Assembly: GCF_032191835.1 (NCBI RefSeq)
Contig: NC_083243.1
Span: 54,808,001-54,872,000, forward strand
Origin: Heteronotia binoei
Taxonomy: Eukaryota
Direction: 5' to 3'
Length of the DNA: 64,000 nucleotides
In this document: positions 1 through 64,000 of the stretch, one piece after another
How the letters are laid out: each line of letters starts with the position of its first letter
Position numbering within the stretch: the first letter of the stretch is position 1
Translations under genes and position numbers: made by a program
The notes under the pieces: generated by a model
Database searches by the model: none
What the model saw: the letters and a program-made list of their open reading frames with translations, nothing else
Told to the model about the DNA's origin: nothing

Positions 1-145
1 AACGCAGTGTGGCCTAATATGCAAATGAGTTCCTACTGAGCTTTTTCTACAAAACCCCCCTGTGTGAAACAATTGTGATGTTAGGGGGTGTAGCCTAATA
101 TGCAAATGAGTTTCTGCTGTGGATTTTTCTACAAAAAAGGCCCTG
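1..145. mobile_element. Right end of a hAT-type MITE (CAGGG..TTTTGTAG family), cut by the window edge
   Basis: Ends ...CTACAAAAAAGGCCCTG, the reverse complement of the CAGGG..TTTTGTAG ends at 14609, 19743 and 58931; two internal repeats ~81 bp apart, each containing ATGCAAAT. Confidence 0.6.
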
Positions 146-1385
146 TATCTAGCTAACCATCAGAGAGCCAATCACCTACTACTACACAGAATCATCAGAT
201 AGTAATTGTGAAGGCTGGGGGAAATCCTTTGCTGATCATGTGCCATGTGTGGCCTGGATGAATATTATTGTGCTTACATCTGATATATTATATTTTTATT
301 TGAACTGTAAGCCTATTACACAATTGTCTGCTTTTTGAATTCATTGGTTAAGCAATTTGATTAAATTTAAAAGGATTTGCCTAGCATCAAAACTTCAATA
401 CTGTTTCTTTTGGTGAATTTTGAAAGAAAAGGGGAAACAATGTACAATTTACAGTACAACTCTAAGTAAACATTGTTAATACATGAAAGCTATAACTTGT
501 TCTAAAGATTGCACTTTTCTAATTTTTTATTAATTCCCTATTTATTCATTCCACAAAAAAACCTATCAAAAATAAACTTTAGTGATTAAAAATTGTAAAG
601 GTTATCAAGATTATCTAACTGGCCACTGTGCAAATAGAATGCTAGACTAGTCTGACCCAGCAGGGTTCTTCTTAAAACCAAAGCATACATGAGGACTGTG
701 CTTAGCTCTTGTTTATCTGTAGAAAAATGCCAGATGTAGACCAGAAGATGACTTTGGAAGAGACTGTGATAGAAAGAACGTTACCATACGTGCCTTTTCC
801 TAGCAGTACTGTAGTTCATTTATTCTGAATGTAGATTCTGCTCTGTGTTTGAATTCTTTCCAGCTAATTGGAAAGCCTTATAATTAATGAAAAGGAAAAT
901 GATCAACGCTTTATTCATACCAGTGCCAATTATTTCTAAAAGGCCACAAAAAGTGCTGTCACTTATGAAGTAAAGTACGGAGAATTAGATTAAACCCACA
1001 GGTGGGATATTTTAACAGAAGCTAGGATTCAGCTACTGAGATTCCTAATTTTCTGTTGTTGCCGCTAACAGTTTAGCTTGGAATGTTATGATTGTTTCTT
1101 CTGCTTTTGTCAACTGTTGAACATAATGGGAAGTTGATGAAGTAGCAGATGTATTTGGCACTCATATCTTGGAAATAAATCCAGTGATTTTCCTGTGGGT
1201 AAATTTCAGTAAAATGTTCCTAAGAACTACAATCTCATTCCTACTCAACATGTTATAGGGGCTTAAAGTTGGATGACTGAATTAGTAGTATTTTTCATTA
1301 CTATAAGACCAGTACTCTTCAGCCTTTTTAAGCCACTCTACTAGCCTCTCTACCAGCCACTCTAAGCCACTCTACCAGTCTCAGT

Positions 1386-2059
1386 TGGGGTGGGGGTGGG
1401 GGGGCTGGGCTCCCTCTGGGTGTCCTGCCCCCCCAGGGAAAGTGCATGCGCAATACATCGCCTCTCCTTTCCCGGTGTAGTGAACGCTGCGTGGTCACTG
1501 TCTGGCTATGCCTGGCAGATGGTCACTGCAATGGCTTCTCCTACATTACTGCATCCGTGGCAACACCTTCTCGCTGGTCCCCCCAGTTTTCACAGAGTTT
1601 GCCATGTCATGGTGCGACCGAATGTCCGGCGGTATAACCGGATGGGCAGGTTGGGCTCACCAACCTCGCCAGCCAAGAGAAGGAAAACTCTAACATCAAG
1701 CCCGGGCAGACAGAGCTTGTTAATGTAACATCTACCACCTGGAGGACTCGCTGCCAGCGTCCCGGCTTACTGGCCATGGCAGATGACCCCATGGTGAAAG
1801 GGTGGAGCCAGTACTGCGCACACTGCGCTTCACCTAAAAATTCCTCTGTGCAGGCCTGAAGGGTATCCACATCCACAACCCACAAAGAATCGTACTGCTA
1901 CAGCACCAACCCCAAATCAGACTTTTCCCTGCAGCCACTGTGGCCGGACCTGCCTGTCCCGCATTGGTCTTGTCAGCCACCAGCGAGCCTGCAGCAGCCG
2001 TGGACTACTGCGCCTTTCTTAAATCTTAGTTCGCAAAGTCAAGCCGAGAGAGCGAGAGA
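1386..2059 (+). mobile_element. Short non-autonomous RTE-tailed retroelement (probable internally deleted RTE LINE or RTE-mobilised SINE)
   Basis: 1885-2053 matches the 3' end of the RTE at 63076-63243 (~10 mismatches in ~168 bp); flanked by ACCAGTCTCAGT (1374-1385) and ACCAGCCTCAGT (2060-2071), a 12-bp TSD with 1 mismatch. Confidence 0.8.
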
Positions 2060-3133
2060 ACCAGCCTCAGTGTAGACCACAGTATACCATACCCTAAACC
2101 TATATTAAGTAATAACACCTCTGGATGATACTGCAGTCTATGATCTGTGGTCACAAAAATATGATTCCCAACTTGATGCACATGACCAGCAAAAATGAAT
2201 GCAGTTAGTATGAGTGCCATATAACTTCCAACGATGTGGTTTGTTTGGATGATGAATATGTGCAAATCTGGCAGGAGTCAGATACCATTGTGTTATAAGT
2301 TTAAAGTATTGGATGCATATATTGATCACTTTGCTTTTGTAAACATAAGAATGTCAAAACTTTTTTGCCAGTGCTTTTCCATGAGATTGCAACCACAATC
2401 TGTCTGTCATTGAGTTTGATAAGAAAAGATCTTAGGTCTCTCCAACTGCAACAAGAAATCATATAGTAGCATTATAAGTCCTGTAAAGGAAGATGGACCC
2501 TTTCTCAGTAAGCCTTCAAAAGGTGTAAGAGGCCTCATGAGAGATTGCTTCACAATAGGCATACTAAATAAATGCTGCAGTTGCAGATACTACCATGGTG
2601 AAATGTATTCTGTGCTATGACTTCCTGCTTACTGATATCACACAGCCTAGTCAATTTTGCCAGCCTCCATAATTTATATTCACCAGACTGTAATCCCAAT
2701 CCCAGCGTTGACATAAAAAGATGAAAGTGGAGAAATATATGCAGAATGAATTTGAAAGATAGCCTCTTGCTTGGAATCTGAATATTTTCCCCACCTCATA
2801 AATTGCTGCCCAAGACCCACCTAGAAAGATCCTGAATGCTAAAATGATGTCATATAGAGGAGGGGGAGATGTTAAAATAATTCACTGTGAATGTCAAATA
2901 TACTAAGTACACCACAGGAACTGTGTACTTTATGCAATGCAAGTTAGGTAAGGAATTCAAAAGTTTTTTTGGGGAGTCAATAAGACAGACCACTCAAATG
3001 TGGGAAAAGAGGCAACAAATGAGTGCTAAGACATGTAACCAGAGACAGCACTCAGCTGTAGTGTGATAGGCAAGGAATGTACTTTAACAGGGGTTTCACA
3101 GTCTCCTTGAGGCTGCTGCTGCAACACTTCATC

Positions 3134-3966
3134 AAGGCTTCCCAATCCCCAGATCCTTGGCGGGGATCCCTGGGTTTTACAGGCTTCCCCTCCCCCCCCC
3201 GTCCCCAGCCAGCTGGCTGGCGGGGGAAGACCCGCCCCCACAGCCACCATGTACCTCTAGCACTCTAGCAGGTTTAGAAACCTGCAAACAGGTCCTGTTT
3301 TAAAATGTGTGTTTCTGTTGTTTGTGTGCCTTTAAAGTTGAGCAGGAAGCAGAAACAGGAAGCACTTCATGGGGAAGGTCAGCTGCAGCTTTCATGTTTT
3401 ACTTTCATTTTCAGAGCAAGTAACCAGACCCAGTAGGTGTGTGTGAGAGAGAGAGGGAGGGTTGCCAATCCCCAGGTGTGGGCAGGGGATTCCCTGATCT
3501 GGAGGCCCTTCCCTGCTTTAGAAAGCTTTAGAAACCAGGGTGGGGGGAGGGAAATGTCTACTGGGCACTCTATTATTCCCTGTGGAGAACAATTCCCTTA
3601 GGAAATAATGGGAAATTGATCAGCGGGTGTCTGGGGCTCTGTGGGGGGGCTGCTCTTTGAGGTAGAGGGACCAAATTTGCAGCATAGCATCTGATGCCTT
3701 TCCTCAAAACACCCTCCAAATTTCAAAAGGATTGGACCAGGGGGCGCAATTCTATGAGCCCCCAAAGAAGGTGCCCCTATCCTTCATTATTTCTAATGGA
3801 GCGAAGGCATTGAAAAGGTGTGCAGTCCCTTTCTATGTGATGGCCAGAACTTCCTTTGGGGTTCAATTATACGTGTTCCAACCTTGCTCATGGCCCCACC
3901 CCCAAAGTCTCCTGGCTCCACCCTCAAAGTCCCCAGATATTTTTTGAATTGGACTTGGCAACCCTA
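3134..3966. mobile_element. Composite hAT MITE: AGGCTTCCCAA end + unique interior + standard TAGGGTTGCC MITE (3457-3966)
   Basis: 3457-3966 is homologous to 13741-14247 and 21279-21773; 3134 resembles the TAGGCTTCCCAA end at 51431; outer flanks match only 5/8. Confidence 0.65.
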
Positions 3967-4337
3967 ACTGTAGCACATGTGCAACCCCTCCAAACAAATA
4001 GAAAAAAAGCAGAAAATGAATCCTCAATGTGAATGTGATGAGATGGAACTGTGATAGGGGAAAACAACAACAAAAAACCCACCATGGAAATATGAACTCA
4101 TCAGAACCACCATAACACTCCCAAAACCCCCAAAATGCAGCTGCAGTCTTGAAAATGCCAAAAGGAATTCTCTCCCTTATATTCCTAATCAAACTTTTTT
4201 CTATCTTGAATTTTCTTGAAGATTCTAGCATAGATATTTGTACCATGTTTTCTCCCTAATGTGGACCAAAATGGCTAACAGCATTGTTTTCATCTCCTCC
4301 CCTTTATCCTAACAACAACAACTTGTTAGTTGGTTAG

Positions 4338-4637
4338 TGTTAAATAGTGAATTCAGTCAGCTCTCATTCAACACAACTCTTTATTAGCAAGAACAGTCAC
4401 AAGAAAACACAAGCAACATGGTAAACTATATACAGTCTGGGAAGGTTTAACCACGCCCCACTGACAGGCACCAGCCAATCTCATTCTGCTCTCCAGGATC
4501 CTTCATTTGCATTTCCTGGAGAAATGCCTTGGGTCCCAATTGGCTGGTTCCAAGAGATGTCCAATCATAATTCAGGCATTCAGATTCTGGAGAGCAATGG
4601 GTGCCTGCCTCAAGCTCAGACAAAACATTTCTTAACG
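4338..4637 (-). mobile_element. Possible solo LTR
   Basis: TGTTAA...TTAACG termini; on the minus strand CCAAT boxes, octamer and GC box, then TATATA, then AATAAA, in LTR-like order; no TSD found. Confidence 0.3.
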
Positions 4638-6391
4638 GCACTCAATATATAACAGGCTGAAAGGGAGTGAGTGGTTCAAGGTCCTCCACTGAACTTCTCT
4701 GAGAGAGTGGGGACTTGACTTGGGTCTCTCAGATCCTAGTCCTACACTCTATTACAAGATTTTGTTATTGTAAGTTTCTGGAATCTTTTGCTGAGGATGC
4801 AACACTTATTTCCCATTTTGAGAGACCCAAATCTACATATCAATTTCTGTCTTTCCTGGCCAGCTAGGTTCCTGATGATATGCAACAGACTGTCAAATGT
4901 GTGCAAATATTAAAATAAGTACACTACCGCTTTACTTTAAGTGTGGATCAGAGAAACTACATTTGGAGAAGGAAATTCAAGTTACTGGTAAAACCTGTAT
5001 CTATCTTTTGTTGCAAATTTTCCAAGGTTACAAGCTTGGCAGGTGAGTATTAAAGAAAGAAGACTGCTTCTATTTCCAGCAATTTCAGGCAGCTACTTGA
5101 TGAAATGAAGGAGATACATGGAGTGGGTGCGCAGAGTGGGAGAAAACAGTGCTGCCAGCTATCACAGCTTAGCTGTCTCAGATATATATCTTGAGTGTGG
5201 CCAGGAGGCATGATCCCTTTGGAGGAGGCCTGTGACCTTGGACAACTGGCAAGTTAGATTCTGGTCTGATTCCAAGATACTGTTTATTCTACTTGTCTTT
5301 TTGGGGGGTATATTTAAATTGTATTTTTGTTGCTTTTAAAATAATTGTCTAGAAAGGAGTAGGAAGTTGACAGCCATTTGTTGAACATGGCTTAATCAAG
5401 GCATTTTGGGGTAAGAGAACATCTTCAGGTGACAAAGCCTCCTTCCTCATTCAATTGTTATGAAGTCTTCTAGTGAAATAATCTAATTGATGGATACTCT
5501 GTACCTAATGTAACTAATGTAATTGTTTACCTAAGGGTCTAAAGAAATTTGCTAATGTGCAGTTATGATTGTATTGTTATGCTAAGTAGTTTAATTAGAT
5601 TTGTCGCAGTGGAGATGCACAGCATATCCTCCTGCATATAACAAATCTATTTATGTGGGATTTGTCCTCATAAATGAACAATTTAATTTTCAATGGCAAA
5701 TGTGGTGTTTTAATGAGAGGCCATCTAGGCAGCAGTGAATAGGCATGGTTACATCATTATGATTTGTCAGGCATAAAATTTACCATGAAGTAACAAAATC
5801 CTTCCCCCCTAAAAAGGTTAAAGACTGCCTGAAGCTGAGCTTTTAAAAATATTATACCTTTGAATTATTTAAGGCCAATTTTACATGTTTAATTACTCCA
5901 GTTGATGAAAAAAAGAACCAAATTATGTGGTAGATGTAGGGTGGGATCCAATGCAGTGTTTCCATGGGTGTGAGATCACCTCTGAATGCCTCTTGCCTTG
6001 AAAACCCTGTGGGGGTCACCATATGCTGGCTATAACTTGACAGCACTTTCTACCACCACCAAGGTCTTCTGCTTATGGATCATGACTTTCTTCTGCCCAC
6101 AGAACATGACTTGCTGCCAAGGGAGGGAGGAAACTGAGTGATTCATGTCCCATGGATGGAAGTCCTTGTACCTGTGCAGATATGTTGGAACCAGCCCATA
6201 CTCTCCCTCCTCAAGACAATTACACATTTTAAATAGCTATAATTTGCGAATTTCTCCATTTTAAATGTATTCTAACAATAATCTGAACTCTGTGAATATG
6301 TTCCCACCTACATAAGAACATAAGAGAAGCCATGTTGGATCAGGCCAATGGCCCATCCAGTCAAACACTCTGTATCACAGTGGCCAAAATT

Positions 6392-6396
<5 letters not shown>

Positions 6397-6454
<58 letters not shown>

Positions 6455-6457
6455 CAC
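6397..6457. repeat. Compound (TA)n(CA)n(TA)n microsatellite in the CR1 3'UTR
   Basis: Direct reading. Confidence 0.95.
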
Positions 6458-6464
6458 ACTGTGG

Positions 6465-7556
6465 CTAATAGCCACTGATGGACCTCTGCTCCATATTTTT
6501 ATCTAACCCTCTCTTGAAGCTGGCTATGCTTGTAGCTGCCACCACCTCCTGTGGCAGTGAATTCCACATGTTAATCACCCTTTGGGTGAAGTACTTCCTT
6601 TTATCTGTTCTAACCCGACTGCTCAGCAATTTCATTGAATGCCCACGAGTTCTTGTATTGTGAGAAAGGGAGAAAAGGACTTTTTTCTCAACCTTCTCCA
6701 TCCCATGCATAATCTTGTAAACCTCTATCATGTCACCCCGCAGTCGACGTTTCTCCAAGCTAAAGAGCCCCAAGCGTTTTAACCTTTCTTCATAGGGAAA
6801 GTGTTCCAAACCTGTAATCATTCTGGTTGCCTTTTTATGCACTTTTTCCAGTGCTATAATATCCTTTTTGAGGTGTGGTGACCAGAATTGCACACAGTAT
6901 TCCAAATGAGAGCGCACCATTGATTTATACAGGGGCATTATGATACTGGCTGATTTGTTTTCAATTCCCTTCCTAATAATTCCCAGCATGGCGTTGACCT
7001 TTTTTATTGCAATTGCACACTGTCTTGACATTTTGAGTGAGTTATCTACCACGACCCCAAGATCTCTCTCTTGGTCAGTCTCTGCCAGTTCACACCCCAT
7101 CAACTTGTATTTGCAGCTGGGATTCCTGGCCCCAATGTGCATTACTTTGCACTTGGCCACATTGAACCTCATCTGCCACGTTGACGCCCACTCACCCAGC
7201 CTCAACAGATCCCTTTGGAGTTCCTCACAATCCTCTCTGGTTCTTACCACCCTGATCAATTTAGTGTCATCCGCAAACTTGGCCACTTTACTGCTTACTC
7301 TCAACTCCAAATCATTTATGAACAAGTTAAAGAGCATGGGACCCAGTACTGAGCCCTGCGGCACTCCACTGCTTACCATCCTCCACTGAGAGGACTGCCC
7401 ATTTATACTCACTCTCTGCTTCCTATTAATTAGCCAGTTTTTGATCCACCAGAGAACTTGTCCTTTTACTCCATGACTCTCGAGCTCACTAAGGAGCCTT
7501 TGATGAGGAACTTTATCAAAAGCTTTCTGGAAGTCAAGGTAAACAATATATATCGG
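6465..7556 (-). pseudogene. CR1 ORF2 reverse transcriptase, C-terminal ~360 aa, uninterrupted but 5'-truncated
   Basis: Motifs YLDFQKAFDKVPH, SGVPQGSVLGP, FADD, HLEYCVQFWSP, LEKRRLRGDMI. Confidence 0.95.
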
Positions 7557-7724
7557 GTGATTCATGTCCCATGGACATGTCCCTACGTTTTCTTAGCTGT
7601 GTCTGAGAACTATCTAAGAGAGCTTTCATTGTCTTTTGCTTTTCCTAGTATTCAGCAAACAATGCATTGACAGTCTGAGTTTTCCCATCTTTACACAGGT
7701 AGATTGCTTTGGATTCTGAATCAC

Positions 7725-7860
7725 TGCCTAGCTGCTGTGGTAAATTGGCCAAGAGTGAGCAAATTGAAACTAAGCCCAGGAAAGACAGATATGGGAAGGC
7801 GAAGATCTTGGAGGACATTGTTCTCCCTTCTTTTGATAGAGTTCAGCTGATCCTTGCTAA
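7725..7860 (+). mobile_element. Old L2 RT remnant
   Basis: TTGAAACTAAGCCCAGGAAAGACAGA resembles LKLNPxKTE, followed by an LP.FD.VQL-like segment, as in the L2 at 10120-10230. Confidence 0.45.
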
Positions 7861-8119
7861 CTCAGGCTGTGATGAGATGGGCTATTTGACCAGATTTTGT
7901 TGCTGCTCCCTTACTAATTAAAAATGATCATTTATACAGTGACATCTGTCTCCTGTTCTGCAGTTGCTGGCGGCCTGTACTCATAGCTGACTTTCACAAT
8001 AACAGAAAAAAACCACTTTTATAAATGGAACAGGTCTCACTGAGCAATTTCTGATGTCTGAACTTTCTCTTGTGAAATCAAGCCATTTGGGAAGGTAGAG
8101 AGCACACTTGTTCTGGCAC

Positions 8120-8303
8120 CAATACTCCCTCTAAGCAGTGGAGTCTTGCGAGCAAAAATTCTACTTCATGAGCTACTGGCGTTGAAGTTGTGAACTACTG
8201 CATAAATTTGTTTTCTCTGGAGCCATTTTTCCTGAGCTAAGACGAGTTGGAGGCTAAACAACTGTGAGCTAGCTCACGCTAACTCAGCTTAGAAGGAACA
8301 CTG
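8120..8303. mobile_element. MITE, CAGTGTTCCCTCTAAG family (copy 1)
   Basis: Degenerate TIRs; flanks TCTGGCAC/GTTGGCAC (6/8); homologous to 38529-38734 and 57329-57521 in the opposite orientation. Confidence 0.75.
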
Positions 8304-9399
8304 GTTGGCACCATTGTAAAAATTCACGTAGCAATGTGCATTTAAGCAGATCTTCACCCTATGTGTTTCTCTTTTATAAACCTTCCAAAGAAAGAGGCCT
8401 ATGTATTTCAGCTATTTTCTGCCTACAGCTTTGTGACACATGTGGCTGGGAAATGGGTTAATTGAAAAGATGAGGATTTTTTTTCAGAGAGCGAGTGGGG
8501 GAGAGAAGCAGTCTGAGAATGATGCTGTGACTTCAACTTCACTCCAAGCTTTTAAATAAAAATGTCAGCACACAGGACACAGGATGAGACTTCTCTATAC
8601 TCTCCCTTTGATTTTGAAACTTTTGTAACATTTAATTTTTGAAAAGCACAGTTTAAAAAACGCTTCCCTCACAGCTGCACTACAAATCCCAGCAGACTCC
8701 TCCTGCAATCCCATTGGCTACCAGCTGCTAGGAATTTGAAATGATACTTCCCATCAGGGCATTTTTTCTGGAAAATGAGGTGCAGGAAATCTCAGGTGGG
8801 AAATGAAGGAGAAACACACAGGTGCCCCTCATGAACTTTTAAACTTTTTTTTGGAGAATTTTGTTTCCATGAAGAGTTCTGGAATTCCACAGTGTTCCCC
8901 CAGAAAAAAACCCTGCTTCCCATAAACACTTATAAGTATGATCAAAGGACAAAGAATCAAGAAAAACTCCGACTCCATGGCTGCTGTCTGATTGGTCTTT
9001 CATGGGATGTGTGGGGTGAAGCAGGTTAAGGATGGGATGTCTGATCAAATTTCTCGATTACAAAAAATAATGGGGAAATTAGAGGTGGGGCCAGATTGTG
9101 CTAACCCTGCCATGTGACCACAGCCTCAGTTAAGAGCCAATGTTATTACTGGAGAAGCAAATTAATGCAGCTGCAAAAAAAAAAGGCTTTTTTCCAATTC
9201 AGCCTAGCCCCAAAGAGGGCCCCTTACCTTGATATGGTTGATCTGGCCACCTGGATCCATGCCTCAGTAACATCAAGACTAGACTAGACTAGACTACTGT
9301 AGTGAACTATACATTAATCTCTCCTCAAAATAAATCTGGAAACTCCAGTAGGTGCAGAATGCTGTGACTCGGCTGTTACTGAGAACTAGATGGAGCATG

Positions 9400-9642
9400 T
9401 GTATTAATCCTATTCTGCAGGCGTTTCACTGGCTGCCTACCAGTTACTACCTGGCTGCCTAACATACAATACCCTCCATGGTCTTGGACCCTCATATCTG
9501 CTAGACCACCTCTGCCCATATGCTCCACCACAATGGCTTAACTCATGTAAGCAAGGGCTTTTGTGGATGCCAACTTGCAAATGCCAACAACTGCCTGTAT
9601 ATGCGCCTTATGAGGTTAGAAAGGCTCCCACTCTCCTGGCTT
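9400..9642 (+). mobile_element. Old L2 3' fragment, 5' part (continues at 11089-11140)
   Basis: Translates HWLP..., LHGLGPSYLLDHLCPYAP, EVRKAPTLLA; resumes FCKPCKMELK after the young L2. Confidence 0.75.
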
Positions 9643-10869
9643 GCCCGGGTTATGGGACGGAGACAGTACTGGTCGCCTTGGTAGACGATCTCCAACGGCA
9701 TCTGGATCGGGGCGGTGTGGCGGTGCTGATGTTGCTGGACCTGTCGGCCGCGTTCGACACGGTCGACCATTGGCTACTGACCCGCCGCCTCGCCGATGTA
9801 GGGGTGAGGGGGTCTGCCTTACAATGGCTTTCCTCCTTCCTCGAGGATCAGGGACAAAGGGTGGCAATTGGGGGGTGAGCGGTCCCGGAGGCGCACACTG
9901 GACTGTGGAGTGCCTCAGGGGGCAGTTCTCTCACCAATGTTATTTAATATCTATATGCGCCCCCTTGCCCAGATTGCCAGGAGACATGGACTTGGGTGCC
10001 ATCAATATGCAGATGACACCCAACTCTATCTGCTAATGGCCGGCCGGCCTGACTGCATCCCAGAGAATTTAGACCGGGCCTTGCAGGATATGGCAACTTG
10101 GTTGAGGAGGAGCGGGCTGAAACTGAATCCAGCGAAGACAGAAGTCCTTTGTCTGGGTCGGGGCGCTCGGGAAGGGGAAATACCTCTCCCAGTCTTCGAC
10201 GGGGCACCGTTGAAAGCGGCGCACCGGGTTAGGAGCCTGGGAGTTTTACTGGAGCCTTCATTATCAATGGAGGCCCAGATTGCAGCCACTGCCAAGTCAG
10301 CCTTTTTCCATCTAAGACGGGCAAAGCAGTTGGCTCCCTTCCTAGAGCGCCAAGATCTGGCAACGGTGCTTCATGCAACGGTCACCTCGAGACTGGATTA
10401 CTGTAATGCCCTCTACATGGGGCTGCCTCTGTACCGAACCCGGAAGCTGCAGCTGGCGCAGAATGCAGCAGCTAGACTGTTGTTGGGGCTTCCTAAATGG
10501 GAGCACATACAGCCTGGACTGCGCGAACTGCACTGGCTGCCAGTTATATACCGGGTTCGTTACAAAGTGCTGGTCATTACCTTTAAAGCCCTATATGGTC
10601 GAGGACCCGTCTACCTTAGGGACCATCTCTCCCCATATGAACCCCAGAGAGCACTGAGGTCAGCCGGGAAAAACTTGTTGACTATTCCCGGACCGAGAGA
10701 GGTGAAGCTGCAAACTACCCGTAACCGGGCCTTCTCCTCTATAGCCCCGAGCCTATGGAACCAACTTCCAGAGGAAATGCGGGCCCTGCGGGACCTTGAA
10801 CAGTTCCGCAGGGCCTGCAAGACCTTCCTCTTCCGACTGGCTTTCGCTGATGAAAAAGGAAACTGCTAA
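9643..10869 (+). pseudogene. L2 ORF2 reverse transcriptase fragment with one frameshift near 9870-9877 (G run)
   Basis: LLDLSAAFDTVDH, GVPQGAVLSP, YADDTQLY, LKLNPAKTE, SRLDYCN, LHWLPV motifs across ORFs 9561-9878 and 9868-10869. Confidence 0.93.
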
Positions 10870-11088
10870 GGAAAACCGCCATCATAAAAAGCAAACATAG
10901 CATTAGCACTTTTACTAATTTATTTTAAGTTTTAAAACCTAATCAGAATTTTAATTAAAATGTTTATAATGTTTAAATGTAATTTTATTTATTTCTGTAT
11001 AACTATGACTTGAATTATGCTGTTAGCCGCCCTGAGCCTGCCCCGGCGGGGAGGGCGGGATACAAATAAAATTTTGTTGTTGTTGTTG
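9643..11088 (+). mobile_element. Young 5'-truncated L2 LINE
   Basis: RT ORF, AT-rich 3'UTR, GTTAGCCGCCCTGAG...GAGGGCGGGAT terminal hairpin, (TTG)n tail; TGGCTT duplicated at 9637-9642 and 11089-11094. Confidence 0.93.
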
Positions 11089-11934
11089 TGGCTTTCTGCA
11101 AACCATGCAAAATGGAATTAAAGATGGTTTTTCTATGCAGGCAATCGAGTCACACTGTACTATTTGAAGCCACTGGGAGAGGTTATCAGGAGATATGGGC
11201 TGCAGTATCACTAATCTGCAGATTATATCCAGCTCTACCTTTCCCCCATCTAATTCTGAGAATGCTGTAACTTGTCTGACTAAGTGCTTGGAGTCAGTAA
11301 TGGGCTGGATAAAAGTGAACAAACTGAAAATCCTGGGTTAGTACTAGTAGAAAGGCAGACCAGGAACTAGAGGCGTTTCCTGTCTTGGATGGAGTTATAC
11401 TCCCCCTGAAAAGCCAGGTTCGCAGGCTGGGAGGGTTGCTTAACACAGTAGTCACCTTTGAAAAATTCCAGAAACTATGATGACTCAAAGTGCTTTCACT
11501 TATCTTCAGCAAGTCCATTGACTGTGCCCATTCCTGGTTCAATCCTAAACATATGAGTGTCTGTAAATGGGGGAGAGGTGAATCTAAATTAACTGGTATG
11601 AAGGCTGAAAGTAATCGATTGTGATCTGTGTTACAGTTAATAAACTTCATCCTCCCATAAATTTAGGGTTTCCAGGTCCCCTCGCCTGTCTGATGGGGGG
11701 ATTTTGAGGGCATTCTGGGGGTGGGCAGGGACATCTCATGGTTCCCTGACACAATGACATCACCCAGAAGTGATGTCATCGTGTTGGGGACGTCGCGTAG
11801 AGACGTAGAGAGACAGGCCAGGTCAAACCATCTGGATAACCATCGCCTTATATTTCAGAATTAAATACTCCTCAAGCAATTTAGATTTTATTTGCATCTT
11901 TAGTGTTCCTCCCTGAAACATCAAAACATTTAAA

Positions 11935-12090
11935 ACCAGTGTTGTGTCATGCTTAGATTGTCCAGCTAGGTTCTGTGGGATCCAGGTTCAAATCTCCACT
12001 CTGCCATGGAAGCTTGCTTGGGTGACCTTGCATAGTCACACACGCTCATCCCACAGGGTTGGTATAAAAATTAAATGGAGAAGAGACCCA
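11935..12090 (+). mobile_element. Older tRNA-derived (Squam3/MIR-like) SINE
   Basis: Degenerate A/B boxes (GGTTCAAATCTC) and CCATGGAAGCTTGCTTGGGTGACCTTG core. Confidence 0.6.
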
Positions 12091-12092
12091 TG

Positions 12093-12368
12093 GAGGAGAA
12101 GATTGGATTTATATCCTGCCCTTCACTGAGAGTCTCAGAATGGTTTACAATCTCCTTTCTCTTCCGCCCTCCCCCCACCACAACAGACACCCTGTGAGGT
12201 GGGTGGGGCTGAGAGGCTCTCACAGCAGCTGCCCTTTCAAGGACAACCTCTACCAGAGCTGTGGCTGACCCAAGGCCATTCCAGCAGGTGCAAGTGGAGG
12301 AGTGGGGAATCAAATCCGGTTCTCCCAGGTAAGAGTCCGCTCACTTCACCACTACACCAAACTGACTC
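12093..12368 (-). mobile_element. Squam3-like tRNA SINE with L2-type tail
   Basis: Minus strand begins CAGTTTGGTGTAGTGG, B-box-like GGATTTGATTCCC; homologous to 26070-26340 and 48218-48492. Confidence 0.85.
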
Positions 12369-12699
12369 TCAAGTTTTTGAAAGAAGCTTTTTTGTTGCTG
12401 TAATTGTTAAATGTTTAAAGCACTTTATGTTTCTTAAATTATGACAGTTTCTCTGATTTTATTCACTTGTTTGACATATGCTGGTTGCTTGGGGTATGTG
12501 TGTGTGGATTTTTTTGTAATAGTTAAATGTTTAAATTAAAGCACTTTATATTTCTTAAAGCTTTTGGTTATTTTTGCACTGGAAGGAGACCTACATGCCT
12601 AAAAGTAATGTAAAATGGGGGAAAGGTGGGGGTGGGAAGTGATATATAACAGTGTTTGAATTTTGTAAAAATGGACATTGCTTCACAGGACAGGCAGGT

Positions 12700-12898
12700 T
12701 TGGGAGAGTGCCCAGAAAGTGACATCACATGAGGAGGCGGGGTTTTGGTGCTGGAAGTGACATCATTGGAATGGGTGGAAGTGACATCACTTGACCTTTG
12801 ACCTGAAAATGACATCACAGGAAATGACACCACAAAAGTCTCCTGGCTCCACCCCCAAAGTCCCCAGATATTTCCTGAGTTGGACTTGGCAACCCTAG
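12700..12898. mobile_element. TAGGGTTGCC-family MITE end with five (G/A)TGACA(T/C)CA repeats
   Basis: Ends GGACTTGGCAACCCTA; motif at about 12719, 12758, 12781, 12809 and 12825. Confidence 0.7.
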
Positions 12899-13740
12899 TT
12901 CAGGAGCTGTGCTCCTGTGAGCTCCCACTGAATCTGAGGCCTGGTTCTAACTGTATATATTTGTTCACTACCAGTGTGTAGTTTGTGACTGCTCCTCAGT
13001 AAATGCATTCTAGCTTACAAAGAGCTGACTGAGCCCACCATATAATAATAACCTTTTGTAATTATTATGACACTATTTCTTTTTATTCAGATATACCTGA
13101 GGCAAAATGGTTAGATTTTGGGGTAGATTTTCAGCTCTGGTGTATCTGGATGCACACCCCTAATTGGGATTTCATATTTGATTTTGGTTGGAAATAGGAT
13201 GAGGCTGTCTTACCATGTCTCTTTATTTAAGATAAGAATAGGTAAATAATGAGGCCTTAATGGGGTCCAAATGAGTTAAACCTATTTTCTTAACATAAGT
13301 ATACAAATTAAAAGGTAAAGTGCTGGGATTGTTTTGCTTGGCAGTGCAGAACAACATGATCTTCTGACATGGGTCAGCTAAAAATTATCTTTAGAATAAG
13401 CACCTTCAGTTAGTAGAAGGTATTTCACCAGAGGGCACTATCTTTCCAGTATATTGTACAAACTGCAAGTTTTGTCTGGAAAAGGTAATTTAACTTCACA
13501 GAAATATTTGAAGTTGACTATGTATAGCAACAGGAATTTGAAATCTCTTAATCTCTTGATCTAAATTCTCATTACCGCTTATGTTTATTTTTAAAGAATA
13601 TTTTATCTAAATAGTTTCTGAATATTATCATATATCTATGTGTCTGTTTCTGAAGTGTGATTTCCACCTGCGGATATCTAAATCAATGGATTGGGGCCAC
13701 ACTGACACTAAAGAGATTTTCCTGCAAACTTGGGGGAGCC

Positions 13741-14247
13741 TAGGGTTGCCAAGTCCAGTTCAAGAAATATCTGGGGACTTTGGGGGTGCAGCCAGGAGAC
13801 ATTAGGGGTGGAGCCAAGATCAAGGCTGTGACAAGCATAATTGAACTCCAAGGGAGTTCTGGCCATCACATTTAAAGGGACGGCACACCTTTTCAATGCC
13901 TTCCTTCCATAGGAAATAATGAAGGATAGGGACACCTTCTTTTGGGGCTCATAGAATTGGGCCCCCTGGTCCAATCTTTTTGAAACTTGGGGGGTATTTT
14001 GGGGAGAGGCACTAGATGCTATACTGAAAATTTGGTGCCTCTACCCCAAACAACAGCCCCCCCAGAGCCCCAGATACCCGCGGATCAATTCTCCACGATT
14101 TTCTATGGGAATAAATCTCCATAGGGAATAACAGAGTTCCCAGCAGACATTTCCCTCCCCTCCCCCTGCTTTCTGACGACCCTGAAGCGGGGGGAGGACC
14201 TCCAAACCAGGGGATCCCCTGCCCCCACCTGGGGATTGGCAACCCTA
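13741..14247. mobile_element. hAT MITE (TAGGGTTGCCAA TIR)
   Basis: TIRs plus perfect 8-bp TSD GGGGAGCC (13733-13740 / 14248-14255). Confidence 0.95.
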
Positions 14248-14451
14248 GGGGAGCCCCCCCTGGTTTGCAGAAAAGTCTGATATCATTAAAAATACACTGA
14301 GGAGTTCAAATTACACCCCCTCCCCCTGATAAATTATTGGCAGCGGTCATTAGTGGCAGCAGCAGAACCCAGGAGCTGTGTTGGGCCTGGCAAGAAAGTG
14401 TGGTGGGAAGATGGGATTCCCTCCACAAGTCCAGGTCCACTTGTATACACT

Positions 14452-14609
14452 CAGGCCTCGGATTCAGTGGGAGCTCATGGGAGCACAGCTCCTGAACCTT
14501 TCTGAGAGTTCCACCTCCTCCTTCCCATCTGTCCATTGAATAGTAGGTGCAGCTGTATAACAATTCCTGGATGAGCTCCACCACTTTTCCCCCTACAAAA
14601 CAACCCCTG
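14452..14609. mobile_element. hAT MITE (CAGG TIR family, short form)
   Basis: TSD TATACACT/TATAAACT (7/8); homologous to 58931-59100 and to the ends of 19743-20208. Confidence 0.85.
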
Positions 14610-15038
14610 TATAAACTTATGGACAACTTGGCCAAATCTGAGGATACTTAAATTTGGCAATTCAAGCCATGAACAGACAAGACAAACCTTTCTACAAACC
14701 TGAAAACTATCCCATGCTTGCAGAAAAATCTAATATTAAAAAGGGGGGGGGGGGTTAAACCCCAAAATGATAAAAGGAGTGCCTGAAGCTTTAAGAAATG
14801 CCTTCAGTGGCCATTGCTAGACAACTACAGCAATCAAGGCTTTGTTTCTGTTAGTAAAGGGCAAGGGCGGGGTGCAGGGCCCTTTCCAAGTCTGTTTTTG
14901 GCCTTTGAGGGAGGTCTCATAAAGGCCTGGCAGTAGCCACTGGGTGACTTGCTACTACTCAACTTACCTAGGCCTGACTGCTTGTGACTGTTCAGCAGCA
15001 ACTACCCTATGAAAACCAGTGTGGTACAGGAATTAGAG

Positions 15039-15632
15039 CAGGGGTGTCGAACATGCAGCCCGGGGACTGAATCAGGCCCCTGGAGGGCTCCTATCAGGCC
15101 CTTGAGCAGCTGTCTGTCATCTGCTTCCTTCTCCCTCTCTCTTGCTTCCTTCTGCATCACAGCTTGCTTTACCAAGCTTGCTCAATTGCACAAAAGCTAC
15201 ACAGCAAAGCCTCTACTTTCTCCATTGGCTGGGGCTTCTCCCTTGGGGAAGACGGGGGAGGGGGATGGACAGCTTGCTTTGCCAGGCTCTCTCAATTGCA
15301 CAGCAGAACTACTGAGCCAAGCTTCTCTTCCTTCTATTGGCTGAGGCTCCTCCCCCTCCTGGTCCCCTGGGGAAGGAAGGAGCCAGAGCTTTCTTTGCCC
15401 AGTTCCCAGGATCCCATGGGAGAGATACAAAGAAAGCACCTTTAAGACCAATGAGTGTTTCTGTTTTAAACATGTTTTAAGTTTTTTTTTTAATCTTTAA
15501 TTGTGTTTGTGTTTTTATAAAGTTTATATTTATGCTACCTGGCCTTACATATTATGACACACATGGCCTGGCCTGACAAGGTCTCATTTGTGTCAGATCC
15601 ATCCCTCATAACAAATGAGATCGACACCCCTG
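15039..15632. mobile_element. hAT (Charlie-like) MITE inserted into a tRNA SINE (SINE pieces ~15014-15038 and 15641-15745)
   Basis: TIR CAGGGGTGTCGA/TCGACACCCCTG; TSD AATTAGAG/AGTTAGAG (7/8); SINE head before it and SINE body after it. Confidence 0.85.
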
Positions 15633-17230
15633 AGTTAGAGTTTCAGAGTAGGGTCTGGGAGACCCAGGTTTGAATCATCAGCCTGCCATGGAAGCTCACC
15701 AGGTGATGTTGGGACACTCACATACTTTCAGCCTAACCTACTGAAGATAGAGGGAGAGATGTAGGTTCATTGGTGGACAGGAAGGAGAGAAGGAATTAGA
15801 AAAAAGGGAGGGGCTAATGGGAGCTTTCAGGTCAGGGAAAAGGGAAATAGTGGGGGAAGGAGAAATTAGATGCTCACCTTGTTCATTCTCACTGGTAAAC
15901 AACAAAACAAAAGAATGGCCATGCAAATAAAACTGGCCGAAAATTAAACAGGCAAATGTCTTTTCTATGGAAATTTGCTATTTAGAGGATAGAAAACAGC
16001 TGAAATGGAATTTTGCCTGAGGAGTCCACACATGCCTTGTCAGAACATCTCAGGTGTTCAGCATTAATGAAGTTCTTACCAGCTGTCTTTTCCTGTTCCT
16101 AGAATGTTCCCATAAAGTGAATCCCTTGAAGACAGTTATCACACCCACAGTAGGAAACTATTTATTGGAATAGTTAGGCTTGCTACAGATACTTCTGCTC
16201 TAATAATCTACTTTGCTTTACAGGGTGGCTGAATTCAGTAAGAGAGGGACTGATTAGAGAATGAAAGGAACAAGGATGTGATGAAAACAATTTCTGTATA
16301 ATTGAAATGTCACAGTATGTTAGGCAGGGACAAAGCAAGGTATCAGTTTCATTCTGAGTGCTTCTAAAGAAGAAAAATTACAACAATAATTTCTGACCCC
16401 ATTGAAAACTAATTAAACTTTAGGTATAGACCTGTTTTATAATACATAACATGTGAGTGCTGGAAAATGTCTTCAAAATAACAGTGACATGAAGGAAGAA
16501 ATATGGATAAGGAATGTGGATGTAACAATGGCTAGGCAGAAGTAGATAAGGAATGAGACTGCTTCCATTTCAAATCCTGCCTCCTTGTTGTCTTCCTCTG
16601 TCTTACAGTGTCTTAGTAACAGTCTCTATTTGGGGCCTTTTGCAAATCTGCTGTTCTTGGGGAAAATGGCTGGGCAGGTATTGCATATCACCTCTGGGTG
16701 TTTTTGGCTCCAGAAGAGACATTGTGATGAAAATTGCCTTGTTTGTTCCAGCTGATGATATATATCAGGGGAATGGGATTCTGTTGAAGACCCATAGTTG
16801 TGATTTTTATAGTGAGGGGCATAAGGATATCTGAGGGGGTGGGGTCTGTCATTTGAAACATCTCCCTCTTAAGTCTAACTTGCATGACGTGCCAGGTACC
16901 CAATTGTTTATGTAGACCCCACATTCTAGGGCAGGGGTGGCCAAACTTGCTTAATGTAAGAGCCACATAGAATAAATATCATATATTTGAGAGCTGCAAA
17001 ACATGAACAAATATTACACACACATCTTTATTAAAACTCTGTATGCTTTCTTTGCACAGAAAGATAAAATACATATGTATGCACTTTACAGCATGACCAT
17101 GCTAGAAGGATTTTTTTTTTTTTTAAAAAAAACAAAAGCTGGGAATAACAGTCCTCATAAGAAAGATAAGAGAATTATTTTTTGGCACCAGTGGAAGAAA
17201 GAAACACACATCTAACATATGACTCACTGA

Positions 17231-18184
17231 TAGGGTTGCCAAGTCCAATTCAAGAAATATCTGGGGACTTTGGGGGTGGAGCCAGGAGACTTTGGGGGTG
17301 GAGCCAGGAGACATTGGGGCGGAGCCAAGAACAAGGGTGTGACAAGCATAATTGAACTCCAAGAGAGTTCTGGCCATCACATTTAAAGGGACAGCACACT
17401 TTTTAAAATGTCTTCCTTCTATAGGAAATAACAAAGAATAGGGGCACCTTCTTTTGGGGCTCATAGAATTGGACCCCCTGGTCCAATCGTTTTGAAACTT
17501 GGAGGGTACTTTGGGGAGAGGCACTAGATACTATATTGAAAATTTGGTGCCTCTACCTCAAAAAACAGCTCCCCCAGAGCCCCCAAAACCTCCAGATTAA
17601 TTCCCCATTATACCCTATGAGAATTGATCTCCACTTAGGGAATAATGAAGACGTTTCCCTCTCCTCCTCCCTCCCCCCCCCCCTTTCTGGCAACTGAAGC
17701 GAGGGACTGGCCTTTCTACTCACGAGTTGCTGCCAGCTTCTTTACAGCAGCAGTCACACCATCCCAAAGTGGAGCCTTGCAATCAAGCCTCCGGAGGTGC
17801 AAAGGCACATGGTCCTTTGCAGGCGGGGCTTCTCTCCTCCCCCCCCCCCCCAGCCAGCTGACTGGGCGCGGGAAGCAGCTTGCGAAAAGGAAGAACGGCT
17901 GCTGCAACGGGGCTGGGTGGGAAGGGAAGGGAGGAGGAGAAGCATCGGGCATTGGAGTCCGTCAAGACCCGCCTGCGTTCGGCAGCCACCTCCACCCGCT
18001 CGCTGGCGAGCCAGCCTCCCTTCTCAAGATTCCCTTGCCAGGCTCAGCACCTCCTCCCCGGACGACGCAAATGCTCCTTGGCGCCATTCCCCCCTCCTCC
18101 CCCCGCTTCCAGAGTTATGGAAAGAGGGAAAAGAGGCTGAAAATCCAGTATTCTCCCGCCAGGGCGGGAGGCTTGGGAAGCCTA
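17231..18184. mobile_element. Long hAT MITE with GC-rich interior
   Basis: Ends TAGGGTTGCCAA and TTGGGAAGCCTA; perfect TSD CTCACTGA (17223-17230 / 18185-18192). Confidence 0.92.
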
Positions 18185-18526
18185 CTCACTGACCACCATT
18201 TGCATTCTTATGCATCTCTCTTTGCCTTGATGCCAAGGTTAACAAATACTGCTCCTATGAGGGCTATGAAACTAAGGGGGAATCCTGTGCAACCCTCTTT
18301 AATTCCATCCTTCCTTCCAGTGGTTCCCTCAGCTCTTGCAGTCTCTTTCCCCACTCTAGGTCTCTGAGCAACCTCTGTGGTGGAGAAGAAGAGCTTGCAA
18401 CCCTTCCTATTTCCCCCTCCTTCCCAGCTTCATACACGGTGGAAATAGTTGTCTACCAATGGGTCAGAGCTCAGAGGCTAATGAGGTCCTAGTGATAAGC
18501 ACGTTTCCTTGAGAGTAAGCCTGCAT

Positions 18527-18868
18527 TAGAGCTGCCAAGTTCCCGGGCTGGGTGGGAGTTTCCCTGCCCGGGAGGTTCCCAACCTGCCAGCCTGCATTGG
18601 GCTGGTGGGGGATGATCTCCTGATGTCACCTGTGCATCGTGCCAGTGACGTTGTGCACTGGCCGCTGTAGGAGCTTCTGAAAAAGCTTTATGGTTTTCCC
18701 GGATGCTCTAGCAATTTGGAAGGGGAAACTCTATGGTACAATAGCGGTTGCAAATTGCTAGATCATCTGGGAAAACCACAGAGTTTTCCTGGAAGCTTCT
18801 AAAGTGGCTGGCGCATGACATCGCTGGCACGATGACATCCAGAGGCTGCGGGGGACTTGGCAACCCTA
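18527..18868. mobile_element. hAT MITE
   Basis: TAGAGCTGCCAA...TTGGCAACCCTA; perfect TSD GCCTGCAT. Confidence 0.9.
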
Positions 18869-19121
18869 GCCTGCATTAAGTTCCTCCTTGACCTCCAGGA
18901 GACACACAATATGTGTGAAAGAGCTGCATGTGGCTCCTGAGCCACAGTTTGACCACCCCTGTTTTAGGGTCATTACTGACTGGCACTCATTAAAAACAGA
19001 GAAGTCACTTCTGTCCATTATTACATTTCAAGAAAAATGGCTAAAGAAAGACACCGTCATACAGATGAAATTGCTGAGGGAAGTCATTCAGGGTTTGCAG
19101 TTGGATAACATCAGCATGTAG

Positions 19122-19514
19122 TAGGGTTGCCAAGTCCCCCGCAGCCTCCAGCAGGGAACTTTTTCTGTGTGTGCAACGCATGCATCACGCTGGCAACGCT
19201 GTGCACCGATTGCTCTAGGTGTTTCCGGGAAAACTCCATGGTTTTCTCGGACACTCTAGCGATTTGGGAGGGAAAACTCTATGGCAGGTTTTCCCTCCCA
19301 AATCGCTAGAGCGTCCGGGAAAACGAGAGTTTTTCTGGAAACGCCTAAAGGGGCTGGTGTGCGGCAGTACCAGCGCAATGACATCACTTCCGGGTGATGT
19401 CATCATGCCAGCGATGTTGGGGGAGCTTCCCCCCACCAGCCCAATGTGGGCCAGCAGATTGGGAACCTCCAGGGTGGGAGAACCACTGTCCGGCCTGGGG
19501 GCTTGGCAGCCCTA
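19122..19514. mobile_element. hAT MITE, same family as 18527-18868, opposite orientation
   Basis: TAGGGTTGCCAA...TTGGCAGCCCTA; TSD GCATGTAG/GCATGTTG (7/8). Confidence 0.88.
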
Positions 19515-19742
19515 GCATGTTGATAGCACTCAGCTGCATTTTTCTGTTTTGCTCATGTCAAAAGTGGTAGAGTCCTCCAAAAAATACTGTCTCAGGCTGT
19601 TAGTAGACTGGATGGGAGTAAATAAATGAAAGCTTCATGCAGACAGGACAGATTGATTGTGATATTGGAGATATGCCTGTTGTGTCCTTAAGAAACAAAT
19701 TCATAGCTTGGGTAGTGCTCCTGGAACTATAATTGTTTCAGG

Positions 19743-20208
19743 CAGGGGTCGTTTTGTAGAAAAATAGGTGGTGGAGTTCATTAGCATAACTCGTTAGCAT
19801 ATGTCACCCCCCCCCACAGCCAAAAGCAACCTGATGCAAGAAAGGAGAGCCCTGGGCGGACGAAGCCTGCTTGGGCTGGCTAGAGATCCAGCCAGCCCAA
19901 GAAGGCCTTGGTCACTAGAGGCTCTCCTTGGCCACTCCCACTCCCAGTCAAAAGGCCAGCAAGCCACCCACTGCCCAAAATCACATAAGAAGTGGAGAAA
20001 GGGTGGTGTGGGCTTCTACAAGGGTTAATTTGGGCTGCTGGGGGTGTGGCAAAGCTCCTGGTGGCTGGCTGGCTGGCTGCCCGCTCTCCTTATCCAGGGA
20101 TTGTTTTGCAGCTGCACCTACTATTCAAAGGACAAGGTAGGGGGGTGGGGAGGAGGGGAGGCCACCAGAAAGGTTCAGGAGCTGTGCTCCTGTTGAATTC
20201 AAGACCTG
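19743..20208. mobile_element. hAT MITE (CAGG TIR family, long form)
   Basis: Same ends as 14452-14609 and 58931-59100 with ~300 bp extra interior; flanks GTTTCAGG/GCTTCAGA (6/8). Confidence 0.75.
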
Positions 20209-21278
20209 GCTTCAGAATTCCCAAGTGATGGATGTGACCAACAGCACATTCTTTCAGCTTTGACTGGTATATCAGCTGAATCCCTTTTTGAAGAATAAAG
20301 GCTTTGCTATTGTCTAGCAGGGTCTGGTGATTTGCTCACTTAAGGACTTCATGTGTGGCTGTCTTAGGAAACAATTCAGAAGCTTTATTTTGGCCCAGGA
20401 CATATAACTCTGGTCTGGTCTGTAAGAGCACTCTAAATTTTATTTAGTTACTGGCAGCATGAAAATGTTGGGCATTTGTACATGATATTGTACAATTTAT
20501 ACTCTGTTTTTCATTCCCGGAATGATATTTTAACTGGAATGATATTTTAAAAATAAGATTATTTTCTTACCCAGCCCTGCTAACTGTTTCCGCAAATCTG
20601 AATTCTACACTTCAAGGTGTAGCTGTCCTTTAACATGTCTTGTGGAGCTCTCAGTGGAATTCTTCCAATCCAGACTGGCTGTGCTTGCCCGATAAACACT
20701 GCCTGGAGTGATTAAAGGCCCAAAGTGAAATTTAAAGTGCTTTTCTGATTTATAAAGAACAACCACAAAAAGTCAATATTGCAATTTTTAAACAGAAAAC
20801 TTAGAAGACTAATATGGCTCTGATTCAGCAAAAGTTAACTGTGACTAAATCCCATTGAAAGAAATGGGGCTCAGACATAGCTATTTGTTTTCAGATTTTT
20901 TTTATCCAACCTTTCTTCCACAAAGTGGGATCCAGGGCAGCATAGATATCTCACATGACTGTGGTGTTTTGACAACTCTGTTCAGGCCATAGTTCACTCC
21001 AGGACTTGGTGTGGGCAGAACAGTGAGAAAGGAAGTTGCGCTCAGCTTAGTTCCAGACAAAGAAGTGGATCTGTTAAATTATGCTCCTTTTTGAAACCAT
21101 GCTGCCTTCTTAGTTTGACACCTAGCATCAAAAACACAACAATGGCATGTTGTGGGTGTTATAAGGTATAGTCCTTCCACCAGGCAGAAAAAGCAGAGCT
21201 GGTGGTCTCCCTCATCCCCAGCTGAACTTCTCTTATCTGTGGATGCAGTAAACTGCTGAGGTAAAAATTCAAGGAGGC

Positions 21279-21773
21279 TAGGGTTGCCAATCCCCAGGTG
21301 GGGCAGGGGATCCCCCGGTTTGGAGGTCCTCCCCCCGCTTCAGGGTCATCAGAAAGCGGGGGGAGGGGAGGGAAATGTCTGCTGGGAACTCTGTTATTCC
21401 CTATGGAGATGTATTCCCATAGAAAATCGTGGAGAATTGATCCGCGGGTATCTGGGGCTGTTGTTTGGGGTAGAGGCACCAAATTTTCAGTATAGCATCT
21501 AGTGCCTCTCCCCAAAATACCCCCCAAGTTTCAAAAAGATTGGACCGGGGGTCCAATTCTATGAGCCCCAAAAGAAGGTGCCCCTATCCTTCATTATTTC
21601 CTATGGAAGGAAGGAATTGAAAAGGTGTACTGTCCCTTTAAATGTGATGAGCAGAACTCCCTTTGGAGTTCAATTATGCTTGTCACAGCCTTGATCTTGG
21701 CTCCACCCCTAATGTCTCCTGGCTCCACCCCCAAAGTCCCCAGATATTTCTTGAATTGGACTTGGCAACCCTA
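21279..21773. mobile_element. hAT MITE (TAGGGTTGCCAA TIR)
   Basis: Perfect TSD AAGGAGGC; near-identical to 13741-14247 in reverse orientation. Confidence 0.95.
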
Positions 21774-23624
21774 AAGGAGGCTGAGGCTCAGCAGTTGGTT
21801 TCTCTTATCTTCTGGAACTAATTGTTGCAGTCCAAGCATTTCTAGTTTTATTTTTGAATACTTTATCAAACAGTTGAATTGTTTTAGCTGCAGCTGCAAT
21901 CCTAAGGAACTTGCTTGAAAACTAGTTCTATTCATTATTATACTCTTTTTTCATATTTTGCTGAATTCATTTAGCATCTATATCTGTAAACATTTGTTTC
22001 AGATCAGGAAGTACTTCTAGTTTGCACACTCGTTCATTAAATGTAACAGCTTGGTGACTGTTAGGGTGCTCTGTGTCCTATGTCTGCAAACTCACCTGCA
22101 CAGAATGTCAATCATCCCCAGATTGTTCTTGGCTAAACTTGCAGCTCATCAGCACCAGGCATACCCCAGGCTCCATCCATCCATCTCTCTCCCCATCTCC
22201 CAAATGACACCTGGAGGAGCCACCTATTAAATGACAGAAATATGTACAAGATAAACTCTAAGGACTAAGTCTACACTAAAAGTTCTAACTAGTAATAGAA
22301 GCTCTTTTCTTACTCATCAACTTTGATACTGACCTAGGCTCAAGTGAAACTGATTCACATAAGAATTAGGGCAAAGGCCTAGGCTCTTATTCCAGACTAC
22401 CAGTGTATAAAGCTAGTAGTTTATCTTTACTGGATGGTTATAAATCACACACATATCTAAAAATATATTACTTATTGTCTTACATGTTACTGAATAGAGA
22501 GAAGTTATAAGAACTGACAGATTTGTGTAGTTTGGCCATTTTTTCTAAAGATCTTTCTACTTGTTTCCTTCTTCCTTTATTCTTATATATGTTATGATGA
22601 GATTTAGACTTAAAAAAACCACGGAAGATGTGAAACACCTTAGTTTTTGTTACTCAGGTGTTTCTACTTCTGTATCTTAATCTAAAATTATAGTGTACAT
22701 CTTAAATGATGCACTATTTTTATACTAATGTTTGTGACACCTCAAACATAAAACAGAATAATCAATTTCTTTTTCTGCTGTTTCAATTATTTCAATGTAT
22801 TTTAATTATTTCCCTATTCATGGGTTATACATATATTTTTCTTTGAACTCAACAGTACTCTAAAGAATAGATTCATAACCTCAGATATTTTTAGCATTTG
22901 CAGCTTTATTCCTCTGGGAACAAAGTGCATAGGTGTCAAAGATTAGGCATGCTATCAAGTGAAATTGATTCTGTTTGATTTGCTATCTAGTTTTCCCCCT
23001 GTGTCACTCAAGGGCAACTGAATTAATTTATGACCAAGCAATGAGGACTGACTTTTAGACTGGTGAAAAGGGCATTTGACATATTCCCCCCTCATTTCAT
23101 TCCTTCTCTGAGGAGTCCAAGACCCAATGTAGCTAATGAAGAATACTGGAAGGTAGTGACAAGCTTTAATACCGCTCACTTTCTTGTCATATGAGAAGGA
23201 GGGTATCTAATACCACTGGGAAATAACTGACATCTCTGTGTAATTATACCCTTCTCCTGCAGGACACGAAACATCCCATTTTTGTTTCTTTCAATATCTT
23301 TCAATAAGAGGCTTAAATAGTTAGCAAGAAACTGAACAGGCTTGTTATTCTTTTGAAATACAGAGGTTAATATTCTATTGTACTCATTTGTGACTTGGTT
23401 ATTCTACAGTGGCAAGAACATTCATTCTTAATTCAAAGCTCTTTCAGTAACGTACAATATTTCTGAGCCTATTGTGAAGCCTCGAGAGCCAAGGAGATTG
23501 GTTTTATGGGTTTTGTATCTATTATAATTCCTATTATAATCAGAGAGAACAAATGAATTTGGAATAACAGTTAACCTTAAGTTAAACACATATTTAAAAC
23601 TATTTAAATTATTTTGCAAAATAT

Positions 23625-24948
23625 TGTGAGGAAAAACCCCTTACAGAACATCGTAGTCACCAACTTGGTTGCCAGAGCACCTGGAGAAGTAACTCACAGG
23701 TGTGAGAGTGTGAGTGAACCTATCTAGGGGCGAAAGGAACTTATGCAGTACTAGCAGCCATAATGCTACGAAGGCACTCAAGACCGGTACAAGAGTGCCC
23801 ACCAGGAGAACAGCCCGCCGTTCTGTATGACGTCCATCTTGGCCGTGGAGCGGAGGAGACTGCACCGCCAGGAGCTATCCAGGTGAACGGTTTTGAAGCA
23901 CTGACCATGGAATCCACTGTGGAGGGCTAACACCACATGCAGCCATCTTCCTACCAGGCCAGACTCCATTTCAACAAAGCGCACGGTTCATGTACTTGCC
24001 AGACATCACCTGTAACTGCAGGCAATCTACCCACCCCAGGTGTGGATAATTATCCAACTGCCACTGTCTTTGTTCAGCGAAACCTTGGACAAAACACTGG
24101 TGACCACAGAAGATTGAAGAAGAGGAAGAACATCTTCACCCAGAGCCAAGTGGCTTTTTACCGACTGGGTGTTACCTTAGATAACAATTTGGCCATCTAT
24201 TGTCACCCTCTTAGATAAGTGTGATAAACTCAAGCACACCTCCACCCAGTGATTTCCCCCATTCTCCTCTGTACTGTCACCCTGGATCATCCCCACCCTG
24301 GTCCATTTCAACCTGAAAGTTCACTCAAGTAACCAGGATCCAAGCCTGTTCATTGGTCAGTTAGGGGCATCCAATTAGGTGCCATCAATGAACTTTCTAT
24401 TGGCTATCGCAGTAGTCCAGCCCTTATGGTCACTGCAAAGCCTCCCCTTTTTGGGAGGTCATGCATCAGCTGACCACCTTCCTCCTACCTCTCATCCCCT
24501 AAGGGCTCAAGATAGTCCTTATAACCTGTGGACTAGCTACCCACAGGTGTGCTTCTAACAGTATCCCAATTCTGCTGTCTAGATCCATCCCTGATTCTAA
24601 GGCCAAGTTTCGGGTCCCCTCTCCCATTTCCTTGCTCGTCACCATTGGAGCCTTCCATGAAGACTACGATCGGTAAATATTACCCTGTTCGTCTACCCAT
24701 GTGTTTCTCTATCTCTCTCTCTATTTTTCTTAGGACTGTATGTATGATTTTATGAGAATTTTATCATGTATGGAAGCCTATATTTTTCTGGAATAAATTT
24801 TAATTGTTTTACTTAATTAGAGTCCCTAATATTTGTAAGCATTAATTTCTGGACGTGGAATCCTGTATACACAGGTAAAAGATCCTGATTAAGCCAGGTG
24901 CCCACCTGACAATTCCCCAACCTCGTTTTGAGGGCATTTTGGCTTACA
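23625..24948 (+). mobile_element. Solo LTR, 1324 bp (Gypsy- or ERV1-type)
   Basis: TGTGAG...CTTACA termini; 4-bp TSD ATAT (23621-23624 / 24949-24952); CCAAT/ATTGG cluster at 24350-24405, TATA-like CTTATAA ~24519, AATAAA 24792-24797. Confidence 0.75.
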
Positions 24949-24975
24949 ATATCCAGGAAATTCTGTAAGTGTTGC

Positions 24976-25387
24976 TAGGGTTTCCAACTGCTAGGTGGTG
25001 GCTGGAGATCTCCAACTATTACAACTGATCTCCACTTAGAATCATAGAATCATAGAGTTGGAAGGGGCCTCCAGAGTCATCTAGTCCAACCCCCTGCACA
25101 ATGCAGGAAACTCACAAACACCTCCCCCTAAATTCACAGGATCTTCATTGCTGTCAGATGGCCATCTAGCCTCTGTTTAAAAACCTCGAAGGAAGAAGAG
25201 CCCACCACCTCCCGAGGAAGCCTGTTCCACTGAGGAATCGCTCTAACTTGACAGATATCAGTTCACCTGGAGAAAATGGCTGCTTAAATGGATTCTATGG
25301 CAAGTCTCTCCCCTCTCAAACTCCACTCTTCTCAGGCTCCACCCACAAAATCTCCAGGTGTTTCCCAACCCAGAGCTGGCAACCCTA
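24976..25387. mobile_element. TAGGGTT(G/T)CCA-family MITE interrupted by a CR1 3' fragment
   Basis: TIR-like ends at 24976 and 25387; related degenerate copies at 38939-39132, ~49430-49649, 54781-54979 and ~55864-56250. Confidence 0.7.
25037..25247 (-). mobile_element. CR1 3' end
   Basis: TAGAATCATAGAATCATAG, the reverse complement of a (CTATGATT)n CR1 tail, followed by the CR1 terminal hairpin region. Confidence 0.85.
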
Positions 25388-25438
25388 TACTTGGCCCATC
25401 TCCTTGATCTGAAATGAAAAACATTGGTGTACTCTATT

Positions 25439-25640
25439 AAGAACATAAGAGAAGCCATGTTGGATCAGGCCAATGGCCCATCCAGTCCAACACTCTGTGT
25501 CACACAGTGGCCAAAAAACCCAGGTGCCACCAGGAGGTCCATCAGTGGGACCAGGACACTAGAAGCACTAACACTATTGCCCCTCCCAAGCACCAAGAAT
25601 ACAGAGCATCACTTGCCCCAGACAAAAAAATCCAACAATA
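25439..25640 (-). mobile_element. CR1 3' end (second subfamily)
   Basis: First ~75 bp nearly identical to the 3' end at 6315-6390, then different upstream UTR. Confidence 0.85.
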
Positions 25641-26069
25641 CGCCAGAGAGAGATATTAATTAATTAATTCAGAGCATCACTAGCCCCAACAGAGAGTTCC
25701 AACAATTAGTCTATGCACAGAATGCAGAATTTTTTTTGCAATCCTCTCTGTTCCTTAAGCCCTTTCCAACCCCCAGAAAAATTATTCCCAAGGCTCTGAG
25801 ACTTGCACAGAGGAATAGCTACCAGTGGGAGAGCTAGGAGAAGAACATGGAGGGGTGGGTATGACATTTCCTACCTTGCTATGCCACTTCTTGGAAAAGC
25901 CCAGAAGTGAGGGAACTCTAGGTGTCACCAGAAACTCCGTGATGCCCTATTAGAAGCAAGTTTCTGTATGGTGGTTTTTCTATAGCTATAGCAGGAGGCT
26001 TGGCAAGCCTAGGGTTGGTTTGGGGGCTAGAAAGAGGATGGATAAGGGATGAAATTGGAGAAGGAGGAG

Positions 26070-26340
26070 GATAATACTGGATTTATACTCTGCCCTTCGC
26101 TCTGAAACTCAGAGTCTCAGAGCGGCTTACAATCTCCTTTACCTTCCTCCTCCACAACAGATGCCGTGTGAGGTAGGTGGGGCTGAGTGTCCTCTCACAG
26201 AAGCTGCCCTTTCAAGGACAGCTCTATGAGAGCTCTGGCTGATCCAAGGCCATTCCAGCAGCTGCAGGTGGAGGAGTGAGGAATTAAATTCAGTTCTCCC
26301 AGATAAGAGTCTGTGCACTTAACCACTATATCATACTGGC
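26070..26340 (-). mobile_element. Squam3-like tRNA SINE
   Basis: Homologous to 12093-12368. Confidence 0.85.
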
Positions 26341-28110
26341 TCCTCCTCCTTCCAGAAGTACAGATCCACTGAAAGTGATCAGTGTCACCCCCTGCCCTAC
26401 CTCACTCCATCCCAGTGATCCCTATGGCTCTGGCTCCATATAGATGTCCACAGCCCTATTGAGAGGGGGAGGTCAAAGGACGCTATAGGGACATGGGGAA
26501 ACTCTGTATGCCTTCTGTGCTTGGCTGGCTGGATACATGCCAATACAAATAAATAACTTTGGGTAGAAATTATTTTTAAACCTTTCAATTATTGAAATGC
26601 TACAGTTTAGTATGAGTAATTTGCTTTTCGAAAGCATATGAATGTCATTACTAGTTAGAAAGTTTTTCTTACCACTTAACCTAAACATTCCCCCCATTAA
26701 TTTGATTCCATCATTGGTTTTTCAATAATAAGTGGTTAGAATGCTAATTGCCATCTTTTTTTTCTTTTTTTAAAAAAAAGCATAATTGAAAGCTATTATG
26801 ATGTCTCTTTCCCATTTTTCAATTTTTGGCTTAAAAGCTCAGATTGTGCAAGGCATCCTCAAGAGAGCACATTATGGCATTGCATTGGCTTTCAGCTTTA
26901 GACCTTATGTAAGGTCTTGACTGATAAAGTCGTTATGGTCTGGACTGAGGCTACCTCCTCTTTCTTTCTCTCAACCAGCTATAAGGATTATATGGGCCCA
27001 GAAGCATGTTTCTGTGCATGGATATTCCTGGTTGGATAAAGAACTGAATGCGCAAATGGGTACTACCTGCTGAGTGCCTGGCTTGATAGGGTAACTATGC
27101 CTGTTAGTGTTTCCCCCCAGTCCAATCAATCTCAGTGGGCCTGTTCATCAGTATAGAAGGCAGGAACCCTCTGCTCCCACCAAGAAATGATCAATAATAC
27201 TGCTACTGTTTTGGCAAGGACTAGATATGTGCAGCTCCAGCAACTGTGTTCGCTATGCACTCAGCTAGATCATATCCTGCAGGAATCTGCCTCTGATCCC
27301 TTATCTCTCTGTGAAATCATCTTCATGAGACATTGTGAGTTCCATTAAAAGAGCTATTAGTATTTTCCCTTTGAAAACCCAGGTGAGCAAGTGCCTGATT
27401 TAAACTGTGGCACAGGGGGTGATGGATTAAACCCCACTCTCAGGTTTTTCTTCCTTGAAATTGCCCTGTGAAGCTGCTATGTGCTCCACTGTACCAAGCC
27501 TACAAGTACTAATGTGACTTAAAATGAATGACGATTTTCCTTTTCTCCTCAACTGAGAGAGCAGCTTTGCATGTTTTAAAGGATGCATGTACACAATGCT
27601 GTACAAACAAATGTGCAAAACTGTTTGCTGAAATGAAAGGGGAATCTTGCAGGCAGGGACGTGTCTTGTGTACATCAGAGGACCAGGGGTGGTCTTAGTG
27701 ATTCTGGAGCTTCAGGCAAAACTCAAGAATGGAGTTCCAGAATCACTCAGGCACAGGGGCGGGGAACCACTGATGTACAGCTGAGCACCCCACACTGTGG
27801 CTACAAGTATAGACATCTTAAAGAGGAGATCAAATAAACATTTGGAGTGGAGGTCCATAAGTGGCTATGAAAAGTACAGATAGATCACTATGTCTAGGGC
27901 AGTGATGCTCTGTATTCTTGGCATGGTTGCCAAGTCTGACTCAGAAAATAATTGGGGACTTCGGGGGTGGAGCCAGGAGACTTTCCCATCCCCTAAATAA
28001 ATAAAAATGCAGTAATGCAATTTCCCTGAATTTCCTCATCCTCATTTTTTGCCTACTCTGGCAGCTGCACTTCCCCTAAATGAAAGTGAAATTTGTCATA
28101 CTCCCACAAG

Positions 28111-28260
28111 CAGGGCCATACTGCCCACTAGACAAATTAGGTGATTGCCTAGGGTGCTGGCAATCCAGGGGTGCAGAATTGCCGCCTTTCTGCCCCCCTC
28201 CCCCAGCAGCGCAGTCTGGCACCCTTCAGGGGCCTGCTACGGCCAGCACTGTCGGGGAGG
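28111..28260. mobile_element. End of a CAGGGCC-family hAT MITE; other end not found
   Basis: Resembles the reverse complement of 46440-46521 (CAGGGCC..CCCACTAG.CAA..TAGG.G.TTGCCTAGGGTGC). Confidence 0.6.
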
Positions 28261-29244
28261 TGGCTTGCATGTATGCATGTGTGTTTGAGTCAGGGGGAGG
28301 GGGTGGGGTGGGAGGGAAGGCTGTGAGCACCTGTCTCCCCTCAGTAGCATGGCTTGGCACCCTTCAGGGGGCTACCAAGGCCAGTGCTGTCGGGGGGAGG
28401 CAGGAGTGTGCTCCTTACCAGGGCCAGCTGGGTGGTGGTGGTTGCATCAGCAGCCACCCTCACCTTCTGCCTCTTGCCCGATCGGGTTCCTGGTGGGAAA
28501 CAAGTGAGCCTGCCTGGGATGCTGCTTGCAAAATCCAGGGGGAGCCCAAGGAGCACACAGAGACCTGGCTGCTGCTGGTCAGAGGGAGGAGCCCGGCTGG
28601 GAGTGTGTGGGCAGCCAAGGGGCCTCTCCCCAAACAGTCAGGCAGGAGGAGAAGTGGTACTACAGGGCAAACACACAATGTCCTGGGGGTAATCAAACTC
28701 AAACAAAGGAAACCCCCAGTAAATAGTACATTACAGTCTTCACTAATACTTTACCATGTAATAGTATATAGTAATATCAAACAGATACCTCTCATACAAT
28801 GTCAAAATACACAGTAAGCAATGAACTTCCAGTAGTACAATTAGAAATTACACACAACAAAAATATACAAACATACTCCCCAGTCCATACTTCCATAAGT
28901 CAAAACTGCTCTCCAAAATTCTATTACAAATTCTCCAGGTAGCTACATGGAAAAGTCTCTGATGGCGCTACTCATGAAGATAAAAATATCCATTTGGCTG
29001 ACTGGTAATCAATGCAAAAGGTCTGGTTTTGGACTCTTGATCCACAACTGAGCTTCTCTCACAGAACAATATCCTCTTAATGCATCATTTTAAATATAGA
29101 GGAGAAAAAATTCTCAACGAATGGAGCGCCCAGGCCTCAAGTTATTTTTAAATGACCATCCTATGTCTTTCTCAGCAGGCACGGCGTTCTCCACACCAGA
29201 GTGGTGGCATGCTGTGCCTGTTTTATTATTATTTATTTATTATT

Positions 29245-29428
29245 CCTCACTCCTCCACATGAAGCCTGCTGGGTGACCTTGGGCCACTCACAGCTCTCTC
29301 AGAACTGTCTCAGCATCACCTACCTCACAAGATGCCTGTAGTGGGGAGAGGAAGGGAAGGTGTTATATAACCCACTTTGACTTCTTAGGGTAGAGAAAAG
29401 TGGGGTATAAAAACCAGCTCCTCCTCTG
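29245..29428 (+). mobile_element. 5'-truncated Squam3-like SINE
   Basis: CCTCACTCCTCCACATG...GGGTGACCTTGGG core and GGGGTATAAAA tail as at 48218-48492. Confidence 0.7.
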
Positions 29429-32400
29429 GTCATACCATGAAGATTCTTCTGCAGGGATGGCAGCTGCAGCCAAAGCAACATTTTTAAAAATCTGCATGCC
29501 GAATCAAATCTGCAGCGGCTAGTCAGAAGCCTTGCTAGGCAAAAGCTCTATCTAGTCCTGTCCACTTTCTAAAAACACTTGGCAGGCACCAGGAAAAGTA
29601 TCAGCAGGTGCCATGGTACCTACCAGCAACACATTGGAGATCCCTAATTTAATGCTGCCTTTTTCCTGTGAGGTGCCTCTCTCAAATGAAGGAGGTTTTC
29701 ACCCCTGTAGGCAGAAAATTTTGGGTGGAGGGGCCCAGGAGAAAAAAAAATGGTGTGTGTGTGTGTGGGGGGGGGCTGTGGGGCTTGGCAGCTTCTTCCC
29801 TCCAGTGGTCAGTCCGCCCACTCCAGCTCTTTCTCGCACTGCTGCTCTTCTCCCCCTCACTGTCGCTCTCTTGTCTCGTGCTCTCTCCCCACCTTGCTGC
29901 CGCTCTCCCGCTCTCTCGCTTGCTCTCTCTTTCTCCCCCCTGCCTTACACCACAGATACACCTTGTGGTGAGTGTGGTGATTGGGCTGCTACTTAAGCGC
30001 AGGAGAAAGGGGTGGGGCGATGGTAGAGCAAGGGGTTGCTGGTGCTACCCTCGGATTCCAAGTTTCTTGGCTTCTCTCTCAGTGTGAGAAGGAGGAACAT
30101 GCCTGTAGTCAACAGAGGAGCCCTACAGAGGGAAGGGTTTTTTAAAAAATAGAGTGGCCTGGTCCCCGACCCTAGCTATAGGCCTGGAGGCCTTCCTGTG
30201 CTGGTTCTTCTGCTGTAGCAAGCCTTCACACTTAGGTTACTTTATGTCCCCCTCAAAATTGCAGCAGTTTAAAACAACAACAACAACCTGGTAACCCAAA
30301 GGGAGCAGCAAGAGTCAAGAGCAGTGTGAGGAACACAACATTATCCCGTGCAATGTGTTCTATAGACAAATGATATATTTTGCACTACTCCTTTTAATAT
30401 GGTATACACTGGTATTGAAATACTTCAACTCAAACTGTATCATAATTATTATTTATATATAATTATAATTTTGTATAAAACATTTTCTATTATTGGAAAA
30501 GATTATGTTTGTTGTTTAATGAAAACTACAAAAGAGCAGTGCGAGGGTATGAGTGTGTTGAATTTCATTTACTGATTAGAATTAACCTGGTAGCATATAT
30601 TCACTGCAGGTTTCCAATGGTTTCAGTGGGAGAACTGGGTAGTAAATGTATTTAACTTTGGCTGGATCATATCCTTTGAATCTATTAAACGTTCATAATG
30701 GAAATTATGCATATAGTGACTGACATGATAGGACATTTCTGCTTTCTTTGTATGTCAGAGAATATGTGGGAGGGGTGATCTCATGCTGTAACCTAGTGGA
30801 CAGGGGTGTGGGGATGAGCAGGACTGGAACCTTCTAATGAATGGCGTGTTCCCTTCTGTTCCTTTTCTGACAGCCTTTTTCATTGTGTCACATTGCAATA
30901 GGAGTTCATCACTAATCACTTGGTATCTGTGACGTCACAATCCCCATCTCTGGAGCAGCTTTGTACTTTGATTTTTGCTTTCTATAAATAAATTAATCAA
31001 TGAGAGAATGTTTACAAGAATAAATATTCACACAGTGCTTTCAAACAATAAAGCAGACAGCCTGCCTGAAGCATGAGTGGAGACACAAGACAGATGACTC
31101 AATCAGTGTTTGAATTGCTGATAGGTACATCTGTTGGTTGCAGTGAAAAGGTAGTATATGTGCAATATGTTGACCTTTTCCCATGGGAGAAAAAGAAAAG
31201 TAGCAAGCCCTGTTTAAAGGTACATTTGTACATATCCTGCATTGCTTTCATCAGCACTGAGTTGCAAAGTCAAGATTTCTTGCTAGTCATAGATACATAT
31301 CTGAATGAAGAGGGCAGCCAACATAAACCATTTTACCATACAGAAGCAAATATATGTAATTTATCTAAGAATTATAATTTGATCCTGAAATTGCACTATA
31401 CATACTTTCTTCCTTTCCTTTTCAGAGCTCCTATGATTAGATGTTCTTGAGCAATGACTAAATGTATAATACATTATTTACTAAAAGAAAATATGCTAGA
31501 CAGAAAATCATCTCGAAGTCTATCAAATGAGGAATGTGTTAAAAGCGGTGGGATCCAGTGGTTCCTAAAAATGATAAAAACCTAACGTTCAAATATTTTG
31601 TCTCAATTTTTCTCTGACTGCAAGAGCAGAGACGATCTGAATATGGACTACAATGGAATCTGCCCTGTAATACTTTGGAGGGGATGGCATTAAGGTGAGC
31701 TAAAGCGAATGCCCTAACACGGTGGGAGACTGTTAGTTATCAAATGCATACTGCCAGAGTCCAAGGAGGTAAGATACCGAAAAATTTACTCTTGCAAGAG
31801 CAAATCACCATACTGTTGTAATCCAGACCCGTAAATCGATGCTGGACAAGCAAAAGGGTCTTTGCCTTACTAATAAGAAGAAATCCTCTGTTGTAAACCC
31901 AGACGGCCTTAATCTAGGTCTACTGAATTCATCCATTGAGAATGGTAAGCATCTTGTTTAAGAAAAGAACCCTTCAGTTTTTGAAACAAAAATAACCCTT
32001 AGCCTTAGTTTAAAAGTGCTGAACCATGCTCTAGCTTCCAGTGACTTTTGGCCAAGTTGCACTATACATATAAACCAGAGATGTTCCAAATATTCTGGAG
32101 TGGGGCTGGGTGGGTGGGAATCTCAGCTTGGAACAAACATGCTACTGATTATGCTCAAGGAACTTTTAATCTAATCAAGCTGAAATGGAGATACTGTTTT
32201 CCCTGACAGTAAAACGTTACCAAGGTCTGATCTACCTGCAATGAAAAATTATGTATTTCAAATTCAAACACTTGTTTGATTCATCTGCAAATAGAAATCA
32301 GCCTTCACAGTCTTGCATTATGTATATTTGGAGGGGGATGACAGGGAGATGCTGCTCCAGTGGCAGTCAGTCCATTGGGGAAGGAGAATTTCAGTGTATT

Positions 32401-34651
32401 CACTCTCCTGCTGTGAAGGCAAGCTGCCTAAATGCACTGCTAAACCATCAACACAAGCTTTGTCATTTTAAAATAAGCAGGTGTATTCCTCCTTTTCAGC
32501 CTTTCTGGACTACTGGTTCACCTCACCTAAAATTTTATTGTTGAAAAATAGGCATTTATGACATGACAGCTCCCACAAAAAATGAGAGTTTTTTTTAATA
32601 ACGGGAGAATCCAGTTAAAAAACAATTGATGACTGTTGGTGACCCCAAATATTGTGGTACTCCAACCTCTACCTATTTGGTGCACACAGTTAATTCCTCC
32701 CAAGGTTCTACCTGGCCCAGGATCAATTTTTCAAATCACCACACCTTTAAAAAAAGCTGTATACTATGTTCTGTGTGAACTGATACAAATCTTTGGATTT
32801 AAAAACAACAATTCTATTTCAATGTATGTTCTTGGGCATAGGGTTGCCAGCCCTTTGCTGGCAACTGGCAAGAGGCTGGGTGTGTGTGAAGACTAATGAA
32901 ACTGGCATTCCTCAGCATGGGGATTGAGACATGGAAGTGATGAGACCATGTTGTGCAATGCTCTAGAAATTTCCCTGATATCCATGGTAAAGTCCTTAGA
33001 GATTGGAAAGATTCCAGGTGTTGATGGCACTTTTGGGTCTCCACCCAGAAGTGACATTGCATCAAAGGATGCTGATTTTCCCCACCCCTCCCAATGCTCT
33101 CAGGACCACTAGAGACCTGGGGTTTAACATTTCTATTTGGGCAGCAAAACTGATGAACTGTTGCTGACATTGTTAGAAATTTTTGTTGGTTATGAGGAAA
33201 GTGCTGGTTCTAAATTCACTTATTTGAATTCCTTCCTGGAAATATGGTAGCCCAACCTGATGTAGAAAACTAGCCACAGTCCTGAATTTGTTTCCACTGC
33301 ATAAATTAGACAGAAAACCATTTGCTTATTTTGACTTCTGTTTTTTATTCTAAAAGGCCTAGAGACTTGATTCCCCCCCCCCCTACTTGTCTTGCTAGTA
33401 GGACAAATGAACAACAGGTGGTACACCTAGATTTCAGAAACCTTTGCTTTCTATCAGCATCTCCTTTCCTTGCTCCGGCAAACCCATCTGCTTCCTCTTC
33501 TTCTCCTGCAGCAGGCTCAAAAGCTTCCTCCTGCTCTGGAGATCTTCCTCCTGGGCTACTGCCACCTAAGATGTGTCACATAAATTATTTAATCCTGGAA
33601 AAGCAGTAATACCTCAAGCATTGCATGAGCATAGATGGATTGAGCTTGTAAATCATCTGCATGCGTATATATGCATTCCTGCCTACCTACCGCCCTATCC
33701 GCCACACTTCACGCCTCCCCAGGCAAGCTACGTACCTGCCACCCTTCAGACACTCCCTCCTTCCTGCATGCATTACTTAAAGCCTTCCTCACCAACCCTC
33801 CTTTGCTCAGTAAATGAATGCACGATAAGCAATATTTGCAATGCTTGATTTTCTGCACGTGAGGCCACAGTACTGCCCATTTCAATTCCACATCTGCTTG
33901 CTAAGACGCATATTAGGTTTGGGTACCCCTGCGCACATCACTGCTTATTGCGTTTAGTGCATAGCACCAAAGAAGTGGCTGCTTCGTCAGGTAATGTACC
34001 TTCTTGCTCCTCCACCGCCACTTGAGGGACCCTCCCTGTCGGGATCTCCACCTCCCTCTGGATCCTTGTGCTCCTCCTGCTGTGGTTGGCCTGGCTGCTC
34101 CCCTTGTTCTCGTGGACGGTTGTCGACTGTGGCATGTGATGGGAAAAAACCAAGGAATACAACTCATACATGCAATTAATGTGAATGACATCACATGATA
34201 CGTGTGAGGGCCTCCATTGGATAACAAGCACACAGGCTGATCAGTGCTTAAAAAACAACAGTGCCATAAGCAGTGGTGCATTTAATATGCCTTTTAGAAT
34301 TCCTGTGTGTGCACGTAATATTATCAGAGCATAAAAGGAGGTGGGGGGGAATCATCTCATGCCTTACAGCATTAATAAAAAAGGGGGGTGGCATTTGTGT
34401 GTTGTGATCATACTCCCAATCATGGTGCCTATCCTCCACTTTCAAGAGTCAACACCATTGCATTGCTGAGTGCAAGGCTGGCCCATGCTAGCATTGGCTC
34501 TGTACTTAAAATTGCTCTGCAATTTGCAGGGCCCCTTTTTGGGTTCAAGAAACCTGATCAGAGCATAAAAGGAGGTGGGGGAGAATCATCTCATGCCTTA
34601 CAGCATTAATAAAAAAGGGGGGTGGCGTTTGTGTGTTGTGATCATACTCAC

Positions 34652-34997
34652 AATCATGGTGCCTATCCTCCCAACGGGGTCTGCCTGCGAGCTCCCACAA
34701 ACGCAGCATTGCGTCGTGGTAGGGTGTCCTCCCTGACGCCCTTGGAATTCTGCCCCAGGCCTGCAGGCTGCCCATGAAGTCACAACGGAGCCTTTTGAAC
34801 TTTGACTGGCACTGGGCTGCGGTCCGGTCATATCCCCTCTGTTGCAACCTCCTGGCTATCGCCTCATAAATGCTCCTTGTCTCCAGGTGTGTGCTAGACA
34901 TAAGCTGCTCAGCATGCCCGCTCCTCTCAGCTATGTCTAGCATCGCAAGAACTTCCTCCCGCTGCCAAAATGTGCCTCTTCTCCTTCTGGTTGCCAT
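34652..34997 (-). CDS. Harbinger Myb/SANT (trihelix-type) DNA-binding protein, exon 1; downstream exons tentative (34126-34000, 33565-~33450)
   Basis: gaaATGG start; W(QREE)...IYEAIARRLQQRGYDRTAAQCQSKFKRL is a Myb/SANT-like domain; GTGAGT donor at 34651-34646. Confidence 0.88.
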
Positions 34998-35422
34998 TTC
35001 GTAATAACGCACTTTCGATTTTGAGAGATAGTGGCCCCCCCTTTTCCTTTTAAGTTATCCAATCAGGCTGCAATGCATATGCTGATCGACAGGGGACAAA
35101 CTAAGGGAGGCAGAAGCACATTTAAGAACCCCTTGTGTATGTAAATATTCCCCCCCGCCAAAGAAATAAAAACAAGGACATAGTTCTCTTCCATTTATAC
35201 ATCCAAAAAATTTATTTGCTGTAGGAGAAAGCAGTCGCTGAACGAATGCTGCCATAACTTTAATAAATGGGCAGTTAATACATGGATAACTTTATTGCAT
35301 GGATATAGTGTCTGGGATACAGGGAACACTTGTTTGAATTGGCGTAATTACGCAACAACGCAACCGCGCAAGCGCGAGATACAAGGTCTGGCTTTCAGGA
35401 ACAGGCGGCAACAGCTGCAAAA

Positions 35423-36884
35423 TCATCTCCTTCTTCTTTGATACATATACTCTGCTACAGCATCCCGCACAATCTTCCCCCTTTCTAACTGCCTCCTGTT
35501 AATAACCCTATAGTCTGCCTCTTCTGGGTCTGGGCAGAAAGCTGTCCCCTTATCTGGAATATCCAGTGTAACCTCATGTCCCTTTTCCTCACATATGTTG
35601 TGCAGAATAACACATGCGGTCACAATGGAGAAAATGCTGTCGTACTGTGCGTTGAGTCTCAATTGCAGGACGTGCCAACGAGCCTTAAGTCTTCCGAAAG
35701 CACGCTCCACAACGTTCCTGGCCATGGTGTGTTTTCTATTATAGTGCTTCTGGATGGCCCTTCTCGGTGTCCTGAATGGAGTCATTAGCCAAGGCCTAAG
35801 GGGGTACGCTCCATCTGCCAATACAAGCGTGGGGATGCTTACATTGCCCAAAGTCACTTTGGGGTTCCCAGGAACGAAGATTCCTGCATCCACGCCGTGG
35901 TATAGGTTGCTGTTGGCGAATACGAAGGCATCGTGGGTCCTGCCGCTGAACCCAAACTCCGCATTAATGAAGCGTCCGGTGTGATCGACCGTGCCTTGGA
36001 GGATCACTGAATAGAACTGCTTCCTTTTGCAGAACTCCTCAGTTCTCCCCCCAGGCACACGAATCGGAATGTGCGACCCATCCAAAGCAGCGATGGTATG
36101 CGGCACCCCAAGTTTCCCGAAACCATCCATAATCTGTTGAGAAATGGAGCACAGTGGATGTCACGGTTATCACCGTAGTGCAATGCAACGCCCAATATAT
36201 TAGCAATAGGAAATCAACCACATTACTTTCTGACACACCGATATTGTGTTATAACGCAAAACTGACGAAGGAAATAACGCCCCCCCATACCTTTCCATTA
36301 TCGTCACCAAGGCATACGACCTTGGAAAACAAATGGGACTCGAGGGCTTCGCAAACCTCCATCACAATTCCATGAACAGTGGAAACACCGATACCAAACT
36401 GTGTACTGACAAGCCGATAGACGCATCTGTTTGTGAGGTACCATAGTGCTGCCACGAGCCGTTTTTCAGAGTGGACTGGAGACCTCATCCGTGTGCTTTG
36501 TCTGAGCATTTTGTCCTTCACAGCGGCATAAATCTCCAGGAAGGTTCCTCTGCTCATTCGGAAGTGTTCAAGCCATTGCTCATCACCCCAGAAGACAAGC
36601 ACAAAATTCTCCCACCAACCCACTTCACAGGGGTACACCCAATACCTGGGTGAGAACCGCAATCCTGCAAGATAGTGCCATCTAAGTTCATGGCGGTGAG
36701 TGCCACCTGCATTCAGTCCAAGGCGGCCATCGGACATTTCAGAAGAGAGCAGAGCCCTAAGATTTCGTCTCCGGGATCTCCTTGCATATTCATTGATGAG
36801 TTGGCGTCCGGCGTACAGGCACAAAAGCAGAACATCCACTGTGGAATAAAGACACGCCACAGTCTTGTCATCCAGATTCTCCAT
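35423..36884 (-). CDS. Harbinger (IS5-related DDE, HARBI1-like) transposase, 434 aa; exons 36884-36291 and 36133-35423
   Basis: FRMSRGTF, RLVAALWYL, QFGIGVSTV, LDGSHIPI, GRTHDAFVF, LADGAYP, RNVVERAFGRLKARW; 157-bp phase-0 GT..AG intron (36290-36134) joins the two ORFs in frame; AATAAA on minus at 35296-35291. Confidence 0.95.
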
Positions 36885-37952
36885 TGCGAATGCTTCTGCC
36901 GATACAGGGCTGTGGAGGATGCTGTGGAGGATGCTACAGCTGCAGCCAATACTTAAGCAGAAGTGGCACACGTGATGTGGTTTGCCCGTGAAAAAAAGGG
37001 GGAGGAACAGCCGTGACGTCTCACTGTTACGTTGTTACGCAGTAACGCAACCAGACTTGCACTTAAAAAAAAAAAAGATTGACAGGGCCTCAAATTCAAG
37101 TCGATGCTAGTGCGAAAACGATTTGACCCAGGGCTGCATGGAAACCGACTGCGCAAAAGAGACCATAGTGTGAAAACGAGGGAAATGGTCTGGACAGAAT
37201 TCCTCCGCGGAATATCGGTAGCAAACGCTAAGTGCGAAAACGGCCAACACGTCTAAGAGTCAGCCTACGATGAAGTCTGTTTTACAAAGTCATCAGAACT
37301 GGGACTGAGATTTTGGTAAGGGCAATTGGGTAGTAAGCTGAAATTTCCATTCAGGCCAAAAGAAGAGGGTTATATCTTCTGAGGAGAAAAATAATTCCTG
37401 TCCAGTTACACAGAGGGATTTGCTCTGAGGAGACCCCTGCTCTGTTGTGAAGAGAATTGGATTTACACACCTTGGGATATTGAAATAAACTGTGAAATCT
37501 GCGTCTACATGAAAGCTTATACCATGAATAAAAACTTCGTTGTTCTTAAAGGTGCCACTGGATTCAAACTTTGTTCTGTAATTAAAATATTCAGTCAAAC
37601 ACCTCTCACTGTTAAGATCCAAGAAGTATAATCTGTATTAACAGCAACTTTTACCTCAGCATTTCGAACCCCTGACTACGCCTATTCAGTCCCTGCCTGT
37701 TAAAAAAATAATTATTTTTGTTTGAATATTATACAGTCTCAAGTGTCATTTGAAAGGGAAAAACAGAGGGCTCCCATTTATCCCATCAATTTCCTGGGCT
37801 GGGTGAAATGACAGATTAGATCTTTGTGATGGGGTGAGACAGACAGGCTTTTAAAACAATAACTAAATCCACACCACTTGGGGGTGCTCAGTCACAGTTG
37901 GGAACTAATTTTTGGTGGGAAAACCTGCCTGAGAATACGGAAGTGCCAGGGG

Positions 37953-38020
37953 TCCGCCCTGAGTCCGCTTGCGGAGAGGGCGGGATAAAAGTCTAATGTA
38001 AATAAAAAAAATAAAAAAAT
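37953..38020 (+). mobile_element. Very short L2 3' terminus
   Basis: 34 nt identical to 55244-55277 (CCGCCCTGAGTCCGCTTGCGGAGAGGGCGGGATA) plus A-rich tail. Confidence 0.75.
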
Positions 38021-38528
38021 ATACCCTGCTACTTGTAATTGGCTTCAGTACTCTTTATTTGTTGAGCTGCTTGACTCCCAGGAACAAAATAAGGACACAT
38101 TTCAGGTTTTTAAATAGTAAACAGAACATCTGAATGCTCTGCTGCAACAGAATTTGTAATCTATTCGTTGTGATTCCTATGGAGTGTCAGTGTTGCTGTA
38201 TCAAACAGTATCATATGTTAGAGCTTCAAAATCATATCTAATTCTGTGAGCAGAATTTTGACTTCAGCAAGATGAATACAAAACTGCTTTTGTTCTTGTC
38301 AGATTACTTTTTGGGGGTCAGAATCTGGGCCAGGCATGCCCTCCAGCATCCCCTTTTCTCCAGTATGCCCAACGGGAGCCTAAGATTAGGAGAGGAGGGG
38401 GGGTCCACAGTACCCTCAGTCCTCTGTCTCTAACTCTTGGTCCACCTTTTGCCTATTTGGGTGTGGCCTAGCCAGTCCTTCCTGGCAGCTTTGGAGTCTG
38501 CCTAATATATGGTAATCTGGGTGTAAGC

Positions 38529-38734
38529 CACTGTTCCCTCTAAACTGAGTTAGTGTGAGCTAGCTCACAGTTTTTTAACCTCCAGCTCACACATTTTTGT
38601 CTTAACTTAGGAAGGATGACCCCAGAGCAAACTAATTTATGTGCAGTCAAATTGCTTGCTCACAACTTTAATGCCAGTTGCTCATGAAGTAGAATTTTTT
38701 GCTCACAAGACTCCACAGCTTAAAGGGAGCGTTG
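38529..38734. mobile_element. MITE, CAGTGTTCCCTCTAAG family (copy 2)
   Basis: Homologous to 57329-57521 and 8120-8303. Confidence 0.8.
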
Positions 38735-39544
38735 GTATGGGCACTCCACCTTGGGCTCCTCCAATGCCCTTCCTGGAGAGGTGGAGATCTGGCCCACTCT
38801 AAACTCCTGGGTCAATGACCTTTCTTGTTGTTCTCCCCCCACCATGGCCTCACCTGGCACAAGGTCTCAAGAGGCCCTCCTGCTGGCCAGTGCTGCTCTT
38901 AATAAAAAGCCAGCACTGCCATGTATCTGTTTGCTTTCTGGGTTGCCAGCCCAGGGTTGGGAAATTCTTTTGGGGGTGGAACCTGGGGAGGGTGGAGTTT
39001 GAAGAATGAAGGGACATAAGCAAGGTACAATGCCATACAGTCCACTTTCCAAAGCAGCTGTTTTCTTCATTATTGCCAGGAGATCAGTCATAAAAGCAGA
39101 GCTCCACGCCCCATCTGTAGGTTGGCAACCCAAGTTCTGGGTCCCTCCATGGCTCCTGCCAGGACTGTCTGTCTCCCCTATACCCTACAGTGACCTACTG
39201 TCATTTGTTAAAGTTCCACAGGGCCTGCAAAACAGAGTTGTTCCACTGGGTGTATCATTGAGAACAGTGATGGGTTCTATCTTGATGGTTTCCATCATGC
39301 ATTGGCCTCCTCCCTTTCTCCCCTCTCTCTTTTTTTCTCATCAGACAACTATACCTTATCCCCCTCTGAGATTTTGCACCATGTTTTAGCTGTATAGGGG
39401 GATGCATCTATTTATTATGTATTTTATAGTATGTATGTGATTATGTATTGAATGTTTGAATTGAATGTTTTTACAAATGATGTTACTCGCTCTGAGCCTG
39501 GTCTCTGGGGAGAGCAGGTTATAAATTTAATAAACAACAACATA

Positions 39545-39960
39545 TTTTTTCTAGACTGAAAAGTCTCATGCTTTTCACAATCTGCCTTGGTTTTCACCAT
39601 CCTGAATCATTTGGTATCATCTGGAAATTTGGCTACTGCATTGCTCAGCCTCAATTCAAAATTATTTGTGAACAAATTAAATAGCACTGGTCCTGATAAG
39701 AATTCTTTCAGGACCCCACTGCTCACTTCCCTCTATTGCAAGAACTGTCTATTCCCACTATCTGCCATTTAACCAACTTTTAATCCATGAGATAATTAAT
39801 CCTTTTATTCCATCATTGTGAAGCTTATTCTGAAGTCTTCAGTGAGGTACCTTGTCAAAAGCCTATTGGAAGTCTGTGTATATGATATCTACTGGATTGC
39901 TCTTATACACATGCTTGTTAAACCTGCTGAAACTCCAAGAGGTTGATGAGGCAGGACAGT
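39545..39960 (-). mobile_element. Old CR1 RT fragment
   Basis: Plus strand reads like the antisense of CR1 RT (compare 7250-7560); ORF 39587-39772 parallels the antisense ORF 6940-7389. Confidence 0.75.
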
Positions 39961-41099
39961 CAATGCAACAAAATCTACATCTTGCACCAGGTCTCGAGCC
40001 TGCTCAGAATCAAGACTAGAGTTGCTACTCCTCTCGTTGGTTCTGTTACCAACTGCTCCAGTGCAGTCATTTATAATGCCTAAAAAGCTTGTTTTTGTGG
40101 CATGACTCAAGTACATTTGTCCAGTCAATGAGAAGGTAGTTGAAGTCATCCAGTTTTTCCACATTGTCCCCTTTAGTTACCACCCTTATTTCTCTCTCCA
40201 TCTTAAGGTTCGCTTCCTGGTTTGGGTAGAGCAACAGTACACTTCGTAGCTGGTTTGGTTGTTTAAGGATCTTAAGAAAGATGTAATGTGATGTAGTCAG
40301 ATCTGCTTGCCCAAAACTGGACTCACACACAGCAGCTTTATTTGATCTTTTCTGCACACACAATTTATTGTAGCTGACTCTGGAGAGTCCAAGCAGTCAG
40401 GTTGACTTTGGATCTGTGTGCCTGCCCTCTGCACTATTCTTTTTTCTCCGCTTTATTTATTGTGTATTTGTGTATGCATTCTGCAGCTACAATTAGAACT
40501 CTCAATTTTTTTGGCTGCATTTTGGTTGTGACATCATATATGACCTGTGTGGGCTGGAGGGTCACTGGGGGACCTCTCTGTTAACATCCTAGGAAGAAAT
40601 TGGAGAGGAGACAGCTGAAGGAGGGGGGCACAGCCAGCCAGGGACTCGTGAGGGGGGGGGGAGGAGGGAGGGACCCAAAAGGGGAAGGGAAGGAGGCGCA
40701 AGAGGAGGGAGGGAGGGAAAGCAGGTGGGGGCAGAGGACAGGAGCAAAGAAGAAGCCAAACTGAGACATGCAGCAAGGGATGGTCAAGGAGGGTTGGGGA
40801 AGAAGGGTGCCATTTTGCTTGATTCCTCCTGCTGGTGGAACATCTGGCCAGCTGGACACTGCTATTCCAAAGTAACAAGTTTAGACACTGCAGCAGAAAA
40901 CACCTTATGACCCCAGAGATCCAATAGGCTCGAAATCAAATTTGATCCCTTTTAACTGACCACCTTGACTTTCTCATACAATGGAAGTTGTTACCCTAAG
41001 TGGTTGTGAGCAGTGGTGGGATTCAGCCGGTTCGCACCAGTTCTATAGAACCGATACCTAAAGTTCTATTGGTTCTGAGAACCGTTTGTTGGCTGGGGG

Positions 41100-41870
41100 G
41101 AGGGGGGGAGAAACTGCGGCAAGGAGCGTGGCGAGCTGCAAGTCCGGGTCCTTCTGAGCCCAAATCGGAGGAGCAGCTAAGGCTCAAAGGACCCAGATAC
41201 ACCCCCAGAGGATCGCGGTAAACGGCAGTCTGACCTTCTGCATGCTTACTCGAAAGTAAGCCACACGGGATTCAGGGGGAGTTACTTTTAAGTAAACGCG
41301 ACTAGCGGCGCAGCCGGGCAATCTAGCTGCTAGGCGCGTCAGGCTAGGTCCCAGCGAGTTCTGTAGGGCTTACTTAGGAGTAAAAGCGCACCGGTTTGCA
41401 GCCTAAACGCGCCCTGGACAGCTACAATCCTATGCTGTTGCTAAGAAATCCCATTGAGGTTTGCTCCGAACTCTGCATTCAGCAATGTTTACTCCCGAGT
41501 AAGCCCGGACTGCTCCCAAACCTCCCTGGCTGATTCTGCAGCCGCGTAGAAGACACAAAGAAGCAAACACGCAGCGCGGGGATGGGGGGGGGCGAGAAAG
41601 GAAGGTGGAATGATAGTTTGGAAATTGGTTTCGCCCCAGCCCACCTGTCCCTGCCACTCAACCCTCCTCCTCCTGGCAAAGATCGTACTCCTGTCTTACT
41701 TCTTAAATCACATATTACGTTGAGCACCAACTCCCCACCCCTGCCGAGCTGGGAGGTGTAAAGACTCTGGAGGGGGAGGGAGATGTCACGTGGGAACAGC
41801 CCGGCCGGGGACGACGCAGTCGCTTTTCAAAGGAAATTGCCTGGCTGGCCACTTGGGCGCATTTCAATAT
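41100..41870. promoter_or_regulatory. CpG-island / promoter-like region inside the hAT element
   Basis: Visibly high CpG density against a CpG-poor background; E-box GTCACGTG at 41785-41792; no transcript evidence. Confidence 0.55.
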
Positions 41871-42654
41871 ATGGAAATGACCAGCGGCTTGTGCAATAAA
41901 TCAACACTCAAGACTTTTGGTCATTTTTTCCCTCCTCTCTGTCCTTCAGTTTTCTCATTCTTTCTTTCCTGGGCACATCAGCAAGCCATTGCATCACCGA
42001 TTCCCCGATTCTCTATTAATTTCCCTCGTCTTTCCTTATTAGTGTCATCATCATCAATAGCAGCTAGCTCAAGCATTATAGCAATTTGGTCCCCAAACAA
42101 GCGGGACTTTTGTGTAACTTGTTATTTCAGATGGCGAATATTGTGTAGTTAGACATCCCCTTTTTTGTTAGATTGATTGCAAACTTAAGACGCAAAAGGA
42201 GTCCTCCAAAAACTGCAGGAAAGTTTTTTTGTTTGCTTGTTTAGAAAATGCTTTTTAAAAAGCATTGTGTGCGTTGGCCCCATGCATATGAGGTCTTGGA
42301 AGTTTTTTTAAAGACCTGAGGTTTGGAATTGTTTTGCATTTTTGCAATCCCTACGCGGAAAAGGTGTAGTATATTGGCGTATGCAACCAGGCAATGCTAT
42401 CAGTAGGAAAAGGATGAGAAATAAGCGTGCACGGAGTTTCTTGCCCAAAGGGGACTTCACTTTAGCTTAGTCAGAATTTTTCAACTCCAGCCCCTCCCCC
42501 ATTTTACATAGCTTTGCCTTTCTTGTACAACGTTCTGTGAAACGTTAGCCACCATTTACTCAATTAAATGCCTGATCCTAGAGTGTTTGCATGCCTCACT
42601 GCTGTAATTTGCTTCCCGGAAAACATGCATAGGATAACCTAACAGTGCATAGTA

Positions 42655-42785
42655 GGAGTCAAGCAGCACCTTTAAGACCAACTAAGTTTTATTCAGAATG
42701 TAAGCTTTGTTGGTTTTAAAGGTGAAACTTGACTCCTACTTTGTTCTACAGCTTCAGACCAACACAGCTGCCCACCTGGTTCTAA
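42655..42785. mobile_element. Penelope-like terminal fragment (related pieces at ~37525-37580, 59497-59600, 59830-59920)
   Basis: Shared TTAAAGGTG..ACT.GACTC...TTTGTTCT..GCTTCAGACCAACAC.GCT.CCCACCTG motif; family assignment from recall of sauropsid repeats. Confidence 0.4.
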
Positions 42786-43480
42786 AAGTGCATGTTTCCT
42801 TGGAAGTAAATTCCACTGAAGGGTGGGGCGGGGAGTCAACTCTAAAATTTGCAGGGGAGAGTAGGGGAATATCAGTTCTGTTACTTACAACACCAGTACT
42901 TGAAATCTGTTTACACATTCAGCTGCAAATTGGCAGGTGCTGAAAAAAGTAGAAAGATGGTCCAGACCAAAGATCTGAAGTCCAAAATCCAGTTTCTTGC
43001 AGAGGTCAGCAAGATCTCATCTTGAAGCTCCAAACAGAACAGGCCCCACCCCTATCCAGAGTCTGCTAATCAGAATTTAGAGTCTCATTTAACTATTGTT
43101 GCTAACAGCTATTAATAGAACTATCATCCATGGATTAGTCTAGTTCCCATTCAAAAGCAACTAGTGGCAATCACTTTATTTTGTGACAATCAATTCCATG
43201 TTTATTATGCTTTTGGCTCTCCATCCTGAATCTACCAAACATCGATTTCATTGGACATCCCACATTCCTGTGTTATGAGAGGGTATTGAATAATTTCTCT
43301 CTGTCCTGTACAGGCTATGCACCAATTTTATGAACTTCTGGCATGCCTCTTCCCCACTTAGTAATGATGTAGGTGCATGTGTGAATCAGACTTCAAGTGT
43401 GTGAATTGAATCCATTCAAAAGTGTAGCATTTGAGATAATGTAACATGGTGTTCACCCTGACCACCATGGCCCAGGCTAG

Positions 43481-43735
43481 TCTGATGTCGTCAAATCTCA
43501 GAAGCTAAGTATGGTCAGCCATGGTTAGTGCTTGAATGGGAGACCACCAAGGAAGTCCAGGGTCATTATGCAGAAGTAGGCAGTGGCCCAGCTAGCCTGA
43601 TCTTATCAGATCTCAGAAGCTAAGCAGGGCTGGCCTTGGCTAGTATTTGGAAGGGCGACCTCCAAGGAATGCCAGGGTCCTGATGCAGAGGGAGTGGCAA
43701 ACTGCCTCTGAAACATCTCTTGATTAAAAAACAAG
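43481..43735 (+). mobile_element. Two tandem 5S rRNA-derived SINE (SINE3-type) heads
   Basis: GATCTCAGAAGCTAAGCAGGG...GG(C/T)TAGT..TTG(G/A)A.GGG.GACC resembles the 5S internal control region, then GGCAAACTGCCTCTG body; not a full 5S gene. Confidence 0.8.
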
Positions 43736-43934
43736 TCTATCTTGTCACCTAGTGGTGCATAATGCTAAAAGAGCTAGAACTTCTGGCTGCCAGACAATCT
43801 TAGGATTTCCTGGCTATACTACACACAATGCATCATCATCATCTGGCAGTGTGGTAATATTACCAGATCCTAAGATTGTCTGGCAGTCAAAATTCTAGCT
43901 CTTGTAGCATTATGCACCACTATGTAGTGAGCTA

Positions 43935-44095
43935 GACTTTTTTAAAGGCAAGAGACATTTCAGAGGCAGTTTGCAGTTGCTGCCTCTGCGTCATGCCCCT
44001 GGTATTCCTTGGAGGTTGCCCTTCCAAATACTAACCAAGGCCAGCCCTGCTTAGCTTCCAAAAACTGACAAGATGGGGCTATCCTGGGCTATCCA
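43935..44095 (-). mobile_element. 5S-derived SINE, inverted copy
   Basis: Reverse complement of 43590-43735. Confidence 0.8.
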
Positions 44096-45825
44096 GGGCA
44101 GGGCAGGGAGTGGGACATAAATGAAGTAAACAAATAAACAGGCATTTTAAAGTGTATAAATGCAAGGATTGATCACATTTTTTACTTCACCCTTTGTCCA
44201 AGGAGTTCAGGGTAACCACATATGGTTCTCCCCTAGTCCATTTCACACTCAGGACAACTTTGTGAGGTAGATTAGGCTGAGAGATAGTGACTTGGCACAA
44301 GATTACCCAGTGGCAAATCACCTCTATTCATCAGTTGGTTGTGTAAGATCCTTGACCATTTTGGGGATACTCTTCATGTCTCCCAGTTCAAGGGGAGCCT
44401 CCAGTTTGCAGACTTTTCTAGTCATTGGTGTATCTTGAATTAAGCCTGTATCAAATTCCAGCTTTCCAGCTGGTAGGAAAATACCCTGATGTGGTAATTT
44501 TGATATCCACTTGATTGAGTAGGTCCATCATTCCCAAGCATTTTTGTACGTATACCGGTAATTTAAGTAAGCAATCTGATTTCCATTTAACACAGGACAT
44601 AATTAGGGCTGTCACCCGATTAAAGAAATTTTAATCAATCTTACACATTTTAATCTATCCATTTAATGTGAGAGATATGTGGAGTATGCCCCAATGTAAT
44701 TTTTTTCCTCTACTGCAGCTGTAGAAAGCTCTGAATTTGATTCAAACATTGAACAAGTTGTCTTAACCTCTTTTACTGTTCTTATTGCAGTATTTAATGC
44801 GTGAATTATTAAACTACTTTTCAGTATATCTTTTGGTATAGTTAAAATGGTCATTAGGACATAGAACCTGTTGTTAATTTATTTGAATCCCACCACTGGT
44901 TGTGAGGGTCTTCTGAGTTTGTTGGGGGAATTAGCTAGGAGACCTCTGGGCTATGCAAAAGGGGGCAACAAGCAGGATCTCAGCCTACGTTTACAGGGAT
45001 TTTTCTCTCATTAGAACTCTCAAATGAACCGGGCCTTAATTAATGAAATTGTTTTGTTAAAGAAAATAAAAAGAAATAAAATCAAATTACTTAATTTAAA
45101 AATGCACTCTGTAAACACCCATACAAGTTCAGAAAATAGTTGGTAGCTTCATAAAGACAAGAACGGAACTTATTTTACATGGGACTATATTTACCAATTC
45201 TAGAACTGATGAGGAGAAAGGTGAGCAAAACCCCCCAGCATTCCACTCAAAGAAGAAGTTGTACCCAGTTTTGTGTTGGGAGTCAAGTAATCAAATCTTA
45301 AGTATGTAGACTCTTTGTGGGACTTTTTATAAGGTACTTTTAATGTTGTTCTAAATGACTTACATGTTCAGGTTAATGACTGTAATAATAACACACAAAC
45401 AGACAGGCAGATGCAGTCACTCAGTCACAAGAGAGCCCGAGAAGAACCAGAGTGTGTATGGATATACCTTTTGAGCTATGATGTGATTGTTCCTAGCACA
45501 ATGCTGTGATGTGAATGAAACAATGTATTTGAACCAGTGCAGCTTCATAACTTTCCTATTGAATGCAATGTAACGTTCATGTGGAAAATTTCTATTGTGT
45601 TTGGTGACCTCTAATAGACAGGACAGAATAACTATCACACAAAGGATTATGGGATTAAAATGTTTGGGGTTTTTTTACTATAGATTTACATAGAGTACAC
45701 CTGTTAAGGGAAAGTCAGTCAAGGTGGAGGAATGGGTTAGTTGTACTGCCTTTTCTGGAAATTAATCTTTGGCATTGATGGATTTAAAAGAGGGAAGAGA
45801 ACTGTCGAAAAAGCAGACCTTTGCA

Positions 45826-46521
45826 CAGGGGCGGCCTGACATCCCATGGTGCCCTAGGCCGACTTGCTGCCTGGCGCCCCCCCCCACTCCGCGGCCCCCC
45901 TCCCCCTGTGCCTCCTCCTCCCTCCCTTCCCCACAGCATGTTAATTTCAAAGTCAGAATGGGCTCTAGTGCTGCATTCTGGCTATCTAAAGCCCCCTCCC
46001 GCCTCCTTCTATTCCCTCCCTTCCCCACTGCATGTTAATTTCAAAGCCCCCCCTCGCGATCGGAAAAACCATGCTGCAGGGCCTTGCTCCCAGTCTGTCA
46101 GGAGCAGCAGCCTGAAAGGGTGGTCCCGTGGCTGCTAATTCCACCCCTCACCACTTCCTGGATCGAGAGGAGTCAGCTCAGCAGCCGTGGGATCGCCCTT
46201 TCAGGACTCTGCTCCTGACAGATTGGGAGCGCAATCCCGCGGTGCGGTTTTTCCGATCTCTGGGGAGGGGGGGCTTTAAAATTAGCATGCAGTGGGGAAG
46301 GGAGAGAGGAGAAGGAGGCGGGAGGGGGCTTTGGATAGCTGGAATGCGGCACTAGAGCCCGTTCTAGCTTTGAAAGAAACATGCTGTGGGGAAGTGAGGG
46401 AAGGAGGAGGAGGCACGGGGAGGCAAACTAGACAGTTGCAGAGGGGGGAGAGGCCAATTTTGCCACCCCTGCCGGCACCCTAGGCAACCGCCTAGCTTGC
46501 CTAGTGGGTGAGCCGGCCCTG
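45826..46521. mobile_element. hAT MITE with a long internal palindrome
   Basis: CAGGGGCGGC...GCCGGCCCTG; perfect TSD CCTTTGCA; ~45900-46135 inverted to ~46160-46420. Confidence 0.9.
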
Positions 46522-46628
46522 CCTTTGCACCTTCAGGATCCCAGACAAGCCTCTGGCCAATATTCAATGACACGCATTCCATGTGGACCTATTTTGATCC
46601 TATTAGCAGACCAAGTAATAGTCTAGAG

Positions 46629-46763
46629 CAGGGGTGACCAACGGTAGCTCTCCAGATGTTTTTTGCCTACAACTCCCATCAGCCCCAACCAGCATGGCCA
46701 ATGGCTGGGCTGATGGGAGTTGTAGGCAAAAAACATCTGGAGAGCTACTGTTGGCCACCCCTG
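46629..46763. mobile_element. 135-bp palindromic hAT (Charlie-like) MITE
   Basis: Near-perfect hairpin; perfect TSD GTCTAGAG. Confidence 0.95.
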
Positions 46764-47879
46764 GTCTAGAGAAGTGACTCTGTGAGATGTTGAGGAAGAA
46801 GGTTGCCTGCCATCATCTTTTCTAAGGTTCTAGACTAGTCCTTTGAAGGAGGAGGGGTCCAGGCATAACAAAGTGTTCCATTGTTTTCCAAGAACCTTTG
46901 TATTCCGAACAACTGACCAGTATGCTTGTACATATTCTTCACTCCAATGGGATTTGCCTTTGAGGGGGACTGGGATTTCTTTAATAACCTCTATAGTTGC
47001 ACAACTGAGGCAGATCTTTTTGGCAGGATAGTTCGGAGAATAACAGAAAGTCTCTCACTCTCTCTCACTCTCCACTCTCACTCCCCTCCTATTGGGCTCT
47101 CTTATACTGTATGGAAAATGCAGCTCACATCTGTCAAATTTAGGTAGAAACTCCCATGCTCCTCCTTCTGCTACAAAGCCCCTGCCACCGTCCAGGCCTC
47201 CTCCTCCTTATTCCTCTCACCCCCATTCCATACCTCTCCCAGGAGCCAAGGAAGACCCAACTGGCCTGCAGCTTCCCCCTTCCCCTCCCCAGGCCTGCAA
47301 TTGACATGCTTTCTGGAGAGAGAACCTAGCAAGTGGCCAACTGGCAGACTTTTGTTTAGGTAATGGCAGAGGGGTCAGGGGGAGGATAGTGGGCTTCTGC
47401 TTTCACTGCAGTGCTGCTCAGCATGTCCCCATGGAAAGGGGGCAGCTGCAAGCAAGAGGAGCCATGGAGAAGCAGGGATAGCTGTGCAGAGCTCACATCA
47501 CTTGTGCCTTTAACGGTTGCTTTTGCCAAAGCACTCACTGGGGAGCCTGGTCAAGGGAAAGGTGATTTTGCACTAGGAGTACCCAGGCATCCAGCTTTGC
47601 TGCCTGCCAAGATGAGAGCTAGGTGCTGGCATCTGCAAAGGACTACACACCTACCTGCTGGAGTGGAAAATGTCCAATTTAATTTTTTAAATAAAAAAAC
47701 CAGAGCTGAACAGGTTAATGATGTTGCTGAAGAGTGGGAATTGGCCTAGGAGGGAATGGAAATGGGCAGGGGTGGGAAAATCTGAGGGGGATACTTCTGC
47801 TTTTAAATTAGTTTAAACTTGGAGACAAACAAAGGATATAAATTGCAACAAAACCACTCTTGAAAAGCCCAAGGTAAAT

Positions 47880-48037
47880 GCAGGCGGAAAGCAATCTGGG
47901 CACCGAAGTGGGGGTGGGAATCAGTGCAGAACAAAAAAGAGAATACGAATGGAATGCCTGGTGAGTGCAGAACAGAAAAAAAAACCCCAGTGGAACTGCA
48001 GGGTTAAAATGAGGGAAATGACAGTGCAGAAAGGACC
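47880..48037. mobile_element. Probable right end of another Harbinger-type element
   Basis: Terminus AGTGCAGAAAGGACC with AGTGCAGAA repeated at 47923, 47964 and 48023; other end not found. Confidence 0.4.
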
Positions 48038-48217
48038 TTTGTCTCTTGTATAAAGAATAATTGCCTCTGGCTATGTCTTGCTTCCCTCCATACTGCCCCT
48101 TTAAACTCCCATGATCAATTCCCTCCGTTAGCTGCTCTGTTCAGGTGAAGTGCTTGTGCACTCCAAAAGCTGTTGTCTACTTTGTGGAGTCTCACATCTG
48201 AATAACTCTGCTTGTAG

Positions 48218-48492
48218 CTGAGAGCTGCTTGGAGTAGTGGTTAACTGCATAGGCTCTAATCTGGGAGAACTGGTTTTGATTTCACACTCCTCCACATGCA
48301 CCTGCCGATGTGACCTTGAGTCAGTCTCAAGTTTTCTGAGCTGTTCTCTCAAGAGCAGTTCTCAGACAGCTCTCTCAGCTCCACCTACTTCACAGTGTGT
48401 ATGTTGTGGGGAGGGGAAGGGAAAAGACATAGTAAACCACTCTGAGACTCCGAGTGAAGGGTGGGGTATAAATCCAATCTCCTCTCTTCTTC
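48218..48492 (+). mobile_element. Squam3-like tRNA SINE
   Basis: A box TGGAGTAGTGG, B-box-like GGTTTTGATTTC, L2-type tail ending TAAATCCAATCTCCTCTCTTC. Confidence 0.85.
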
Positions 48493-48959
48493 TGTAGTTT
48501 ATTCCCCAAGCTCCAGACAACAGCACGCTCTATCAGATGGCTCATTTCATTCAGCAAGATCCCCTCTCGCTAGCATCATGTGCTTGTAATAAGCTGCAGA
48601 AACACAGTTAAAACTCAAATAGTTTCAGAACCACAGAGCTCACTTTCTTTCAATATCCTTGCTTCTTGCTTCTAGTTTCATGATTAACTCCCTCTGTTAG
48701 TCACTCTGTTTGCCCACTGTTTGATTACAATACATAATAGATGTTCATATAGAAATAAAAATGTAATAAATAAGCTTGCTAAAATCAGGACAGGTAAACA
48801 GAAAATGTAGAAAACATAACTCCCTCCTTCGACTTACAGTGAAGTCCTAAGCATAGTTACATCCTTCTGAGTCTCTTAAAGTTGATAGGCTTAGAAGAAT
48901 GTAACTGTTTAGGATTGCATTGTTGGTCCTAGCAAGTTAGCCCAAATTAACAGGGTTTA

Positions 48960-49270
48960 CAAGGCATCTGAAAGATGCTGAGGCCTGGCCTTTGGCTGGT
49001 CTTCAGGGGAATGGAGTTCTACAGTTGAAGGAGAGCTTCTGAGGGCTCCACTTTACATATACTTGACATTCTCTCTTGGCACAGGGAATGTATTATTAAA
49101 AAGGGAGCTTTGGGTCAATCTGAAATGATGTGATGAGGCATAAGGAATGAACAAATCCCTTAGGCATGATGCTTCCAAGCTGTTAAGGACATTGTAGGTC
49201 AAAAGTAATGCCTGGAAGTGTACCCAGAAGAAAATGGGAAGCTTGTGCAAACATTGGAAATCTGCTGTAA
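48960..49270 (-). mobile_element. Old L2 RT C-terminal fragment
   Basis: LHKLPIFFWVHFQALLLTYNVLNSLEASCLRDLFIPY resembles LHWLPVIYRVRYKVLVITFKALYGRGPVYLRDHLSPY of the young L2. Confidence 0.75.
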
Positions 49271-50031
49271 TATCATTTCCTGACCCCCATGCTGAGGGGC
49301 AGCCTGCCACTTTTGGTACCAACTGATGCTTTCATCTAGTACAGTCTGAATGTGTTCCTGACCATATAGGTAACAAATAGTTGTGAAATCAGATTCAGAG
49401 AGAGAGAGAGCTGAACAAGTAGTTATTTCTTAAGATCGCGAACTCCAGGCTGGGAAATTCATGCAGATTTGGGGAATGGAGCCTGGGAAGGGTTGGGTTT
49501 GGAGAGTGGAGGGACCTCAACACAGTATAATACCATAGATTATAGCTTCTAATGCAGCCATTTTCACAAGGGGAAGTGATTACTGTAGTCTGGAGATGAG
49601 TTGTAATCCCAGGAGATCTTTGTGCTCTGCCTGGAGACTGGCAACTCTACTCTTTGCAGATGTTATGTCCATTTATGGTAACCATACATATTGAGAATGT
49701 GAACCATCCACAATGCTCTTGGTATACTTGGTTGTCCATTGTCGAGCAGGTAAACACACATATTTTGTATGCATGTTTAGGTTCCATGTACATACATCAG
49801 AACCCTGAAAACTCCAGTGGTCAGAGCGCATGTACCAAAGCAATGCATGCATGTTGCATATATTCTGCAAGTATAAAATATGTGTTACTCCTGTTCAAAG
49901 AACATAGTGACTGCTTGTATCAGGAGGATCTACATACATTGGGAGGATCTACATACATACAGTAATCAGGCTGAGAAGGATTTAAGATAACTCAAAATGT
50001 GATTGGGAGAAATGGATGCCAATTTCAACCT

Positions 50032-50033
<2 letters not shown>

Positions 50034-50066
<33 letters not shown>
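50034..50066. repeat. (GA)n microsatellite
   Basis: Direct reading. Confidence 0.95.
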
Positions 50067-50067
<1 letters not shown>

Positions 50068-51430
50068 ATGCTCTTTCTTGAAGCAAGAACCTCTTTGTAC
50101 AACTGAACTTGTGCAATTCATTACTCTAACCTATTTTGCTATAACATCCACCAAAAGAGAGGCCATGAAGCCACACAACTATATAGAAATCATTTGCTAT
50201 GCTGTGAGACAAATTGTTGAGGCCTTTGTTGCTTTTGAACAATTGTGTCAGACACGCTTGGATACCATAGCAACCAACAGCATGTTTGAAGTAAGCCAGT
50301 AAATTACATCAGACTTTGGTGCCAAAATAGCAGCTGTTCCTATCTTACTGTGAAGACACATCACACATATTCCATTTTGTTTTTATTCTTCAGAAACTAA
50401 ATCTCTTGATTAGAAAAGTAAATTACTGAACAAGATATCATTTCAACCAGATTCTGTTTACTTCTCTTTCTTATTCTCTGTAGCACTTCTTGCCTTTTAA
50501 CCTTGGACTATGAGCTTGCAAACCTGTTTTATTTGTTGTTTAAAATGTTTGTCATGCCTAGCGCTTTCTGTTGCCAAATAAATAAAACTGTCTTGATACA
50601 GAAAACATTTTCTTATAAAATGAAAATTAGTTCATGGGCAAAGCCATATACTGCTAGATCACTAAAAGCAGTGTACTGTTGGTATAGGGTCATTGTCCAA
50701 GACTCCCAAAACAGAAAATGAGAAGGTGAAAAATGATATAACTTCAAGGAACAGAGAGCACAGCAACACCACCAGAGACCATAGAGACACTGCTGACAAT
50801 GTCCCCAGGTTAACCATACATGGATGAGTTGATCCACACTTGGTGGTGCTGTGCTGTACCTCTTTTGTTATTGTGTTCCCACACCCTCAGAACTTTCAAC
50901 ATATAAACACAACATAGTATCCTCAACTGTGTGAGCCATGCAACTGGAACCCTCTAAGTCCGCCAAAATCAGTGGGCTTAGAAGGCTGCAACTCTGTTTC
51001 AGATATTGTAGAGATTCTTACAGAGGATTGAATCACCTTACATCATACAAACTGCAAACAGCTACCATTTCGACAAGAAGACACACAAGGAAAGAACAAG
51101 AGCAGTGCCATGTCACTGACTCCACAGATCACTTTGCTGAGAAATCTCCCTGGAAAATGCTTGCTTTCCCCAGACATGGGTTCAAATACCAGTGGGAAAG
51201 CAATGCTTTTGAAAAGGGAGGAAGTTTTTTCATGGCAGGAGGAATAGTAATGCTAGGACAAGTAATGAGGGAAGACAACTGTGTATTTACACAACTCATC
51301 TCTATCATCTCAGTAACTCACTGAGACAGAAAACGAGCACCGGTAGAATTAGCATCCCAGCAGGCCTTATTACCTATTTCCTCCTCACTGTCTTCCTAGC
51401 AGAATAGTTCATCATGCCAGCAGTGATCAG

Positions 51431-51902
51431 TAGGCTTCCCAACCCTCCCGCCCTGGTGGGGGACCCCAGGATTTCCACCCTCTTTCCCCGCTCCCCCAAA
51501 AAACAGAAGCGGGGGGAGGGGGTGGAAACGGCGCTGGGGAGCAAGGCCAGCCGCCGCATCCCGGAGCCGGCGAGGCCGCCGCGCCGCTGCTGCCCCCTCC
51601 CCTCCCACCGCAGCTGCTCCTCCGAGATGAGCCCAGGCTGAGCCCATCTCAGAGGAGCAGCCAAGAGGCGGCAGCAGCGCAGGGGAGGGCGAGGCCTGAG
51701 CCAATCTCGGAGGAGCAGCCATGGTGAGCAGAGAAGAGGCGTCAGCTGCGCAGCGGCGTCATACGCTCCGAGACGGGGCGGCTCGCCGTTTCCCCCCCTC
51801 CCCCCTAGCTCCACCCCAGTGTCTCCTGGCTCCATCCCCAAAGTCTCCTGGCTCCACCCCCAAAGTCCCCAGATATTTTGGGGGTTGGACTCGGGAACCC
51901 TA
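51431..51902. mobile_element. hAT MITE with CpG-rich interior
   Basis: TAGGCTTCCCAA...TCGGGAACCCTA; perfect TSD GTGATCAG (51423-51430 / 51903-51910). Confidence 0.92.
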
Positions 51903-54900
51903 GTGATCAGGGAGATTATGAAACCTTGGGACTTTCACTGCTGGAACAAAGGTTTCTAGAGAGTGAGTGGAGGATCCTCCTATGAATCTCCCTCCTATCT
52001 CTCTCCTATGAGGAGTCCCATCCTGAAAGCAGTTGAAGTGAGAAGCAAGTTTGAGGGGGTAGGAGCTAGTGTCCATTAACACAGAGAGATATGGCTGTGA
52101 AACAGGCCACACCTCTAGTAAACAGAATCAAGAATGGAGTTCTGAAAGCTATTTAGATGAATTTATTTATTTACATCTTTTGTAGTCTTTCTTGCTGGCA
52201 CGAAAGACAGTTTACCATGAAATCAGTACAGTTAAAATGGTACAGTATAAAGAACTAAGAAGTTTACAGTATAAAGAACTAACTAGCACAAATAATAAAG
52301 CAGCATTATAAAAATGGAAGAATAGTGTAATGAAAAGTTGTAATGGAGCTGGGTTAAAGCTGGATTACAAAATTAGAGGACCATGTTTGAAATGCTTAAT
52401 ATACACGATGTAGACTACTGTCAAACTAAACAGGCATGGAGTCACATCCAGTGCAAAACTTCTGCTTGCACTAGAGCTGATGCTGTGGCAAGAATAAGAT
52501 GGTGGTGGCTGCTTGTGCTAAGTCAGACTTATTGTTCCTCCCACGTGTGTTTCTGCTTGCACAAGATCTTATGCAGTTAATTAAAATATATAAGGAGGAA
52601 AGCACTAGGTGTTAAACAAGATTTACCACGAGCACAACTGTGCTAAACCTGTTCATGTTCCTGCTTGCACACAGCAGGATCTAAGCCATCAGCAATATTG
52701 ACTACAGCTTTATGCACTTTATACACATGCCTTGGGCCCATTACGCACACACATCTTACTGCAGGTTTTCAGAGCAGTAAACCTTTAATCTTGACTGGAT
52801 TTTGTGTCTGCCTTACACACCATTATTTTCCTCAGTGTGTGTATTCTGCAGCTACAAGACAAAAACAGACTTTTCTAAATCTGGGTGGAACATCACTTGT
52901 GTTGTGTGGGGGTGTCGAAAGGTTTTTTTTTAAAATGTATGCAGTTGACCTACTGCAGCTGAGCAGTAGCGTCCAGCAAGCTCCTTCCTTTTAAATCATT
53001 ATGGTTTAAGTATTGCACATGCATTTTTGCATTAGTTTATTGAATGAAAGGGAACATAAAGAAACCTAGGCAAAGAGGGAAAACCTGATGTTGAAATTGA
53101 TGAGACATTTTTTGGAAACTTTTTTGAAGCAGCTGTGAAGCTCCATTTTCCATATTATGGAGCACTAGGAGATTTTCTGCTGTGTTATCAACCACTGTGA
53201 AAAAGGGGAGACTCACATGATCTTATGATATAGGGGAAACTTGCTGAGTCTACAGACTGCACAGTAGAATCCGCTGACACTATCACTGCAATCTGTGATC
53301 ATTGGCAATATGTATGTATGTGTGTGTGTGTGTGCACCTCCATGTGCATGCGCACACCTGTGCAAAGTTGGCTGCAACTCCACCATACTTTGTACAGAGG
53401 TGCAATTTGTATCGGGGAGGATTTCTCTGGCAGAAGTTCTGGAGAGCCTTTTTAGTCTTTTGCCACTAAACTGAAAAAAATGAGGGGGTATTTTTGCTGA
53501 TGCCTTAGCGCAGCTGCATAGTATGCTGATTTCCTGCCATTCCTTGCAAATTGGAATGATTTCTCTTTGTGACTCTCTAATTTGATCCTGCACACTAGTC
53601 ATGATCTTTGACAATTTTTAAAAAGCCTGTCCTATGCAGATAGCACTCTTCCTGTAAATGTATTGATCCCAAACAATTGTTAAGTTCGGTGGCTCACAGT
53701 AGTTCCATGTGACTCAGCCACTATTTTAATGTTAGGCTTCCAGAAACTGCCTAAACTTTGTTCACTAAAGCATTAAAAGGGAAAAAAATGTTTTTAAAGC
53801 TTTAGGCTTTCTATTCCAGCGTCTTCCTCTCTCTTAATATCTCAGGATCACCCCCCATTTTGTTTGCATGGAGCACTGAAATCCTTTTTTTTTTTTTTTG
53901 CACCGGGGATGCTGCTGTTTGCCTTCTCTCCAATCCCCCTTTCAAGTCAACACCAGCAGGGAACTAAACCTTGTGCAGCTCCTTTTAACCCTACACCCAC
54001 CCCATTTTAAATTCAGCAATCCAATACTGGTGATAGTCTTACATTACTAGACACATGCTGGTTGTAAAAAAAAACAAATGAGGGTAAAATTGAGCTTGTA
54101 CACCAATGAAGAGGAGAGGCTGGCAGAAGGTGCAGAATGGTTGAAACAACCTCAGTGTGGGCGGAGAGTAATCTTCGAGAGGCAGCAAAAGGTCAGGGGG
54201 GAAATCTGAGAGAATCTGTATGCTTTTGAATTCCCTTCAGCTTGGAATTGAAACAAGGGAAAAATTGGCACAAACGCACTCTCAGAAAACCTGGAGAAAC
54301 AGTGACTAGAAAACAAACTGAGCACTGAAGGGAGGAAAATCAATGTTGAATAACAAAGAAAACCTGATGGGTATGCATGGTGAAAGCAAAGGGAAATACC
54401 TATGCATAGTAGGCCTTGTTCTGGCAGATCTCCTGTGACTTTGAAAGCTGCAGCAGCCAGCAGGTTAACAGAGCATATTTGCTCTGTCACTACTTCCCTC
54501 TGTTAGGTATGGCTGTACCTGCCACATAACAAGTTCAGGAGTAGTACTAGAGAAAAGGCAACCTCCACAAGGGAGTAGCTGAAAGTGAGCAAGTGATTGA
54601 GACAGTAAAGCCAATGAAGTGCTTTTCCAGTTCCAATTGCCTCATCTATTGGAATTGCTCATATTTTCAGATGCACCAGTTATGGAGACAGTGATGTGAT
54701 GCTCACTCCAGTTCTGTTGGAAACTGCAACAGAACTCTCTCTGAAGTACATGGTTTGGATTCTACAAATGAAAAGGGGGGTAAGGTTGCCAGCTCCATAA
54801 TAGGATACTCCTGGAGATTTAGGGGGGTGGAGTTTGGGGAGGATAGGGATCTCAGTGGGGCTTTGGAGAGTCCACTCTCCAAAGCAGCTGTTTTCTCCAG

Positions 54901-55189
54901 TGGAACTGCTCTCTCTAGTCTGGAGATGAGCTGTAATCCTAGAGGATCTTCAGGTCCCACCCGGAGTCTAGCATCCTTAGTTCTTCAAGCAATAAGATCT
55001 CCTATCCCCCAGGAGCAGCATTTCAGGGAGATCAATGGGCTGGAGGGTGAGAGACAGGAAAATTCTGTTCCATAGACAGAAGAACCTTCCATTAACAGAA
55101 AACTTTGTCTGGATCCAGCTCAATGTTTGTGCTACTCTATATACTGTACTGAAATAGCGCCATAGAATGGTTTTAAAGCTGATATACAT

Positions 55190-55292
55190 AAATTATGGTT
55201 TTACATGTTTTATTGGATTGATTGTATTTTATGATGTTGTAAGCCGCCCTGAGTCCGCTTGCGGAGAGGGCGGGATATAAATTGAAAGTAAT
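55190..55292 (+). mobile_element. L2 3' terminus
   Basis: AT-rich UTR, GTAAGCCGCCCTGAG hairpin and (TAAA)n tail. Confidence 0.8.
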
Positions 55293-56972
55293 AAATAAAT
55301 AAAATAAATAAATGACCTCACAAGCAAAGGAGTTAAAGGTACTGAAATTAAGTGCCTGCAGCTTCCCTTAAAAACACACACACCTTATTTTACTTCCTGT
55401 TGCCTCAAACATAACAGGAAGCTCCTGTAGCTACATTAAGGAATGTCACTTCCTGCGTTATTGCAGCTGCCTATGAGCATCTCTAAGATCAAGATGCATT
55501 TGGAGCTCTGTGATCTTTATTCCAGTATGTGCTACTGAGTCAAACAATTAGACACATCTGGCTCTTTTATAGTCATCCACATCTGCAAAAGCACTAGGCA
55601 ACCAAGGGCACTGTGAAACAAACATTTTTTTCCTCAACAAAGATCCTGACAGAAAGGAATAATAATGGTATTTAAACCTCTTTCCAACATTTACTGCTTG
55701 TTTAGATGAGTTACTTTAAAAATTCAGTTTCCAATCACTATTTCCTGAAATGAGGCTCTCTGAGGAACAGTGAACCAAAAACCACCCAATTGTAATTCTT
55801 TTGCTCTCTTCTTGATGACTTTCAGTCAACCAATTAAAATAGCTACCTGTTTTGGACCTCCACTAAGGTTACCAACCTTAAGGTGAGGCCTGAAGACCTT
55901 CTGGGATCACTACGAGTTTTCAAACTAGAGAGATCTGTTCCCCTGGAGGAAATGACAGCTCTGGAGGGTGGAATCTATGGCATCATCTCCTTGCTGAGCT
56001 CCCTCCCCTCCGCAAACTCCACCCTCACCAGTATGGTTACCAACTCAAGGGAAATTCCTGGAGGTTTGGGGGCATGGAGTCTGGGGATGGTGGGATCTGG
56101 CAAGGGGAGGGACCTCAGAAGAGTATAATGCCATAAAGGCCATCCTCCAAAGCATCCATTTTCCCCAAGGGAATAGATTGCTGTAGTCTGGAGTTCAGCT
56201 GTAATTCCTGGAGGTGTCTGGGTCCCATTTGGAAGTAGGCAACCCTACCTCCCAGGCACTCTGCCCCAAATCTCCAGAAATTTCTCAAGCCACAGTTAGC
56301 AGCCTTGTCCTACACCTAGATCTTCAGCAATGGCTTCTTTCCCAACAAATTAGTCAAATGAAATCTTTTTTTTTTAAAAGAGCTCAGGTCTAATTAGCTC
56401 ACTTTACTGTAAGGATTTCATTTCCTCACAACCCATTAAAATCCATTGCAGACTCTTTCAGTAGCAGTGACTCCTCCCTAGGCATACACTACAAATGTAA
56501 TGAGCTTAAAACATTCCTTTTAACTGTTCTGCAATGCCTCTCTTAGAAAGCAGCATCTGTTTCAATCTCTGGCACATGCAAATCAGCGAATGTTCACTGC
56601 CTCCTTTTCTTCTAGCTATCTTCTGTATAGCAATTGCCCAAGGCGACCTGTATGATTGCTCATCTTTATTTTTTAAAATAATTTTCTCTTTTTCTCTTAT
56701 GAACAACATAATTGCTCACATTGTGGAGACCAAATGTAAGGTGCTGCAAGGCCAAATATCTTGATTAATTACTCCTTGCTGGTAATTTTATCTGTTTCCT
56801 GCACAAGGAACAGATTGGTTCAGTTCAGACATAATATGAAACCATGTTTTATTTTTCCTGTGATTAGTGTGTGAAACCAGAATTTGACTCACTTTGCATC
56901 AACAAATACTCATTTCAATGCCTTTACTCTGGCCCGGTGTCTCTGTAGCTGGGGGCTGTATAAGGGCTATAA

Positions 56973-57320
56973 TATAGTGGGTTCAAAGCATTGAGGAGTT
57001 GAGGTAAAAGTGATAACAAGTCTTTATTGGAAGCAGCATGGTAGATGGCTGCACTAACAAGACTGGAGAACCGGCTGACGGGGCCATAACTATATACAAC
57101 TCTGGGTTATTGGGCCTGCAAGGGCATTGCAGAGTGTTACCATGGGCCTCTCCACCCATGGAACACAGCTTTCTCATCTGCACTCTCTCAGTGTGAACCA
57201 AAATGCCCTCTGGTGGCAGCATTTCAGGTAACATTTTGAGTTGCAGTGGGAACAGAGAAGGAGACATTCTATCTGTGGAAATGCTTTGTTGGACCCGAGC
57301 CAATGTAAGGACTCACTATG
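56973..57320 (-). mobile_element. Possible degenerate solo LTR
   Basis: TATAGTG...CACTATG inverted termini; flanks ATAA/GTAA; TATATA upstream of AATAAA on the minus strand. Confidence 0.3.
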
Positions 57321-57328
57321 GTAATAAA

Positions 57329-57521
57329 CACTGTTCCCTCTAAGCTGAGTTAGTGTGAGCTAGTACATAGTTTTTTAGACTCTGGGTCGCACATTTTTGT
57401 CTTAGCTCAGGAAAAATGATCCAGAGCAAACTAATTTATGCAGTAGCTCACAACTTTAATATCAGTAGCTCATGAAATAGACATTTTGTTCACAAGACTC
57501 CACAGCTTAGAGGGAGCATTG
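57329..57521. mobile_element. MITE, CAGTGTTCCCTCTAAG family (copy 3)
   Basis: Homologous to 38529-38734. Confidence 0.8.
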
Positions 57522-58789
57522 GTGTTTAACCGTGGTTTCAGATACTGATTTGACAGCTCTTAACTAACCCAGGGAATGACCCGCATACAGAAATCACTGT
57601 AACCAAATCATTTTTTTTTAGTATGTCTGAACTGAGCCCTTGTTTTAGAATGCTTCAAATTACAGTATAAATTGGCTTTTCACACTCCAAATCTGGAACA
57701 AAATCCAGGCAATGGTACCTACATTTGAAGTCCTTTGATTCATCTGGGAAATAACATTCACCCTGTCCACAAAAGGGATAAACAGGTTCACTTTTGCTTT
57801 TGTATATTTTGGCTTATTGGAATTCTGGGTAACATTTACCCAGCCAAGGTTTCTGAAATGGAATACTCTAAATCAGTCATTTGGGGTGTTCAGCACTTCT
57901 GTGCTGTGAGAATAGTCATTTCATATGTTGAAAGCTATCATCACAAACATTTGTTTTTAATTCTTTACAAAGACTTTTATCAGCAAGAGCATCTCCAGAG
58001 TCCAGATGTATGCCGCACATTGTGAAGCCACACATTTGCATTAAAAGTGATCAGACAATTCTGGATATGGATTTTTATTTTAAACATCTATTTAAAAACA
58101 TACTTTTGGTTCAAATCCTACATATTGGAACTGAGCAAATAGCTTAATATATAGATCAACACTATGACATATCATTGTTTTCCCCAGTTGAGAAATGAAA
58201 ATCAAAAGCCTCTGACACCAGCTCTGCAGAACTGATCTGAGAGTATCAGCTTAGTTTTAAATCTTATCCAGCTGCATTACTGTGGCAATGATAGATTTTC
58301 TTCTTCTTCAGCAAGCAATATAAATATATCAGTTTACAAGTGTGTTGCTTCATCCATCAAGGTTGCATGGGACAAACTGCATTTAGTAGGTAAGCGTGGC
58401 ATTCCAGAAAACGATAAAAATGAAAAATGCTTTCAGCTCCAGCTATGCTAATTTCAGGTTATGTGTAGTAAGTACTTACGCCTATTATTAAGGTAATGCT
58501 TCTCTGAATGAATTTCTGGCTATATAGTTAACACATAGTTATTAAAATTGCATAGAGTAAAATAAACAAAAGCAACATGGGTTTTGTGGCATACAGGGGC
58601 TTGCTGTTTCCAAAAGGTTGTTTGAAGGTCAGGTTTAAGCGATGCTCCAATAAAAGGCAGCTCCATTATTGCATTGGATCTGGGCCAGGTCATAAAGAGG
58701 CACATAGAAAACTTCTGTGTGCATGAGGATGAGAAGGATGTCTCAGTACCCTAACAATTCAGTCCAAAGCAGAATAACATTCTTCTAAA

Positions 58790-58915
58790 TCCATGGGGAA
58801 GGCAATGGCAAACCACCCCGTAAAAAGTCTGCTGTGAAAACGTTGTGAAAGCAACGTCACCCCGGCGTTGGAAACGACTGGTGCTTGCACAGGGGACCTT
58901 TTCTTTCCTTTCCAA
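58790..58915 (+). mobile_element. 3' part of a BovB/RTE-tailed SINE
   Basis: GGGGAAGGCAATGGCAAACCACCCC...GACTGGTGCTTGCACAGGGGACCTTT; assignment from recall. Confidence 0.55.
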
Positions 58916-58930
58916 ATCCATGGGCTTAGT

Positions 58931-59100
58931 CAGGGATCATTTTGTAGGAAAATAGGTGGTGGAGCTCATCCAGGGATTGTTATGCAGCTGCACATACTAT
59001 TCAATGGACAAGGAGGTGGAACTCTCAGAAGGAGGAGGAGGAACTCTCAGAAAGGTTCAGGAGCTGCACTCCTGTGAGCTTCCACTGAATCCAAGGCCTG
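58931..59100. mobile_element. hAT MITE (CAGG TIR family, short form)
   Basis: Reverse-orientation homologue of 14452-14609; flanks GGCTTAGT/GACATAGT (6/8). Confidence 0.8.
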
Positions 59101-60044
59101 GACATAGTCAATGGACTTGGAAAGGTATAATTGTGTTTAGAATTGCACTAAAAAATGACTTTGCCCCATGCCTTGTGTTACCCAACAAGTCTCTCTTAAA
59201 ATTCCAGGGATCTTCAGGACAATAATTGAGTACTGCAAAAAAAACAATGAGAAAAGGACACTAGGTATAGGTACAGCTGTTCTTCCTTTTCATGAGGGGT
59301 ATTTTTGGCATTGTTCCTGGTGCAGATACAATCCACCAAAAAAGACAGTCTCAGAACAAAGACCACCATTTAAATACCCACGGCTGAAACTACACAGTAA
59401 AAAATGGAACCCATTGTTATATATGTGCCTGTTGCATTTCTGAAAACTCCAGGCCAGTATTTCAGAATGCCTACTGTATAATCCTTCACATCAGTGACTG
59501 TTAGATTCAGGTGAGTAGCTGTGTTGGTCTGAAGTAACAGAACAAAGCTTGAGTCTGGTGGCAACTTTAAGACCAATGAAGTTTTATTCTGAACTCTGAA
59601 TTCTGTTAATATCTCACTATACATGCTAACATAATTCAGTTCTTGCATCTGTTGTAAACTCCTTTATTATGCTGTATGCTAATTTGCTGCTATTCACAGG
59701 TCTTATCAATCACCTTCATCTGGTCTTAGCTATATTTACTGCTCAGTTACTTATGCATCTTGACTTTAATTGACCTGGGAACATCACTTTCAACCTATGT
59801 GGCTTCTGTGGCTGGTGGCTTCTGTTTCACTGTATCTGGAGAAGCATGTGTGCACATGAAATCTTATACCCAGAATAACATGTTGGTTTTAAACGTATTA
59901 CTGGACTTAAACTTTGTTCTGTTAATCTTATAAATTGTTGACATATGGTCCAGTGGCTGAGAGAATGACCTGTGATCTGGGAGGCTGCCTGGTGCAAATC
60001 TCATCTCTTTTATGACCTTTCTCTCATCTTTAGTATTAATATTG

Positions 60045-63000
60045 CCCACTATATTGCCCACAATATCTGCTCTAGTTGCCCACGAACTTCTCAGGTTGAA
60101 TATCGACATAGCAGCGCTCAGTGAGGTCCGTTTCCCTGAGGAAGGTAGTCTTCAAGAACACGGTGCTGGCTATACCCTCTACTGGTCAGGTAAGTCAAAG
60201 GCTGAGAGCCGCCTTTCTGGCGTTGGCTTCATGGTCAGGAACTCCATTGCCTCCAAACTCGAAAACCTGCCAACAGGTCACTCAGATCGCATCATGTCCA
60301 TGCGCCTCCCACTTCAAAACAAGCAGCTTGCAACACTCTTCAGTGTGTATGCCCCAACCCTTCAAGCAGATCCTGCAGAAAAGAACAAGTTCTATGCTGA
60401 TCTACGCAACCTCATACGGAAGACCCCTACAGAGGACAAGGTGATCATCCTTGGCGACTTCAATGCCAGAGTAGGTAAAGACTCGGAAGCCTGGAAAGGA
60501 GTACTTGGCAAACACGGCATTGGCAACTGCAATGACAAACGGGCGCCTCCTGCTAGAATTCTGCATGGAGCACCAGCTCACCATCACCAACACTATCTTC
60601 CAGCAGAAGAACAGTCTGAAGACAACCTGGATGCACCTACGGTCCAAGCACTGGCACCTTATCGACTACATTCTGGTGCACCAGAGAGACCTTCGAGATG
60701 TCTTACACACCCGAGTAATACCCAGTGCAGAATGTCATACGGATCATCGTCTTGTACGCTGCAATTTCCGTCTTCACTTTAAAACCACACCCAGGAGAGG
60801 AGGTATCCCTCGGAGGAAGTTTCAGGTTGGCAGTCTCCAGTCAGCCGAAGTTAAAGCTGCCTTCCAGGCAAAATTCCAGTCAAGAATTGAGGACCCCAGT
60901 TGCCCCACAGACCCTTCTCCAGAAGCACTCTGGGAACACCTAAAAACTACCGTCCTGCAGATCTCTGAAGAAGTCCTCGGGTTCTCCACAAGGAAGAACA
61001 AGGACTGGTTTGATGAGAACAATCAAGAGATCCAAGATTTACTGGCGAAAAAGAGATCTGCCTACCAAGCACATCTTGCTCAGCCCTCCTGTCCTGGGAA
61101 AAAAGCAACCTTTCGCGCTGCATGTAGCAACCTCCAGCGCAAGCTTCGAGACATTCAGAACGATTGGTGGACCAAGCTTGCAGAGAGAACCCAGCTGTGT
61201 GCAGACACTGGTGATTTAAGAGGGTTCTACGAAGCCCTGAAGGCAGTATATGGTCCATCATATCAGGCTCAGAGTCCCTTGCGTAGTGCAGACGGCCAAG
61301 TGCTCCTCACAGACAAGGCATCCATACTGAACCGGTGGTCGGAGTATTTTCAGGTTCTCTTCAGTGCCAACCGCGTAGTTCAAGATTCAGCAATCCACCT
61401 CACCCCACATCAACCAGTGAAAACAGAGTTGGATGAGATCCCCACCCTAGAAGAGACTGTTAAAGCCATCAAGCAACTGAAAAGTGGTAAGGCAGCAGGA
61501 GTTGATGGAATTCCACCAGAGATCTGGAAGCATGGGGGCACAGTACTACATAGCTCACTTCACAAAGTACTTGTCACCTGCTGGGAACAAGGCAAATTAC
61601 CACAGGACTTTCGCGATGCAATCATCATCACACTATACAAGAACAAAGGGGAAAAGTCAGACTGCTCCAACTACCGGGGGATAACCCTGCTCTCCATCGC
61701 AGGCAAAATCCTTGCCAGAATACTGCTGAACAGACTGGTGCCCACCATTGCAGAAGAACTCCTCCCAGAGAGCCAGTGCGGCTTCAGAGCTAACAGGAGC
61801 ACCACCGACATGGTATTTGTTCTCAGGTAGCTCCAAGAGAAATGCAGGGAACAGAACAAGGCTCTGTATGTGACTTTTGTCGACCTTACCAAAGCTTTCG
61901 ATACTGTTAGCAGGAAAGGCCTGTGGCAAATCTTGGAACGTTTAGGATGTCCCCCAAGGTTCCTCAGCATGATCATCCAGCTACACGAAGACCAGCAAGG
62001 CCAAGTCAGACACTGTAATGACCTCTCGGAGCCCTTCCCAATAGGCACAGGTGTAAAGCAAGGCTGCGTTCTCGCGCCAACTCTCTTTACGATCTTCTTT
62101 AGCATGATGCTTCAAAGAGCCGCAGTAGATCTAGATGATGATGATGGTGTCTACATCCGCTATCGCACCGATGGCAGCCTGTTCAACCTGAGGCGACTAA
62201 AGGCCCACTCCAAGACAATGGAAAAACTCATCCGAGAGCTACTGTTTGCTGATGATGCTGCACTCGTCTCCCACTCGGTATCAGCTCTGCAGCATATGAC
62301 GTCCTGCTTTGCAGAGGCTGCCAAGCTATTCGGCCTAGAAGTTAGTCTGAAGAAGACAGAAGTTCTCCACCAGCCTGCACCCCAGGAAGATTATCACCCT
62401 CCCTGCATCACTGTGGGTGAATCAGTTCTGAAGACAGTCCAGCAGTTCAGCTACCTGGGGTGCATCATCTCCTCAGATGCCAAGATCGACAAGGAGATTG
62501 ACAACAGGCTGGCAAAGGCAAACCGTGCATTTGGCTGACTGCACAAAAGAGTGTGGAGCAACAAGCATCTGAAAAAAGGCACAAAGATCAATGTTTACAA
62601 AGCGATTGTGATGACAACCCTCATCTACGGCTCCGAATCGTGGGTTTTATACCGTCATCACCTGCGACTCCTCGAGCGCTTTCATCAGCGCTGCCTTCGC
62701 ACCATCCTCAACATCCACTGGAGTGACTTTGTGACCAACACTGAAGTCCTCAAGCGGGTGGAGGTTACCAGCATCGAGGCACTGCTGCTGAAGACACAGC
62801 TGCGCTGGGCAGGGCATATTTCTAGGATGGAAAACCACCGCCTTCCCAAGATTGCCCTGTATGGCGAACTCTCCACTGGCCATCGAAATAGAGGGGCACC
62901 AAAGAAGAGGTACAAGGACTCCTTGAAGAAATCCCTTGGCACCTGTCGCATCAACCATCACCAGTGGTCTGACCTAGCCTCAGATCGCAAAGCATGGAGG

Positions 63001-63241
63001 CACACCATCCACCAGGCTGTCTCTTCCTTTGAGAATGCACGCATAGCTGGTCTTGAGGACAAAAGGAGATTGAGGAAGAATCGCACTGCTACAGCACCAA
63101 CCCTAAATCAGACTTTTCCCTGCAGCCACTGTGGCCGGACCTGCCTGTCCCGCATTGGTCTTGTCAGCCACCAGCGAGCCTGCAGCAGACGTGGACTATT
63201 GCACCCTTCTTAAATCTTCGTTTGCGAAGCCAAGCCGAGAG
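60045..63241 (+). mobile_element. 5'-truncated RTE-clade LINE
   Basis: APE endonuclease + RT + C-terminal CxxC..H motif; short (GA) tail; perfect 13-bp TSD AGTATTAATATTG (60032-60044 / 63242-63254). Confidence 0.96.
60066..63213 (+). pseudogene. RTE ORF (endonuclease-reverse transcriptase) with three lesions
   Basis: IDIAALSEVR, ILGDFNARVG, HLIDYILV, NYRGITLLS, DLTKAFDTV, GVKQGCVLAP, LFADD, CSHCGRTC motifs; +1 frameshift ~60538, TAG 61828-61830, TGA 62536-62538. Confidence 0.95.
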
Positions 63242-63373
63242 AGTATTAATATTGACCTATTTTATAAGACAGTCTCTTGTTAATCTGACAACAGAATATA
63301 TACGAAGTGAAAAACGTAAGAAGAGCCCTGTTGAATCAGACTTCTGGTGCATCTCAGCAACCTGTTTCATACA

Positions 63374-63658
63374 GGGCGTTTTCGCACTGACCTTAATCGG
63401 CAGCGAAGCCCCTCTTCAGCGCGCAGGATCTGCGCGGATTTCGCACTAATTGCCGCGGAGCACCCGGAAGACCCGGAAAGTCCCGCGGCTTTTGCGCGCA
63501 AGTGGAAACCACCAAAAACCAGTTTCCATTTGCGCTGCAAAAGCCGCGGGACTTTCCGGCTCTTCCGGGTGCTCCGCGGCAATTAGTGCGAAATCCGCGC
63601 AGATCCTGCGCGCTGAAGAGGGGCGTCGCTGCCGATTAAGGTCAGTGCGAAAACGCCC
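63374..63658. mobile_element. 285-bp fold-back Harbinger MITE
   Basis: 136/137-bp arms (3 substitutions, 1 indel), 12-nt loop; TIR GGGCGTTTTCGCACT; 3-bp TSD ACA. Confidence 0.92.
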
Positions 63659-63853
63659 ACAGAGTCAATAATCAGGGCCTGTAGACAAAGGCCTCCTATG
63701 ATTGGTATTCAGAGGTCTGATGCCTCTGAGTATAGAGGTTTGCTTTAGTCACCCCGGCATGTGTCACCATGGTTCAGAATGCTTTAGTCCACCATCGCTT
63801 TAGTCATCATGGTCCAGAGTGCAGCCATGCAGATTATGATAGGGATCCCTCCA

Positions 63854-64000
63854 TCTCTCTCTCTCTCTCTCTCTCTCGGCTTGGCTTTGCGAACGAAGAT
63901 TTAAGAAGGGTGCAATAGTCCACGTCTGCTGCAGGCTCGCTGGTGGCTGACAAGACCAATGCGGGACAGGCAGGTCCGGCCACAGTGGCTGCAGGGAAAA
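63854..64000 (-). mobile_element. 3' end of another RTE copy, running off the window
   Basis: Reverse complement of 63114-63243 with 2 mismatches; (GA)12 tail. Confidence 0.93.

Follow-up and report, generated by a model that had tools for sequence, protein, structure and literature searches.

A probably immobile, 3'-truncated PIF/Harbinger transposon with an open transposase frame in the gecko Heteronotia binoei

Results

Organization of the locus

The window analysed here is a stretch of 64,000 nucleotides of the H. binoei genome (NC_083243.1, positions 54,808,001 to 54,872,000), in which we studied an element of approximately 3.8 kb lying on the minus strand (33450-37245, the 3' truncation point being approximate). 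This element carries a spliced transposase gene with a Myb/SANT gene downstream of it, and is bounded on its 5' side by a TIR and a set of subterminal repeats (Table 1). On its predicted domain content (a DDE_Tnp_4 domain with its catalytic triad, accompanied by a Myb/SANT gene), the element belongs to the PIF/Harbinger transposons.

Table 1. Features of the PIF/Harbinger element and of the related MITE, in window coordinates
Feature	Position	Strand	Description
5' TIR	37231..37245	minus	GGCCGTTTTCGCACT; outer element end; matches both MITE termini base for base
Three direct subterminal repeats, CGTTTTC(G/A)CACT	37242-37231, 37178-37167, 37120-37109	minus	candidate binding sites of the Myb-like protein
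Transposase exon 1	36884..36291	minus	198 aa, no stop; N-terminal region and HTH_Tnp_4
Transposase intron	36290..36134	minus	157 nt, GT..AG, phase 0; read from the sequence
Transposase exon 2	36133..35423	minus	236 aa (36133..35426) and stop at 35425-35423; DDE_Tnp_4 core and the family's conserved C-terminus
Myb exon 1	34997..34652	minus	115 codons + 1 nt; donor GTGAGT at 34651; complete Myb_DNA-bind_4
Duplicated 132-nt block	34540-34671 and 34306-34437	minus	122/132 identical; end of Myb exon 1 and start of intron 1
Myb exon 2	34000..34126	minus	127 nt; frame shifted by one base with respect to P0001
Putative Myb exon 3	33450..33565	minus	acidic, low complexity; after it, recognisable element sequence ends
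Related palindromic MITE	63374..63658		285 bp; terminal GGGCGTTTTCGCACT and subterminal motifs common with the element

The transposase gene is open and keeps its catalytic triad

An earlier, sequence-only reading of this DNA had joined two minus-strand ORFs through a canonical 157-bp phase-0 intron into a transposase with all three catalytic motifs, and our analysis agrees with it on both points. Both exons are open and the splice borders are canonical (donor AAG/GTATGG and acceptor CTCAACAG/A, the slash marking the exon boundary), while the unspliced frame meets a stop 42 nt inside the intron (ORF 36249..36971). Full-length relatives without interruption are collinear with the protein across the resulting junction (...LGDDNGK / IMDGF...), and exon 1 aligns end to end with the N-terminal halves of squamate Harbinger transposases of 420-460 aa. 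The length of 434 aa given here for the protein is the sum of the two exons (198+236), the homology searches having been run exon by exon.

In exon 2, the DDE_Tnp_4 domain (PF13359) is recognized over the full 158 positions of the Pfam profile (E=6.8e-31), and exon 1 contains a weak match to HTH_Tnp_4 (E=3e-4). The motifs DGSH, ADGAY and VERAF are all found and the D-D-E triad is intact, with D18, D107 and E143 of exon 2 falling on invariant or nearly invariant columns of the alignment with the relatives. It had been cautioned that the usual NRK motif reads KRK in this protein; the sequence FCKRKQF is indeed present, but the caveat is a minor one, because the first position of the motif is not invariant in the family (NWK in P0001, the H. 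binoei protein described below, and NCK in P0124). A PDB sequence search with exon 2 returned nothing meaningful, and a tblastn search against a phage collection, irrelevant to the present case, gave no match.

The Myb gene is frameshifted and incomplete

As had been proposed, a Myb/SANT gene follows the transposase on the same strand, and its first exon is matched by Myb_DNA-bind_4 (PF13837) with E=1.6e-12. The second copy of the duplicated block that spans the end of this exon has GG in the place of the GT donor. In exon 2, the similarity to P0001 passes from one frame (DNRPREQ...DPDREGP) to the next (QVAVEEQE), with the shift located in a C run at 34028-34026 and its direction read against one automatic gene model, P0001. 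When spliced with this frameshift, the Myb frame reaches a stop at 33558-33556, inside the putative exon 3, a region that matches residues 144-168 of a second H. binoei protein, P0160, only weakly (E=0.5). The conserved last Myb exon (TRRMDA..RR, with a coiled-coil), which is found in both P0001 and P0160, has only chance-level matches in the 64-kb window, and the element is therefore 3'-truncated. In consequence, the description of the element as a two-gene transposon holds in so far as both genes are present, but not as regards the integrity of the Myb gene. No second, convergent Myb gene was found among the ORFs of 32000-39000.

Element ends and the related MITE

The three subterminal repeats (CGTTTTCRCACT) are spaced by 64 and 58 nt. 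The terminal/subterminal motif has eight matches in the window, against an expectation of 1.78 (a count of eight was reached in none of 100 shuffles), and all but one of these matches belong to the 5' end of the element or to the arms of the MITE. In the light of the Harbinger mechanism, as outlined in PMC9179366, the repeats may serve as binding sites for the Myb-like protein. The GTT that adjoins the 5' TIR (37248-37246, minus) would be one copy of a 3-bp target site.

On the opposite side, no opposite-strand or inverted match of the terminal motif that would fit a 3' end was found in the window, in agreement with the earlier observation of a single TIR; a match at 29829 was considered as a 3' TIR and rejected on inspection. 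We read this absence as a truncation of the present copy and not as evidence against its membership in the PIF/Harbinger family, and the missing 3' end and single TIR also support the earlier view that the copy, as it stands, is immobile. A second copy of the element was found in the window neither by self-BLAST of 33000-37800 nor by tblastn with approximately 160 Harbinger proteins.

The MITE is flanked by a 3-bp TSD (ACA), its arms are identical at 120 of 122 positions and its CpG observed/expected ratio (o/e) is 1.3. We considered whether it could be a deletion derivative of the copy at 33450-37245 and rejected this origin, because beyond approximately the first 20 nt only the motifs are common to the two sequences.

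CpG content

Retention of CpGs in the element, another claim of the sequence-only reading, is evident in the o/e, which amounts to 0.57 over 33450-37245, whereas the two flanks have values of 0.16 and 0.13 and the window as a whole has 0.27. The boundaries of the CpG-rich block are sharp (near 37250-37268 and at 33476, the last CpG), the former coinciding with the 5' TIR. The o/e approaches 1 both in the 5' region (0.99 in 36885-37260) and in the transposase intron (0.96). Since these values exceed what is expected of a methylated relic that is short of about a quarter of its coding CpGs, methylation may be lacking at the 5' end, or the insertion may be younger than one would judge from the divergence of the proteins.

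Relatives and changes specific to this copy

A search of 5.8 billion protein clusters yielded only two close relatives, both from H. binoei (P0001 and P0160), with identities of 87-92% for the transposase and 80% for the Myb protein; all other proteins are at most 58% identical, and no relative above 92% was found in the protein collection, Logan assemblies included. The product of the transposase gene itself is not among the public annotated proteins, where both searches would have listed it. P0001 (LOC132570120) is 92% identical to exon 1 (over 89 comparable residues), 89.5% to exon 2 (over 181) and 91% to Myb exon 2, and P0160 (annotated as 'ZSCAN20-like', 257 aa) is 80% identical to Myb exon 1. 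These two proteins lie on different chromosome-size records (186.7 and 173.2 Mb), neither of them identical to the window, which suggests two further loci of the element family.

The gene models of the close relatives are degenerate or chimeric as well. In particular, P0001 is a chimera, in which a transposase devoid of its first ~110 residues and of its C-terminus is spliced to Myb exon 2 and the last Myb exon, and it carries replacements of its own at conserved positions. In a first tree the end branch of P0001 was too long, because its non-homologous Myb-derived tail inflates it, and the comparison was redone on trimmed segments. The tree nests the element in a gecko-only clade of transposases within the squamates, and consequently there is no signal of horizontal transfer, for which the element had been put forward as a candidate.

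Relative to 14 outgroups, 270 comparable codons contain 13 replacements specific to the window copy and eight specific to P0001. Nine of the 13 are CpG-to-TpG/CpA transitions. Four of the 13 affect positions kept by 11-14 of the 14 outgroups, namely A144V and A151T (exon 1) and N36K and M81V (exon 2). The transposase's own changes are mostly products of CpG deamination, some of them at otherwise invariant positions, and part of them may predate the insertion, having arisen in an active lineage. Under neutral mutation at the observed divergence, the probability of encountering no stop in the frame is 0.35-0.39 (about 0.37).

Discussion

The element at this locus is probably a 3'-truncated, immobile and moderately old copy of a low-copy gecko PIF/Harbinger family, whose transposase frame is open without being under selection. 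In a complete element of this kind, the Myb-like protein would bind the subterminal repeats and bring in the DDE transposase, which would cut at the GGSCGTTTTCGCACT termini and reinsert the element, duplicating 3 bp of target. The present copy keeps its 5' terminus together with the subterminal repeats and the open two-exon transposase gene with its DDE triad. The 3' terminus and the last Myb exon(s) are missing, and Myb exon 2 is also frameshifted; as a result, the copy can neither be excised nor provide a complete Myb partner. A moderate age of the copy, and not selection, would explain why the transposase frame is still open. We thus infer neutral decay and a moderate age for this copy.

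The sequence-only reading had instead proposed a young family, recently or still active, and this finds no support in our results. The element that such a proposal calls for (both genes intact, both ends present, near-identical sister copies) was not found: the copy is truncated, its Myb gene is frameshifted, its relatives are 80-92% identical, its replacements mostly reflect CpG decay and fall partly at invariant positions, and its frame may well have stayed open by chance. As far as the protein relatives go, the family approaches, without reaching, the state that the same reading had named as contrary to its proposal, namely copies diverged from each other and no intact full-length member. 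A very recent insertion with a functional transposase, belonging to a family with recent or ongoing activity in this lineage, where the enzyme may still mobilise matching MITEs in trans, is hence unlikely, even if the 434-codon frame with its intact triad and the strong retention of CpGs relative to the flanks speak for it. The same can be said of the young look of the MITE (with its shared termini, nearly identical arms, TSD and high CpG o/e) and of P0160, a Myb partner of 257 aa that looks complete and is annotated at another place in the H. binoei genome. As the MITE shares only termini and motifs with the element, however, a different family may move it. We find it similarly improbable that the family is alive in H. 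binoei through intact two-gene masters located elsewhere, with the open transposase and/or P0160 acting in trans on CpG-rich palindromic MITEs.

An intact transposase in an otherwise decaying element, together with a CpG o/e gradient that peaks at the 5' end, could also reflect a transposase that has been domesticated or is becoming a host gene, where an expressed, unmethylated promoter would explain both the open frame and the CpG-rich 5' end; such a gene would resemble the Harbinger copy next to the harbiTRIM cluster of squamates (PMC12262214). We regard this as very unlikely, considering that the 5' TIR and the subterminal repeats are still intact, that the product is absent from the public annotated proteins, that its closest relative, instead of belonging to an ortholog series, is a copy in decay, and that the replacements at invariant positions are mostly due to CpG decay. 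Additionally, among the window's ORFs the 20 largest (small exons could escape) contain only LINE RT/EN and no TRIM, butyrophilin or PRY-SPRY domain, and identity with the Harbinger of the harbiTRIM locus was rejected on this ground. Least probable of all is that the copy was brought here by a segmental duplication or rearrangement, as a piece of an older insertion, and not by transposition. Such an origin would account for the single terminus, and the region is repeat-rich, with LINE fragments, but the CpG-rich block starts exactly at the TIR, as at a true 5' insertion boundary, and no duplicated flank was found in the window.

The closest known counterparts of the element are the canonical animal PIF/Harbinger transposons, for instance zebrafish Harbinger3_DR (Kapitonov and Jurka 2004; Sinzelle et al. 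2008, both as cited in PMC9179366). The likeness extends to the DDE_Tnp_4 and Myb/SANT-like genes, the short TIRs, the subterminal repeats and the 3-bp target duplication (here in the related MITE), whereas the gecko copy differs in being one-ended, in its broken and truncated Myb gene and in the phase-0 intron separating the HTH and DDE parts of its transposase. TWA is the typical Harbinger target site, and the flanks seen here, GTT for the element and ACA for the MITE, differ from it.

Among the geckos, P0001 and P0160 represent the same element family as the window copy, P0160 differing in that it retains a complete Myb protein, of which the window copy has no full version. The multi-copy Harbinger families of leopard gecko and Paroedura picta (P0121-P0140, P0123, P0004) belong to the same clade and have the same N- and C-terminal layout in 420-435 aa, but their transposases are only 50-58% identical to that of the window copy. 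The leopard gecko has over 25 annotated paralogs, as against only two proteins of the window element's family in H. binoei. With HARBI1/NAIF1 and the squamate harbiTRIM-locus Harbinger (PMC12262214) the copy shares an open transposase frame at an immobile locus, and it is set apart from these domesticated genes by its retained TIR, subterminal repeats and intact triad, with no sign of constraint, of an ortholog series or of TRIM/PRY-SPRY neighbours in the 64 kb. Harbinger-Snek of the sea kraits, cited in PMC10379679 and PMC9179366 as a recent, massive and horizontally acquired expansion, is also a squamate Harbinger; in contrast to it, the gecko tree is consistent with vertical descent and the gecko family looks low-copy.

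An active family would represent a rare case of a cut-and-paste transposon alive in an amniote, where few DNA transposons still move, and would amount to a natural system of two components supplied with a matching MITE substrate. On present evidence, we are dealing with an ordinary decaying Harbinger copy in a gecko genome, with the activity of its family unproven, and an open transposase frame together with retained CpGs is insufficient for calling a family active. The analysis also flags the RefSeq model LOC132570120 as a transposase-Myb chimera, and supplies this element family's terminal and subterminal motif.

Structure of the element

The observation made in the sequence-only reading is confirmed, and the element is a genuine Harbinger copy (feature coordinates are collected in the table). 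The 434 amino acids assigned to the spliced, uninterrupted transposase are the sum of the two exons, which were searched one by one and each aligned alone against full-length squamate relatives. The unspliced frame (36249..36971 in the ORF list) closes 42 nt inside the intron. Exon 1 corresponds to the N-terminal half of the relatives, with its terminal ...LGDDNGK opposite their ...LGGEVGQ, and exon 2 begins with IMDGF, as they do; since both sides of the junction are collinear with the relatives, no residue is gained or lost by splicing. Exon 2 covers the entire Pfam DDE_Tnp_4 profile (E=6.8e-31), and the match of exon 1 to HTH_Tnp_4 is weak (E=3e-4). The three catalytic motifs are indeed present, with D18 (DGSH), D107 (ADGAY) and E143 (VERAF) of exon 2 in invariant or near-invariant columns. 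So is the unusual KRK (for NRK), a motif whose third-position K is invariant and whose first position varies across the family. Additionally, exon 1 carries about 20 additional residues around ...SSEMSDGRLGLNAGGTHRHE... (approximately residues 50-80, 36740-36650) compared with all aligned relatives; as P0001 (the LOC132570120 protein of H. binoei) does not extend over this region, they may be either a family trait or particular to this copy.

Features in the window
Feature	Position	Strand	Details
Transposase exon 1	36884..36291	minus	198 aa, stop-free translation
Transposase intron	36290..36134	minus	157 nt, phase 0, donor AAG|GTATGG, acceptor CTCAACAG|A
Transposase exon 2	36133..35426	minus	236 aa, stop-free; stop codon 35425-35423
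Myb/SANT gene exon 1	34997..34652	minus	Myb_DNA-bind_4, E=1.6e-12
Myb exon 2	34126..34000	minus	127 nt; 91% match to P0001 in one frame (DNRPREQ...DPDREGP)
Palindromic MITE	63374-63658		285 bp; arms 120/122 identical, CpG o/e 1.3
LINE fragments	6465-7565; 9868-10869; 60012-62538	minus; plus; plus	RVT_1 + endonuclease domains

At the 5' end, GGCCGTTTTCGCACT (starting at 37245, minus strand) aligns base for base to both MITE termini, the element and the MITE having the terminal 15 nt and a subterminal motif in common. The core of this motif, CGTTTTC(G/A)CACT, occurs in three direct copies within 140 nt of the element 5' end and twice per MITE arm; the window holds 8 matches where 1.8 would be expected (0 of 100 shuffles attained 8). 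No copy in the opposite orientation lies downstream of the Myb gene; a motif match at 29829, considered as a 3' TIR, was rejected (two mismatches, unrelated surrounding sequence). Based on the match to the MITE ends, the repeats and the lack of an inverted motif downstream, the 5' end is a genuine terminus of Harbinger type, its repeats being candidate binding sites for the Myb protein, and the element lacks its 3' terminus, as the failure to find a second TIR had indicated. Element sequence is recognisable down to ~33450-33480, so that the copy is 3'-truncated. The MITE, flanked by a 3-bp TSD (ACA, 63371-63373 and 63659-63661), looks younger than the autonomous copy. The MITE, together with a short (CT)n run, lies between two inverted copies of one ~120-nt sequence resembling a LINE 3' tail (63100-63230 and 63880-64000).

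The two-gene description holds in that a Myb/SANT gene lies downstream of the transposase on the same strand, but this gene is frameshifted and incomplete. Its exon 1 is 80% identical to P0160, a 257-aa H. binoei Myb protein and its nearest relative. In exon 2, identity to P0001 resumes after DPDREGP with an identical QVAVEEQE in the next frame, which places the window copy one base off register at the C run 34028-34026; once spliced onto the candidate exon that follows (33565 onwards), the frame meets a stop at 33558-33556. The conserved last exon (...TRRMDA(F/M)(D/E)RR...), which P0160 has in common with the C-terminal region of P0001, occurs nowhere in the 64-kb window, and the most that the element can encode is a Myb domain lacking the C-terminal portion. 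A 132-nt block with the exon-1 donor is present twice (34540-34671 and 34306-34437, 234 nt apart, 122/132 identical); the downstream copy, whose donor GT reads GG, is a decoy exon end.

Relatives of the element

Word-indexed HMMER searches of 5.8 billion protein clusters (RefSeq geckos and Logan assemblies included) returned P0001 as the sole protein more than 58% identical to the window transposase (trimmed segments: 92.1% in exon 1, 89.5% in exon 2) and P0160 as the sole protein close to the Myb exon. The product of the window transposase itself is absent from this collection, although both searches spanned its length range. P0001 and P0160 lie on separate records (186.7 and 173.2 Mb), and the three loci, all from H. 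binoei, are probably paralogous copies with ~10-20% protein divergence. The public, automatic LOC132570120 gene model is a chimera: a Harbinger transposase core without N- and C-termini, running from MSRGTF and cut past ...ILHNI, is joined in frame to the neighbouring Myb exon 2 and last Myb exon.

A tree built from 40 transposases pairs the window copy with P0001 at 100% support and places the pair within a gecko-only group, beside Paroedura families and nested in squamates. This pattern suggests vertical inheritance with no sign of horizontal transfer, for which the family had been put forward as a candidate. For the leopard gecko, annotation lists more than 25 paralogs from a sister lineage, compared with two annotated proteins for the window family.

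Age, selection and activity

The open frame, together with the Myb gene and the retained CpGs, had been taken to mean a young family, recently or still active, which is unproven and the less likely reading. We polarised the 26 window-P0001 differences (over 270 codons) with 14 outgroup transposases, obtaining 13 window-specific, 8 P0001-specific and 5 ambiguous replacements. Four window-specific changes (exon 1: A144V, A151T; exon 2: N36K, M81V) fall at positions conserved in 11-14 of the 14 outgroups, and nine of the 13 lie in TG or CA dinucleotides, exactly as CpG deamination predicts (GCG->GTG, cGCx->cACx, CGC->CAC, TCG->TTG), which appears to be the signature of methylated, unconstrained sequence. 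When both exons were mutated in silico at the observed replacement level (~30 substitutions in 1302 nt), ~1 stop was expected and the probability of no stop was 0.35-0.39, still non-negligible with 1-2 indels added. A moderately young copy in plain decay could thus still show an uninterrupted frame. The retained CpGs are real (o/e 0.57 over 33450-37245 against 0.13-0.16 in the flanks, with sharp edges at ~37250-37268 and ~33476), and the o/e of ~1 in the transposase intron and the 5' end is the one observation that points the other way; it may reflect an insertion so recent that most changes are older, or a hypomethylated 5' end. Domestication of the transposase is unlikely, given the retained terminus and repeats, the altered conserved positions, the lack of an ortholog series and the absence of its product from public annotation.

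Harbinger elements encode a Myb-like protein that binds the transposase, enables the joint nuclear import of the two and binds TIR-sequence DNA; the DDE transposase then excises the element, integration generally yielding a 3-bp duplication (Sinzelle et al. 2008, cited in PMC9179366). On this scheme, the three CGTTTTCRCACT repeats would be the Myb sites and GGSCGTTTTCGCACT the cleavage terminus. Lacking its second end and a complete Myb protein, this copy cannot move, in agreement with the immobility already suspected. Its transposase could conceivably act in trans alone, provided that it is transcribed, active despite the four conserved-position replacements and partnered by a Myb protein from another copy.

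A squamate harbiTRIM locus adjoins an intact Harbinger (PMC12262214), but the window does not match it: its 20 largest ORFs hold LINE reverse-transcriptase/endonuclease domains alone, with no host-gene domains seen among them, and the window is repeat-rich. Just beyond the element 5' end (37507-37579) lies a ~55-70-nt interspersed repeat with three further copies (42642-42747, 59537-59589 and 59854-59922; 76-85% identical).
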